A stretch of DNA of 43,055 bases from a virus (Duplodnaviria > Caudoviricetes): IMG/VR virus record IMGVR_UViG_3300035685_000004, positions 1 through 43,055 of that record. One strand, written 5' to 3'. The translations under genes were made by a program, and so were the position numbers. The notes beneath the pieces are model-generated. The model saw only the letters and a program-made list of their open reading frames with translations, did no database searches and had not been told where the DNA came from. Positions 1 through 43,055 of this stretch are shown here, piece by piece; within the stretch, counting starts at the first letter, position 1, and each line of letters opens with the position of its first letter.

Positions 1-127
1 GGGACGAGGCCGGGGCTGACGACGGGGAGCAGTCCCGTCGCTGCGGCCGGTGCGGTCTCACCCACGCCAACGCCCATGGCTGAGACGGCCCGAAGGAAAT
101 CGGCCAGCGTCATCTCCTGGCCCGATG
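1..127. repeat. Terminal direct repeat, left copy (circular-assembly overlap)
   Basis: 1-127 is identical to 42929-43055, and an ORF reads through the junction. Confidence 0.95.
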
Positions 128-554
128 GCAGCTTGCGCGGCTCCTGGAAGCCCGTGCCCTTCCAGGCGTGGAAGGCGAGGTAGCCCCGGTTGGTGGAGGT
201 GCAGCGGTTGACGTTGTCCAGGCGCTTGAGTACGCGCTCCATCAACTCCGGGGTGACGTCGCCCTGGGGCGCCCCGGTAATCTTCGTCCCGTCCTTCGCC
301 TCGGGGATGAAGTGCTTCAGCGCCTCTTGGAGGAAGCACTGGCGCTCATGCTCCTCAAGCTGGGCGCGGAGCGTCGCCTCCAGTTTGTCGAGCAGGTCCT
401 TCGCCCGGTTGTAGGACTGGACCCAGACGCCGCGCCCCAATTCCCGGATGCCGATGAAGTCGCTGGTGATGCGGCCGGGGATGTTGACGATGGGCGGGGT
501 GGCGCGGGCGGTTGAGCACAGCAGCGCAAGCAGGACGGGGATGAATCGACTCAT
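1..554 (-). CDS. Predicted secreted protein of about 199 aa spanning the circular junction (continues 42928 to 42883)
   Basis: Hand translation from ATG at 554 with GGAGG upstream gives MSRFIPVLLALLCSTARA-TPP (signal-peptide-like). The frame is open to position 1 and continues to TAG at 42883-42885. It is absent from the ORF track. Confidence 0.75.
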   Translation of the reverse strand, partial: MSRFIPVLLALLCSTARATPPIVNIPGRITSDFIGIRELGRGVWVQSYNRAKDLLDKLEATLRAQLEEHERQCFLQEALKHFIPEAKDGTKITGAPQGDVTPELMERVLKRLDNVNRCTSTNRGYLAFHAWKGTGFQEPRKLPSGQEMTLADFLRAVSAMGVGVGETAPAAATGLLPVVSPGLV

Positions 555-599
555 GAGACCTCCGGGGTGAACAGCAAAGGCAGGGTAGCAGCCGGGCGC

Positions 600-637
600 A
601 GAAACGCGAAGGGCGTCACCCTCGCGAGTGACGCCCC
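600..637 (-). terminator. Intrinsic terminator
   Basis: Stem GGGCGTCAC/GTGACGCCC followed by TTCGCGTTTCT on the minus strand. Confidence 0.7.
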
Positions 638-661
638 GGCAATGCGCGCGTGCGCGGCCGA

Positions 662-928
662 CTACCGCACGTTCTCGTAGACATCGAGAAGCATCATCAG
701 GCGGTTAGCCGCGTCCGCCACGTGCTTGCGCATCGACTCGTTGGAGCCCCCCGCCTCGAGGCAACGCTCAATCTGATCGAGGTTGGACTCCACGGCCTTG
801 AGATGCTCGCCCTCGTTCTGCTTGAGCCACCCGTCCCGGTCTCCACGATAGCGGTTCTTCTCCAACTGCGCTTCCATCAACTCCGCGAAGGCGAGGACAT
901 GCTTCGCGGTGGGGCTACTTTCGTTCAT
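662..928 (-). CDS. Small phage protein, possibly all-alpha NTP-pyrophosphatase (MazG-like) family
   Basis: FAELMEAQLEKN...GW...HVADAANRLMM resembles a common phage family with an ExADVAN-type motif, but the acidic motif is degenerate. Confidence 0.5.
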   Translation of the reverse strand: MNESSPTAKHVLAFAELMEAQLEKNRYRGDRDGWLKQNEGEHLKAVESNLDQIERCLEAGGSNESMRKHVADAANRLMMLLDVYENVR

Positions 929-998
929 AGCGAGTCCTTGGTAAACGCCGCACACGATTGGCGGCACGCGTACGGTAGGACCTTCTGAGCCAGAGGCA

Positions 999-1033
999 AG
1001 AAAGACGAAGGGCCCCGTTGCCGGAGCCCTCGC
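999..1033 (-). terminator. Intrinsic terminator, CTTCGTCTTT family
   Basis: GAGGGCTCC-GGCAAC-GGGGCCCTT followed by CGTCTTTCT. Confidence 0.75.
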
Positions 1034-1085
1034 CTACCCTTGCGCCGGGATTTCGTGGGTGCCCCGCGTCGGCGGAGCAATGCCG

Positions 1086-1376
1086 TTACGGGGTGCGCTC
1101 GTACACGGTGACCATCTTCTCCACGGGGCGCACCTCGTGACAGACGATGGTGTCCTTGGCGTACTGAAAGGGTGTCTCATCCTGCTGCTCGGTGGCGCCT
1201 CGGCTGTACTGCGTCACGTAGAACTTGCCGGTGCGCAGATCCTGAAACACCATCTCATGACGGATGGACCAGCGCCCCGTTCCCGTGATGCGGTCGGAGA
1301 TGCGCTTCAGCATCTCCGGATCGTCACTGTCGGCGAGGCTGATGAGGTCTCCCTTGTTGAACTCGGCCGTTGCCAT
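1086..1376 (-). CDS. Conserved-looking phage hypothetical protein (96 aa)
   Basis: AGGAG RBS; RWS...GKFY...YSRGATEQQDE...EVRPVEK...VYE pattern recalled from phage proteins. Confidence 0.75.
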   Translation of the reverse strand: MATAEFNKGDLISLADSDDPEMLKRISDRITGTGRWSIRHEMVFQDLRTGKFYVTQYSRGATEQQDETPFQYAKDTIVCHEVRPVEKMVTVYERTP

Positions 1377-1441
1377 GTTTGCTCCTGTGAGTGCCGGACC
1401 CATCCGGCACCACAAAGGTAGCACGCCCCTCCCGAGACGCC

Positions 1442-1472
1442 AGAAAGACGAAGGCCCGCCGAAGCGAGCCCC
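1442..1472 (-). terminator. Intrinsic terminator, CTTCGTCTTT family
   Basis: GGCTCGC-TTCG-GCGGGCC followed by TTCGTCTTTCT. Confidence 0.7.
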
Positions 1473-1521
1473 GTGGAGACAGCGACCGCGCACAGCCCCC
1501 TGGACGCGGCCGACGCGGAGA

Positions 1522-1782
1522 CTACCTCGACACATCGCGCCCCGCACGGAGCAACTCGGCCACCTGCGCCGCTGCCTTGTCGAGCACGTCCATTCCCTCC
1601 TTGGCCAGCGCGGCGAGGTGCTTCTCTTCGGGCGACAGGTCACCGTTCGCCACGAGCGAGCGCAACAGCGCGGTCTGGACACTCAGGAAGGCGTTGCGGA
1701 TGGCGAAGCGGGTGAAGAAGGCAGGCGTGATGCCCTCATTCCGGATGCTGTTGATGGCGGTGATGTCGTTGCGCTGGTTCAT
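1522..1782 (-). CDS. Hypothetical protein (86 aa)
   Basis: GGAGG RBS, coding-like codon pattern. Confidence 0.7.
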   Translation of the reverse strand: MNQRNDITAINSIRNEGITPAFFTRFAIRNAFLSVQTALLRSLVANGDLSPEEKHLAALAKEGMDVLDKAAAQVAELLRAGRDVSR

Positions 1783-1856
1783 GAGGCCCCTCCGAGGTGG
1801 TTCGTCACAGGAGTCTCACAGGCCGAGAGAAACGCAAGTCTGTGGCCGGGAGGCGT

Positions 1857-2255
1857 TCACGGAAGAACGGACATCGGCACGTCTGGCTGCTTGAGTTGTG
1901 GGGCGTAACACACGCCATTCCGAAGAAACGTGCCCGGCGCGCACGGCGGCTTCTTGCGGAGACCAACCCAGCATCCTCCGGACAGGAACCCCTCTGGATC
2001 CATGCACCTCTCGCGCCGTGTCTCCTGTCCCTCTAGCGGCTTCGAGGGAAGAGGCGTGTCTGGCAGCACCACGAGCGACGTGTTGCTGGTGGTGTCGGCC
2101 ACCCAGAACGCCGGCACGTGCTCCACGTAGACCGTGGTGAGCGGGATGGGCGGCGGCGGCGCGCCAGCCGTCGTACGGAGCAGGACGAGCATGAAGGTGG
2201 CGTTGATGAGATTGCGCAGCAGGTAGGCAGGGGGCGCTTCAGGCAGACGGGGCAT
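1857..2255 (-). CDS. Membrane-anchored Cys-rich protein resembling the C-terminal ectodomain of myxobacterial Ser/Thr kinases (no kinase domain)
   Basis: Hydrophobic segment, then PSKPLEGQ..C..GGCW..KPPC..GVCYAP..PMSVLP. Confidence 0.65.
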   Translation of the reverse strand: MPRLPEAPPAYLLRNLINATFMLVLLRTTAGAPPPPIPLTTVYVEHVPAFWVADTTSNTSLVVLPDTPLPSKPLEGQETRRERCMDPEGFLSGGCWVGLRKKPPCAPGTFLRNGVCYAPQLKQPDVPMSVLP

Positions 2256-2417
2256 GCGGCCACCGTACATGCAGCGCCCACCCGGGTCACGCATTCGGCC
2301 GAATCCACTTGCGCATTGGCGTCATGCGCTTGCGGATACGCGCCATGTGGCGTCGGGGTGACAGTGTTCCGCGGCTCGCGATTCGTGCGCGGCGACGCCC
2401 AGCGGTACGCTGTGGCC

Positions 2418-2888
2418 ATGCCCTTTCGCCTGCTGTCCCCCGTCTTGCTCCTCCTCGGCTGCTCTCCGCTTAATCACCACCATGGCTACGCGGCCGACGG
2501 CGACTGCGCTGGCAACATCGAGGTGAGTTTCTCGAACCACAGTCTCCGGGCCGTTGAACTCGACGTCCACCTCCACGTGGTGATGGAGGACGGACACCGC
2601 GCCGGCACAGAGTGGGAGGTGCCCGTGGTGCCTCCGGGCGAGCTGCTTGAGCAGGACGTGATTCTGGTGCCGGAGGGCAGCATCGTCACGCTGCACGTCG
2701 AAGCCACCCTCCCGAACACCAGCGACGGCGCCCGCGGGCGGATGGCTGCCGCACAGGACGTGACGCTGGTGGTGGAGCACGGGGAGACCCACTGCGATTT
2801 CGCGCTCGTGGAGAGCGCGGGTTCAAGCCCGGTCATCTCAGCGAAGTGCGAGCAGGCCTCGTTCCGGCTCCCGACGCCCATTCCCTGA
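2418..2888 (+). CDS. Lipoprotein A
   Basis: MPFRLLSPVLLLLGC lipobox; TACGCT -10-like hexamer just upstream suggests a leaderless transcript. Confidence 0.75.
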   Translation: MPFRLLSPVLLLLGCSPLNHHHGYAADGDCAGNIEVSFSNHSLRAVELDVHLHVVMEDGHRAGTEWEVPVVPPGELLEQDVILVPEGSIVTLHVEATLPNTSDGARGRMAAAQDVTLVVEHGETHCDFALVESAGSSPVISAKCEQASFRLPTPIP

Positions 2889-2915
2889 GTCCGCCACGCC
2901 GTGGTAGGCAGCGGC

Positions 2916-3296
2916 ATGCGCTCTCTTCTGCTCCTGCTTGTCGTTGTCCTCACGGCCTGTGGCTCGCCCGACGACATCCCCATCAGCATCGTGGTCCGCA
3001 ATGACACCGTGAGGGCGGTGGCCATTGGCGTCGAGATCATGCCCGAATGGGGAGCGCTGTATCGGCGGCACTGGCCCCGCGTCGACCCCGGCGCCTCCAT
3101 CCGCGTGGACGGCCTGACGACTGGCGTGGCGAAGGGCGAAATCCTTCTCCTCGCGCAGCTCGGCGACGGACCGCACCGCATCTTCCGCTTCAAGACTCGG
3201 CGCCCCGGGCCGTGGACGTGCATCGTGTGGCCGGTGCACGTGCTCACCCCGGGCGCGGAGTCCTGGGACATCAGCGCCGACTGCCGGCCGTCCTAG
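2916..3296 (+). CDS. Lipoprotein B, probable paralog of lipoprotein A
   Basis: MRSLLLLLVVVLTAC lipobox; shares N-x-[ST]-x-RAV, VxPG and ISAxC motifs with A. Confidence 0.75.
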   Translation: MRSLLLLLVVVLTACGSPDDIPISIVVRNDTVRAVAIGVEIMPEWGALYRRHWPRVDPGASIRVDGLTTGVAKGEILLLAQLGDGPHRIFRFKTRRPGPWTCIVWPVHVLTPGAESWDISADCRPS

Positions 3297-3757
3297 GGCG
3301 CCACGCTGGTGGGTGGACGCTTCGCCTGTCGCACCGGCACGTGGCATTTGCCGGCGTGGGCGTAGTAGATGCCGCAATTGTCCGGCCCCACCTCGCCCTC
3401 GATGACGAGCCAGCACCCACCGTTGATTTCCTTCTCGCGCGGCGGTGTACAGGGGGGACGCTTCTGTCCCTCGAAAGGCTTGGATGGAAGGTTGCGCGCG
3501 ACGACACCGGCGTCCTCCTCCAGCCCGTCCGTCGCCCACGTTTCGGGCGGGGCCTCTTCGAGAACCGGGGCGGGTTGCATGTCCGCCTGGATGGCTCGCG
3601 CGCAGCTCAGCGTGATGGCGGCACACCCGAAGGCGCCGAGCGCCAACCCGCCCCACACTGCGCGCTGGAACCGCTTCCGCCGTGCCTCGCTGCTCAACTC
3701 CGCTTCCACCGCCCGCGCCCACCTCTCCGTCTTCTCCTGCTGCTCCTGCTCCGTCAT
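3293..3757 (-). CDS. Second kinase-less Ser/Thr-kinase-type Cys-rich ectodomain protein with a TM helix
   Basis: TM segment AVWGGLALGAFGCAAITL, then PSKPFEGQKRPPC..EINGGCW..C..GKCHVP..RPPTSVAP. Confidence 0.7.
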   Translation of the reverse strand: MTEQEQQEKTERWARAVEAELSSEARRKRFQRAVWGGLALGAFGCAAITLSCARAIQADMQPAPVLEEAPPETWATDGLEEDAGVVARNLPSKPFEGQKRPPCTPPREKEINGGCWLVIEGEVGPDNCGIYYAHAGKCHVPVRQAKRPPTSVAP

Positions 3758-3887
3758 GTGCCGCCCCCGCTTGGGTGAGGCGCCACCCTCGCGCACCATG
3801 TCTCGGCGCGGTATCGGGCGGGTGGCGGATTCGTCACGGACCCATCCGGGTATGCCGGGACACCGGCCGTGTGCTAAGCGGACGGCC

Positions 3888-4571
3888 ATGACCAGAACCC
3901 TCCTCGCCTTCCTCCTGCTGTTCTCCCTCTCGGCCAACGCCCAGTCCGTGGCCCCTCCGGCGCGCCCGCCGCTGGTGCGCCCGGTCGTCAACGAGCCCTA
4001 CTTCCCGACTCCGGGCGCCACGCCCGAGGGCGCAGGCGCGTCGCACGGCAGCATCCCTGGAGCCACCACCCCGCCCCGAGCCAAGGTGCCGCCCTCGCCC
4101 AACAAGCGCATCCTGCCGGCGTCCACCGAACCCGGGCTGTGGGCTGCGGATGGGGCGCCGAGGGCTTCCAGGAGCGCGCCGCCCGCGCTCTTCGGCGTGA
4201 CGCTCCCCTATCCGGCATGGGCGACCGAGCCCGAAACCCAGTGGAGCACTGACATGTGCATCGTGGGTATGCACAACTCGGCGGTCACCACCGGGATGTA
4301 CAACACGATCATCAAGAAACCGGAGTCGATCCGCGCCTGCATGGCCGCCCGCGCCTACTTGCTCTGCGCGATGGGCATCGCCAACAAGGCGGCTCCCGAC
4401 TCGCAGGAACAGGCGCTCCTGAGGAACACGGAGGCGCACGCCCAGGCGCTGGTGGACCTGCTTTGCGCGGGCGCGGGATGGACGGATGACCACGCACACG
4501 TTCTACTGCAAGCCAGCAAGGACTGGATCAAGTACGTCAACCAGTTCGCCACTGCTCATCGGCGCCACTAA
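3888..4571 (+). CDS. Secreted protein with a Pro-rich N-region and a Cys-containing helical C-domain
   Basis: Signal peptide MTRTLLAFLLLFSLSANA-Q. Confidence 0.75.
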   Translation: MTRTLLAFLLLFSLSANAQSVAPPARPPLVRPVVNEPYFPTPGATPEGAGASHGSIPGATTPPRAKVPPSPNKRILPASTEPGLWAADGAPRASRSAPPALFGVTLPYPAWATEPETQWSTDMCIVGMHNSAVTTGMYNTIIKKPESIRACMAARAYLLCAMGIANKAAPDSQEQALLRNTEAHAQALVDLLCAGAGWTDDHAHVLLQASKDWIKYVNQFATAHRRH

Positions 4572-4586
4572 CCCAGGAGAGAGCGC

Positions 4587-4778
4587 ATGCCTCAGTCCGG
4601 AACTCCGAAGCCCAACTTATCCTACCTGCTCGGCACCACCGACGAGGGAGTTCTGGCAGAGGCCGAGCGTGTGTGGGCTGGGTGGGTCTCGGCTCCGTCG
4701 GGATCCCTCGATGTCGGTGGTCTCCGCGCCGCCTTCTCGGGCACCACGGCGCTCCCTCCGCCCGAGGACAAGCCATGA
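4587..4778 (+). CDS. Hypothetical protein (63 aa)
   Basis: GGAG RBS; ATGA overlap with the next gene. Confidence 0.55.
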   Translation: MPQSGTPKPNLSYLLGTTDEGVLAEAERVWAGWVSAPSGSLDVGGLRAAFSGTTALPPPEDKP

Positions 4779-5011
4779 GCAACGACCGAGACGACATTGC
4801 CGCCGCCCTGCACCGCCTGGGAGAGGACTCCTACGACGCGTCCGCCGAAACCCGGAGGATGAGCGAGGAGGTCCGAGGCGCGACCGAGCGCGTGTCTGGA
4901 ATCTCCCAGTGGTGGCGAGCGGAAGTCGCCCGCTTCGATGCTCTCGCTGAGGTGGCCGAGCCCGTGGAACCCGTCGGCCTCTTTGGTCCGTTGCCCATGG
5001 CCACGGCCTGA
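4775..5011 (+). CDS. Hypothetical protein (78 aa)
   Basis: GAGG RBS; translationally coupled start. Confidence 0.6.
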   Translation: MSNDRDDIAAALHRLGEDSYDASAETRRMSEEVRGATERVSGISQWWRAEVARFDALAEVAEPVEPVGLFGPLPMATA

Positions 5012-5126
5012 ACGATGGGTCGTCCCAGACCCACCGTATTCGGGAGGATGTTGCAACCGCATGGCATTATGGCACAAGCGCTCCACCGTGACGGGAATCA
5101 ACCCGCCACGTCACACCGGAGTCGCC

Positions 5127-5462
5127 GTGTCCTCTCGCCTCATCCTGCTCGTCCTGGGTCTCGTCATCGCCCCGTTGCTCGCGGGGTGCGGGGACCTTCC
5201 CCCGGCGCCCACGCCGCAGCCGACCGACGGTGGGGGCGGCGGGCGGTATGACGACGAACCCTGCCACCCGGGACGCTTCGTAGGCGAGTCGCTCGCCACC
5301 TCGGAAAAGGAGATGGTCGAGTGCTACGGCCGATGGCTCATCAGGACGCCGACCGAAGTTGTTTTCTGCCCCAGCGCGCCGAATTCCTGGGCATGTCCGG
5401 TCCCCGCACTCCAGTTCGTGGTGGACCGTGAGTTGATTGTTGGATGGTCAGGTACGCACTGA
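5127..5462 (+). CDS. Lipoprotein C, convergent with the receptor-binding gene
   Basis: GTG start with GGAG RBS; LLVLGLVIAPLLAGC lipobox; four further Cys. Confidence 0.7.
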   Translation: MSSRLILLVLGLVIAPLLAGCGDLPPAPTPQPTDGGGGGRYDDEPCHPGRFVGESLATSEKEMVECYGRWLIRTPTEVVFCPSAPNSWACPVPALQFVVDRELIVGWSGTH

Positions 5463-5467
5463 CGGCA

Positions 5468-7807
5468 CTACAGGGGCAGCGACACGCCATCCAGAGGGAG
5501 TTCTGCCCCCGCTGAGACCGACTGGACACGCACCCTCCCGTCAACATCAACATCCAGAAACGTAGTACCTCCGGTACTGGCGATGCGTACCGCTCGTCGC
5601 TCCTTGGGCCTGTAGCCCTCCGGAAGAATAAGCATGTTGGCATAGCCAGCCGGCGCTGGGGTTGGGGCCACGGCGAGTCCCTTGAACTCCAGGTTTCCAA
5701 GACTGTTGATACGGAAGCCGCAAGCGAACCCCGGCGCATTGGCCCACCCGGACAGGAAACTGGTGAATGGCCCCACGAGTTTCCATCCCATTTGGGATAG
5801 CACAGCGCGACCAAATTCCATGCTGTCGATGTAGATGTCCTGTGCGTTTGATGCTTCCGCCCGGACGTATGCGTTGGCATATCGCGCGTCCGCAGGAGCC
5901 GTTCCAATGACCTCGTAATCAACCCACGCACCATTGGTCCCAGTCAATCCATGGAACGGGCCACCCACCAAGACCGCTCCTGCCGAATTAAAGAATTGAA
6001 TCGCTACCGACGCATCGCTGACTGCTGTTCCGGCGATACGAACCGCGATGCGTGCAGCGTATGAGACCCCGCCGCGTACGGACATCAGACCGCAGACTAC
6101 CGCTGCCGTTCGTCCCGCTAGGACTCGAAGCCCCCTGCCTCCCGAGTAACTGTCTGTGGTTTCCAGCACGTCGGCCCCCCACGAACCCACCTCGACGGCC
6201 CACATGTCTGGAGGCGCCCCCGAGACGCTGAGGGCCTCAAAGTCGGCGTTTGGCGGGTTCGTGCCGTAGGCGACTTTGGGTTGGAACGATCGCACCTCGA
6301 CGTAGCGAGGCGTGAACGATGCCTCGGAAGACACGGAGCGGTTGCCCGCCTTGTCGATAGAGACGACCTTGGCGTAGTGGGTGGTGCCCGGGGTGAGGCC
6401 CGTGGGTTCGAACTTCGAGACGTTGCCCCGCACTCGGAAGGTGCTCGACGTCGCGGCGAACCCGGGCGAGGTGCTCAGGTGCAACTCGTACTCCACCGGC
6501 AGGGGCGGCACAGCGGGCGGAGCGAAGGAGATGACGCCGCCCCCCGATGTGCCCGTGGCCGTCAGCGCGGAGACGGCGTCCGGCGCCGAGGCAGTAGGCT
6601 GCCGGGTGACTCGCCCGTCGCGCATGAGCCACTCGTCGTTCGCGCCCACGGGCTTGCCGCGCAGCTGCAACGTCGTGCTGCCGCCACGGGCGTCGATGCG
6701 GTGGGAGAGGGCCACCACGGCGAGCGTCTGCGCGGAAGAGAAGTGGTCCTCATCGGCGGGGAACGTCACCATGTCGCCGAGCTGGAGATCGTAGCGGTGC
6801 CACACCGTCACGCCCATCTCCAGCAGCGGGTCCTTCAGGTCGTCCCGCGCCGCATCCGCCATCGTCTGCGCCTCGCCCGCGCTGTCGATGGGGCTGTCCT
6901 CATCCTCGGCGAGGCGCATCACGGAGCGCCCGTAGGTGGCAATGGAGGCGGCGTCTGTCGCCGTGACGTAGGACAGGGTCGGCTTGCCGCTCGCGTCCAG
7001 CACGGAGCGGTTGTAGTACGACAGACTCACCACGTTGCGCACGTCGTGCACCGACTGCGACAGCCGAGTCACCTTCTTGATGTCCTTCGGCTGGAAGGTC
7101 CACAGCGAGGTGCTGGCGGTGCGGTTCGGCTTGATGAGGGTGAAACGGAAGGCGCCCGTGCCGCTGTCCCACAGGTAGCGCACGTCCCATCCAATCCTCA
7201 GCACCAGTTCGCGGATGGCGCTGAGCACCGGCCCCTTCTTCTGCTTGAAGCGCCCGAAGACGGCACCCGTGGCCACCGGCACGTAGAGCGTCACGCCCGT
7301 GGCGTTGTCGGTGAGAATGGACTGGAGCACCGTCTCCACCGGCACGCCGGCGTCGCTGCCGTACCCGCGCTCCACCTCAATCTCAGCGCGCACCAGCGCC
7401 CCGGCCAAGTCCCGGCCGGTGAAGGAGATAGGGTCGTTCTCGAGGGACAACTCGTCAATCCGCCCCCGGAACACTTCCCGCCAGTCGCCCGCCGTGGCCG
7501 CGTCCCCGAGAGGCACCGTGGCCGTCTCGATGTAGAAGGGGCGATTGAGGGCCAGCGCCCCCGTCATCTTGTTGGACACCAGCGGGTTGAGGGACAGGTC
7601 CTCCAACCGGCGCCGCACCTGCACCGTCGCCTGGGCCACCCCGTCGTTTATGCTCTCGTCCCAGTCCACGGAGACGAGCCAGTCCCGGTCCTCGAGGGCC
7701 GTCACGTTCTGAAACGCCGCACCGTCCCAGAGCCACACCCGGACGTGCACGCTGTAGCCGTCTGGGGCTTGGAGAACGGCGGCCTCCTGCGCCGAAAGGG
7801 TTCGCAT
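5468..7807 (-). CDS. Tail tip/central fibre protein: hub (Tal-like) + fibronectin-III + carbohydrate-binding-like + C-terminal fibre domain
   Basis: Last gene after tape measure and Dit. FN3-like P..V..L...Y....LTPGTTHYAKVVSIDKAGNRS; CBM-like NADFE...W...SYSGGRGL; C-terminal LPEGYRP motif. Confidence 0.8.
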   Translation of the reverse strand: MRTLSAQEAAVLQAPDGYSVHVRVWLWDGAAFQNVTALEDRDWLVSVDWDESINDGVAQATVQVRRRLEDLSLNPLVSNKMTGALALNRPFYIETATVPLGDAATAGDWREVFRGRIDELSLENDPISFTGRDLAGALVRAEIEVERGYGSDAGVPVETVLQSILTDNATGVTLYVPVATGAVFGRFKQKKGPVLSAIRELVLRIGWDVRYLWDSGTGAFRFTLIKPNRTASTSLWTFQPKDIKKVTRLSQSVHDVRNVVSLSYYNRSVLDASGKPTLSYVTATDAASIATYGRSVMRLAEDEDSPIDSAGEAQTMADAARDDLKDPLLEMGVTVWHRYDLQLGDMVTFPADEDHFSSAQTLAVVALSHRIDARGGSTTLQLRGKPVGANDEWLMRDGRVTRQPTASAPDAVSALTATGTSGGGVISFAPPAVPPLPVEYELHLSTSPGFAATSSTFRVRGNVSKFEPTGLTPGTTHYAKVVSIDKAGNRSVSSEASFTPRYVEVRSFQPKVAYGTNPPNADFEALSVSGAPPDMWAVEVGSWGADVLETTDSYSGGRGLRVLAGRTAAVVCGLMSVRGGVSYAARIAVRIAGTAVSDASVAIQFFNSAGAVLVGGPFHGLTGTNGAWVDYEVIGTAPADARYANAYVRAEASNAQDIYIDSMEFGRAVLSQMGWKLVGPFTSFLSGWANAPGFACGFRINSLGNLEFKGLAVAPTPAPAGYANMLILPEGYRPKERRAVRIASTGGTTFLDVDVDGRVRVQSVSAGAELPLDGVSLPL

Positions 7808-7808
7808 G

Positions 7809-8585
7809 TCAGATCTCTCGTAGGTTGAATTCCAGCACATACCCAGTGGTGAGCACGCCGTTGAGGACGCAGCGCACGGCGCGGCTATCCGTCACCCGGC
7901 CGCGCCAGGTGGATGAGGCGCCTCCGAAGTCTCCGGCCGCGTGAATGCGCGGTAGCGCGGTCCAGGCCGTCGCGGCGTGCCGAGCGTACAAAAGGGGCGC
8001 CCATGCACTCGGCACGGCGTACGGCAGCGCCACGAGGTCATCAAAGTCGGTGAGCCCAGAGAGGCCCGAGAGGGTGACCGAGCCGCCCGTGACGGCGATG
8101 CCGAGCGGGTTGCCCACGAAGAAGTTTCCGTTCTCCCAGCGAAAGCCGTCGCTGCGCACCACGTAGTGTTTCCACACCCCGGACTCCTTGCGCCACACCA
8201 GAAGCGTCCAGGCGAGGGGGAGGAACTGCGTGGCCCAGGATATGGACGCCCCCACCGAGAGGCGCAGCAGCGACGCGCCCCACACCGCACCGCCAGAGAC
8301 GAGCGTCCCTGTGCCAGAGGCCACGGCGCGCCCGCGCTTGCTGTGCAGTTCCGAGTCAAACGCCCACGTGTGGCCCTTGCCCTCGATGAGCCCCACCCAG
8401 GCGTCCAATTCCGAGGCCGGAAGCGGAATGGTGGTCATGCTCCACTCCCGCTTGGTGGTGTTGGGGCCGCCAGCCAGTACGCCCGCTGGGCTGCGCTCGG
8501 CCTCGCTCCCAACAGCCGCGTGCGCGAGGGACACGCCGTCGGCAGACACAGGCACCGTCACGCCATTGAGAACCAGGAAGGCCAT
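7809..8585 (-). CDS. Distal tail (Dit-like) protein
   Basis: Position directly after the tape measure gene; KREWSMT and terminal LEFNLREI motifs. Confidence 0.6.
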   Translation of the reverse strand: MAFLVLNGVTVPVSADGVSLAHAAVGSEAERSPAGVLAGGPNTTKREWSMTTIPLPASELDAWVGLIEGKGHTWAFDSELHSKRGRAVASGTGTLVSGGAVWGASLLRLSVGASISWATQFLPLAWTLLVWRKESGVWKHYVVRSDGFRWENGNFFVGNPLGIAVTGGSVTLSGLSGLTDFDDLVALPYAVPSAWAPLLYARHAATAWTALPRIHAAGDFGGASSTWRGRVTDSRAVRCVLNGVLTTGYVLEFNLREI

Positions 8586-8587
8586 GG

Positions 8588-11200
8588 CTAGTCCCCGCCT
8601 CCGTTGCGGCGGCTGAACTTGCTGCCGCCAGAGCGCTTGCCCTTGTCCTCGAGGTGCTCGCGTACGAGGTCGGCCACGCGGACGGGGTCCGTCTCGCCGT
8701 TCACGTTGATGGTGGTCTTGCTGTTGTCGTTCACGGTGGTTCCGCCAGAGGGCGCCCCGGGACGCGCACCACCCGCGCCCGTGGCTGGGTCGGCCGCGTT
8801 GAAGCGCGCCAGTTCCACGCGCCACCACTGCGGAATGCCGGAGGTGCTCTCCGTGGCTGAGCGCGCGGCCTCGGCGAGTTTGCGCGTCTCCTTCGAGGCC
8901 TCGTAGGACGAACCCTCCAGGCGCTCCATGGCCGCATCGATGCCCGACAGGTTGAGTTTGTTCTTGAAGCCGAAGAGTTCGCCGATGCCGTTGATGATCT
9001 CCCCGATGAACTTGACGAGTCCCAACACCACCATCCCCAGGGCCTTCAGCACCTCGAACAGCGGCTGCGCCACGAACTCGACGATGGGCGACAGCGCACC
9101 AATGAGCGCTCCCAGGCCGGCCGCCACCTCGGCCACCACCGTGAGCAGCGGGAGAAGCGGCTCCACCAGCAGGCCCACCGTGTCGGCCAGCCTCTGGAAG
9201 ATGGACTCCAACTCCGACAGGGCACCCTGGAACGACTCGCTCTGAGAGAGAAGGCCTACGAGTCCGCCCACCACCGCGCCCACAGTGCCTGCCGAGGCAC
9301 CCGTTTTCACGCCCTCCAGCGTGGCGTTGATGGCCGAGCCGCTCGGCTTCAGCATGCCGGCCAAGTCCTTCGGCACGTTGGCCCGCGCCTCGTCCATGGA
9401 CTTCAGGGCGTCGGCCGCCACGGAGGCATTCTCCGCCAGCGCCTTGGTTGCCTCGGCAGCGAGGTTCGCCTGCCGCGCCTCGCCCAGGCGTCCGGCGCGC
9501 TCGAGCGCTGCGGCTTCCGCCCGGAGCGTGGCTTCACGTTTGAGCGCCGTGGACATGGCGTCGAGCGCTGCGTTGAAACTCGCGAATCCGGCCGTCGGGT
9601 CGGCGTCGCTCGCCGTCATCGCCGCTCGTCGTGCCTCGACGGCGCTGTCGATGTCGGCAAGCTGATTGCTCAGCGCTGCGGCTTGCCCATCCATCCACAG
9701 CGCGGTGTCGATGGCTGCCGCCTCCATGGAGCGGAAGGCATCGGCAGCGGACGAGGCGCGCGCAGCCAGGTCTTCGAGTTCGGCCGCCCTGCGGAGCGCC
9801 GCATCCGCGCCGATAGCGTCTCCGTCCTTGTCGCGCTTGCCTGCCTCGTCCCGGGCGCTGGCCGCGTCCTTCTGTGCCTGCGCCATGCGCGAGAGCGCGT
9901 CGCCCTCGTCGGCGAATCCGGCCGTCGGGTCGGCGACTCCGAGACGAGCGACGGCGGCGCGGTCGATGGCGGCGTGCTGGCGCTCCAGAGCGAGGGCGGC
10001 CTTGACGTAGTCCTCCAGCGCCTTGGCCGACTCTTCCTGGGCCTTCTTCGCCGCCTCAGCCAGTTTCTTCTGGGCCTCGGCAGCGGCCTCGCTCGCCTTC
10101 TTCGTGCGGTCGATGGCGGCGACGTATGAGTCGGCAGCGGGCTTTGCCTTCTCCGAGTCCCTGGCCATGACGGCCCCTGGCCCCGCCTCCTCCCAGATGG
10201 CCGCTAGTTTCTTCCCGGTGTCGGCGAAGGTCTCTCGAAGTTTCTCGCCGGCTAGGTCGGCACTCCGCCCAGCCGCCGCCTTGTCGCCGCCGAGGAGGTT
10301 GGCCAGCGCCGAACCCTCGCCCGCCAGGATTTCCCCGGTGGACTCGAAGGCGGCACCTACCAGGACAGCGGCCGAAGCGAGGACGCGCACGGTGCCCGCG
10401 AGGGACTGGGCCACCGCGTCGAATGCCTCGGCGCTGCCCTTACCAACGGTGAAGGTTTCGGACAGCGCCATCATGTTCGGCGCCAAATCCTGCGCCACGC
10501 GGGCGGCGAGTCCCTCGCTGGCCTTCTTCAATCTGTCCAGCGCGTCGTTGAAGTCTCCAGCCGAAGCCGAGCCCTTCGCGGTGATGACGTTGCCGGTGCG
10601 CTCGGCCTCCTCGGCGAACGCGGCGAGGCCCGCCTTGCCGTTGTTGAGCAACGGAATGAGCTTCGTGCCCTCGTCCCCAAAGAGGCGCATGGCCAGGGCC
10701 GTCTTGCCGGCTCCGTCGTCCGTCTCCGCGAAGCGCTGGGCGATGTCGGCAAAGACGGCCTCAGAGGCGCGAAGTTTCCCGTCGGCATCGGCCGCTTCAA
10801 CGCCGATGGCGCGAAACATGGCCGCCTGCTCCGAGGCGGGGTCAGCTGCCTTGGCCATCATGTCGGCCGTCTTCGACAGCGCCTTGCCCACCATCTCCGT
10901 TGAGGCGGCCGAGAAGGCGCCCGCGTAGGCGAGTTTCGACAGGGCCTCGACCGGCACACCCACGGCGGCCGCCAAGTCCCCCATCGAGTCGGCCGCGTCT
11001 GCGCCGGACTTGATGAAGCCGGCGAGGCTGCCCAGGGCGTCCTTCAGGAAGTCGAAGGAGAGCGCACCGGCGATGACGTTGCCGGTGCGCTCGGACTGCT
11101 TGGCGAACTCCTCCAACTTCTTGTTGGCCTCGTCCAGGCCGTGACGGAGTTGGGCAGACTGAAGTTGAAGGTCGACAACGAGGGACGCGAGTTTGGCCAC
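8588..11200 (-). CDS. Tail tape measure protein (870 aa)
   Basis: Long Ala-rich helical ORF after the tail chaperones; AMRLFGDEGTKLIPLLNNG motif. Confidence 0.9.
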   Translation of the reverse strand: MAKLASLVVDLQLQSAQLRHGLDEANKKLEEFAKQSERTGNVIAGALSFDFLKDALGSLAGFIKSGADAADSMGDLAAAVGVPVEALSKLAYAGAFSAASTEMVGKALSKTADMMAKAADPASEQAAMFRAIGVEAADADGKLRASEAVFADIAQRFAETDDGAGKTALAMRLFGDEGTKLIPLLNNGKAGLAAFAEEAERTGNVITAKGSASAGDFNDALDRLKKASEGLAARVAQDLAPNMMALSETFTVGKGSAEAFDAVAQSLAGTVRVLASAAVLVGAAFESTGEILAGEGSALANLLGGDKAAAGRSADLAGEKLRETFADTGKKLAAIWEEAGPGAVMARDSEKAKPAADSYVAAIDRTKKASEAAAEAQKKLAEAAKKAQEESAKALEDYVKAALALERQHAAIDRAAVARLGVADPTAGFADEGDALSRMAQAQKDAASARDEAGKRDKDGDAIGADAALRRAAELEDLAARASSAADAFRSMEAAAIDTALWMDGQAAALSNQLADIDSAVEARRAAMTASDADPTAGFASFNAALDAMSTALKREATLRAEAAALERAGRLGEARQANLAAEATKALAENASVAADALKSMDEARANVPKDLAGMLKPSGSAINATLEGVKTGASAGTVGAVVGGLVGLLSQSESFQGALSELESIFQRLADTVGLLVEPLLPLLTVVAEVAAGLGALIGALSPIVEFVAQPLFEVLKALGMVVLGLVKFIGEIINGIGELFGFKNKLNLSGIDAAMERLEGSSYEASKETRKLAEAARSATESTSGIPQWWRVELARFNAADPATGAGGARPGAPSGGTTVNDNSKTTINVNGETDPVRVADLVREHLEDKGKRSGGSKFSRRNGGGD

Positions 11201-11203
11201 GGC

Positions 11204-11539
11204 CTATTCCTTCTTGGTGCCGCCTCCGAAAGCGTTCCGGAAGAAGGCGATGGTCTGCTCCGCGGTCATCTCGGGAGGCGCGGGCGGCCGAAGCATGAAC
11301 TTCATCGGGTCCGCCACGACTCCGGGTCGCATGTGCGGAGCCATGGCCACGGCGCACCGCATGCCGTGCCACGCGTCCAGAGCGGGAAAGCCGAATGGCT
11401 CGAGACTCATGTACCAGAGCCAACCGCGCCACTCCTCGTCCGTGAGGGCGGCGAGGAGGTGGTCGGGATGCGCGTGCGTGCCCAGCGCGAGACAGAGCCG
11501 ATAAGCTGCTATGCGCTCGTGCTGGGCTTCGGATTTCCC
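11204..11539 (-). CDS. Tail assembly chaperone G-T extension (-1 frame)
   Basis: The -1 frame is open from the slippery site through LTDEEWRGWLWYMSLEPFG to the stop at 11204. Confidence 0.75.
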   Translation of the reverse strand, partial: GKSEAQHERIAAYRLCLALGTHAHPDHLLAALTDEEWRGWLWYMSLEPFGFPALDAWHGMRCAVAMAPHMRPGVVADPMKFMLRPPAPPEMTAEQTIAFFRNAFGGGTKKE

Positions 11540-11856
11540 GGCGCACCCCCTTTGCCGGAAAACATGGCGAAGCAGCGCTCGGCGATGGTGCGGAGCGACT
11601 CAGCCGAGATGCCTTCGAGGAAGGCGGGGACGTCGTCGGCCGAGAACATGTGGGCGCCGTCTTCGTCCACCAGCATGTCGGCCACCATGGCCCGGATGGT
11701 CTCGGCGCTGGCGAAGTTGGCGTTGGACTCGCGCAGTCGTACGGCAAGGCTCGCTGACGGCTTGGCGAGCAGCAGCGGCGCGCTGTACTCGGGTAGGTCG
11801 AGCGGTTCGACCTGCCGCTTCGGACAGCGGGCCTGTTCCTTGGTCAGGTAGCGCAT
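11509..11856 (-). CDS. Tail assembly chaperone (gpG-like)
   Basis: Lies between major tail and tape measure genes; ends ..APGNPK at the slippery site. Confidence 0.8.
   Translation of the reverse strand: MRYLTKEQARCPKRQVEPLDLPEYSAPLLLAKPSASLAVRLRESNANFASAETIRAMVADMLVDEDGAHMFSADDVPAFLEGISAESLRTIAERCFAMFSGKGGAPGNPKPSTSA
11533..11539 (-). other. -1 programmed frameshift site G GGA AAT
   Basis: X XXY YYZ heptamer in frame at Gly-Asn, analogous to lambda GGGAAAG. Confidence 0.8.
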
Positions 11857-11870
11857 GGCGTGGTCCTCGC

Positions 11871-12263
11871 TCAGGCGGGGTCGGTCCAGGTCGGCTCACC
11901 GGAGATCTTGAGCGTCACGGAGTTGGAGAGCTTGTCGTTGACGCCACCCGCGCTCATGCCGAAGGCCGTGACGATGGCGGAGAAGCCGACGGTGGTGCCG
12001 CCAGGGAACTCGATCATGTACGCCCCGGGCGCGCCGCCGAGCGCATCGCGAACCGCCTTCTGCGTGGTGGTACTCATCCAGTTGCAGTCGAAAGTCACCT
12101 CGCCCGCGTCCTTCATGCCGGACGCCACCTCCATCCACGTGGAGTCATGGGTGGTCATGTCGATCGTGGACGCGGTCATGTTCGGCCCGCCCAGCGTGGT
12201 GATGTGGCCGACCGCGACGGTCGCCAGTTTCAGCGTGGTGCCCTTGGATGCCCTGCCGGCCAT
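11871..12263 (-). CDS. Major tail tube protein
   Basis: IDMTTHDS...GMKDAGEVTF...FSAIVT...TLKISGEP. Confidence 0.88.
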   Translation of the reverse strand: MAGRASKGTTLKLATVAVGHITTLGGPNMTASTIDMTTHDSTWMEVASGMKDAGEVTFDCNWMSTTTQKAVRDALGGAPGAYMIEFPGGTTVGFSAIVTAFGMSAGGVNDKLSNSVTLKISGEPTWTDPA

Positions 12264-12328
12264 GTCGTGCGCTCCTGCGTGCTCGGTACCTCGTGCACCG
12301 CAAGAGTCGCCCGGAGCGCGGACAGGGC

Positions 12329-12712
12329 TCAGCCGCGCACGCGCTGCACCATGTAGTCCGAGGAGACGACGTAGAGGCTCGTCTCGTTCTCGTACGCGTC
12401 GCTCTGGCCCTTGCGCGTGACGCTGATGGGGGGCCCTGTCAGCACCCCAAGAACATCATCAGCAGCCTGAGCGAGCGCGTGCGTGGCCGCGTATTCCGAG
12501 CCATAGCAGTCCACCTGAACCCGGGCCGCCTCGAGCAGTTCTGCTGGCGCGTCCCCGTGCGTGTGGTGAGGCGCGGCGGACACGAGACGCAGGATGACGA
12601 AGGGACGGACCACGCCTTGCGGCGCCGCCACCGGAAAGACGCGAGCGCCCACCAGCGAGGAGACGGTGGGCGCGGCCAATAGGACATCCCGGACTGCCTG
12701 AATGTGCGTCAC
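12329..12712 (-). CDS. Tail terminator (DUF3168-like)
   Basis: LVGARVFPVAAPQG..RPF..RVQVDCYG; gene order. Confidence 0.8.
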   Translation of the reverse strand: MTHIQAVRDVLLAAPTVSSLVGARVFPVAAPQGVVRPFVILRLVSAAPHHTHGDAPAELLEAARVQVDCYGSEYAATHALAQAADDVLGVLTGPPISVTRKGQSDAYENETSLYVVSSDYMVQRVRG

Positions 12713-13212
12713 TTCACCCTTCCTTGGGCGGCGCCTGCTGCCTTCGCGCGCCTCTTCCGCACGCGCTCGATGACCTTGGCCAATTCGCCCTTGAGCGTCG
12801 TCACCACCACGTCGGCGTTCTCGTCGAGGGCTGGGCGGAGGAACGGGCGCGCCGCCTTCTTCGAGGTGCCCTTTTCGATGAAGTGCCAGCGCCAGTGCGG
12901 GGACTGATAGTCCAGAGGGCGTTCGCTGTCCGGCGCGCCCGTCTTCGCTTTGGCGATGCGCAGACCCACCACGGCCACGCCCGCCCCATCCTTCGGCGCC
13001 TGGGTGACAATGCGAATATGGTCGCGCAGCAAGCCGGTATCGATCGGGGCTTTCGCCTTCGCGGCGTCCAGCACTGGCTTGAAGGCCTTGCGCCCAGCTG
13101 CGCGCAAGGCCTTCTGTCCGTCCTTCGGACCCAGGCCGACCAACTCCTGCTCCAGGTCCCTCAGACCCTGGGCCAGTTCGAAGAGGCCGTACACCTTCAT
13201 ACGCGCGCTCAT
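12709..13212 (-). CDS. HK97 gp10-family tail-completion protein
   Basis: APIDTGLLR..I...WHFIEKGTSKKAARPFLRPA. Confidence 0.9.
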   Translation of the reverse strand: MSARMKVYGLFELAQGLRDLEQELVGLGPKDGQKALRAAGRKAFKPVLDAAKAKAPIDTGLLRDHIRIVTQAPKDGAGVAVVGLRIAKAKTGAPDSERPLDYQSPHWRWHFIEKGTSKKAARPFLRPALDENADVVVTTLKGELAKVIERVRKRRAKAAGAAQGRVK

Positions 13213-13538
13213 ATAGTCTCCTCCACCAACTCCTCAGCGGTAATGACGAGCTCGGCCTTGCGCGCCTCCAGGTCCACCGCCGAGGTGATGTTGTGCGCCT
13301 TGCCACCGAACAGCAGGCGCATCCCGGGCGTCACCCCCGGCAGGTAGCGCAGGCGGAACACCACCGGCACGCGGGCGTTTCGCTGGGCGCTCTCCCAGAC
13401 CTCGGAACCCGAGGCGCGGTCTACTGAAGCGGCGCGGGAGGCGAACTCCTCCCAGCCGCTCAGCGGCCCACCCGCAGCGTCCGTGCCAGCCTTCCGCCGC
13501 TGGATGACGACGCGGTGCCGCATGGCACCCGGCCGCAT
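13209..13538 (-). CDS. Head closure/head-tail adaptor
   Basis: GAMRHRVVIQ...G..W...FRLRYLPGVTPGMR. Confidence 0.88.
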   Translation of the reverse strand: MRPGAMRHRVVIQRRKAGTDAAGGPLSGWEEFASRAASVDRASGSEVWESAQRNARVPVVFRLRYLPGVTPGMRLLFGGKAHNITSAVDLEARKAELVITAEELVEETI

Positions 13539-14107
13539 CACAGGCGCACCAGTCGATACGGCGAGAGCAGAGAGTCGACAGCGAAAGCCACCTTCCCCAT
13601 GGACACACCCGCCACCTCCGGAACGCGGTGCTCGTACATTTGGGCCACCAGCAACAGCAGCGACTGTTTGATGTCCTCGGGGACGGCATCCACCGCCCAC
13701 CCGACGGTGTACCGCACCCGCACGGCGTCCCACTGACAGCGCGTGGACGGCCAGGACTGCCCGTAGGCCAGCAGCAGGCGCCCAGGCGCAGACACGGAGT
13801 CGGCCGAGTAGGTGTCGGATCTGAGCGTCTGCTGGGCGCCTGCTGCGTCGACATAGGCGACGGACAGGACGGCGCCGAGGTTACCGCCCGACAACTCCAG
13901 CGGGCCGTATGGAAACCCCTCCAGCACGGCCTCTCGCGTCTGCGTAACGAGGCCACGCCAGCACGTCTCCTCAACGTGCCGGCGCGCAGCCTTGATGAGC
14001 GCAGCCACGTAGGCGTCATCCTCGGCGCCCTCAAGGCGAAGATGGCTCTTCGCCTCGGCGAGGGTGATGGGTTCCGACGTCGGCGGGGTGACGACGTGGA
14101 CGCGCAT
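13538..14107 (-). CDS. Head-tail connector (gp6-like)
   Basis: EPITLAEAKSHLR...LIKAAR...VPEDIKQSLLLLVAQMYEHR. Confidence 0.9.
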   Translation of the reverse strand: MRVHVVTPPTSEPITLAEAKSHLRLEGAEDDAYVAALIKAARRHVEETCWRGLVTQTREAVLEGFPYGPLELSGGNLGAVLSVAYVDAAGAQQTLRSDTYSADSVSAPGRLLLAYGQSWPSTRCQWDAVRVRYTVGWAVDAVPEDIKQSLLLLVAQMYEHRVPEVAGVSMGKVAFAVDSLLSPYRLVRL

Positions 14108-14110
14108 GGA

Positions 14111-14290
14111 CTACTTCCCCTTGCTGGGCTCGGGCGGCCTCGCCTGCGTCTCGCTCACCTCTTCGCCCGACTTGAGCTGGAGCGCCACCTCGGCGGCGCG
14201 GCCTTCCACCACGTCGCCGGCATTCACCGTGCGGACGTGGTTTCCGGTCTCGCCGGCCCACAGGAACTCCTTCGTCACCTTGACCTTCAT
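14111..14290 (-). CDS. Small head-module protein (59 aa)
   Basis: Hand translation MKVKVTKEFLW...SKGK with GGAGG RBS; fills the gap between neighbours. Confidence 0.7.
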   Translation of the reverse strand: MKVKVTKEFLWAGETGNHVRTVNAGDVVEGRAAEVALQLKSGEEVSETQARPPEPSKGK

Positions 14291-14304
14291 AGCGTCCTCC
14301 AGGC

Positions 14305-14706
14305 TCAGGCGACGGGGGCGCGCTTCGGGTGCGCCTGGATGGCGACGCAGCAGAGGAAGCCGCCCGTCGTGGCGCCAGTCTGGACGACCTTCGCGCGCAC
14401 GTAGCGCTTGGTTCCGATGTAGCCCACGCGCTTGACCGCGTTGGCATCGGCCGAGCCGAACGCCGGCTCGGTGCCGAGCAGGTCCGCGTCGGCCACCGCG
14501 GCCTCGTCGGACATGTTCGCCTCTTCACCCTCGTACAGCGTGACGGTGAACGTGCCGTCTGTGATGGCCCCGGCCACAAAGACGAGCTCGAGAGAGCCGA
14601 ACTCGGAGACGTCGAGCGTTTGCCCCGTGGTGGTGCCGTTTCCGGCGATGATGGCGGCCGGACTGATGCAGCGCGACGGCTTGAAGTTGTTGTGCAGGTC
14701 TCGCAT
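14305..14706 (-). CDS. Putative head decoration/cement protein
   Basis: Immediately after the capsid gene; beta-rich, ending RVGYIGTKRYVR. Confidence 0.6.
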   Translation of the reverse strand: MRDLHNNFKPSRCISPAAIIAGNGTTTGQTLDVSEFGSLELVFVAGAITDGTFTVTLYEGEEANMSDEAAVADADLLGTEPAFGSADANAVKRVGYIGTKRYVRAKVVQTGATTGGFLCCVAIQAHPKRAPVA

Positions 14707-14719
14707 GTCGTGTCCTGGT

Positions 14720-15904
14720 TCAGGCGGAGAGGGTGAGCACCTTGGCGGCGCGATCCTGGACGAGCATGCCGCCCACGCGCTTCGTCGTGTAGAACATCAC
14801 GTGCGGCTTCTCGGTGAACTCGTCGCGCAGGACGCGAACGCCACGCACGTCGTAGATGGTGTACGCACGGCGGAAGTCAGCGAAGATGAGCGCGTTGGCG
14901 TCGGCGGCGGGGTCCGGCATGTCGTCGTTCTCCACGATGCCGTAGCCCAGCAGAAGACCGCTGCTTCCCTGGGCGAAGTTGGGTTGCCAGAGGTAATTGC
15001 CCTGGCCGTCCTTGAGCTTGCGGATGGCCGCGAGGCTCAGATTCGACAGCATGAACTGGGCTCCCTGGCGGTACCCACGCTTGAGCGCGTGGACGAGGTC
15101 GACGATCTTGTCGGCCACGAAGGCGCCCGGAGAGCCGGTGACGATCTTCTGGATGGAGCCGAAGGAGCGGGGACCGTCCGTCGCGGTGGAGAGCGTGTAG
15201 GCCAGCAGACCCTTCGGCTTCTCCGAGCCATCGCCCGTGAGGAACGCCGCGTTCTCCTGCTCGGCGAACTCCAGCCCCACCTCCTCGGACAACCACGCTT
15301 CGATGTCCACCGCCGAGTCATCCAGCGCCCGCTGGGTGGACTTCGGCTTGGCGTAGAGTTCGCCGAAGTAGGGCTTGAGCGTCGCCAGGGTGGGCGTGCC
15401 CGTCTCGGCGCGGGACTGCTTCTCGCCCACCCATCCGGAACTGGCGCCGCCCTGGGACACGAGTTTGGTGTAGTTCTCGTTACTGAGCGTCTGGACGTTG
15501 CAGACGGTGCGCATGGGGGTGTTGTCGCGTTCGTAGCGCTCGATCATCAGGTCGAGCGTCTCGGGCACGGCGTACCCGCCATCCGGGTCGGAGCCGACGG
15601 AGATGGCCGCCTTGAGGCTGGTGACGTCGCCCTTGCGCAGGTAGCCCTGGAACGCTTTGCGGTGCTCGGCCTTCTTGGGGTCGGCCTCGGCACCGTCGGC
15701 GGGCTTCAGGCGCTGGGCCTGCTTCTGCACCTCGTCGACCTGGGCCAGAACCTCGGTCACCCGGGCGTTGAGCCGGTCGACCATCTCCCGCGTCTCGGCG
15801 GTGGCGTGGCCGTTCTTCTTGACCTCCGCCAGCGCCTTCTCGTTCTCGGCCCGGAAGTCAGCCACGGCCTTCTTCACGTCTTCCACTGCGTTCTGCACGT
15901 TCAA
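14720..15904 (-). CDS. HK97-fold major capsid protein
   Basis: Coiled-coil delta domain, DGGYAVPE, GDGSEKPKGLL, KLKDGQGNYLW, FYTTKRVGG. Confidence 0.95.
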   Translation of the reverse strand: MNVQNAVEDVKKAVADFRAENEKALAEVKKNGHATAETREMVDRLNARVTEVLAQVDEVQKQAQRLKPADGAEADPKKAEHRKAFQGYLRKGDVTSLKAAISVGSDPDGGYAVPETLDLMIERYERDNTPMRTVCNVQTLSNENYTKLVSQGGASSGWVGEKQSRAETGTPTLATLKPYFGELYAKPKSTQRALDDSAVDIEAWLSEEVGLEFAEQENAAFLTGDGSEKPKGLLAYTLSTATDGPRSFGSIQKIVTGSPGAFVADKIVDLVHALKRGYRQGAQFMLSNLSLAAIRKLKDGQGNYLWQPNFAQGSSGLLLGYGIVENDDMPDPAADANALIFADFRRAYTIYDVRGVRVLRDEFTEKPHVMFYTTKRVGGMLVQDRAAKVLTLSA

Positions 15905-15917
15905 AGTGTCGACTCCT

Positions 15918-16643
15918 TCAGGCCGCGCGAGGGCGGAGGGTTGCGGTCAGGTCCAGCAGCGCGGCAATTTCCGCGCTCTCATCCGAGGCCGCGGCCTCGG
16001 AAATCTCGTCGGTGAAGCCCAGGGCCTTGGCCTCGGCGGCGGTCATCCATGTTTCGGCGGCCATCCACGCGCGCACGTCCTCCACACTCTGCTTTGTGCG
16101 CGTGGCGTACCGCTCGGCGTAGGTTCCGTTCTCCTTGTCGAGGAGGTCGGCCGTTTCGCGCAGCGCAGCGGCGTTGCCCATGGCCAGCGTCCACACTTCG
16201 TGAATCATCCACGTGGCGTCGCGGGCGGTGATGATTCGGTCACCGACCATGGCGACGTAGGTCGCCGCACTGGCGGCGATGCCATCGACATGGACTACCA
16301 CCTCGCGCCCGCCGGCCTTGAAGCGCTCGATCTGGGCGAAGATGGCCTTGGCCTCGTAGATGTCACCACCAGGGGAGTTGATGTAGATGTCGAGGGCCGT
16401 GGCCCCCTTCATGCCGTCCAAGGCCGTCTGTACCGACTTGGCCGTAACGCCGCCGCCAGTCCACCAATCCTCGCCGATGGAGTCGTAGATGTAGAGCGAG
16501 CCGCGCCCCGCCGACACGTCGGCGCGGAAGCCTCCAGCGCCCGAGGCCTTGGCGTGACGGGCGGCAATCTGGTGGGCCCGCTGGAGGCCTCTGGGGAGCG
16601 ACAGGTCGCGCATGGGTGAAATCCTCGCGTGGGGCGCGGACAC
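15918..16643 (-). CDS. ClpP-like prohead protease
   Basis: INSPGG, DGIAASAAT, MIHE, ETWMTAAEA..GFTD. Confidence 0.93.
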   Translation of the reverse strand: MSAPHARISPMRDLSLPRGLQRAHQIAARHAKASGAGGFRADVSAGRGSLYIYDSIGEDWWTGGGVTAKSVQTALDGMKGATALDIYINSPGGDIYEAKAIFAQIERFKAGGREVVVHVDGIAASAATYVAMVGDRIITARDATWMIHEVWTLAMGNAAALRETADLLDKENGTYAERYATRTKQSVEDVRAWMAAETWMTAAEAKALGFTDEISEAAASDESAEIAALLDLTATLRPRAA

Positions 16644-17843
16644 CTATTCGTCCGCCGGGGGCTTGCCGTTGACGGCCATGTTGAGCGGCGTGAGGTAGAT
16701 GTCACCCCCCTCCCGGGGGTTCATGTCCTCGCGGTCCCGAATCTCGTTCGGGGACATGGCGCCATCCTGGACGAGCGAGTGGTAGAAGGCCGCTCGTGCC
16801 TGCATGTCCCCGCGCAGCAAGCCCGCGACGTTGAACTTGGCGAAGTACCGAGGCCGCTCCTCTGGCGTGAGGAGTTGGAAGTGCGCCCGCTGCTCGATGC
16901 GCGTGAGGTACGGCATGAGTGTGTGCACGACGAAGTCCAGGCCTTGGTGCTCGATGTTGCTGAAGGTGGCACGCTCCAGGTCCCCAATGAGGTGAGGCGG
17001 CACGCGGTAGAGTCCGGCGATCTCGCTTCGCTGGTACTTGCGCGTCTCCAGAAACTGGGCGTCAGCAGCAGGCATCCCGATGGTGTGCCACTTCATGCCC
17101 TCTTCGAGAATCATCGGCCGGTGAGCATTCTCTGCCCCCTGGCGTTCCTCCACGCTGTTCTTGAGATTCTTGTACGCCTCGGGGCTGAGTTTCCCTGGAA
17201 CCTCGAGCATGCCACCTGGTTGCGCCCCATTGGCGAAGAGCTTCGCGCCGAACGTCTCAGCCCCGATGGCGAGCCCGATGGCCTCCCGCGCGTGCTGTAC
17301 GGGGTTGGCCCCGAGGAGCGCGTCGAAGGACGGTAGCTTGATGTGCAGCACGTCCGACGCGGGAAGGGTGTCCACCTTGCTCCGCTTCAGCGCCACCCGG
17401 TATGACACCGCGTCCGCGTCCGCGTCGTAGACGGGCGTAACCGCGTCCGGGTGGAGGGGATACAACTCCTTTACGCGAAGCCGATTGGACGGGCCTGTGC
17501 GGATGATTTGGCTGTAGGCATTGCCCTTGTACCCGAGGCATCCCAGCGTCCACTCACGCCACTCCTGGGCCGTCTGCCGCTTGTTCGGCGCGTAGTGGAG
17601 CACCTCGTACAGCGGATGGTTGGTGGCCTTCTTCTTCTCTGTCCCGCTCTGCTCCAGTAGATGGACGGGGAGCTGACCCACCGACTCAGCCAGCACTCGG
17701 ACGCACGAGAAGACGGCGGCGAGGGCAAGGGCCCTCTCGGGCGTCACGTCCATGCCAGCGGCCGAGGTGCTGCGCCGAGCGAGTACACGGGCGAGCTCCT
17801 CAGAGGTCCGCACCGCCGAGGCGCGAAAGAGCCGGTCGAGCAT
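16644..17843 (-). CDS. HK97-family portal protein
   Basis: AVFSCVRVLAESVGQLP, GNAY, DAQFLETR, FSNIEHQ, PNEIR..E.MNP..GGD. Confidence 0.95.
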   Translation of the reverse strand: MLDRLFRASAVRTSEELARVLARRSTSAAGMDVTPERALALAAVFSCVRVLAESVGQLPVHLLEQSGTEKKKATNHPLYEVLHYAPNKRQTAQEWREWTLGCLGYKGNAYSQIIRTGPSNRLRVKELYPLHPDAVTPVYDADADAVSYRVALKRSKVDTLPASDVLHIKLPSFDALLGANPVQHAREAIGLAIGAETFGAKLFANGAQPGGMLEVPGKLSPEAYKNLKNSVEERQGAENAHRPMILEEGMKWHTIGMPAADAQFLETRKYQRSEIAGLYRVPPHLIGDLERATFSNIEHQGLDFVVHTLMPYLTRIEQRAHFQLLTPEERPRYFAKFNVAGLLRGDMQARAAFYHSLVQDGAMSPNEIRDREDMNPREGGDIYLTPLNMAVNGKPPADE

Positions 17844-18010
17844 CACTCACCCCCAGCGGATGCGCGGGCACGAGCCGCCTGGAGCGCGTAGCCCAGCAGC
17901 AGCAGGCCGCCGAGGATCCATGCGGCGGGCCGGTACACCTGTCCCACGCCGTACAGGAAGGCGGCGAGCCCCACCAGCGCGATGATGAAGTCGGGGAGTC
18001 CCTGACGCAT
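17843..18010 (-). CDS. Small two-TM protein between TerL and portal (55 aa)
   Basis: Hand translation MRQGLPDFIIALVGLAAFLYGVGQVYRPAAWILGGLLLLG...; TGATG coupling to the portal gene; usual position in HK97-like phages. Confidence 0.75.
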   Translation of the reverse strand: MRQGLPDFIIALVGLAAFLYGVGQVYRPAAWILGGLLLLGYALQAARARASAGGE

Positions 18011-18041
18011 GGACAAAGCGTACGAGCCAGCGCGGACAGGG

Positions 18042-19736
18042 TTAGAGCGTCAGGATGCCCCGGCGCTCGTACACGCTCCCCGTGTCCTCGGGGGCCAGCA
18101 GAGCGCGGTTCAGGGCCATGATGGTGGCCACCACCCCGTCGATCTTGTTCTCGTCTCTCTCCTTCCGGGGGTAGATGTTGCCCTTGGCATCGGTGTGGCA
18201 CACCACGTTGGAGACCATCCAGCGCATGACCGGATTGCCGTCGTGGTGGAGCCGCCCCTCCAACACTAGAGCCTCGAGCATCTTCATGGGCTCGGAGAAG
18301 TGCTTCACGTTATTTGGTACCTCCACCATGGTCACCCCCTCGGCCTGCATCTCGCCTGAGAATTGGTTGGCCTGCCAGTCGTCAAAGCCCACTTGCTGGG
18401 GGGCGTGCAACCGCATGTCGGAGCGGACGTCTTCTTTGACGGCCTCGAAGTCGAGCGTCGAACCCGGCGTGACCTTGACCCACCCGTCTTTCACCCACCC
18501 CGCGAGTTGGCTGTTCTTGCTCTCGTCCACGGCGCGCTTGGGCAGGTAGGAGTCCACGAACAGGTAGTAGTGCCGGACGGTGCGAGCGTCCTCGGCTGGC
18601 AGGTCTCGCCAGAAGACCTTGGCACGACAGGCGAAGTCCTTCTTGCTGGCCAAGTCCAGGCCAAGCGTGCACGGCGCCTTGAGGAAGTCCGCCTCTCGAA
18701 GCGCCGAGTCGGCACATCGGTCCCACTCGTCCATGTCCATCCAGCCGACGTCGGCGTTACACCACACGTTACAGTGCTTGGTGAGAAAGCCGTTCTCCTT
18801 CGCCGCGCTCTGCATGGCGCCGTTGGCGGCGGCGCGGTACATGCGGTGGTCAATGCTCGCATGCCAATTCGGGTTCGCCTTCGCCCAGGAAGCCTCATTC
18901 CTCCAGTTGTCTCCCTCATCTAGCGTCCATATGACGCCGAACAACTCGTCCTTGGGCGTGCCCTCCAGCATCTTGATGACGTCGCCGCGCACCTCGTAGC
19001 AGATGCCCGCCGTGTCCGTTCCTGCTGTGGTGATTGCCCAGATAAGCGACTGAGGCCGCTTGGCCGCTCCGGTGATGAGCACCTCCCATAATTCGCGGGT
19101 CCGGTGGGCGTGCAACTCGTCCACCACCGCCACGTGGATGTTCTTGCCGTCGTGGTTCTTGGCCTCGCGCGAAAGGGCCCCGAAGGTGGATCCGCTCTTT
19201 TGCTGGCTGATGGCGTGGCTGCTGATGCGCAGGCCGAGTTTCTCGATGAGCGCCGGCCGCTTGCGAAGCATCCGCTCCGCGTCCCCGTAGGTGATGCGCG
19301 CCTGCGCCGCCGTGGTGGCCGCCGAGTACACCTCGGCCCCTGACTCGCCGTCAGCCGCGAGGCCGTACAGGGCGATGCCCGAGGAGAGGAAGGACTTGCC
19401 GTTGCCTCGGGGCACCTCGATGTAGCCATACCTGAACCGACGTGACCCTGTGTCTCTCAGGACCCACCCGAAGGCGGTTGTCACCACGAAGCACTGCCAC
19501 GGCTCCAGCCGAAAGAGGGTGCCGGCCAAGGGTCCCTTGACGTGCGGGAGCTGTTCGAGAAAGCGGCACACCCGCCCGGCCTTGCCCTCGTCGAAGCGGT
19601 ACGGCCAGTCCCCCTCGGCACGCTTCAGGTCGTCGAGCTGGCGCTGGCAGGCGAGCCGCACCCACTTGCACGCGGGCACCGCGCCGGACAGGACGTCCTC
19701 GCAGTAGTCCAGCGCCTTGGCGACGTGCGGGTCCAT
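18042..19736 (-). CDS. terL: Terminase large subunit
   Basis: LEPWQ, Walker A PRGNGKS, VVDELH, ITTAG, GLDLA, KIDGVVA. Confidence 0.96.
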   Translation of the reverse strand: MDPHVAKALDYCEDVLSGAVPACKWVRLACQRQLDDLKRAEGDWPYRFDEGKAGRVCRFLEQLPHVKGPLAGTLFRLEPWQCFVVTTAFGWVLRDTGSRRFRYGYIEVPRGNGKSFLSSGIALYGLAADGESGAEVYSAATTAAQARITYGDAERMLRKRPALIEKLGLRISSHAISQQKSGSTFGALSREAKNHDGKNIHVAVVDELHAHRTRELWEVLITGAAKRPQSLIWAITTAGTDTAGICYEVRGDVIKMLEGTPKDELFGVIWTLDEGDNWRNEASWAKANPNWHASIDHRMYRAAANGAMQSAAKENGFLTKHCNVWCNADVGWMDMDEWDRCADSALREADFLKAPCTLGLDLASKKDFACRAKVFWRDLPAEDARTVRHYYLFVDSYLPKRAVDESKNSQLAGWVKDGWVKVTPGSTLDFEAVKEDVRSDMRLHAPQQVGFDDWQANQFSGEMQAEGVTMVEVPNNVKHFSEPMKMLEALVLEGRLHHDGNPVMRWMVSNVVCHTDAKGNIYPRKERDENKIDGVVATIMALNRALLAPEDTGSVYERRGILTL

Positions 19737-19738
19737 GC

Positions 19739-20206
19739 TCAGGCGGCGAACTCGTCCAGCGGGTCGCCTGCGGTCTGTTCGCCCAGGGCGCTCACCCTCT
19801 GCCGCGCCGCTGGGGTCAGGCCGAACTGGGCCAGTTCCGAGGCCAGTTGCTTCTTGAAGGTGGCCAGCAACTCCGCCTCGGGCCGCTTGCGCACCACCTC
19901 GCCGCTCTCGGTGCTCACGGTGAAGGTGAGGCCGAGGGCCTGGAGCGTTGCGCGGAGGTCCTCCACCAGGGCGAGCGTGTAGACCATCTGCCGAAAGGCC
20001 GGCAGGTCGCTCGTCGTCACGACGCGCATGGGGGCCACCACGGCGGCCAACTCCTCCCAGGCGGCCTGCTCCCGCTCCGTGAGTCCCGGAGGGCAAGGCA
20101 GGGCGTCCAGGGCCGTTGCTGCGGGTGCGGCGGGGTTGGACCTGTCGGGACGGAGCGTGCCCTCCATCCGCTTCAGGGCCTCGGGCTTGGGCGGTCGTCC
20201 AACCAT
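19739..20206 (-). CDS. terS: Terminase small subunit (P27-like)
   Basis: GRPPKPEALKRMEG...QFGLTPAAR. Confidence 0.9.
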   Translation of the reverse strand: MVGRPPKPEALKRMEGTLRPDRSNPAAPAATALDALPCPPGLTEREQAAWEELAAVVAPMRVVTTSDLPAFRQMVYTLALVEDLRATLQALGLTFTVSTESGEVVRKRPEAELLATFKKQLASELAQFGLTPAARQRVSALGEQTAGDPLDEFAA

Positions 20207-20235
20207 GAGGGCAAGCATCGCCCTCCGTGCGGACC

Positions 20236-20270
20236 AAAGACGAAGGGCCCCGGTCTCCCGAGGCCCTCGC
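20236..20270 (-). terminator. Intrinsic terminator, CTTCGTCTTT family
   Basis: GAGGGCCTCGG-GAGA-CCGGGGCCCTT followed by CGTCTTT. Confidence 0.7.
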
Positions 20271-20304
20271 CTGCACCGCGCCCCTTGTGCGAGGGTGAAC
20301 CCAC

Positions 20305-20766
20305 CTACGGGGAGGGAGGACTCCCGGCAGGGGTGCGCTTCTTCGTCAGGGCCCTCGCTTCGCGCAAGGCGGTGTCGCACACCTTCGCCGTTTGTTTGTA
20401 GCCCATTTCCTCAAGCCGAGCCTCGGCGGTGACGAGCGCCTCCTCCAGCACCCGTACCGCATCCCGGAGCGCCGCCTCGTCTCCCTGTGCGACAGAGAGC
20501 GCATCCAGCAAGTCCCGAACATCCTGCCATGAATGCGCGATGAATGCTGCGTTCGCCTCGCGCGTCCCAGACCGCAGGTGGCGCGTCGTCAGCCCGATCG
20601 TCGCGCTTTGCGTCGGCCACGCCGTGGCGACTCCCGGTCGACTGCCATCCGTATAGGGAATTACCTCCGACTCGGGTGGGTCTATGTCTCCACCGTCAAC
20701 CACCCATGGGCCCTTGGTCGCCGCAGCGTGTCGCTTGCGGATCTCGCTCAGCCTCTTCGTGTCCAT
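20305..20766 (-). CDS. Ead/Ea22-like phage protein
   Basis: AAATKGPW...ANAAFIAH...VRDLL motif. Confidence 0.7.
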   Translation of the reverse strand: MDTKRLSEIRKRHAAATKGPWVVDGGDIDPPESEVIPYTDGSRPGVATAWPTQSATIGLTTRHLRSGTREANAAFIAHSWQDVRDLLDALSVAQGDEAALRDAVRVLEEALVTAEARLEEMGYKQTAKVCDTALREARALTKKRTPAGSPPSP

Positions 20767-20849
20767 GTGCTACCTCCTTGCCGGGTTCAGCCGACATAGC
20801 AACGGTCGCACGGCTGGCGGGCGAGGGCAAGAAGGCGGCGGGAAAAAGG

Positions 20850-20935
20850 TCCGGAGTTTTGGCGGCGCGAGAATTTGGCTACAACGCGGTCTCCTAGGCC
20901 GAACTCCACAGAGATTTTGCCCACCCCCGCCTACA
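20850..20935 (-). other. Putative cos packaging region
   Basis: Non-coding stretch between HNH and TerS. Minus-strand GGGGGTGGGCAAAATCTCTG...GAGACCGCGTTGTAGCCAAATT resembles HK97-type cos contexts. Confidence 0.5.
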
Positions 20936-21010
20936 TGCAACTCCGTTACAGTGCAGCTGCACGGCGTTACCGCCACACTGTACGGAATCCGTATCCCACA
21001 TCACGCTGCG

Positions 21011-21232
21011 TCATGCCTGCGACGTCCCGCAGGCGATGCGCTCGAACAGCTCGCGAGCCGACACCTGCTCCTCGGTATGGTCGTCATAAATGCGCCCGTC
21101 CGCGACGACATGTGCCGCCTTCTCAATGGCCGCAAGGTCGTCCAGGGCATCGTGCGCCCAGCCTCCCGCCATGGTCCCGCGTAGTTGCTGATCGTACCGC
21201 TCCAGGAACGCACGAATGCGCTTGGTGCTCAT
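21011..21232 (-). CDS. Hypothetical protein (73 aa)
   Basis: ATGA coupling to HNH. Confidence 0.6.
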   Translation of the reverse strand: MSTKRIRAFLERYDQQLRGTMAGGWAHDALDDLAAIEKAAHVVADGRIYDDHTEEQVSARELFERIACGTSQA

Positions 21233-21579
21233 CGCCCGAACCCTCCATCCTCGGTTGCCGTCTTGTGTGAGTGGCAGGGGGTGCAGAGCGCCTGCCAGTT
21301 GGTTCGACTCCAAAACAATTTGTCGTCGCCCCTGTGCGGGATGCAGTGGTCGACCACGTCCGCAGCGGTGACCCGCCCGTCCTCCTTGCACTTCACGCAC
21401 AGCGGATGCTCTCGTAGGTAGGCGACGCGCTCCTTGCGCCACTTCGAGCCGTATCCGCGCTGGTGTGCCGTGCCCCGCTCCTGCTCCTTCTTGCGCGCGT
21501 GCTCGGGGCAGCGAGGGGCGCCGCGCACGGTTGCGCGGCACCCGGGTTGACCGCATGGGCGTGGGGCGGCGAGGGGCAT
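21229..21579 (-). CDS. Packaging-associated HNH endonuclease (gp74-like)
   Basis: RGYG..W...HPLC..C...VVDH..PHRGD..LFW..NWQALC..CH..KT. Confidence 0.93.
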   Translation of the reverse strand: MPLAAPRPCGQPGCRATVRGAPRCPEHARKKEQERGTAHQRGYGSKWRKERVAYLREHPLCVKCKEDGRVTAADVVDHCIPHRGDDKLFWSRTNWQALCTPCHSHKTATEDGGFGR

Positions 21580-21596
21580 CAGGCGCGACCCCACAC

Positions 21597-21818
21597 CTAG
21601 GTTGTGCCGCGCCCGGGAAGCACAACCTTCCTCGCGCGATGATACTCCTTCGTGGTCGGGAATGCGGTCCCTGCGCGGTCATCGCTTGCCCATGTCTTGC
21701 CGATGGAGACCAGCACCACGAGGAGGCTCTTGGCGTGCGCCTCGCACTCGGGATTAGGGCAGAACGCGGTTCCCCGCAGCAACATGCCGACGTGACACTG
21801 CGGGCACAGGTTCGACAT
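21597..21818 (-). CDS. Small Zn-finger protein
   Basis: CPQC and CPNPEC. Confidence 0.5.
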   Translation of the reverse strand: MSNLCPQCHVGMLLRGTAFCPNPECEAHAKSLLVVLVSIGKTWASDDRAGTAFPTTKEYHRARKVVLPGRGTT

Positions 21819-21857
21819 GTCGGGCACAGCCTGATGGACAAGCATGACCGAAAGGTA

Positions 21858-22331
21858 TCACGCCGCAAGGGTCTGCGACAGAACTACTACTTCTGACGCG
21901 CGCCTGAGCGCCCGCTGGACGGTGCGCGGGCTGACCTTCAGCGCCTCAGCAGCACGAGAGGCGGAGCCGAGCCGAGCCACTGCAGACACCGCCTCGGCGA
22001 CGGCAAGGGTCGGGCGCCGGCCGACATGCACGCCGCGGCGCCTCGCCGCCGCCTGTCCCTGCCGCACGAGCTCGCCGTGGGCGAGTGAAGGCCCGAGAGT
22101 CCTCGCGGCCTTGAAGAGGACCCGCCGCGCCTCGTTGAACTCGTCGTCCTCCTCGGCGAGGCCGTACGCCAGGGCCGCCTCCTCGAGCCGCTCCTTCGGC
22201 GACAAGCGCTGTTCGATAGCGCCGACCTTTCCGGTGCGCTGCTTCTGCTTCTGGTGGGTGTCGCAGTAGGTGCGGGACTCGCGCGTCTCGCGCTCACAGC
22301 CGGGGGCTTCACAGTAGGATGTCTCGGGCAT
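21858..22331 (-). CDS. Zn-finger fused to a resolvase/Hin-type C-terminal HTH; possible late regulator
   Basis: CxxxxC..CxxH, then VRQGQAAARRRGVHVGRRP and SASRAAEALKVSPRTVQRAL. Confidence 0.65.
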   Translation of the reverse strand: MPETSYCEAPGCERETRESRTYCDTHQKQKQRTGKVGAIEQRLSPKERLEEAALAYGLAEEDDEFNEARRVLFKAARTLGPSLAHGELVRQGQAAARRRGVHVGRRPTLAVAEAVSAVARLGSASRAAEALKVSPRTVQRALRRASEVVVLSQTLAA

Positions 22332-22378
22332 GGGTCGAATGGTACCCAGGCCGAGGAGTCGCGGGCAAGGCAAAGCGC

Positions 22379-22489
22379 CTAGAAGCCCATCGCCTTCGCC
22401 AGCCACAGCAATCCGAGCCACAGGCCCACGGCCAGAGCGAGCACGCCCGCGAGTTGACCCGCCAGAACACCGCCATGCGTCGGCTTCAT
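22379..22489 (-). CDS. Small single-TM protein (36 aa)
   Basis: MKPTHGGVLAGQLAGVLALAVGLWLGLLWL; ATGA coupling. Confidence 0.5.
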   Translation of the reverse strand: MKPTHGGVLAGQLAGVLALAVGLWLGLLWLAKAMGF

Positions 22490-22635
22490 TTCCACCACCC
22501 CAGGACAGCGAAGAAGAGGCCGCCCAGCAGGAGCCACGGCGCGGAGTCGTCCCCACCTGGGCGAGCGCACGTGGCCCCGAGAGCGCCGCCAGCCATGCAG
22601 GCGGAGAGGCAGCGGGCGAGGGTGGGGCTGGTCAC
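22486..22635 (-). CDS. Small membrane protein (49 aa)
   Basis: GTGA coupling; hydrophobic C-terminus PWLLLGGLFFAVLGWW. Confidence 0.45.
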   Translation of the reverse strand: MTSPTLARCLSACMAGGALGATCARPGGDDSAPWLLLGGLFFAVLGWWK

Positions 22636-22808
22636 GAGACCGTCCGGATGACAATGGCCACGCCGTCGACCTGTCCCCGACACCTCATGCGCTCCTCCTG
22701 AAACCACAGCATGGTTGGCACGAAGCGCGAGCCCACGGCGCGCAATACGTCCTTCAACCCCAGGCTGTCGTTGCCGCTTGGCCTCGTCTCGATGTCCACC
22801 AAGGTCAT
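22632..22808 (-). CDS. Hypothetical protein (58 aa)
   Basis: First of three coupled small ORFs. Confidence 0.45.
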   Translation of the reverse strand: MTLVDIETRPSGNDSLGLKDVLRAVGSRFVPTMLWFQEERMRCRGQVDGVAIVIRTVS

Positions 22809-23030
22809 GCCCCGACGATGCACGCCCCGCGAGCGCTCGGCAAGTTCTCTTCCCGGTGGAGTCTCGGCTGCACGTCCGACGAAGCGACACGAAGCGGCCT
22901 CCGGCGGCCCCTCCCGCGAGCCGGGGAGGCTCGGGACACCGGCCAACAGCGGCCGGGTCCCAGCACCGCGCCTCATAACGCAGTCGTTCCCGTTCCCGTT
23001 ATCTTCCCTTCCCTTTCGTTAGCGGCGAAT

Positions 23031-23059
23031 CTTGCGCGTAGCCTGCGCGCGGCGTAGGT
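23031..23059 (+). promoter_or_regulatory. Sigma70-like promoter, probably leaderless mRNA
   Basis: TTGCGC-17-TAGGTT, with the ATG a few nt downstream. Confidence 0.6.
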
Positions 23060-23066
23060 TGTCGGC

Positions 23067-23624
23067 ATGAACGGGAGACGTGACTTGAGATACGACTTCT
23101 TGCAGGTGACAGACGAGATGTTGGACGTGCGAGCCCCGGCGCTGGCACGGCTGCTCTCTGTCGGTGGCCGCAAGGTGGGGCGCGGAGAGGCGCTCGCGCT
23201 GGTGCTGGACCTCGAGCGCTACGTGGTGCGCCGCGTGGATGACGAGGCCGCCGACGTCATGAAGGAGTTCGACGCCTGCGCCCTGCTTCCAGAGGAGCGA
23301 GCGGCGTCCATGGTGTCACTGGCGTGCGGGTGGCCTCTCGCCAAAGCACAAACCGTAGTCGATGCGCTCGCGGACGCCGACGTGCGCGTACTGGAGTGGG
23401 TGCAGACAAAGCACTTCAGCGGCTGGCGCGTGCGCGGCATCGCCGAGCGCTACGGGCGGTTCGCCAACATGAAGCGCGCGAGTCGGGAGCGCACCCGGAA
23501 CAACGACCGGGCCCGCGCTGCCGGCTGGGAACCCGGGGAGGGCAAGGAGTGGGTGCACACGAAGACGGGCGAGGTGAAGCCGTCCCTGCGCGACGTCATC
23601 GCGACGCTGGAGGGCGGGCAATGA
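23067..23624 (+). CDS. Paralog of the N-terminal domain of the replication initiator
   Basis: FLQV..E.L..A..LAR...A....ACxW....AL...RVxE...RY shared with 35838-36758. Confidence 0.65.
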   Translation: MNGRRDLRYDFLQVTDEMLDVRAPALARLLSVGGRKVGRGEALALVLDLERYVVRRVDDEAADVMKEFDACALLPEERAASMVSLACGWPLAKAQTVVDALADADVRVLEWVQTKHFSGWRVRGIAERYGRFANMKRASRERTRNNDRARAAGWEPGEGKEWVHTKTGEVKPSLRDVIATLEGGQ

Positions 23625-24127
23625 CGCGCGTCCTCATCTTCGGTTCCCGCTCGCTCGGCTGGAAGCACCTGCCGGTGTTCCGCGTCGTCGCTGAGCACGC
23701 GATGACCGCGAACGCCCCGCCGCTCGCCGAGTGGATGGAGATGGCCGGCGTCTGGCGGCTCGCCCAGTTTGTCCAGGGCCCGCTCACCCTCCTCAACGGC
23801 GACGGCCCGCCGGGAAAGGAGCGCGGCGCCATCGGGGCGGACAAACTCGCCGTGCTGGCCTGCATGGAGGCGTGGCCCGAGACGCAGCGCCGGATGCGCT
23901 GGTTCCCGCCTGAACCCAAGGGCGGCGAGACGTGGGCCCAGGCAGCCGCGCGGCGCAACCGCGAGATGGTGGAAGCGAAGCCGGATCGGGCCTACTGCAT
24001 CCACACGGACCTCGACGCCTCGCGTGGGTCATCGATGACCGCCTCGCTGCTCAAGTCGGCTGGGCTGCCGTTCTGGTACGTACGCTGCTCGCCCGCTGGC
24101 GCTGTCCTCTCGGTCGAGTTGCGCTGA
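23621..24127 (+). CDS. YspA/SLOG-family (DUF2493-like) protein
   Basis: RVLIFGSR, GAIGADKLA, AAARRNREM, SRGS..T....AGLP. Confidence 0.75.
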   Translation: MTRVLIFGSRSLGWKHLPVFRVVAEHAMTANAPPLAEWMEMAGVWRLAQFVQGPLTLLNGDGPPGKERGAIGADKLAVLACMEAWPETQRRMRWFPPEPKGGETWAQAAARRNREMVEAKPDRAYCIHTDLDASRGSSMTASLLKSAGLPFWYVRCSPAGAVLSVELR

Positions 24128-24143
24128 TGCATCAACTGCCTGC

Positions 24144-24173
24144 TTGACAAGCCACGGCTTGCGCCCCTATGGT
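24144..24173 (+). promoter_or_regulatory. Early promoter P1 with operator CAAGCC-AC-GGCTTG
   Basis: TTGACA-18-TATGGT with an overlapping 6-2-6 palindrome. Confidence 0.8.
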
Positions 24174-24207
24174 TCGTTCGTGGGCCGAGGGGCCCGGGAG
24201 GAAGACC

Positions 24208-24459
24208 ATGGTCAGCGACGAGGTTAAGAAGACGAAGGCGGCGATTGCGGCAGTGCTGGGGAGGTGCCGCATCATCGTCCGGCAGCGCCCCCACGGGACG
24301 AGTTGCCTCGACGTCTTTATTCCGGAGGCGCACTACAAGGACAAGGAGACGCGCGAGAAGGTGGCTGAGGCCATCGTCGCCACCACGGGCCGGGGCGTTG
24401 TCGGCACGCGCGGCTCGGATGGCTACGCCGCTCCCTACTACAACCTCTCGTGGTCGTGA
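24208..24459 (+). CDS. Early hypothetical protein
   Basis: GGGAGG RBS. Confidence 0.75.
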   Translation: MVSDEVKKTKAAIAAVLGRCRIIVRQRPHGTSCLDVFIPEAHYKDKETREKVAEAIVATTGRGVVGTRGSDGYAAPYYNLSWS

Positions 24460-24467
24460 GGAGCGCC

Positions 24468-24644
24468 ATGGAACTGGAGCCCATGAAGAACGCCGCCATT
24501 TCCGCCGCCATCGTCAAACAGCGCCTCGCGGGCAAGTCTGTGCCCGAGGCGATTGACGCCGTCCTGGGCGCGGGCACCTACGCGAAGTTGGCTGCCGGCC
24601 TGTACGCTGGCCTTCGGGCGAAGGCTTCTGGTTCGGAATCGTAA
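24468..24644 (+). CDS. Early hypothetical protein
   Basis: GAGGAG RBS. Confidence 0.7.
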   Translation: MELEPMKNAAISAAIVKQRLAGKSVPEAIDAVLGAGTYAKLAAGLYAGLRAKASGSES

Positions 24645-24653
24645 ATCAGCGGC

Positions 24654-24682
24654 TTGACAAGCCTTGGCTTGCGCTGCATAGT
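24654..24682 (+). promoter_or_regulatory. Early promoter P2 with operator CAAGCC-TT-GGCTTG
   Basis: TTGACA-17-CATAGT with the same palindrome. Confidence 0.75.
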
Positions 24683-24720
24683 CCTCTCATCAACGCGGCG
24701 CTGCCGCAGGGAGAAGAGCC

Positions 24721-24885
24721 ATGGACTACCGCAAGCTGCCGACCGCCACGCTGAAGCAGATTGAGGCCGCCGCCCGTCAGGAAATTGCGAAGGGCGAGGC
24801 CGAGGGGCGCCCCGAGGACTCGAAGCCCATGCGCATCCGCTACGGAGTCCTCGGGGCGGTGAGCGCGGTTCTCGCCCAGCGGTAG
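24721..24885 (+). CDS. Early hypothetical protein (54 aa)
   Basis: Hand translation MDYRKLPTATLKQIEAAARQEI...; GGGAG RBS. Confidence 0.7.
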   Translation: MDYRKLPTATLKQIEAAARQEIAKGEAEGRPEDSKPMRIRYGVLGAVSAVLAQR

Positions 24886-24959
24886 CACCACCCGCCGGGG
24901 CGCCAGCACGGGCCCCGGCTCACGCAGCACCGGGCCGAGGGGCCCATAGGGAGGAACCA

Positions 24960-25163
24960 ATGCACCCAAACAACCGCACCAGATTCAAGACGCTCGACAG
25001 GGTCGCGGCAGACCCGCGCGTCAAGAAGGTCTATCAGGACTCCGACGGCATCTGGATTGACCTCGCGGAGGGCTTCAACTTCGAGGACTGCTCGTCCATC
25101 CGCCGCGACACCGTGCGCGAGGCCCTGAACGACTTCGCCCGAGTCGAAGAGGGGTCGCCGTGA
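24960..25163 (+). CDS. Early hypothetical protein
   Basis: GGGAGG RBS. Confidence 0.75.
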   Translation: MHPNNRTRFKTLDRVAADPRVKKVYQDSDGIWIDLAEGFNFEDCSSIRRDTVREALNDFARVEEGSP

Positions 25164-25414
25164 GCGTGCCCGCCTGGAAGTACGACATGGACACCGGAGA
25201 CGTCCTGACGGCCGACGGGGAGACGGTTGTCGCTCGGGACACCCTGGATGACGAGACTGGGTTGCTCATCGCCGCCGCAAAGGACACGGCCGCTTGGGCC
25301 CAGAAGGCGCGCAAGGTCCTCCGCGACGTTGCCGGCTGTATTCACACCGACCAGCCGGGGCCTTGTGGCGATTGCTACGGCTGTCGTGCTGCTGCGCTCT
25401 TGCCACCCACCTAG
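25160..25414 (+). CDS. Early hypothetical protein with a C-terminal Cys cluster
   Basis: GTGA coupling; LIAAA motif; CxH..CxxCxxC. Confidence 0.7.
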   Translation: MSVPAWKYDMDTGDVLTADGETVVARDTLDDETGLLIAAAKDTAAWAQKARKVLRDVAGCIHTDQPGPCGDCYGCRAAALLPPT

Positions 25415-25459
25415 CGCCTCACCAGCGCCAGCCCGGGGCCTCGTGCCGGGCAGGATGAG

Positions 25460-25654
25460 ATGGAGTTCAAAACGAAGGCTCAGGCCCAGTTGGCCATCGA
25501 CGGCCATGAGTCGCGGGCGAAGAAGTGCGACGAGATGGCCGCGTGGCAGCGCGTTGCGCACAAGCGCGAGCACGAGGAGAACGCCGCCCGCTATCATCGG
25601 CGCAAGGCCGAGGAAATCCGCGCCCTGCTCCCGAGCCTCCCGGAGCCCACCTGA
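25460..25654 (+). CDS. Small helical protein, MEFKTK paralog 1
   Basis: MEFKTKAQAQ...IRALLPSLP. Confidence 0.75.
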   Translation: MEFKTKAQAQLAIDGHESRAKKCDEMAAWQRVAHKREHEENAARYHRRKAEEIRALLPSLPEPT

Positions 25655-25899
25655 TGCCCCCGCGCAAGACGATGACGTTTCGCGAATGGCGCGAGTCGAA
25701 GGGGTGGACGCAGAGGCAGGCAGGCGAGCACTTCGGCTGGAGCCAGCAGCGGCAAGGGCAATTGGAGAGGGATGGAACCGATAGCCTTGGCGTGGTGGAC
25801 TACGTGAAGGCCAAGACGGGCGGCAAGGTCACGCGCCTGGACTGGCCCGAGGCGGAGTACAAGCCCAGCCACACGGCAACGAGACGCCCCGACCCTTGA
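25654..25899 (+). CDS. Cro-like/XRE HTH regulator
   Basis: FREWRESKGWTQRQAGEHFGWSQQRQGQLERDG...TGGKVT..DW. Confidence 0.8.
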   Translation: MPPRKTMTFREWRESKGWTQRQAGEHFGWSQQRQGQLERDGTDSLGVVDYVKAKTGGKVTRLDWPEAEYKPSHTATRRPDP

Positions 25900-25925
25900 C
25901 AAGCCACGGCTTGCTGGCGTAGGGT
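25896..25925 (+). promoter_or_regulatory. Early promoter P3 with operator CAAGCC-AC-GGCTTG
   Basis: TTGACA-18-TAGGGT with the same palindrome. Confidence 0.8.
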
Positions 25926-25965
25926 TCCTGTCACGCAGCGGGGAGGCCCGCTGCAGGGAGGACGC

Positions 25966-26175
25966 ATGGAATTCAAGACGAAGGCCGAGGCGCAGCGAGC
26001 GATTCAGGCGGCACAGGACGAGGTAACCGCGGCATTCCGCAACCTCCAGCGAAACGTCACTATGGGAAAGCGTGCGCGCATCGAGCATTGGAAGATGGAG
26101 GTCCGGACGCGGCAGAAACGCGCCTGCACCGAAGCCGCCCGAATCCGCGCCCTGCTGCCCACCCTGCCGGACTAG
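25966..26175 (+). CDS. Small helical protein, MEFKTK paralog 2
   Basis: MEFKTKAEAQ...IRALLPTLP; GGGAGG RBS. Confidence 0.75.
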   Translation: MEFKTKAEAQRAIQAAQDEVTAAFRNLQRNVTMGKRARIEHWKMEVRTRQKRACTEAARIRALLPTLPD

Positions 26176-26183
26176 AGGACGAC

Positions 26184-26365
26184 ATGAAATGCCGATGCGG
26201 CTGCGGGGATGATGCGGTGTGGTTGGTGAGCGGCTTCGACTACGACCCGAAGGCAAGGGACAAAAAGGGGAGGCCTTCGAAGACCCCTGTTGCGAAAGCT
26301 CGGCGCGCTACATCGAGGAATCGAGCGCCGAACTCGGGTTCCCCTGCTCCAAGAAGCCCCTGTAG
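26184..26365 (+). pseudogene. Small Cys-containing gene apparently split by a -1 shift at A AAG GGG
   Basis: MKCRCGC...RDKK, then the -1 frame reads GEAFEDPCCESSARYIEE...KKPL* and stops just before a hairpin. Confidence 0.45.
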
Positions 26366-26433
26366 CGCCCGGCCCACGCTCCCAAGGCGTGGGCTTCGGG
26401 CGTTGCGGGCGAGGGCCCGGGAGGAGCAACGAC

Positions 26434-26646
26434 ATGGCGATACGGACGGAACCGGCGTACAAGTTGGTGGATCACCCTGAACTCGGAGCGCTGGCGCAAC
26501 TCGTCAACGCGCTGGAGGTGGCCTTCTGTGGAATGCAGGGCAGCGGGCGCGAGGTGTGGCTGAGGGCGATTGAGCGCGACGCCACGCACCTCGCCGAAGT
26601 TGCCCGAGCCATGCAGGCGGGCGCGGCGAACGAGGTGACGCCGTGA
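26434..26646 (+). CDS. Hypothetical protein
   Basis: GGGAGGAG RBS. Confidence 0.7.
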   Translation: MAIRTEPAYKLVDHPELGALAQLVNALEVAFCGMQGSGREVWLRAIERDATHLAEVARAMQAGAANEVTP

Positions 26647-26852
26647 GCGACGCCGACACCATCTCAACCGCCCTGGCCCGCATCCGCGCCGCGCACCGCC
26701 GCTCGGGTTGGGTGGAGTGCCGCAGTCGCACGGCTCAGGTGTACTGGGGCGATGGGTGCTCCGACTGCCGGCCCGAGCTGGACCTCTCGGAACAGCACGT
26801 CGCCAATCGCGCCGACCTCGCCGTGCGCGCTTGGAAGGATGGACAGCGATGA
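26643..26852 (+). CDS. Hypothetical protein
   Basis: GTGA coupling; GAGG RBS. Confidence 0.65.
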   Translation: MSDADTISTALARIRAAHRRSGWVECRSRTAQVYWGDGCSDCRPELDLSEQHVANRADLAVRAWKDGQR

Positions 26853-27094
26853 GCCCCGCCCTCTCCCTGGTGCCCGAAGAGGAGATGACCACCGAGGCGC
26901 TCGCGCAGGGCATCTCCGACGTGCTGGCGGCCAACCGGGAGGAGATTGACCGCCTGCGTCGGGCCCTCTTCGCCGTGGGCACGCTCACCGGCCAGCTCCG
27001 ACAGGACGTGGACGACGGGGCCACGCAGGCCACGATTGCCGCGGCCCTGGAGTACATCCGCAACCGCGCACACGACGCACTGGAGCAGAGATGA
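26849..27094 (+). CDS. Hypothetical protein
   Basis: ATGA coupling. Confidence 0.7.
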   Translation: MSPALSLVPEEEMTTEALAQGISDVLAANREEIDRLRRALFAVGTLTGQLRQDVDDGATQATIAAALEYIRNRAHDALEQR

Positions 27095-28065
27095 GTGAGA
27101 AGGAAAAGACCCTGCGAGCGCTACTGGGTAGCATCCCGCTGTGGAACGAGGTGTCCGGCGCCGTCACTGCCCTGGACGAGTTGCTGGCCGAGCACCGCGC
27201 CGAGGTGGAGGCACTCCAAGACGAGTGCGCTGGTTCGCAGGGCGGCGGCGAGGTGTGCGGCGCATGCGCCGGGTGTGTTCGGCTGCTCAGGAGCGAGCGG
27301 GACGCCATCCGCGCCAAGGTGTCCAGCACCCGTGACGCGGCGCTGGAGGAAGGGGCCCGAGACCTTTGGGCCCACGCGGCATGGCTTCGGGAGGACGGGG
27401 AACGCGTGGGCCCAATCTATGCCGAATCGCACGCCAAACGACTCCGAGCCCTGAAGTCCAGCCCCGCCGAGAGGTTCTTCAGTGAAAGCGAGGTGCGGGA
27501 GGTGCTCAACGAGGACCCGACCTACGGACGGGCCCCGGCCTACATGAGCGGTGACGAGGCTTCGGCGTGGGAAGATGGCTGGTCGGCCTCGTCGCGACAT
27601 GCGGCGAAGCGCCTCGGCGTGGACCTCGACGCCGCGCAGGAGACGTGCCCGGGGACGATACAGATCATCCGCTCCGGCGATTCCGAGGCGTTCCCGTGCC
27701 GCAAGCCCAAGGGACATGGCGGCGACTGCGACCCAGTCCCCCGCGGGAGCATCACCCTCGCCGGCCGGCCGTACCCGCCAGGACAGGTATATAACGAGTC
27801 TGAGCCGCCGCCCCGCCTCCTGGGCCAGTGCGCCGGCTGCGACGCCCAAGCAGACGACCCGGCGGGTCAACACCGGTTCTCGTGCTCGGTCTACGGCAAG
27901 CGGACGACGCGGGTCGGCGCAACGAAAACCGCCGAGGGGTTCCGGGTCGCCGAACCCGCCCCCACTGACTCGACGCCACTGGATGCCTGCGAGTGCGGCG
28001 GCCGGAACAGTCGGTGTCGCCGCTGCGACGGCACGGGTTTCTACCGCGCCCATCAGGAAGAGTAA
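27091..28065 (+). CDS. Mosaic Cys-rich protein (324 aa)
   Basis: Several Zn-ligand clusters: CGACAGC, C..C..H..C, CAGC..H..C, CECG..CRRCDGTG. Confidence 0.7.
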   Translation: MSEKEKTLRALLGSIPLWNEVSGAVTALDELLAEHRAEVEALQDECAGSQGGGEVCGACAGCVRLLRSERDAIRAKVSSTRDAALEEGARDLWAHAAWLREDGERVGPIYAESHAKRLRALKSSPAERFFSESEVREVLNEDPTYGRAPAYMSGDEASAWEDGWSASSRHAAKRLGVDLDAAQETCPGTIQIIRSGDSEAFPCRKPKGHGGDCDPVPRGSITLAGRPYPPGQVYNESEPPPRLLGQCAGCDAQADDPAGQHRFSCSVYGKRTTRVGATKTAEGFRVAEPAPTDSTPLDACECGGRNSRCRRCDGTGFYRAHQEE

Positions 28066-28106
28066 CCCGAAGGGCCCGACGCCGAAAGGTGCCGGGCCCT
28101 TCGGGT
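28065..28106. terminator. Strong hairpin between convergent genes
   Basis: ACCCGAAGGGCCCG...CGGGCCCTTCGGGT. Confidence 0.75.
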
Positions 28107-28108
28107 GT

Positions 28109-28354
28109 CTACCGCTTGCGCCACCCGGGCGAGGCGAGGCCGAAGAGCACGGCCACGTCGGTGATGGCGTCGGCGGCCACCTGGGCAGGGTGACCCACCG
28201 GGAAGGCCCTTGCGGTCACCAGAGCTGCGGCGACGAGCGCGGTGAGCCACGGGACGGCCTTGGGCGGGATGAGCGCGCCGTGGGCGGGTTCGGGTTGCTG
28301 CTCGTTTTTGAGGACGGGTCGCCCCTCGGAGAGGGACACGGCGGGGTCGGACAT
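28109..28354 (-). CDS. Holin-like small membrane protein
   Basis: Two hydrophobic segments and a basic tail WRKR; AGGAGG RBS. Confidence 0.5.
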   Translation of the reverse strand: MSDPAVSLSEGRPVLKNEQQPEPAHGALIPPKAVPWLTALVAAALVTARAFPVGHPAQVAADAITDVAVLFGLASPGWRKR

Positions 28355-28383
28355 GCTGCCTCCTGTGCCGAGCGAAGGCTCGG

Positions 28384-28758
28384 CTAGGGCGGCAGCGTAC
28401 CCCGGGCCGAGCGTACTGGGAACGCCGGCTGGCTCCGGAGCACCTCCCGGACGTCGCTGCGCACCTCGAGCACCACGGCCCGGACCTCGCCCAGCGTCGC
28501 CGCCTGCACGTCCAGGCGCCCCCTGTCCACCGCGGCCTGGGCCTTCAGGGCGTCCACCTCCGACCGGAGCGCGCTGTTGTCGATCCGCCCCTGGTCGATG
28601 TCGCGCCGCATGAACTCGGTTTTCATGAAGAGTCCACCGGCCAGCACCGCCACGCCAAGCACGCTCGCCAATACCTTCCAGGAAAAGGTGGTCTCGTCGT
28701 TGATGGCGACGACGTGACGTGTCGGAACCGGCGGACCCGGGGCGGGTTGCTGACTCAT
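28384..28758 (-). CDS. TM + coiled-coil protein, possible lysis accessory
   Basis: VLASVLGVAVLAGGLF followed by heptad-like sequence. Confidence 0.55.
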   Translation of the reverse strand: MSQQPAPGPPVPTRHVVAINDETTFSWKVLASVLGVAVLAGGLFMKTEFMRRDIDQGRIDNSALRSEVDALKAQAAVDRGRLDVQAATLGEVRAVVLEVRSDVREVLRSQPAFPVRSARGTLPP

Positions 28759-28827
28759 GCCCACACGGTGTCACAACTGACTCACGCAGAGCAAGCAGGC
28801 ATGTGCGCGAGGTGCTCGCGCCGCCCG

Positions 28828-28860
28828 CAAGACGAAGGACCCGGGTTGCCCCGGGCCCTG
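28828..28860 (-). terminator. Intrinsic terminator, CTTCGTCTT family
   Basis: AGGGCCCGG-GGCAAC-CCGGGTCCT followed by TCGTCTT. Confidence 0.75.
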
Positions 28861-28862
28861 TC

Positions 28863-28936
28863 CGCCGCGCCGTGGATTCGAACCACGCTCCTCCGCTTTT
28901 CGGCGGCGGCCGAATCCTGCTCGGCCCCTGCGCCAC
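28863..28936 (-). ncRNA. tRNA-shaped RNA with a non-canonical anticodon arm
   Basis: 74 nt: acceptor GTGGCGC/GCGCGGC (6 of 7 pairs), D-like arm GGCCGA/TCGGCC, short arm CCGC-CGAAAA-GCGG, perfect T arm CGTGG-TTCGAAT-CCACG; no encoded CCA. Confidence 0.65.
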
Positions 28937-28998
28937 TTCCTAGGCTTCATCCGTCCGGGGTGCGCACCCCTCGCGGACTCCGCTTCGACATACCTCAG

Positions 28999-29027
28999 AC
29001 GGTACGCCCGCACGAGCCCCGACGCAA
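28999..29027 (-). promoter_or_regulatory. Promoter for the tRNA-like unit
   Basis: TTGCGT-17-TACCGT. Confidence 0.65.
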
Positions 29028-29312
29028 CTACCGGCGCAGGGCGGTCAGGCGAATCAACGTGCCTTCGATGTCCGTCTTCCCCACGTGTCCGGTCATCACG
29101 CGGCGTACCTCCTCCAGCGTGAACACGGGCAGAGCGTCGGTGAGGGCGGCACGAACCTGCTCCAACGCAGCGGAGTACGTGGCAGGCGTATGCCCCTGAG
29201 CCAGGATGGCGCGCAAAGCCGCGTCCTGCGCCCCCATGCAGCGCTCCAGCAGGGAGAGGGCGGCATGCGCCCGCTGGTCCCTCGTGCTGTCGTTGAGGTA
29301 GGCGCGCACCAC
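29028..29312 (-). CDS. Hypothetical protein (about 94 aa) in its own cassette
   Basis: GTG start just downstream of CTGGAC-17-TACCTT; start position uncertain. Confidence 0.6.
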   Translation of the reverse strand: MVRAYLNDSTRDQRAHAALSLLERCMGAQDAALRAILAQGHTPATYSAALEQVRAALTDALPVFTLEEVRRVMTGHVGKTDIEGTLIRLTALRR

Positions 29313-29351
29313 TGCGGCAAGGACAAGGTACACGCTCGCACGCCGAAGTCC

Positions 29352-29392
29352 AGAAAGACGAAGGCCCACGGAGAGGGGGGTCCGTGGGCCTT
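29352..29392 (-). terminator. Intrinsic terminator, CTTCGTCTTT family
   Basis: AAGGCCCACGGA-CCCCCCTC-TCCGTGGGCCTT followed by CGTCTTTCT. Confidence 0.8.
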
Positions 29393-29399
29393 GCCTGCC

Positions 29400-29512
29400 T
29401 CGCTTCTAGGGCCGGGAGGGGCGTCCCGGTGGGTATCCTCATGCGACAAGGGCGGGGAGTCGCCCGACGGAGTCCGCTACCTCCGTCAATCCGCATGCGT
29501 TCGACCCAGTCC
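29400..29512 (-). ncRNA. Candidate structured small RNA
   Basis: Nested stems CATGCG/CGCATG, GACGGAG/CTCCGTC, GGGCG/CGCCC, plus CCGGGA/TCCCGG, between a weak promoter and a terminator. Confidence 0.4.
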
Positions 29513-29551
29513 CCTACCTACGCCGAGTCCGGGCCCGGCGCAAGTTCTCCG

Positions 29552-29962
29552 TCAACCCGTGCGAGGGATGCGGCGGAACGTGTTCGGTCCCTCGCCTTCC
29601 TTGCAGCGCACCGCGAAGTCGCGACGGTGCGGAGTCTCGGCGCTCTCGTCACGCACGTCGAGGTCGTAAAACACCGCGCCGTCCTCGCTCTTGACGAGAC
29701 CCGTCACCTTGGCGGGCAGATCGTCGCCCGAGCCATCCGCCGTGACGTACACGACAGCGTCTCCGACAGCGGGTTCGGGGCTGCCGTAGCGCTCCGTGTC
29801 GCGCGCCCTCTTGCCGGCCGCAAGGGAAACCGCCGCCTCCTCCAGGAGGCTCGCTGCCTTTGCGGCCTCGGCCGCGCCCGGCCCCGCGGCAATCCCGATG
29901 CGAGCGAGTTTGGTCCTGTACAGCGCCTTGCCTGTCGCCTCTTGCGCCTCTTCGATGCTCAT
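29552..29962 (-). CDS. Hypothetical protein with an SH3-like C-terminal region
   Basis: GAGGAG RBS; PAVGDAVVYV...LPAKVT. Confidence 0.7.
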   Translation of the reverse strand: MSIEEAQEATGKALYRTKLARIGIAAGPGAAEAAKAASLLEEAAVSLAAGKRARDTERYGSPEPAVGDAVVYVTADGSGDDLPAKVTGLVKSEDGAVFYDLDVRDESAETPHRRDFAVRCKEGEGPNTFRRIPRTG

Positions 29963-30010
29963 GGCTCTGCTCCTCTCGTGCTGCTGTGAAGACGCTCTGC
30001 GCGTCGGTTG

Positions 30011-30922
30011 CTACCCCTGCGCCCCGGGCTCGTCGGGCGGCTCCGCATCGGGATGGGAGAGCGGGAGGGCCGGTTCCGTCTTCGCGTCCTCGGGTGGGGC
30101 CTTCGTCGCCTCTCGCGCCTTCTTGGCCTTCAGCGTGTCTCGGAGTCCATCGACCCCAACAGCCGGCGTCACGGTGTGCGTCGCCTCGTCATCCACCCCG
30201 CGCGCCTCGGCCTCAACGTCGGCCTCCAGCGCCTCGCGGAGACGTGCGGCTTGCTCCGAGCTGGGCACGCCGATGGTCTTGAAGGCGTTTTTGATGCTCG
30301 TCTTCTTGATCATCTCCGGACGATGCTTGCCGCCCCATGGGCCACCCTTAGGCGCGCCGGATTCCACGCGCTCGATGTCGTCCAGGTAGATGAGGCCCTT
30401 GATGACGTGCTCGCCGCTCGGCAGCAGGACGCGGGTGTATGCGGCGATGATGGCCCCGCGCTTGTCCGTCGCCTTCTTCGGGATGAACGGCTTGTGGCGC
30501 ACGCGCGGCCGGTCTCCCTCGTCCACCTCGAACGCATCGTTCTCGTACACCAGCACGGGCGACATGTCGCGCACCGCGCCCGCGAGCACCGCCAGCGCGA
30601 CGAGTCCCTTGTAGCCCGGCACGAAGGTGCACTCCCTCCCGTAGGGCACAAGGTACCCATGCCCGAGCGCACCGCCAGCGACGTCGATTCCAAGCTTCGC
30701 CGCCTTCATCACGGCGATGACAATGGAGCCCCGGTCGCAGGTCATCAGGCTCGGCTGCTGCGCCAAGGCCAAGCCCACGGAGGCCTTGAACCGCTGCGCC
30801 GTCATGTCGGGCGGGAGCAAGTCCTCCAGCTTCGCTTGCCGCGAGCTGATGTCCTCCATGATGGTCAGGAGCATTTTGTCCACGGGGCCTTGCTGCGTCT
30901 TCTGAATCGCCTGCGTCGTCAT
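30011..30922 (-). CDS. recT: RecT-family single-strand annealing protein
   Basis: LMTCDRGSI..A...AAKLG...GHGYLVPY...GYKGLVALA..VYENDAF..EMIKKTSIK. Confidence 0.92.
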   Translation of the reverse strand: MTTQAIQKTQQGPVDKMLLTIMEDISSRQAKLEDLLPPDMTAQRFKASVGLALAQQPSLMTCDRGSIVIAVMKAAKLGIDVAGGALGHGYLVPYGRECTFVPGYKGLVALAVLAGAVRDMSPVLVYENDAFEVDEGDRPRVRHKPFIPKKATDKRGAIIAAYTRVLLPSGEHVIKGLIYLDDIERVESGAPKGGPWGGKHRPEMIKKTSIKNAFKTIGVPSSEQAARLREALEADVEAEARGVDDEATHTVTPAVGVDGLRDTLKAKKAREATKAPPEDAKTEPALPLSHPDAEPPDEPGAQG

Positions 30923-31929
30923 CGCTTTCCCTTCGAGATGGCGCGGGGGGCAAACGGCCTGTTCCCCTCCGTCGCCTTGGTGTGCTGCTTCACCAGCGCC
31001 CGCATCCGCGCGGCAAACGCCGGGTCCTCGTCGTCCAGTGCGGCGAGCACGGCCTTCCAGTCCGTCGCCGTGCCGGGTTTGTTCTGCCTCCAGTCGATTC
31101 GCTTCCAGCCGCTCTCCTCGGGCAACCCATTCACGCCCGGGGCAGCACCCACCAGCAGTTTCGCCCGTGTTTCCCACAGCGCCAGCCTGTCTGTCGCCGC
31201 CGCCTGCTCGGCGTGAGCGCGGAGGTACTCTGCAAGCAGCGCCTGCCCATCGGGCGGGAGGGAGTTGAAGTCCAGGTGCTCGCTCGTCTCGTGGCGCGGG
31301 AAGCGACGCTTGATGGCCTCCAGGTCGTTTGGGAGCGCGGTTACGTCCGGGGGCCGACCGGTGAGTACGTGGTCCACCCAGAAGCGATCCACGGCCTCGG
31401 AGAGCAGGCCGTATGCCTCCGCGTCGAAGTGCACTACGTAGAGCCGAAAATCACCAGCGACGAGCGCCGGCACATCAGCTCGGTCGTCCTCCGCGAAGCC
31501 CGTGCGCCGGCCATGCCCCATGTACCACTGGGTCTGTGCAAGGTACTGCGCGGGGATGGCGTCCGTCCCGTCATCCCCCCAGAGGTGGGCCACGCTCGCA
31601 CCCGCCGTCTTGGCTTCGACCACGCGCGCGACGTCGTCCGACGGGCCCGGTCCCCAGGAGACCGCATCGATGCTGGCGCGGAGGTGCGGGCGGCCACCGT
31701 CGCGCATGATGATGCCCTTCTGCGTGCGCCGCCCCGTGGTGTCCGCGTACCACTGGAGCACGACGGGTTCCAAGCGCCGGCCACGGTCGGCGTAGGCGCT
31801 CGCGCCCCCGTCTACGCCGTGGACGATCCGCTCCCAGACCGCATAGGCGCTGGCGTACGGGTTGACCCCGGCGATGGCAGCCACGTCGCTCCCGCCCACC
31901 TTCTTCATGTCCTCCGGGCTCAGGCTCAT
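30919..31929 (-). CDS. YqaJ-like (lambda-exonuclease family) nuclease
   Basis: VGGSDVAAIAGVNPY, G..LEP, ASIDA, VEAKT, Y.AQ.QWYM. Confidence 0.92.
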   Translation of the reverse strand: MSLSPEDMKKVGGSDVAAIAGVNPYASAYAVWERIVHGVDGGASAYADRGRRLEPVVLQWYADTTGRRTQKGIIMRDGGRPHLRASIDAVSWGPGPSDDVARVVEAKTAGASVAHLWGDDGTDAIPAQYLAQTQWYMGHGRRTGFAEDDRADVPALVAGDFRLYVVHFDAEAYGLLSEAVDRFWVDHVLTGRPPDVTALPNDLEAIKRRFPRHETSEHLDFNSLPPDGQALLAEYLRAHAEQAAATDRLALWETRAKLLVGAAPGVNGLPEESGWKRIDWRQNKPGTATDWKAVLAALDDEDPAFAARMRALVKQHTKATEGNRPFAPRAISKGKR

Positions 31930-32075
31930 GGCTTCTTCACCTTCCGCATCTCCTCGCGGATGAAGCCTTGAGCCATCCGGAGCACGTTGGCCTCAGCCGC
32001 CCACCGCTCGTACCGCCCAGCCTCCCGCCCGATGCGGCGCAGCAGTCTCTTCAGCACTTCGCTCGTGTCGCTCAT
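31926..32075 (-). CDS. Hypothetical protein (49 aa)
   Basis: ATGA couplings; GAGG RBS. Confidence 0.55.
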   Translation of the reverse strand: MSDTSEVLKRLLRRIGREAGRYERWAAEANVLRMAQGFIREEMRKVKKP

Positions 32076-32281
32076 GTCGCCTCGGATTCTAATGCGGCGT
32101 CTGACACATCCCAGCAGCAGCGCGGCGGGATGCGTCCGGAACAGTCGGTGAGGTACGTCGCGCCGTGCTGGCACCGCATTTCGTCCCGCTCGCGCAGTAG
32201 CGGCGCGTGGTACAGCGCGCCGATCGGCTTCATGCTCCCGCACTTGGCACAGGGCTCGACCTTCACGCGGGAGGTCACCAC
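32072..32281 (-). CDS. Small Cys-rich protein
   Basis: CAKC, CQHG, PRCCW. Confidence 0.55.
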   Translation of the reverse strand: MVTSRVKVEPCAKCGSMKPIGALYHAPLLRERDEMRCQHGATYLTDCSGRIPPRCCWDVSDAALESEAT

Positions 32282-32556
32282 GACGCCACCGCGTCAACGT
32301 CGTCCTCCACGGCCGGAACGCGCGTCGCCCACTCCAACGCCCACTGCGCCGTCTCCCGGACTTCGCGTCGCGGGTGGTGGAGGAACGTCGTCACCAGCGC
32401 TGACCACTTCGAGTCGAACCAATTGACGCGGCACCAGAGGCACAGGTCAACCGACACGGCGCAGTCTGGCCCCGCCATACCCGGGAAGATGAGCACCGGC
32501 CGAAGGAACACGCGCCGGTCGCAGTGTGCGCAGTCGCCAAGATGGTCACGCTTCAT
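32275..32556 (-). CDS. Small Zn-finger protein
   Basis: CAHC and CLWC; GGAGG RBS. Confidence 0.6.
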   Translation of the reverse strand: MKRDHLGDCAHCDRRVFLRPVLIFPGMAGPDCAVSVDLCLWCRVNWFDSKWSALVTTFLHHPRREVRETAQWALEWATRVPAVEDDVDAVASW

Positions 32557-32827
32557 CGCCCACCTCCAGCGTCCCGTGCGGCGTGCTCTCCATCTTCCCC
32601 AGCGCGGCGGTGAGGGCTAGCGTCGTCGGATGCCGGTCGGCTCCACGGCGGGCGCGACCCAGCCAACGGACGAAGCGCGCCTGCTGTCGCGCCCGGGGCC
32701 CAGGCGCAAAGAGGATGGCCTGTCCCTTCGCCCAGCATGGCGCGGGGCAAATGTCTGCTAGACCTTCCGTTGGTTCGGTCTCCATCCACGCACCGCACCG
32801 GATGCATCTCAGGCGGAGGAGCGTCAT
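32546..32827 (-). CDS. Small Zn-finger protein
   Basis: CIRC and CPAPC. Confidence 0.55.
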   Translation of the reverse strand: MTLLRLRCIRCGAWMETEPTEGLADICPAPCWAKGQAILFAPGPRARQQARFVRWLGRARRGADRHPTTLALTAALGKMESTPHGTLEVGDEA

Positions 32828-33000
32828 GACTCGACAACCTCGACGGCGACGATGTCGAACGACGAGGTCACGCCAGCGGCAGCGCGAGCACGCCGCACTT
32901 CCTCCTTGGTGAGGTCGGTAGGCGACTCGTCCGGCCCATGTTCCACCTCAAGCTCGACTTCGCACTCGCTGCGCAGCGTGACGCGCACCTTGGTCTTCAC
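32824..33000 (-). CDS. Hypothetical protein (58 aa)
   Basis: Hand translation MKTKVRVTLRSECEVELEVEH...; coupled at both ends. Confidence 0.65.
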   Translation of the reverse strand: MKTKVRVTLRSECEVELEVEHGPDESPTDLTKEEVRRARAAAGVTSSFDIVAVEVVES

Positions 33001-33182
33001 GGCTTCACCTTCCTCGCCTCGGCAACGGCCTTGCTCAGGAGTTGCGGCGACACCTTGCGCTGGGCGGCAGCGGCGATGATGCCATGCCCCTCCAGCACGT
33101 CACCCACCGCACTGCGAAGGCGCCTCTCCCGGTCGACGTCCTTGCGCGGGCTGCGGCGCTCTTCGTTCTGGCGGGCGTTCAC
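32997..33182 (-). CDS. Hypothetical protein
   Basis: GTGA coupling; GGAGG RBS. Confidence 0.6.
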   Translation of the reverse strand: MNARQNEERRSPRKDVDRERRLRSAVGDVLEGHGIIAAAAQRKVSPQLLSKAVAEARKVKP

Positions 33183-33412
33183 GACGCCTCCGCGTTGTTG
33201 ATGCGCTTCGCCCACTTGCGACGGAACTTGTCGACCTCGCGCATCCCACGCTCCTTCAGGCCGAGCTGAAACCAGCCACGCACCTTGTCGTCCATGATGG
33301 AGGCGCGGAACTCGTCCGAGCGCCGCCACTCCGGTATGTGATGCTCGCAGAGCCCTTCCTCCTTAACAGGTCGCTCGCAGGTCTCGATCATGCACGGCTT
33401 GTTCTTGGGCAC
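33179..33412 (-). CDS. Small Zn-finger protein, first gene of the leftward operon
   Basis: C..ETC..GLCEHH; GGAGG RBS. Confidence 0.7.
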   Translation of the reverse strand: MPKNKPCMIETCERPVKEEGLCEHHIPEWRRSDEFRASIMDDKVRGWFQLGLKERGMREVDKFRRKWAKRINNAEAS

Positions 33413-33449
33413 GCTGCCTCCATTGGCGCCCCTCGGCGCTCATGGCCAA

Positions 33450-33511
33450 GAGGTACACCAGAACATCTCGCGGCGCAATATCTTGCGCGTCGCTTTCTTG
33501 CGGTGCATTCT
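33450..33511. promoter_or_regulatory. Back-to-back divergent promoters
   Basis: Palindrome GCGCAA-TATC-TTGCGC. Right: TTGCGC-17-CATTCT. Left: TTGCGC-17-TACCTC. Confidence 0.65.
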
Positions 33512-33517
33512 CTGCGC

Positions 33518-33742
33518 ATGTCCAAGAACAGCCCCCGTGCCGCTGTGCTGCTCGGCCAGCGTCTTCGCAAAGCCCGCCTCGCCGCTGGCCTTTCGCGGGC
33601 CGGTATAGCCCGCAACCTCGGCGTCGTCGAAAACTCCGTCGGCAATTGGGAGGCCGGCACGTCCGGCATCAAGGTGATCGACATGCTGAAATTCGCCAGC
33701 GCCTGCTCCGTGTCGCCCGCCTCCCTGCTGGAGGGGTTGTGA
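33518..33742 (+). CDS. XRE-family HTH regulator (74 aa)
   Basis: LGQRLRKARLAAGLSRAGIARNLGV..NSVGNWEAG. Confidence 0.9.
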   Translation: MSKNSPRAAVLLGQRLRKARLAAGLSRAGIARNLGVVENSVGNWEAGTSGIKVIDMLKFASACSVSPASLLEGL

Positions 33743-34005
33743 GCCTGGAGGACATCATCGCCGAGGTTCGTGCGGTGGATGCGCGCATTGAACAGCTCGC
33801 CGCGGCGGGGCCCCGTGCCCTCGCGTTTCCGCGCCACAACGCGGGTCCCGTGACCGTGTCGCCAGACCCGTCGAAGCCCGGGAGGTGGCGGGCCACCCGC
33901 TTCGACCGCGACATGGATCCGGTTGGCCACACTGAGGCGGCCGACTTCCGTGGCGCGCTGGAGGCCGCTCGACACGCTGGCGCCATCTTCGAGGAGACGC
34001 AATGA
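33739..34005 (+). CDS. Hypothetical protein
   Basis: GTGA coupling; GGAGG RBS. Confidence 0.7.
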   Translation: MSLEDIIAEVRAVDARIEQLAAAGPRALAFPRHNAGPVTVSPDPSKPGRWRATRFDRDMDPVGHTEAADFRGALEAARHAGAIFEETQ

Positions 34006-34364
34006 CCCCGCCCACCGATCGCCCCATGCCGTGGCACGACACGGCACAGTGCGAGGACACCAGTAGCGGTTCTCGCTGCGCCGGCCCGATGGTTCCGGCT
34101 GACTTCGGCGACAACGTCTTTCCCGACGACCGCATTCGGTGCGCCGCCTGTGGCTCCGCCAGGAGCGGTCCTCCCGAGGACGTAAAGAAGACACTGCGCG
34201 CCCACCGCGCCTGGGAGATGCTCGAGGCTGGCGCCATCCATCCGGACCGCACGTGCTCGCGCTGCGGCTGGGTGCTGCCCATCGACTCCGAGCGCACCTG
34301 TCCGCCGTGCGTCAAGAAGGACATGATCGAGCGACAGGCGTCGCTGTTCCCGGAGGTGGCGTGA
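34002..34364 (+). CDS. Zn-finger protein
   Basis: CAAC, CSRC, CPPC. Confidence 0.7.
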   Translation: MTPPTDRPMPWHDTAQCEDTSSGSRCAGPMVPADFGDNVFPDDRIRCAACGSARSGPPEDVKKTLRAHRAWEMLEAGAIHPDRTCSRCGWVLPIDSERTCPPCVKKDMIERQASLFPEVA

Positions 34365-34780
34365 TGGGTCTCGGTGATGACATGGGTGGCCCTGTCTTCG
34401 TCTGCGGCACGTTCCCGCGCGAGAGGCGCACGAAATGCAGCGTGTGCCGAACGAACTGGAGTTCGCTTCTGTGCGACGGCGAAGTGTCTCCCGGCAAGAC
34501 GTGCGACGCGAAACTCTGTGAGATGTGCACCACCCGCCCCGCGCCGAACGTGGTGATGCTGCCAGACCACCGTGTCGGCGGATGGATGAACGGCGTACAC
34601 CTCCTTCATCACGACAGGCGCCGCGCGCTTCGAGACCAGCGGCCTATGACACGCATGCGCGACGACGTGGCGAAAGACCCGAAGCGACCAACCAGAGTTG
34701 AGGTGCCGCCAGAGACGGTGGACTTCTGCCCGTCATGCGCTCGGCGTCCTACGAAACCGCGTCAGGCGTCTCTGTTCTGA
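34364..34780 (+). CDS. Cys-rich Zn-finger protein
   Basis: CSVC, LLCD, TCDAKLCEMC, DFCPSC. Confidence 0.7.
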   Translation: MGLGDDMGGPVFVCGTFPRERRTKCSVCRTNWSSLLCDGEVSPGKTCDAKLCEMCTTRPAPNVVMLPDHRVGGWMNGVHLLHHDRRRALRDQRPMTRMRDDVAKDPKRPTRVEVPPETVDFCPSCARRPTKPRQASLF

Positions 34781-34786
34781 AAGAAC

Positions 34787-34935
34787 TTGCCTGCCGAGCG
34801 CGCAGGCAGTACCTTGAATCTCGTACCGCTGGCGACAACGCGACCGTCGGCGTAAGAACGAATCGACTCCATGTCCCCACAAGGAGTCCCCGGCCCCGTT
34901 CCTGAGTCGCGTCAGGTCGGGGCCGTGGTGTTTCT
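34787..34935 (+). promoter_or_regulatory. Promoter and structured leader of the replication operon
   Basis: TTGCCT-17-TACCTT; hairpin GGCCCCG..CCTGA-GTCGCG-TCAGG..CGGGGCC followed by GTGGTGTTTCT. Confidence 0.55.
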
Positions 34936-35172
34936 ATGGCATCAGCATCCACGAAGCGTCGACAGCAGGCAGCGCGCGCCCTCTACCGGAAGTACGCCGG
35001 CACCCCCGCCGGCACCCCGGTCTCCGTTCACCGCGACAACGGCGAGCGGCTGGAGACCGTCACCATCTCCGAGCCCTTCCTGCTGGAGAACGCCTACGCG
35101 CTCGTTCAGGTCAAGGGCATCCCCGGCAACGTGAGGCTGTCTCGCGTGAAGTTCTCCCGGGGTGAGGGCTGA
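34936..35172 (+). CDS. Hypothetical protein (SH3-like beta)
   Basis: Coding-like; directly precedes ASCH. Confidence 0.7.
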   Translation: MASASTKRRQQAARALYRKYAGTPAGTPVSVHRDNGERLETVTISEPFLLENAYALVQVKGIPGNVRLSRVKFSRGEG

Positions 35173-35173
35173 C

Positions 35174-35608
35174 ATGGGGGCCAACATCCGAGGGCTGACC
35201 CTGATCCGCCCGTGGGCGTGGGCCGTGGCGCACGCGGGCAAGGACATTGAGAACCGCACTTGGGAGCCCCCGTCCTCGCTGGTGGGCGGCTTCGTCGCCA
35301 TCCACGCCGGCAAGAAGTGGGACGAGAATGCGGCCCTTGGCATCGAGCTGGAGTTGGGCATCCGCGTCCCGGACCAGGAGGACCATCCGTCAGGGGTTAT
35401 TGTGGCCGTGGCGCGGCTCGCTGGCGTACAGCGCGAGGGGCTCGGCAACCCGTGGTTCTGCGGCCCTGTCGGCTGGCAACTGCGCGGCGTGGTCCAGATT
35501 GACCCAGTGCCCTGCAAGGGCGCCCAGGGCCTATGGGTCATCCCCGACCCCGTTCTCGTCGTGGTGCGGGAGCGGTTCGCCTCCGCTCGTCAGGCGGTGA
35601 CGTCATGA
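35174..35608 (+). CDS. ASCH-domain protein
   Basis: LTLIRPWAWAV..GKDIENRTW..IHAG..PCKGAQGLW. Confidence 0.9.
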   Translation: MGANIRGLTLIRPWAWAVAHAGKDIENRTWEPPSSLVGGFVAIHAGKKWDENAALGIELELGIRVPDQEDHPSGVIVAVARLAGVQREGLGNPWFCGPVGWQLRGVVQIDPVPCKGAQGLWVIPDPVLVVVRERFASARQAVTS

Positions 35609-35837
35609 CCCCCGAGCAGGAGATCGCCGCGCTGCGTGGGGACGCCTCGCGTCAGGTCGAGAACTGGCGCGCCAACGTCGGCCGCTTCCCCCGGGCCTTC
35701 GAGCCGCGCCTTGCCGACCTCGTGCGCCGCTTCGGCGCGTCCCGGGTCGATCGCGCCATCGCCTCCGTGGCGGACCTGCGGTTGCGTCGCACTGCCGACC
35801 GCTGGGGGTACTTCCTCGCCCTGTTCGGGGAGGCGCC

Positions 35838-35841
<4 letters not shown>
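35605..35841 (+). CDS. Hypothetical protein
   Basis: ATGA couplings at both ends. Confidence 0.65.
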
Positions 35842-36754
<913 letters not shown>

Positions 36755-36758
<4 letters not shown>

Positions 36759-38224
36759 GCGCCGCCAGCGTTGTGCGCGACGAGGCCACGGAGCGGGCCG
36801 TCATCGCCTGCTTGCTCAATGGCGCCCGTCTGGACGACGTGGCGGTGCCGCCCGAGGCCTTCAGCGCACCGGCCTACCGAGCGGTCTACGATGCTGCATG
36901 TGAGTCGCTGCGGCGGTTTACGGCCGTGGACGCGGCCACCGTGCGCAGCGTGTTGGAGCTGGGCAAGGCGCCCGCCGAGGTGCTGGAACTGGTGGACGTG
37001 CTGGCTCTGGCCGACTGCCGCAAGGAGAACCTCCCCCGCTACGTTGACGGGTTGCTGGAGTTTCACGCCCGCCGCGTCGCCATCCGGAAGATGGAGGAGG
37101 CCATCCGCGACATGGGGAATCCGCGCGTCCGAGTGGAGGTAGTGGCCGAGTCGACCGCTGCTGTCCTGGGTACGCTAGGTGCGGGCAGGGAGGAGGCCAA
37201 AGGCGGCGAGGACGTGCGCGCCATCCTCTCGGACTACCGGGACATCGGCGAGGCGATGGAGGCCGACAAGGAACCGCGCCCAGCGTTCCTGCCCAGCCCT
37301 TTCGCGGGGCACGACTCGGGCGTTAGCCGATTCCGTGGCTTCCCGTCGCGCAAGGGCGTTTCGTGTCTAGGAGTCATCGCGGCACGGTCCGGCATGGGCA
37401 AGACGGCGGCTATCGCCACGCTGCTGCACTACTGGGTGTGTCGGCTGAAGAAGCGTGCGGGGCTCTTTGGGCTCGAGGACGGCACCCGGTGGCTAGTGGA
37501 GCGGTGGATAGCCAGAGACTTCGGAATGCAGTGGGGCGACGTAGGAAGCGTCTTTCCGGAGAACGCACTGCGACTGCACCGCGAAGTCCCGTGGTTCCCG
37601 CGCGACCTGTGCACCGCGCCTGGGAAGACGCAGGACTACTTCCAGACCGAGGTGACATTTCTCAACGCTCTCGACGGTTACGAGCGCATCCTGGACGAAC
37701 GCCTGAAGCGACACGCGGCCGGCGGCATTGCCGCGCCACAGCTCATCGCAAAATGCCGGCGGTGGATTGACGAGGGTGCCGAGGTGTTGGTGGTGGACCA
37801 CGGCCTCCAGGTGGACTACTCCCCCGGGCGGGACGAGCGGCTCGACTTCGCCATCGGCCGGAACATCCGGCGCCTCAAGGACCTGACGGAAGAGACGGGC
37901 GTTCCCATCATCCTCGCGTGGCACCTCAACAGGACGAACGGTGACGAGTCGCCACCGGCCATGGGGGACCTGAAGGAGTCGGGGTACCTGGACGCGAACG
38001 CGGCGACGATTCTCGGGCTGTGGCGCATGGGGAACCGAACCTTCTCCAACATCATCAAGTCCAGGCGCTCGGGTGGCATCGGAAAGGTGATTGAATTCTC
38101 CTGGGCGGGCGATTCAGGAATGATGGATCCGGACGCCTGCCGAGAAGTGGACTTGGCCAAGGAGTACGCGGACAAGCGGGCAGCACAAAAGGCGGCGGGA
38201 AAGAAGGGAGCGCTCCCACTATGA
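36755..38224 (+). CDS. DnaB-like replicative helicase
   Basis: ERAVIACLL N-domain, Walker A ARSGMGKT, VVDHGLQ, HLNR, DLKESG, KSR. Confidence 0.88.
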
Positions 38225-38592
38225 CGGCGCTGGACGAGACGAGGCGGCGCGTGTGGTCCGTGGCACGCCAACTGGGTTCGGTGAAGGTGCGACGGGCGGC
38301 CCTGGCGTCGCTGAAGCCCGGCGACCTCGTGCACGCGGTGGACCCCGAGACGCACGCAATAATGGGCACGCGCGCGCTGACACTGGTGGATCGTCGCCGG
38401 GAGACCGCCACCGTTGTCTTCGGGCGGCCGGCGGCGCAACTGTTCGACTTCTGGCCCCTGCGCTACATCGCGGAATTGGAGGGTCGGAAGGCTTGGCTTT
38501 TCTCCGACGACGGACAGGAGGTTGAGCCATGGGTGGAGTTGAAGCCTCACGGCTTGCTGCTGGTGAGGGCGTGGCCACCGGAGGAGACATGA
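38221..38592 (+). CDS. Hypothetical protein
   Basis: ATGA coupling. Confidence 0.65.
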   Translation: MTALDETRRRVWSVARQLGSVKVRRAALASLKPGDLVHAVDPETHAIMGTRALTLVDRRRETATVVFGRPAAQLFDFWPLRYIAELEGRKAWLFSDDGQEVEPWVELKPHGLLLVRAWPPEET

Positions 38593-38819
38593 GCGGGCTG
38601 ACGAGAGAGCAGAGCGGCGCGCTGCTGAAGTGGCTGAAGGCAGAGGCACTGGAGACGGCCGCCGAACTGCGCGACGACGGCTGGACCGAGGACGCACGCG
38701 GCCTGTGGAACAAAGGCAAGCACAAGCGACTGCACCTCTTTGACGCTGCGGAAGTGGCGATGCAGGCAGAGACGTGCGACAACAGCAACGCGGCGAGGGC
38801 TGCGCGGGAGGAAGCATGA
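38589..38819 (+). CDS. Hypothetical protein
   Basis: GGAGGAG RBS; coupled. Confidence 0.7.
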   Translation: MSGLTREQSGALLKWLKAEALETAAELRDDGWTEDARGLWNKGKHKRLHLFDAAEVAMQAETCDNSNAARAAREEA

Positions 38820-39130
38820 ACGAGGCAGAGAAGGCGATTCAGGACGTCATCGGGGAGACGAGCGCGGAACCGCACGCAGGGCGCGTCTGCGGTCCCGAAG
38901 CCAAGTGCAAGATCTGCGACGGCATCCGCACGCTGCAGAGATGTGCCCGCGCCGAGGGCTTCCGGGCGGCGAAGGAGAAGGCGGCGCGCATCGCGAGCGA
39001 GACGTCAGGTGGGCCCCAGGCGGTGGTTGCCGCCATCCGCGCCATGCAGGACGACGGGGGCGGGCGAATCACCACGGCCGAGAGCATGCCCGAGGACGCA
39101 CTCGACTACTTCCGGGAGAGCGAGTCATGA
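38816..39130 (+). CDS. Hypothetical protein
   Basis: GGAGG RBS; coupled. Confidence 0.7.
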   Translation: MNEAEKAIQDVIGETSAEPHAGRVCGPEAKCKICDGIRTLQRCARAEGFRAAKEKAARIASETSGGPQAVVAAIRAMQDDGGGRITTAESMPEDALDYFRESES

Positions 39131-39714
39131 GCGCCGGACAGGACTATCTCGCCCTGAAGAGGCGGTGCGAGGAGGCGGAGAGGGAACGGAACGCCTTCGA
39201 GGCGCAGGCGGCGGATTGGCAACGTGTTGCGAACGAGCAGGAGCAGCGGGCCGAGCGCGCCGAAGCGGACAACGCAGCGCTGGTGGAGGCGTTCTCCGAC
39301 CGAGACGCGCAATGGGCGGACCGCGCCGACTGGCAGGGCTTCTGCCCGCTGCGTCGAACCGTCGGGTGCGAGGGCACGGACGGACGACTATCCGGCTTCG
39401 GCACTCCACGTCCGAAGCCGCACGGCGAGCACTGTCCGTTTCGGCTGCTCACCCAATCCCACCCCGGCGCCGCGCTGCTCGCCGCGGTGAACGACCTGCG
39501 CCGCCGCTTCGATGCGGCCACGGACATCGGCCTTGAGGCGTGCGAGGAACGCGATGCCGTTGCGGCAGTGCTGGACGACGCCCTTGCCGAGAACGCCGCG
39601 CTGCGCAAGGTGGCGAGCGAGGCGCGGCGGTATCTGGTTCACCCGGACGTCAGCGGAATGCCGCTGCGAGACGCCCTCGCCGCTGTCGACACCCTGAATG
39701 GAGGTGAGTCGTGA
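39127..39714 (+). CDS. Coiled-coil protein with a CP..C..H..HCP cluster
   Basis: Coupled ORF. Confidence 0.7.
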   Translation: MSAGQDYLALKRRCEEAERERNAFEAQAADWQRVANEQEQRAERAEADNAALVEAFSDRDAQWADRADWQGFCPLRRTVGCEGTDGRLSGFGTPRPKPHGEHCPFRLLTQSHPGAALLAAVNDLRRRFDAATDIGLEACEERDAVAAVLDDALAENAALRKVASEARRYLVHPDVSGMPLRDALAAVDTLNGGES

Positions 39715-39920
39715 CGCTGCTCGTGCTGCTGGTGCTGGCCGCCGCGCCCGTGAGGTGTAACGAGGGCCAGAAGGAGATTGAGGGGAAGTGCTACCGGCCC
39801 GTTCCGCCCCTCCGGCGCATGCCGGCCGGGGTTGCGTACTGCGCCGAGGGCCAGAAGAGCAACGGGCAGCACGGCATCCACCTCGTCTGCTACGAGTCCG
39901 TGAAGGAGAAGCGGAAGTGA
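39711..39920 (+). CDS. Small secreted Cys-rich protein
   Basis: Hydrophobic N-terminus; two CxEGQK...CY repeats; GGAGG RBS. Confidence 0.65.
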   Translation: MTLLVLLVLAAAPVRCNEGQKEIEGKCYRPVPPLRRMPAGVAYCAEGQKSNGQHGIHLVCYESVKEKRK

Positions 39921-40225
39921 CCGTGTACGTTGACCGCCTCGTGCAGCACGACCTCTCGGGCAAATCGGCCACGGTGCGTCGCGTGTTCGCCGAGGGCTCG
40001 TGTCACCTCTTCACCGACTCGGCCGACCTGACTGAGTTGCATGAGGTGGCCGCCCGCGTCGGCATGCGGCGCTCGTGGTTTCAGACGGATGGCGCCATGC
40101 CTCACTACGACCTCAACCTGAGTCGACGCGAGAGCGCTCTGGCCGCGGGCGCGGTCAAGGCAGACCGCTTCACAACCGTCGAGTGCATCCGTATCCACCG
40201 CGCGGCGAAGGAGCGCAAGCCATGA
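39917..40225 (+). CDS. DUF4031-family protein
   Basis: VYVD...CHLFTD...ELH..A..VG..RSWFQ...HYDL...A..AGA. Confidence 0.85.
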   Translation: MTVYVDRLVQHDLSGKSATVRRVFAEGSCHLFTDSADLTELHEVAARVGMRRSWFQTDGAMPHYDLNLSRRESALAAGAVKADRFTTVECIRIHRAAKERKP

Positions 40226-40707
40226 GGAGGGGCGCCATGAGGGACAGGAGCGACGCCACGCACCGTCGCGAGATGGAGGCCCTCGGGTGGCTCATGCTGC
40301 CCGTGTCGCAGAAGGGGCGTCCGGACTACCTTGCGGCGAAGGATGGGCGCCTCGTGCTCATCGAATGCAAGGAACCCGGCGAACCCTTCACGCCCGAGCA
40401 GATGAAGACCTTCGAGCAGCTACGTCTCGCCGGGGTGCATGTCTGGGTACTGGTGGCGCCCGGGGATGCGCTGCGATTCTCGGGCGGGGTGCTGTCACCG
40501 TGGCACCCTGATGCGGTCGAGAGGGTCTGGAGCAAAGCGGGAGGCCGGAAGCGCGTCGACAAGCCGCACCGGCCGGGCAAGGACCGGGCTCGCACCGTGG
40601 ACGAGCAGTGCGCGGCGGGCAACTGCGCCACGTCGAAGGTTCCGGGCTCGAAGTACTGCGCCCGCTGCGGTAAGGAGGACGCCGTGACTCCGGCGAAGAA
40701 ACGATGA
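40222..40707 (+). CDS. VRR-NUC/PD-(D/E)xK nuclease
   Basis: GRPDYL...LIECK.P...TPEQ. Confidence 0.8.
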   Translation: MRRGAMRDRSDATHRREMEALGWLMLPVSQKGRPDYLAAKDGRLVLIECKEPGEPFTPEQMKTFEQLRLAGVHVWVLVAPGDALRFSGGVLSPWHPDAVERVWSKAGGRKRVDKPHRPGKDRARTVDEQCAAGNCATSKVPGSKYCARCGKEDAVTPAKKR

Positions 40708-41303
40708 CCGTCCTGGCCTTCAAGGCGGGCAACCACCCGCAGCAGACGAAGAAGGGGCGCGGAGACCCAGCCAAGGACGAGCGCTACACGGCGCTCTCGT
40801 ACTTCCGGCCACTGCACGAACGCTGGGGCTTCACCGTCGACGCGGCCGGCTGCGAGGCGGCGCCTGCGTCACGCCTTGTCGGTCGCTGGTGGGACAAGGC
40901 GGCCAACGGGCTCGAACAGCCGTGGAATGGCGAGTGCGTCTGGTGCAACCCGCCCTACTCCAGCATCCGCCCATGGGTGGAAAAGGCGTGGGCCTCGCTC
41001 GCAGTCGTCGCGATGCTCCTTCCGGCGAACCGGACAGAGCAACCATGGTGGCAGGAATTGGTGGAACCCTATCGCGACCACTCCGGCGGCATCCTCCGGG
41101 CGAAATTCGAGGATGGGCGCGCAGTGTTCGGGACGCCAGAGCATCCGGACGCCGACACGATCGCGTGGAATTCCAGCGCGCCCTTCGGCGTGGTGCTTCT
41201 GACCTGGACCCGACCGGAGCGGGGCGATCTTCTGTTCGTGCCGTCCCGGGACCTTCTACTTGGTACTGTGCCGCCGCGACCTCGGCGCAAGCACAAGCGG
41301 TAG
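40704..41303 (+). CDS. Phage DNA N6-adenine methyltransferase (phage Dam family)
   Basis: DERYT, FTVDAA, NGL.QPW, VWCNPPYS, LLPANRT..WW. Confidence 0.9.
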   Translation: MTVLAFKAGNHPQQTKKGRGDPAKDERYTALSYFRPLHERWGFTVDAAGCEAAPASRLVGRWWDKAANGLEQPWNGECVWCNPPYSSIRPWVEKAWASLAVVAMLLPANRTEQPWWQELVEPYRDHSGGILRAKFEDGRAVFGTPEHPDADTIAWNSSAPFGVVLLTWTRPERGDLLFVPSRDLLLGTVPPRPRRKHKR

Positions 41304-41307
41304 CCTT

Positions 41308-41336
41308 CTGGACTCCTCGGCGGGTGGTGCTAACTT
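41308..41336 (+). promoter_or_regulatory. Promoter of the 41376 cassette
   Basis: CTGGAC-17-TAACTT with TG extension. Confidence 0.6.
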
Positions 41337-41375
41337 GGTGATGCCCCTTCGTCGGGGCAGAAACGAGAGAGAGCC

Positions 41376-41699
41376 ATGCCGGGATACGAGCAGCGAGCAG
41401 CAAGCAGCCGCGGACGCAGCGAGTGGGCCGATGAACAGGAGCGAGAGGTCCGAACGCGCCTCCATCTCTTCAAGGAGTACGAGGGCGGGGACATCTATGC
41501 CGCTCGCGACATCACCCACGCGAAGGAACTGTGGCATGCCGACACCGGCGAGAATCCGGACGAGAATACCGACTGGGGCGCCATCCCGGACGACAAGTCC
41601 CTGACTCTGGATGAAGACGGGGCGAAGGTCACCAAGGCGGCGGGGAAGTGGGCGGCGGAGATGGCATCCCCGGGTCTCTTCGGCGGGGAGAACTACTAG
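41376..41699 (+). CDS. Hypothetical acidic protein (107 aa)
   Basis: Has its own promoter and terminator. Confidence 0.75.
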   Translation: MPGYEQRAASSRGRSEWADEQEREVRTRLHLFKEYEGGDIYAARDITHAKELWHADTGENPDENTDWGAIPDDKSLTLDEDGAKVTKAAGKWAAEMASPGLFGGENY

Positions 41700-41747
41700 C
41701 GCGCACCCCTGTGTCATGTGCTCCGCCGGGGTGCATGACGAGCGCGG

Positions 41748-41782
41748 GCGAGGGCTCTGGCAACGGGGCCCTTCGTCTTTCT
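41748..41782 (+). terminator. Intrinsic terminator; near-identical inverted copy of 999-1033
   Basis: GAGGGCTCT-GGCAAC-GGGGCCCTT followed by CGTCTTTCT. Confidence 0.8.
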
Positions 41783-42075
41783 ATGCCTTCACGAACGGAT
41801 TGCCACCGGTGATGGGATACGGGCCCGCCGTGTCCCCCTGTCGCGCCACGCTCTGCACCCCGCCCGCAAAGCGAAAGGCCCACAGCGCCACGCCGTGAGC
41901 CTCGCCCGCGCCGGTGTCGTTGAACCTCTCCCATTGGTGAAGCGAGGTGGAGGTTCCCGGCGCAGCACCAGCGTAGCGCGAAGTCTCCGCCCGTGCCGCA
42001 CCGAGGGACCGTGCTCGCCCGCTACCCAGGCGTCCCACATTGCGGAGCGGCTAGCCGCGGCCGACTCTTGACGCC

Positions 42076-42435
42076 ATGCCTGCTGACCGCGTCGAGGTAC
42101 TCACCGCCGAAGTCCTTGAGAGACACCTCCCGGCGATAGAGGACGCAGCCGGGCCGAACGTGGCGGTGCTGGTGAGGGAGGCGTTCCACGCGGCGCTCGA
42201 GCGTTGCCAGGAGGTGGCCAAGGCGCTCAACTTCGAGGGGCCGCTGTCCGACATTCCCAAGGCGGCGCGGGCCGTAGTGCAGGACCTGGAGCGACTCCGG
42301 GTGGACTTCAAGGAACTGCACGACAAGGCGCACGCCTTTGCCGAGCAGAACGCCGACCTGCGGCAACGGCTCTCGGAGGTCCAGGCGATGCTTGACGCGG
42401 TGCTGATGTCCCCGCCCGAGTCCCTGCCCCACTAA
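42076..42435 (+). CDS. Coiled-coil hypothetical protein
   Basis: Coding-like; no clear RBS. Confidence 0.65.
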   Translation: MPADRVEVLTAEVLERHLPAIEDAAGPNVAVLVREAFHAALERCQEVAKALNFEGPLSDIPKAARAVVQDLERLRVDFKELHDKAHAFAEQNADLRQRLSEVQAMLDAVLMSPPESLPH

Positions 42436-42467
42436 GACGAAGGGCCCGGAACCGAAGTCCCGAGCCC
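42434..42467 (-). terminator. Terminator, CTTCGTCTT family (possibly bidirectional)
   Basis: AGGGCTCGG...CCGGGCCCTTCGTCTT. Confidence 0.6.
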
Positions 42468-42606
42468 TAGTCCAGCCTCTTGTTCCCGCATCCCAGCGTT
42501 CACCGGGGCCAGTCGGACCACACGAGTTCCCCTTGAAGCGGTGGGTCGGGTGTGGCGCCTTGTCTCCGCGCGAAGCAATCTACACGTCTCTCGCCCTGAC
42601 GCAAGA

Positions 42607-42831
42607 TCAGTGCGTCGCCCGCGGTTCCGCCTGTGTCACCTGGGCGGCTCGCGCTGCCGCGCTCTCGATGAGGCGCTGCCCGGCATCCCATACCTTGGTC
42701 AGCAGTCCGCGTCGGATGAGTTCCCGGGCGATGGTGTCCGGCCCTGCCCTCCGGATGTTGACGGGCGTCGTCACCGTCGCCGTCTTCCCCGCCGCTTTCT
42801 TCGTCCTCGCCTGGCTCTTCTTCATCGCCAT
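42607..42831 (-). CDS. Small basic protein
   Basis: AGGAGG RBS; Lys-rich N-terminus. Confidence 0.65.
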   Translation of the reverse strand: MAMKKSQARTKKAAGKTATVTTPVNIRRAGPDTIARELIRRGLLTKVWDAGQRLIESAAARAAQVTQAEPRATH

Positions 42832-42928
42832 GAAATGCCTCCTGAGCTTGACGTTGGGCACGGGCGTGCTCAGGCGCAATGCCTACAGCACTTCGCCCGG
42901 CTTCGGTCCCTGACGCGGCATCGCGGCA

Positions 42929-43055
42929 GGGACGAGGCCGGGGCTGACGACGGGGAGCAGTCCCGTCGCTGCGGCCGGTGCGGTCTCACCCACGCCAACG
43001 CCCATGGCTGAGACGGCCCGAAGGAAATCGGCCAGCGTCATCTCCTGGCCCGATG
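42929..43055. repeat. Terminal direct repeat, right copy
   Basis: Identical to 1-127. Confidence 0.95.

Follow-up and report, generated by a model that had tools for sequence, protein, structure and literature searches.

The two genes described here, ORF A and ORF B, each end in a module of about 65 amino acids with four cysteines, for which there is no prior description. Judging from the comparisons below, the proteins that share this module seem to form a family of the myxophages, with architectures linked to phage lifestyle, more than a captured piece of a host kinase. Its main carriers are a long form, in which a domain of about 120 amino acids (the N-domain) is followed by a membrane helix and the module, and short forms like A and B. 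We think it possible, with a probability of roughly 0.35, that A and B are output-less competitors which blunt the long, receptor-like members of the family, chiefly those encoded by prophages.

Both genes lie in a viral record of 43,055 bp, the whole of which is called the window here (Table 1). It has direct terminal repeats, a CheckV completeness of only 63%, and terminase, portal, Clp-type protease, capsid, connector and long-tail genes. The range of the module family points to a myxobacterium as the probable host. The preliminary description was right that the genome contains no kinase: there was no match to PF00069 (Hanks-type Ser/Thr kinase) in the record, and a purpose-built kinase profile gave a best E of only 0.15 among the 632 reading frames of the window. 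The tyrosine integrase family PF00589 was not found in it either, and the two ORFs are outside any lysogeny module. Two HTH repressor-like genes (25654-25896 and 33518-33739) are present despite the lack of a tyrosine integrase. Scans for promoters, terminators and repeats gave nothing specific, and a RecT-based search for close phage relatives returned distant matches only.

Table 1. Features of the window, with positions counted from its first nucleotide
Feature	Position	Strand	Remarks
ORF A	1857-2255	-	132 aa (137 aa from alternative ATG at 2270); hydrophobic segment weak; linker rich in Pro, with W-V-A-D; ends in 4-Cys module
4-Cys module of ORF A	1860-2075	-	
Marginal membrane or signal segment of ORF A	2178-2228	-	hydropathy
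Lipoprotein-like ORF	2418-2888	+	lipobox by eye; no family match
Lipoprotein-like ORF	2916-3296	+	stop overlaps ORF B stop; no family match
ORF B	3293-3757	-	154 aa; charged N-terminus of ~35 aa, then membrane helix and acidic linker (W-A-T-D); ends in 4-Cys module
4-Cys module of ORF B	3296-3514	-	small beta-strand domain predicted
Predicted membrane helix of ORF B	3590-3646	-	hydropathy; basic residues N-terminal of helix
Secreted-looking ORF	3888-4571	+	homologue near module gene in viral contigs L007 and L025
Pair of small membrane ORFs	28112-28758	-	kept in L008, L013, L020 and L031; lysis-like by eye
69-aa ORF	39711-39920	+	hydrophobic N-terminus, half a 4-Cys module (E 1.4e-4 in the 632 frames); may be a secreted third relative

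The module has the motif Q..C..GGCW..C..G.C[YFH].P, whose cysteines are C84, C95, C105 and C116 in ORF A and C103, C115, C128 and C138 in ORF B. It had been stated that in both proteins a membrane segment precedes the motif. The motif is present in both; the membrane segment is clear in ORF B (hydropathy 1.69 over 19 aa, with five K/R before it and none after it) and marginal in ORF A (by hydropathy only, 1.22 over 19 aa and 1.55 over 17), where it could be a signal or a release-type anchor. From the positive-inside pattern, the module of ORF B is predicted to be periplasmic. The two proteins are 35% identical over 96 columns (E = 4e-8). Among the 632 frames, a module profile scored ORF B at E = 7e-28 and ORF A at 2e-21, with the next best at 1e-4, where the scores of A and B are partly circular since the profile alignment includes both; independent support comes from tblastn matches of both ORFs in Mx4, Mx8 and Mx9. 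We rejected recent duplication as the origin of the pair, given the 35% identity and a weak tree in which they are not sisters.

To see how far the module extends, we took the last 73 residues of ORF B, which found 420 matches at E up to 0.001 among 1.84 billion representatives. The best 149 of these (ORF B excluded) were examined; the list is biased towards the kin of ORF B, and some of its short rows may be fragments. By our own profiles they comprise 7 full kinases, 12 kinase fragments, 28 proteins with the N-domain and 102 short or other forms. The claim that the module resembles the C-termini of kinases was borne out, as 8 of the 149 exceed the Pfam kinase cut-off; one more is an HTH fusion. 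All four cysteines are invariant in 38 of 38 aligned rows, for which reason A and B do not have the look of decayed genes. The protein ends at most 15 aa after the module in 290 of 296 rows, and a hydrophobic segment precedes it. Word-seeded homology searches, which have a low sensitivity, found nothing for the ORF B module in longer proteins and only ORF A itself for ORF A.

Structurally, the module of ORF B was modelled as a small beta-strand domain (pLDDT 80). It gave no match in PDB sequences, Foldseek PDB, BFVD or VIA (48,161 chains), which for a model of 73 aa does not imply a new fold, and the Atlas offered leads only (kinase and "P60 protein" clusters, TM at most 0.44). A periplasmic location with disulfides seems probable for the module. 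It is joined to varied inside parts, namely a kinase, the N-domain, an HTH (P0079) or none, and the simplest reading of several outputs behind one membrane helix would be that it is a periplasmic sensor. Rare architectures include the HTH-membrane-module fusion P0079 and the tandem double module P0130.

The model of the long-form N-domain is confident (pLDDT 84), with five strands and helices. In the myxophages this domain has no family match and no catalytic kinase motifs. It may bear a weak likeness to the kinase N-lobe, confined to about the first 50 residues: hhalign gave a probability of 4.9 (E = 0.008), the Foldseek rows are nearly all kinases but every E is at least 0.08, and in VIA the kinase rows reach Z of 2.4-3.0 (rmsd 1.9-2.5, several over the first ~50 residues only) while the top rows are unrelated. 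One could go further and suppose that a shared receptor family senses phage entry through the module and signals by a kinase or a shrunken kinase-like N-domain, the output-less copies of non-integrating myxophages being decoys that silence it. This wider version seems to us a speculative one, at about one chance in four.

Next, we asked where the module occurs in host genomes. With 37 candidates scored per genome, 15 of 151 genomes of the phylum have a match (a weak one in G123, a 58-aa frame, was dropped). Of 141 genome matches the best 80 were taken; they fall into 78 loci, which belong to the Myxococcaceae/Archangiaceae wherever the title names the group. In these families the module is found at the C-terminus of full Ser/Thr kinases with HRD and DFG; these membrane kinases (PF00069) share the module and the linker with A and B, and the membrane helix with B (that of A being marginal), but have the kinase domain that A and B lack. 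On the other hand, only 12 of the 80 module ORFs at the host loci are full kinases, the rest being 7 fragments, 50 N-domain forms and 11 short forms, and in a complete Cystobacter genome (G001) 27 of 32 copies have frames no longer than 325 aa. In most samples, carriers without a kinase domain outnumber the kinases. The module is mostly kinase-less in hosts as well, which largely agrees with what the original proposal named as its refutation.

The kinases had also been described as an expanded family. This holds for two genomes, G037 and G152, with 30 and 37 copies, of which 28 and 32 are of kinase length (frames of at least 430 aa); 21 of 22 long frames fetched from them are full kinases. The description is right for some lineages only, copy number being lineage-specific. 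From the low-copy genomes 20 regions were fetched, with 4 kinases and 16 kinase-less copies. An integrase is within about 5 kb of 11 of the 16, and three further kinase-less regions are, by eye, among phage-like genes. A kinase-ectodomain profile (150 candidates scored) found no kinase-length match in 7 of the 9 low-copy genomes with prophage-type copies. For Corallococcus, the genus of G002 according to the title of L050, 12 of 21 genomes match and 3 have a 484-aa frame, while 9 of the 10 genomes with a short-frame copy show no kinase-length partner; this set overlaps the nine-genome set, and its frames were inspected in part.

These counts bear on the initial suggestion that A and B, as dominant-negative or sponge versions, jam host Ser/Thr kinases with the same ectodomain. 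Targets would be plentiful if the host were of the type of G037 and G152, with about 30 such kinases per genome. However, the idea is weakened by the 9 of 10 Corallococcus kinase-less carriers in which no kinase-length partner was found, as it is by the hosts with prophage copies, most of which show no module kinase. Neither ORF is near any kinase lineage. The 13 best module matches of ORF B are all short forms (46-60% identity), its best kinase reaching 49% over 67 aa, and ORF A has about 35-43% identity to every class. In a poorly resolved tree (296 rows, 81 columns) A and B are not sisters and neither is nested among kinases. The linker motif W-x-x-D is found in 6 of 10 viral short forms and in both window genes, and in none of 44 full kinases. 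The notion of an output-less decoy remains plausible, but host kinases are less likely targets than the kinase-less long forms, and we consider a decoy aimed at host kinases unlikely.

In phages, the lack of a kinase domain is the norm for the family and not special to the window genome: a kinase gene is present in 1 of 25 module-bearing viral records, 21 kb away from the module gene. Mx8 and Mx4 have two copies of the module each and Mx9 has three; there was no Mx1 record among the viral matches. Mx8 p2 and p60, Mx9 p06 and p38 and Mx4 p71, which GenBank lists as hypothetical or unknown, resemble A and B in having the 4-Cys module behind a membrane segment, which in ORF A is marginal. Most of these genes keep the N-domain and lie in lysogeny modules, whereas A and B have no N-domain and come from a phage without a tyrosine integrase.

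This difference can be quantified. A same-strand integrase is located 0.4-1.9 kb downstream of the module gene at 15 of 15 distinct long-form viral loci, compared with 0 of 9 short-form viral loci (within the fetched flanks) and 2 of 78 genome loci; the counts are for tyrosine integrases, the viral loci were chosen by their match to the module, and the duplicates L006, L011 and L014 were left out. None of five short-form records, of which 3 have a completeness of 90% or more, contained PF00589; two fragmentary records were set aside. Short forms recur across several phage groups. Both forms, long and short, are present in Mx8.

The long forms have a characteristic position. Mx8 p2 (L002:364-1158) is a long form and overlaps the stop codon of imm, which is annotated as necessary for superinfection immunity. 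Many myxobacterial prophages (L002, L005-L029) have the long form between an Imm-like repressor gene and excisionase/integrase. Of the small genes adjacent to long forms, 13 were picked by hand: 9 upstream on the same strand, 3 divergent ones, and Mx8 p61. They include an Imm-related group and another that is unrelated. A profile built from 8 small genes adjoining long forms, with Imm left out, matches Mx8 Imm at E = 2e-16. We also considered a ribbon-helix-helix fold for the Imm-like genes; Pfam did not confirm it (best E 0.1).

Our preferred reading, that of competitors to the long forms, can be put together as follows. The module, held in the periplasm by a single membrane anchor, would act as a sensor. 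The position beside the repressor suggests that lysogens produce the long forms, which would serve in exclusion or in the control of induction and may thereby defend the lysogens. Lacking a signalling part on the inside, A and B are likely to be membrane blockers. Short forms would bind the same cue or pair with the long forms, and so compete for cue or partner, and phages without an integrase would carry output-less copies as such competitors. The joining of the module to several inside outputs, as expected of a sensor module, speaks for this reading, as does the occurrence of long forms with integrases and of short forms in integrase-less phages. Against it weigh the presence of both forms in Mx8, the selection of loci by the module, the marginal anchor of ORF A, and the lack of resemblance to any particular long form (best identity about 37% for ORF A and 41-48% for ORF B). 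The same can be said of the short forms in host chromosomes (L032, L033, L124) and of an origin by tandem partial duplication (L131, L143).

The position in the lysogeny module would equally suit direct superinfection exclusion, in which the anchored module itself keeps the DNA of other myxophages from entering; long and short forms would then share one task, with the inside domain of minor importance. P22 SieA and TP-J34 Ltp are small membrane-anchored phage proteins, as A and B are predicted to be; Ltp adjoins int in a lysogeny module, as the long forms do (PMC3952083), and SieA is an inner-membrane injection blocker (PMC10883804). A and B are moreover inside a cluster of lipoprotein-like and secreted ORFs past the tail genes. 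However, neither has a match in Pfam, PHROG, NCBIfam or PADLOC, by which no described Sie family of the SieA or Ltp type has them as members; no sequence link to SieA or Ltp was found, and neither of those two has a counterpart in host kinases. Exclusion also leaves unexplained why the N-domain is kept at 15 of 15 integrase-linked loci and why hosts fuse the module to kinases. We regard it as a serious but less probable alternative to competition with long forms, on a par with the entry-sensing version above.

For a prophage-borne, kinase-related protein in exclusion there is a precedent in Stk of 933W, which according to PMC3681748 acts in phage exclusion. Stk is an active kinase, whereas the myxophage long forms have no catalytic motifs and A and B have no inside domain at all. 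In M. xanthus, a periplasmic anti-sigma sensor has been proposed to detect phage (PMC11506125). The word "kinase" occurs 0 times in the accessible portion of PMC6070905 and 0 times in the main text, as far as accessible, of 10.64898/2026.09.14.751636, whose supplements may list module genes. In the mostly open-access literature covered, we found neither the module nor phage decoys of kinase ectodomains described; the 1998 paper on Mx8 immunity may have tested orf 2.

Among viruses of eukaryotes, the poxvirus viroceptors and the baculovirus PK2 are decoy receptors or truncated-kinase inhibitors. They are output-less receptor or kinase copies in a virus, as A and B are, but folds and hosts differ, and the decoy action of A and B is putative. 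Were the short forms decoys, they would represent a counter-defence by receptor decoys that acts at the bacterial envelope. Although the module matches neither a family model nor a known fold, it is in all three model temperate myxophages and in many prophages beside repressor and integrase, reaches about 30 copies in some host genomes, and has an architecture that tracks phage lifestyle. Even if the short forms are not decoys, Mx8 p2 and p60 offer direct access to a gene of the lysogeny module and to a class of myxobacterial kinases without a ligand.

Possibly, A and B are neutral cargo without a role, left by truncation of a gene that is prone to duplication. For example, Mx8 p60, which is noted in GenBank as "similar to Mx8 p2", has the appearance of an Mx4 p71-type gene with a deletion, and the copies in hosts are dispersed, with unrelated neighbours and about 100 bp of common upstream DNA. 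On the other hand, A and B are so divergent from each other, yet every cysteine and motif residue is kept; ORF B has relatives of the full architecture at 52-64% identity, and the spread of short forms over several phage groups also weighs against it. We find the absence of any role improbable.

Lysis timing, with the module as a periplasmic antiholin-like regulator of the phage's own lysis proteins, is suggested by four related contigs (L008, L013, L020, L031), where a short module gene is just upstream of the pair of small membrane genes. The weak anchor of ORF A also recalls release-type anchors such as that of T4 RI. However, the pair has no PHROG annotation and in the window is about 25 kb from A and B, and the long forms sit in lysogeny modules. 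This explanation is, in our view, about as doubtful as neutral cargo.

Several observations concern the surroundings of module genes. In L131 (2579-2998) and L143 (2304-2882), a full kinase is overlapped at its end by a short gene that nearly duplicates the membrane segment and module of that same kinase. Host long-form copies (L034-L109) have unrelated neighbours and, within subfamilies, ~100-130 bp of common upstream DNA; they diverge directly past the stop codon, resembling a dispersed cassette. SitA5/SitA6 polymorphic toxin genes adjoin some host copies (L046:2973-4286, L049:3465-4253, L134:4499-5854). For a supposed link to DUF2381 operons, neither literature nor neighbour clusters gave support.

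In the window, positions 1-5462 hold the cluster past the tail genes that includes A and B; its lipoprotein-like and secreted ORFs have no family matches, and 4775-5011 resembles part of a tape-measure cluster. A search of the Atlas with the 3888-4571 ORF found nothing. Lipoprotein genes are neighbours of the module gene in Mx8 too (p58, p59). Only the 3888-4571 gene shows an ortholog-like recurring neighbour arrangement.
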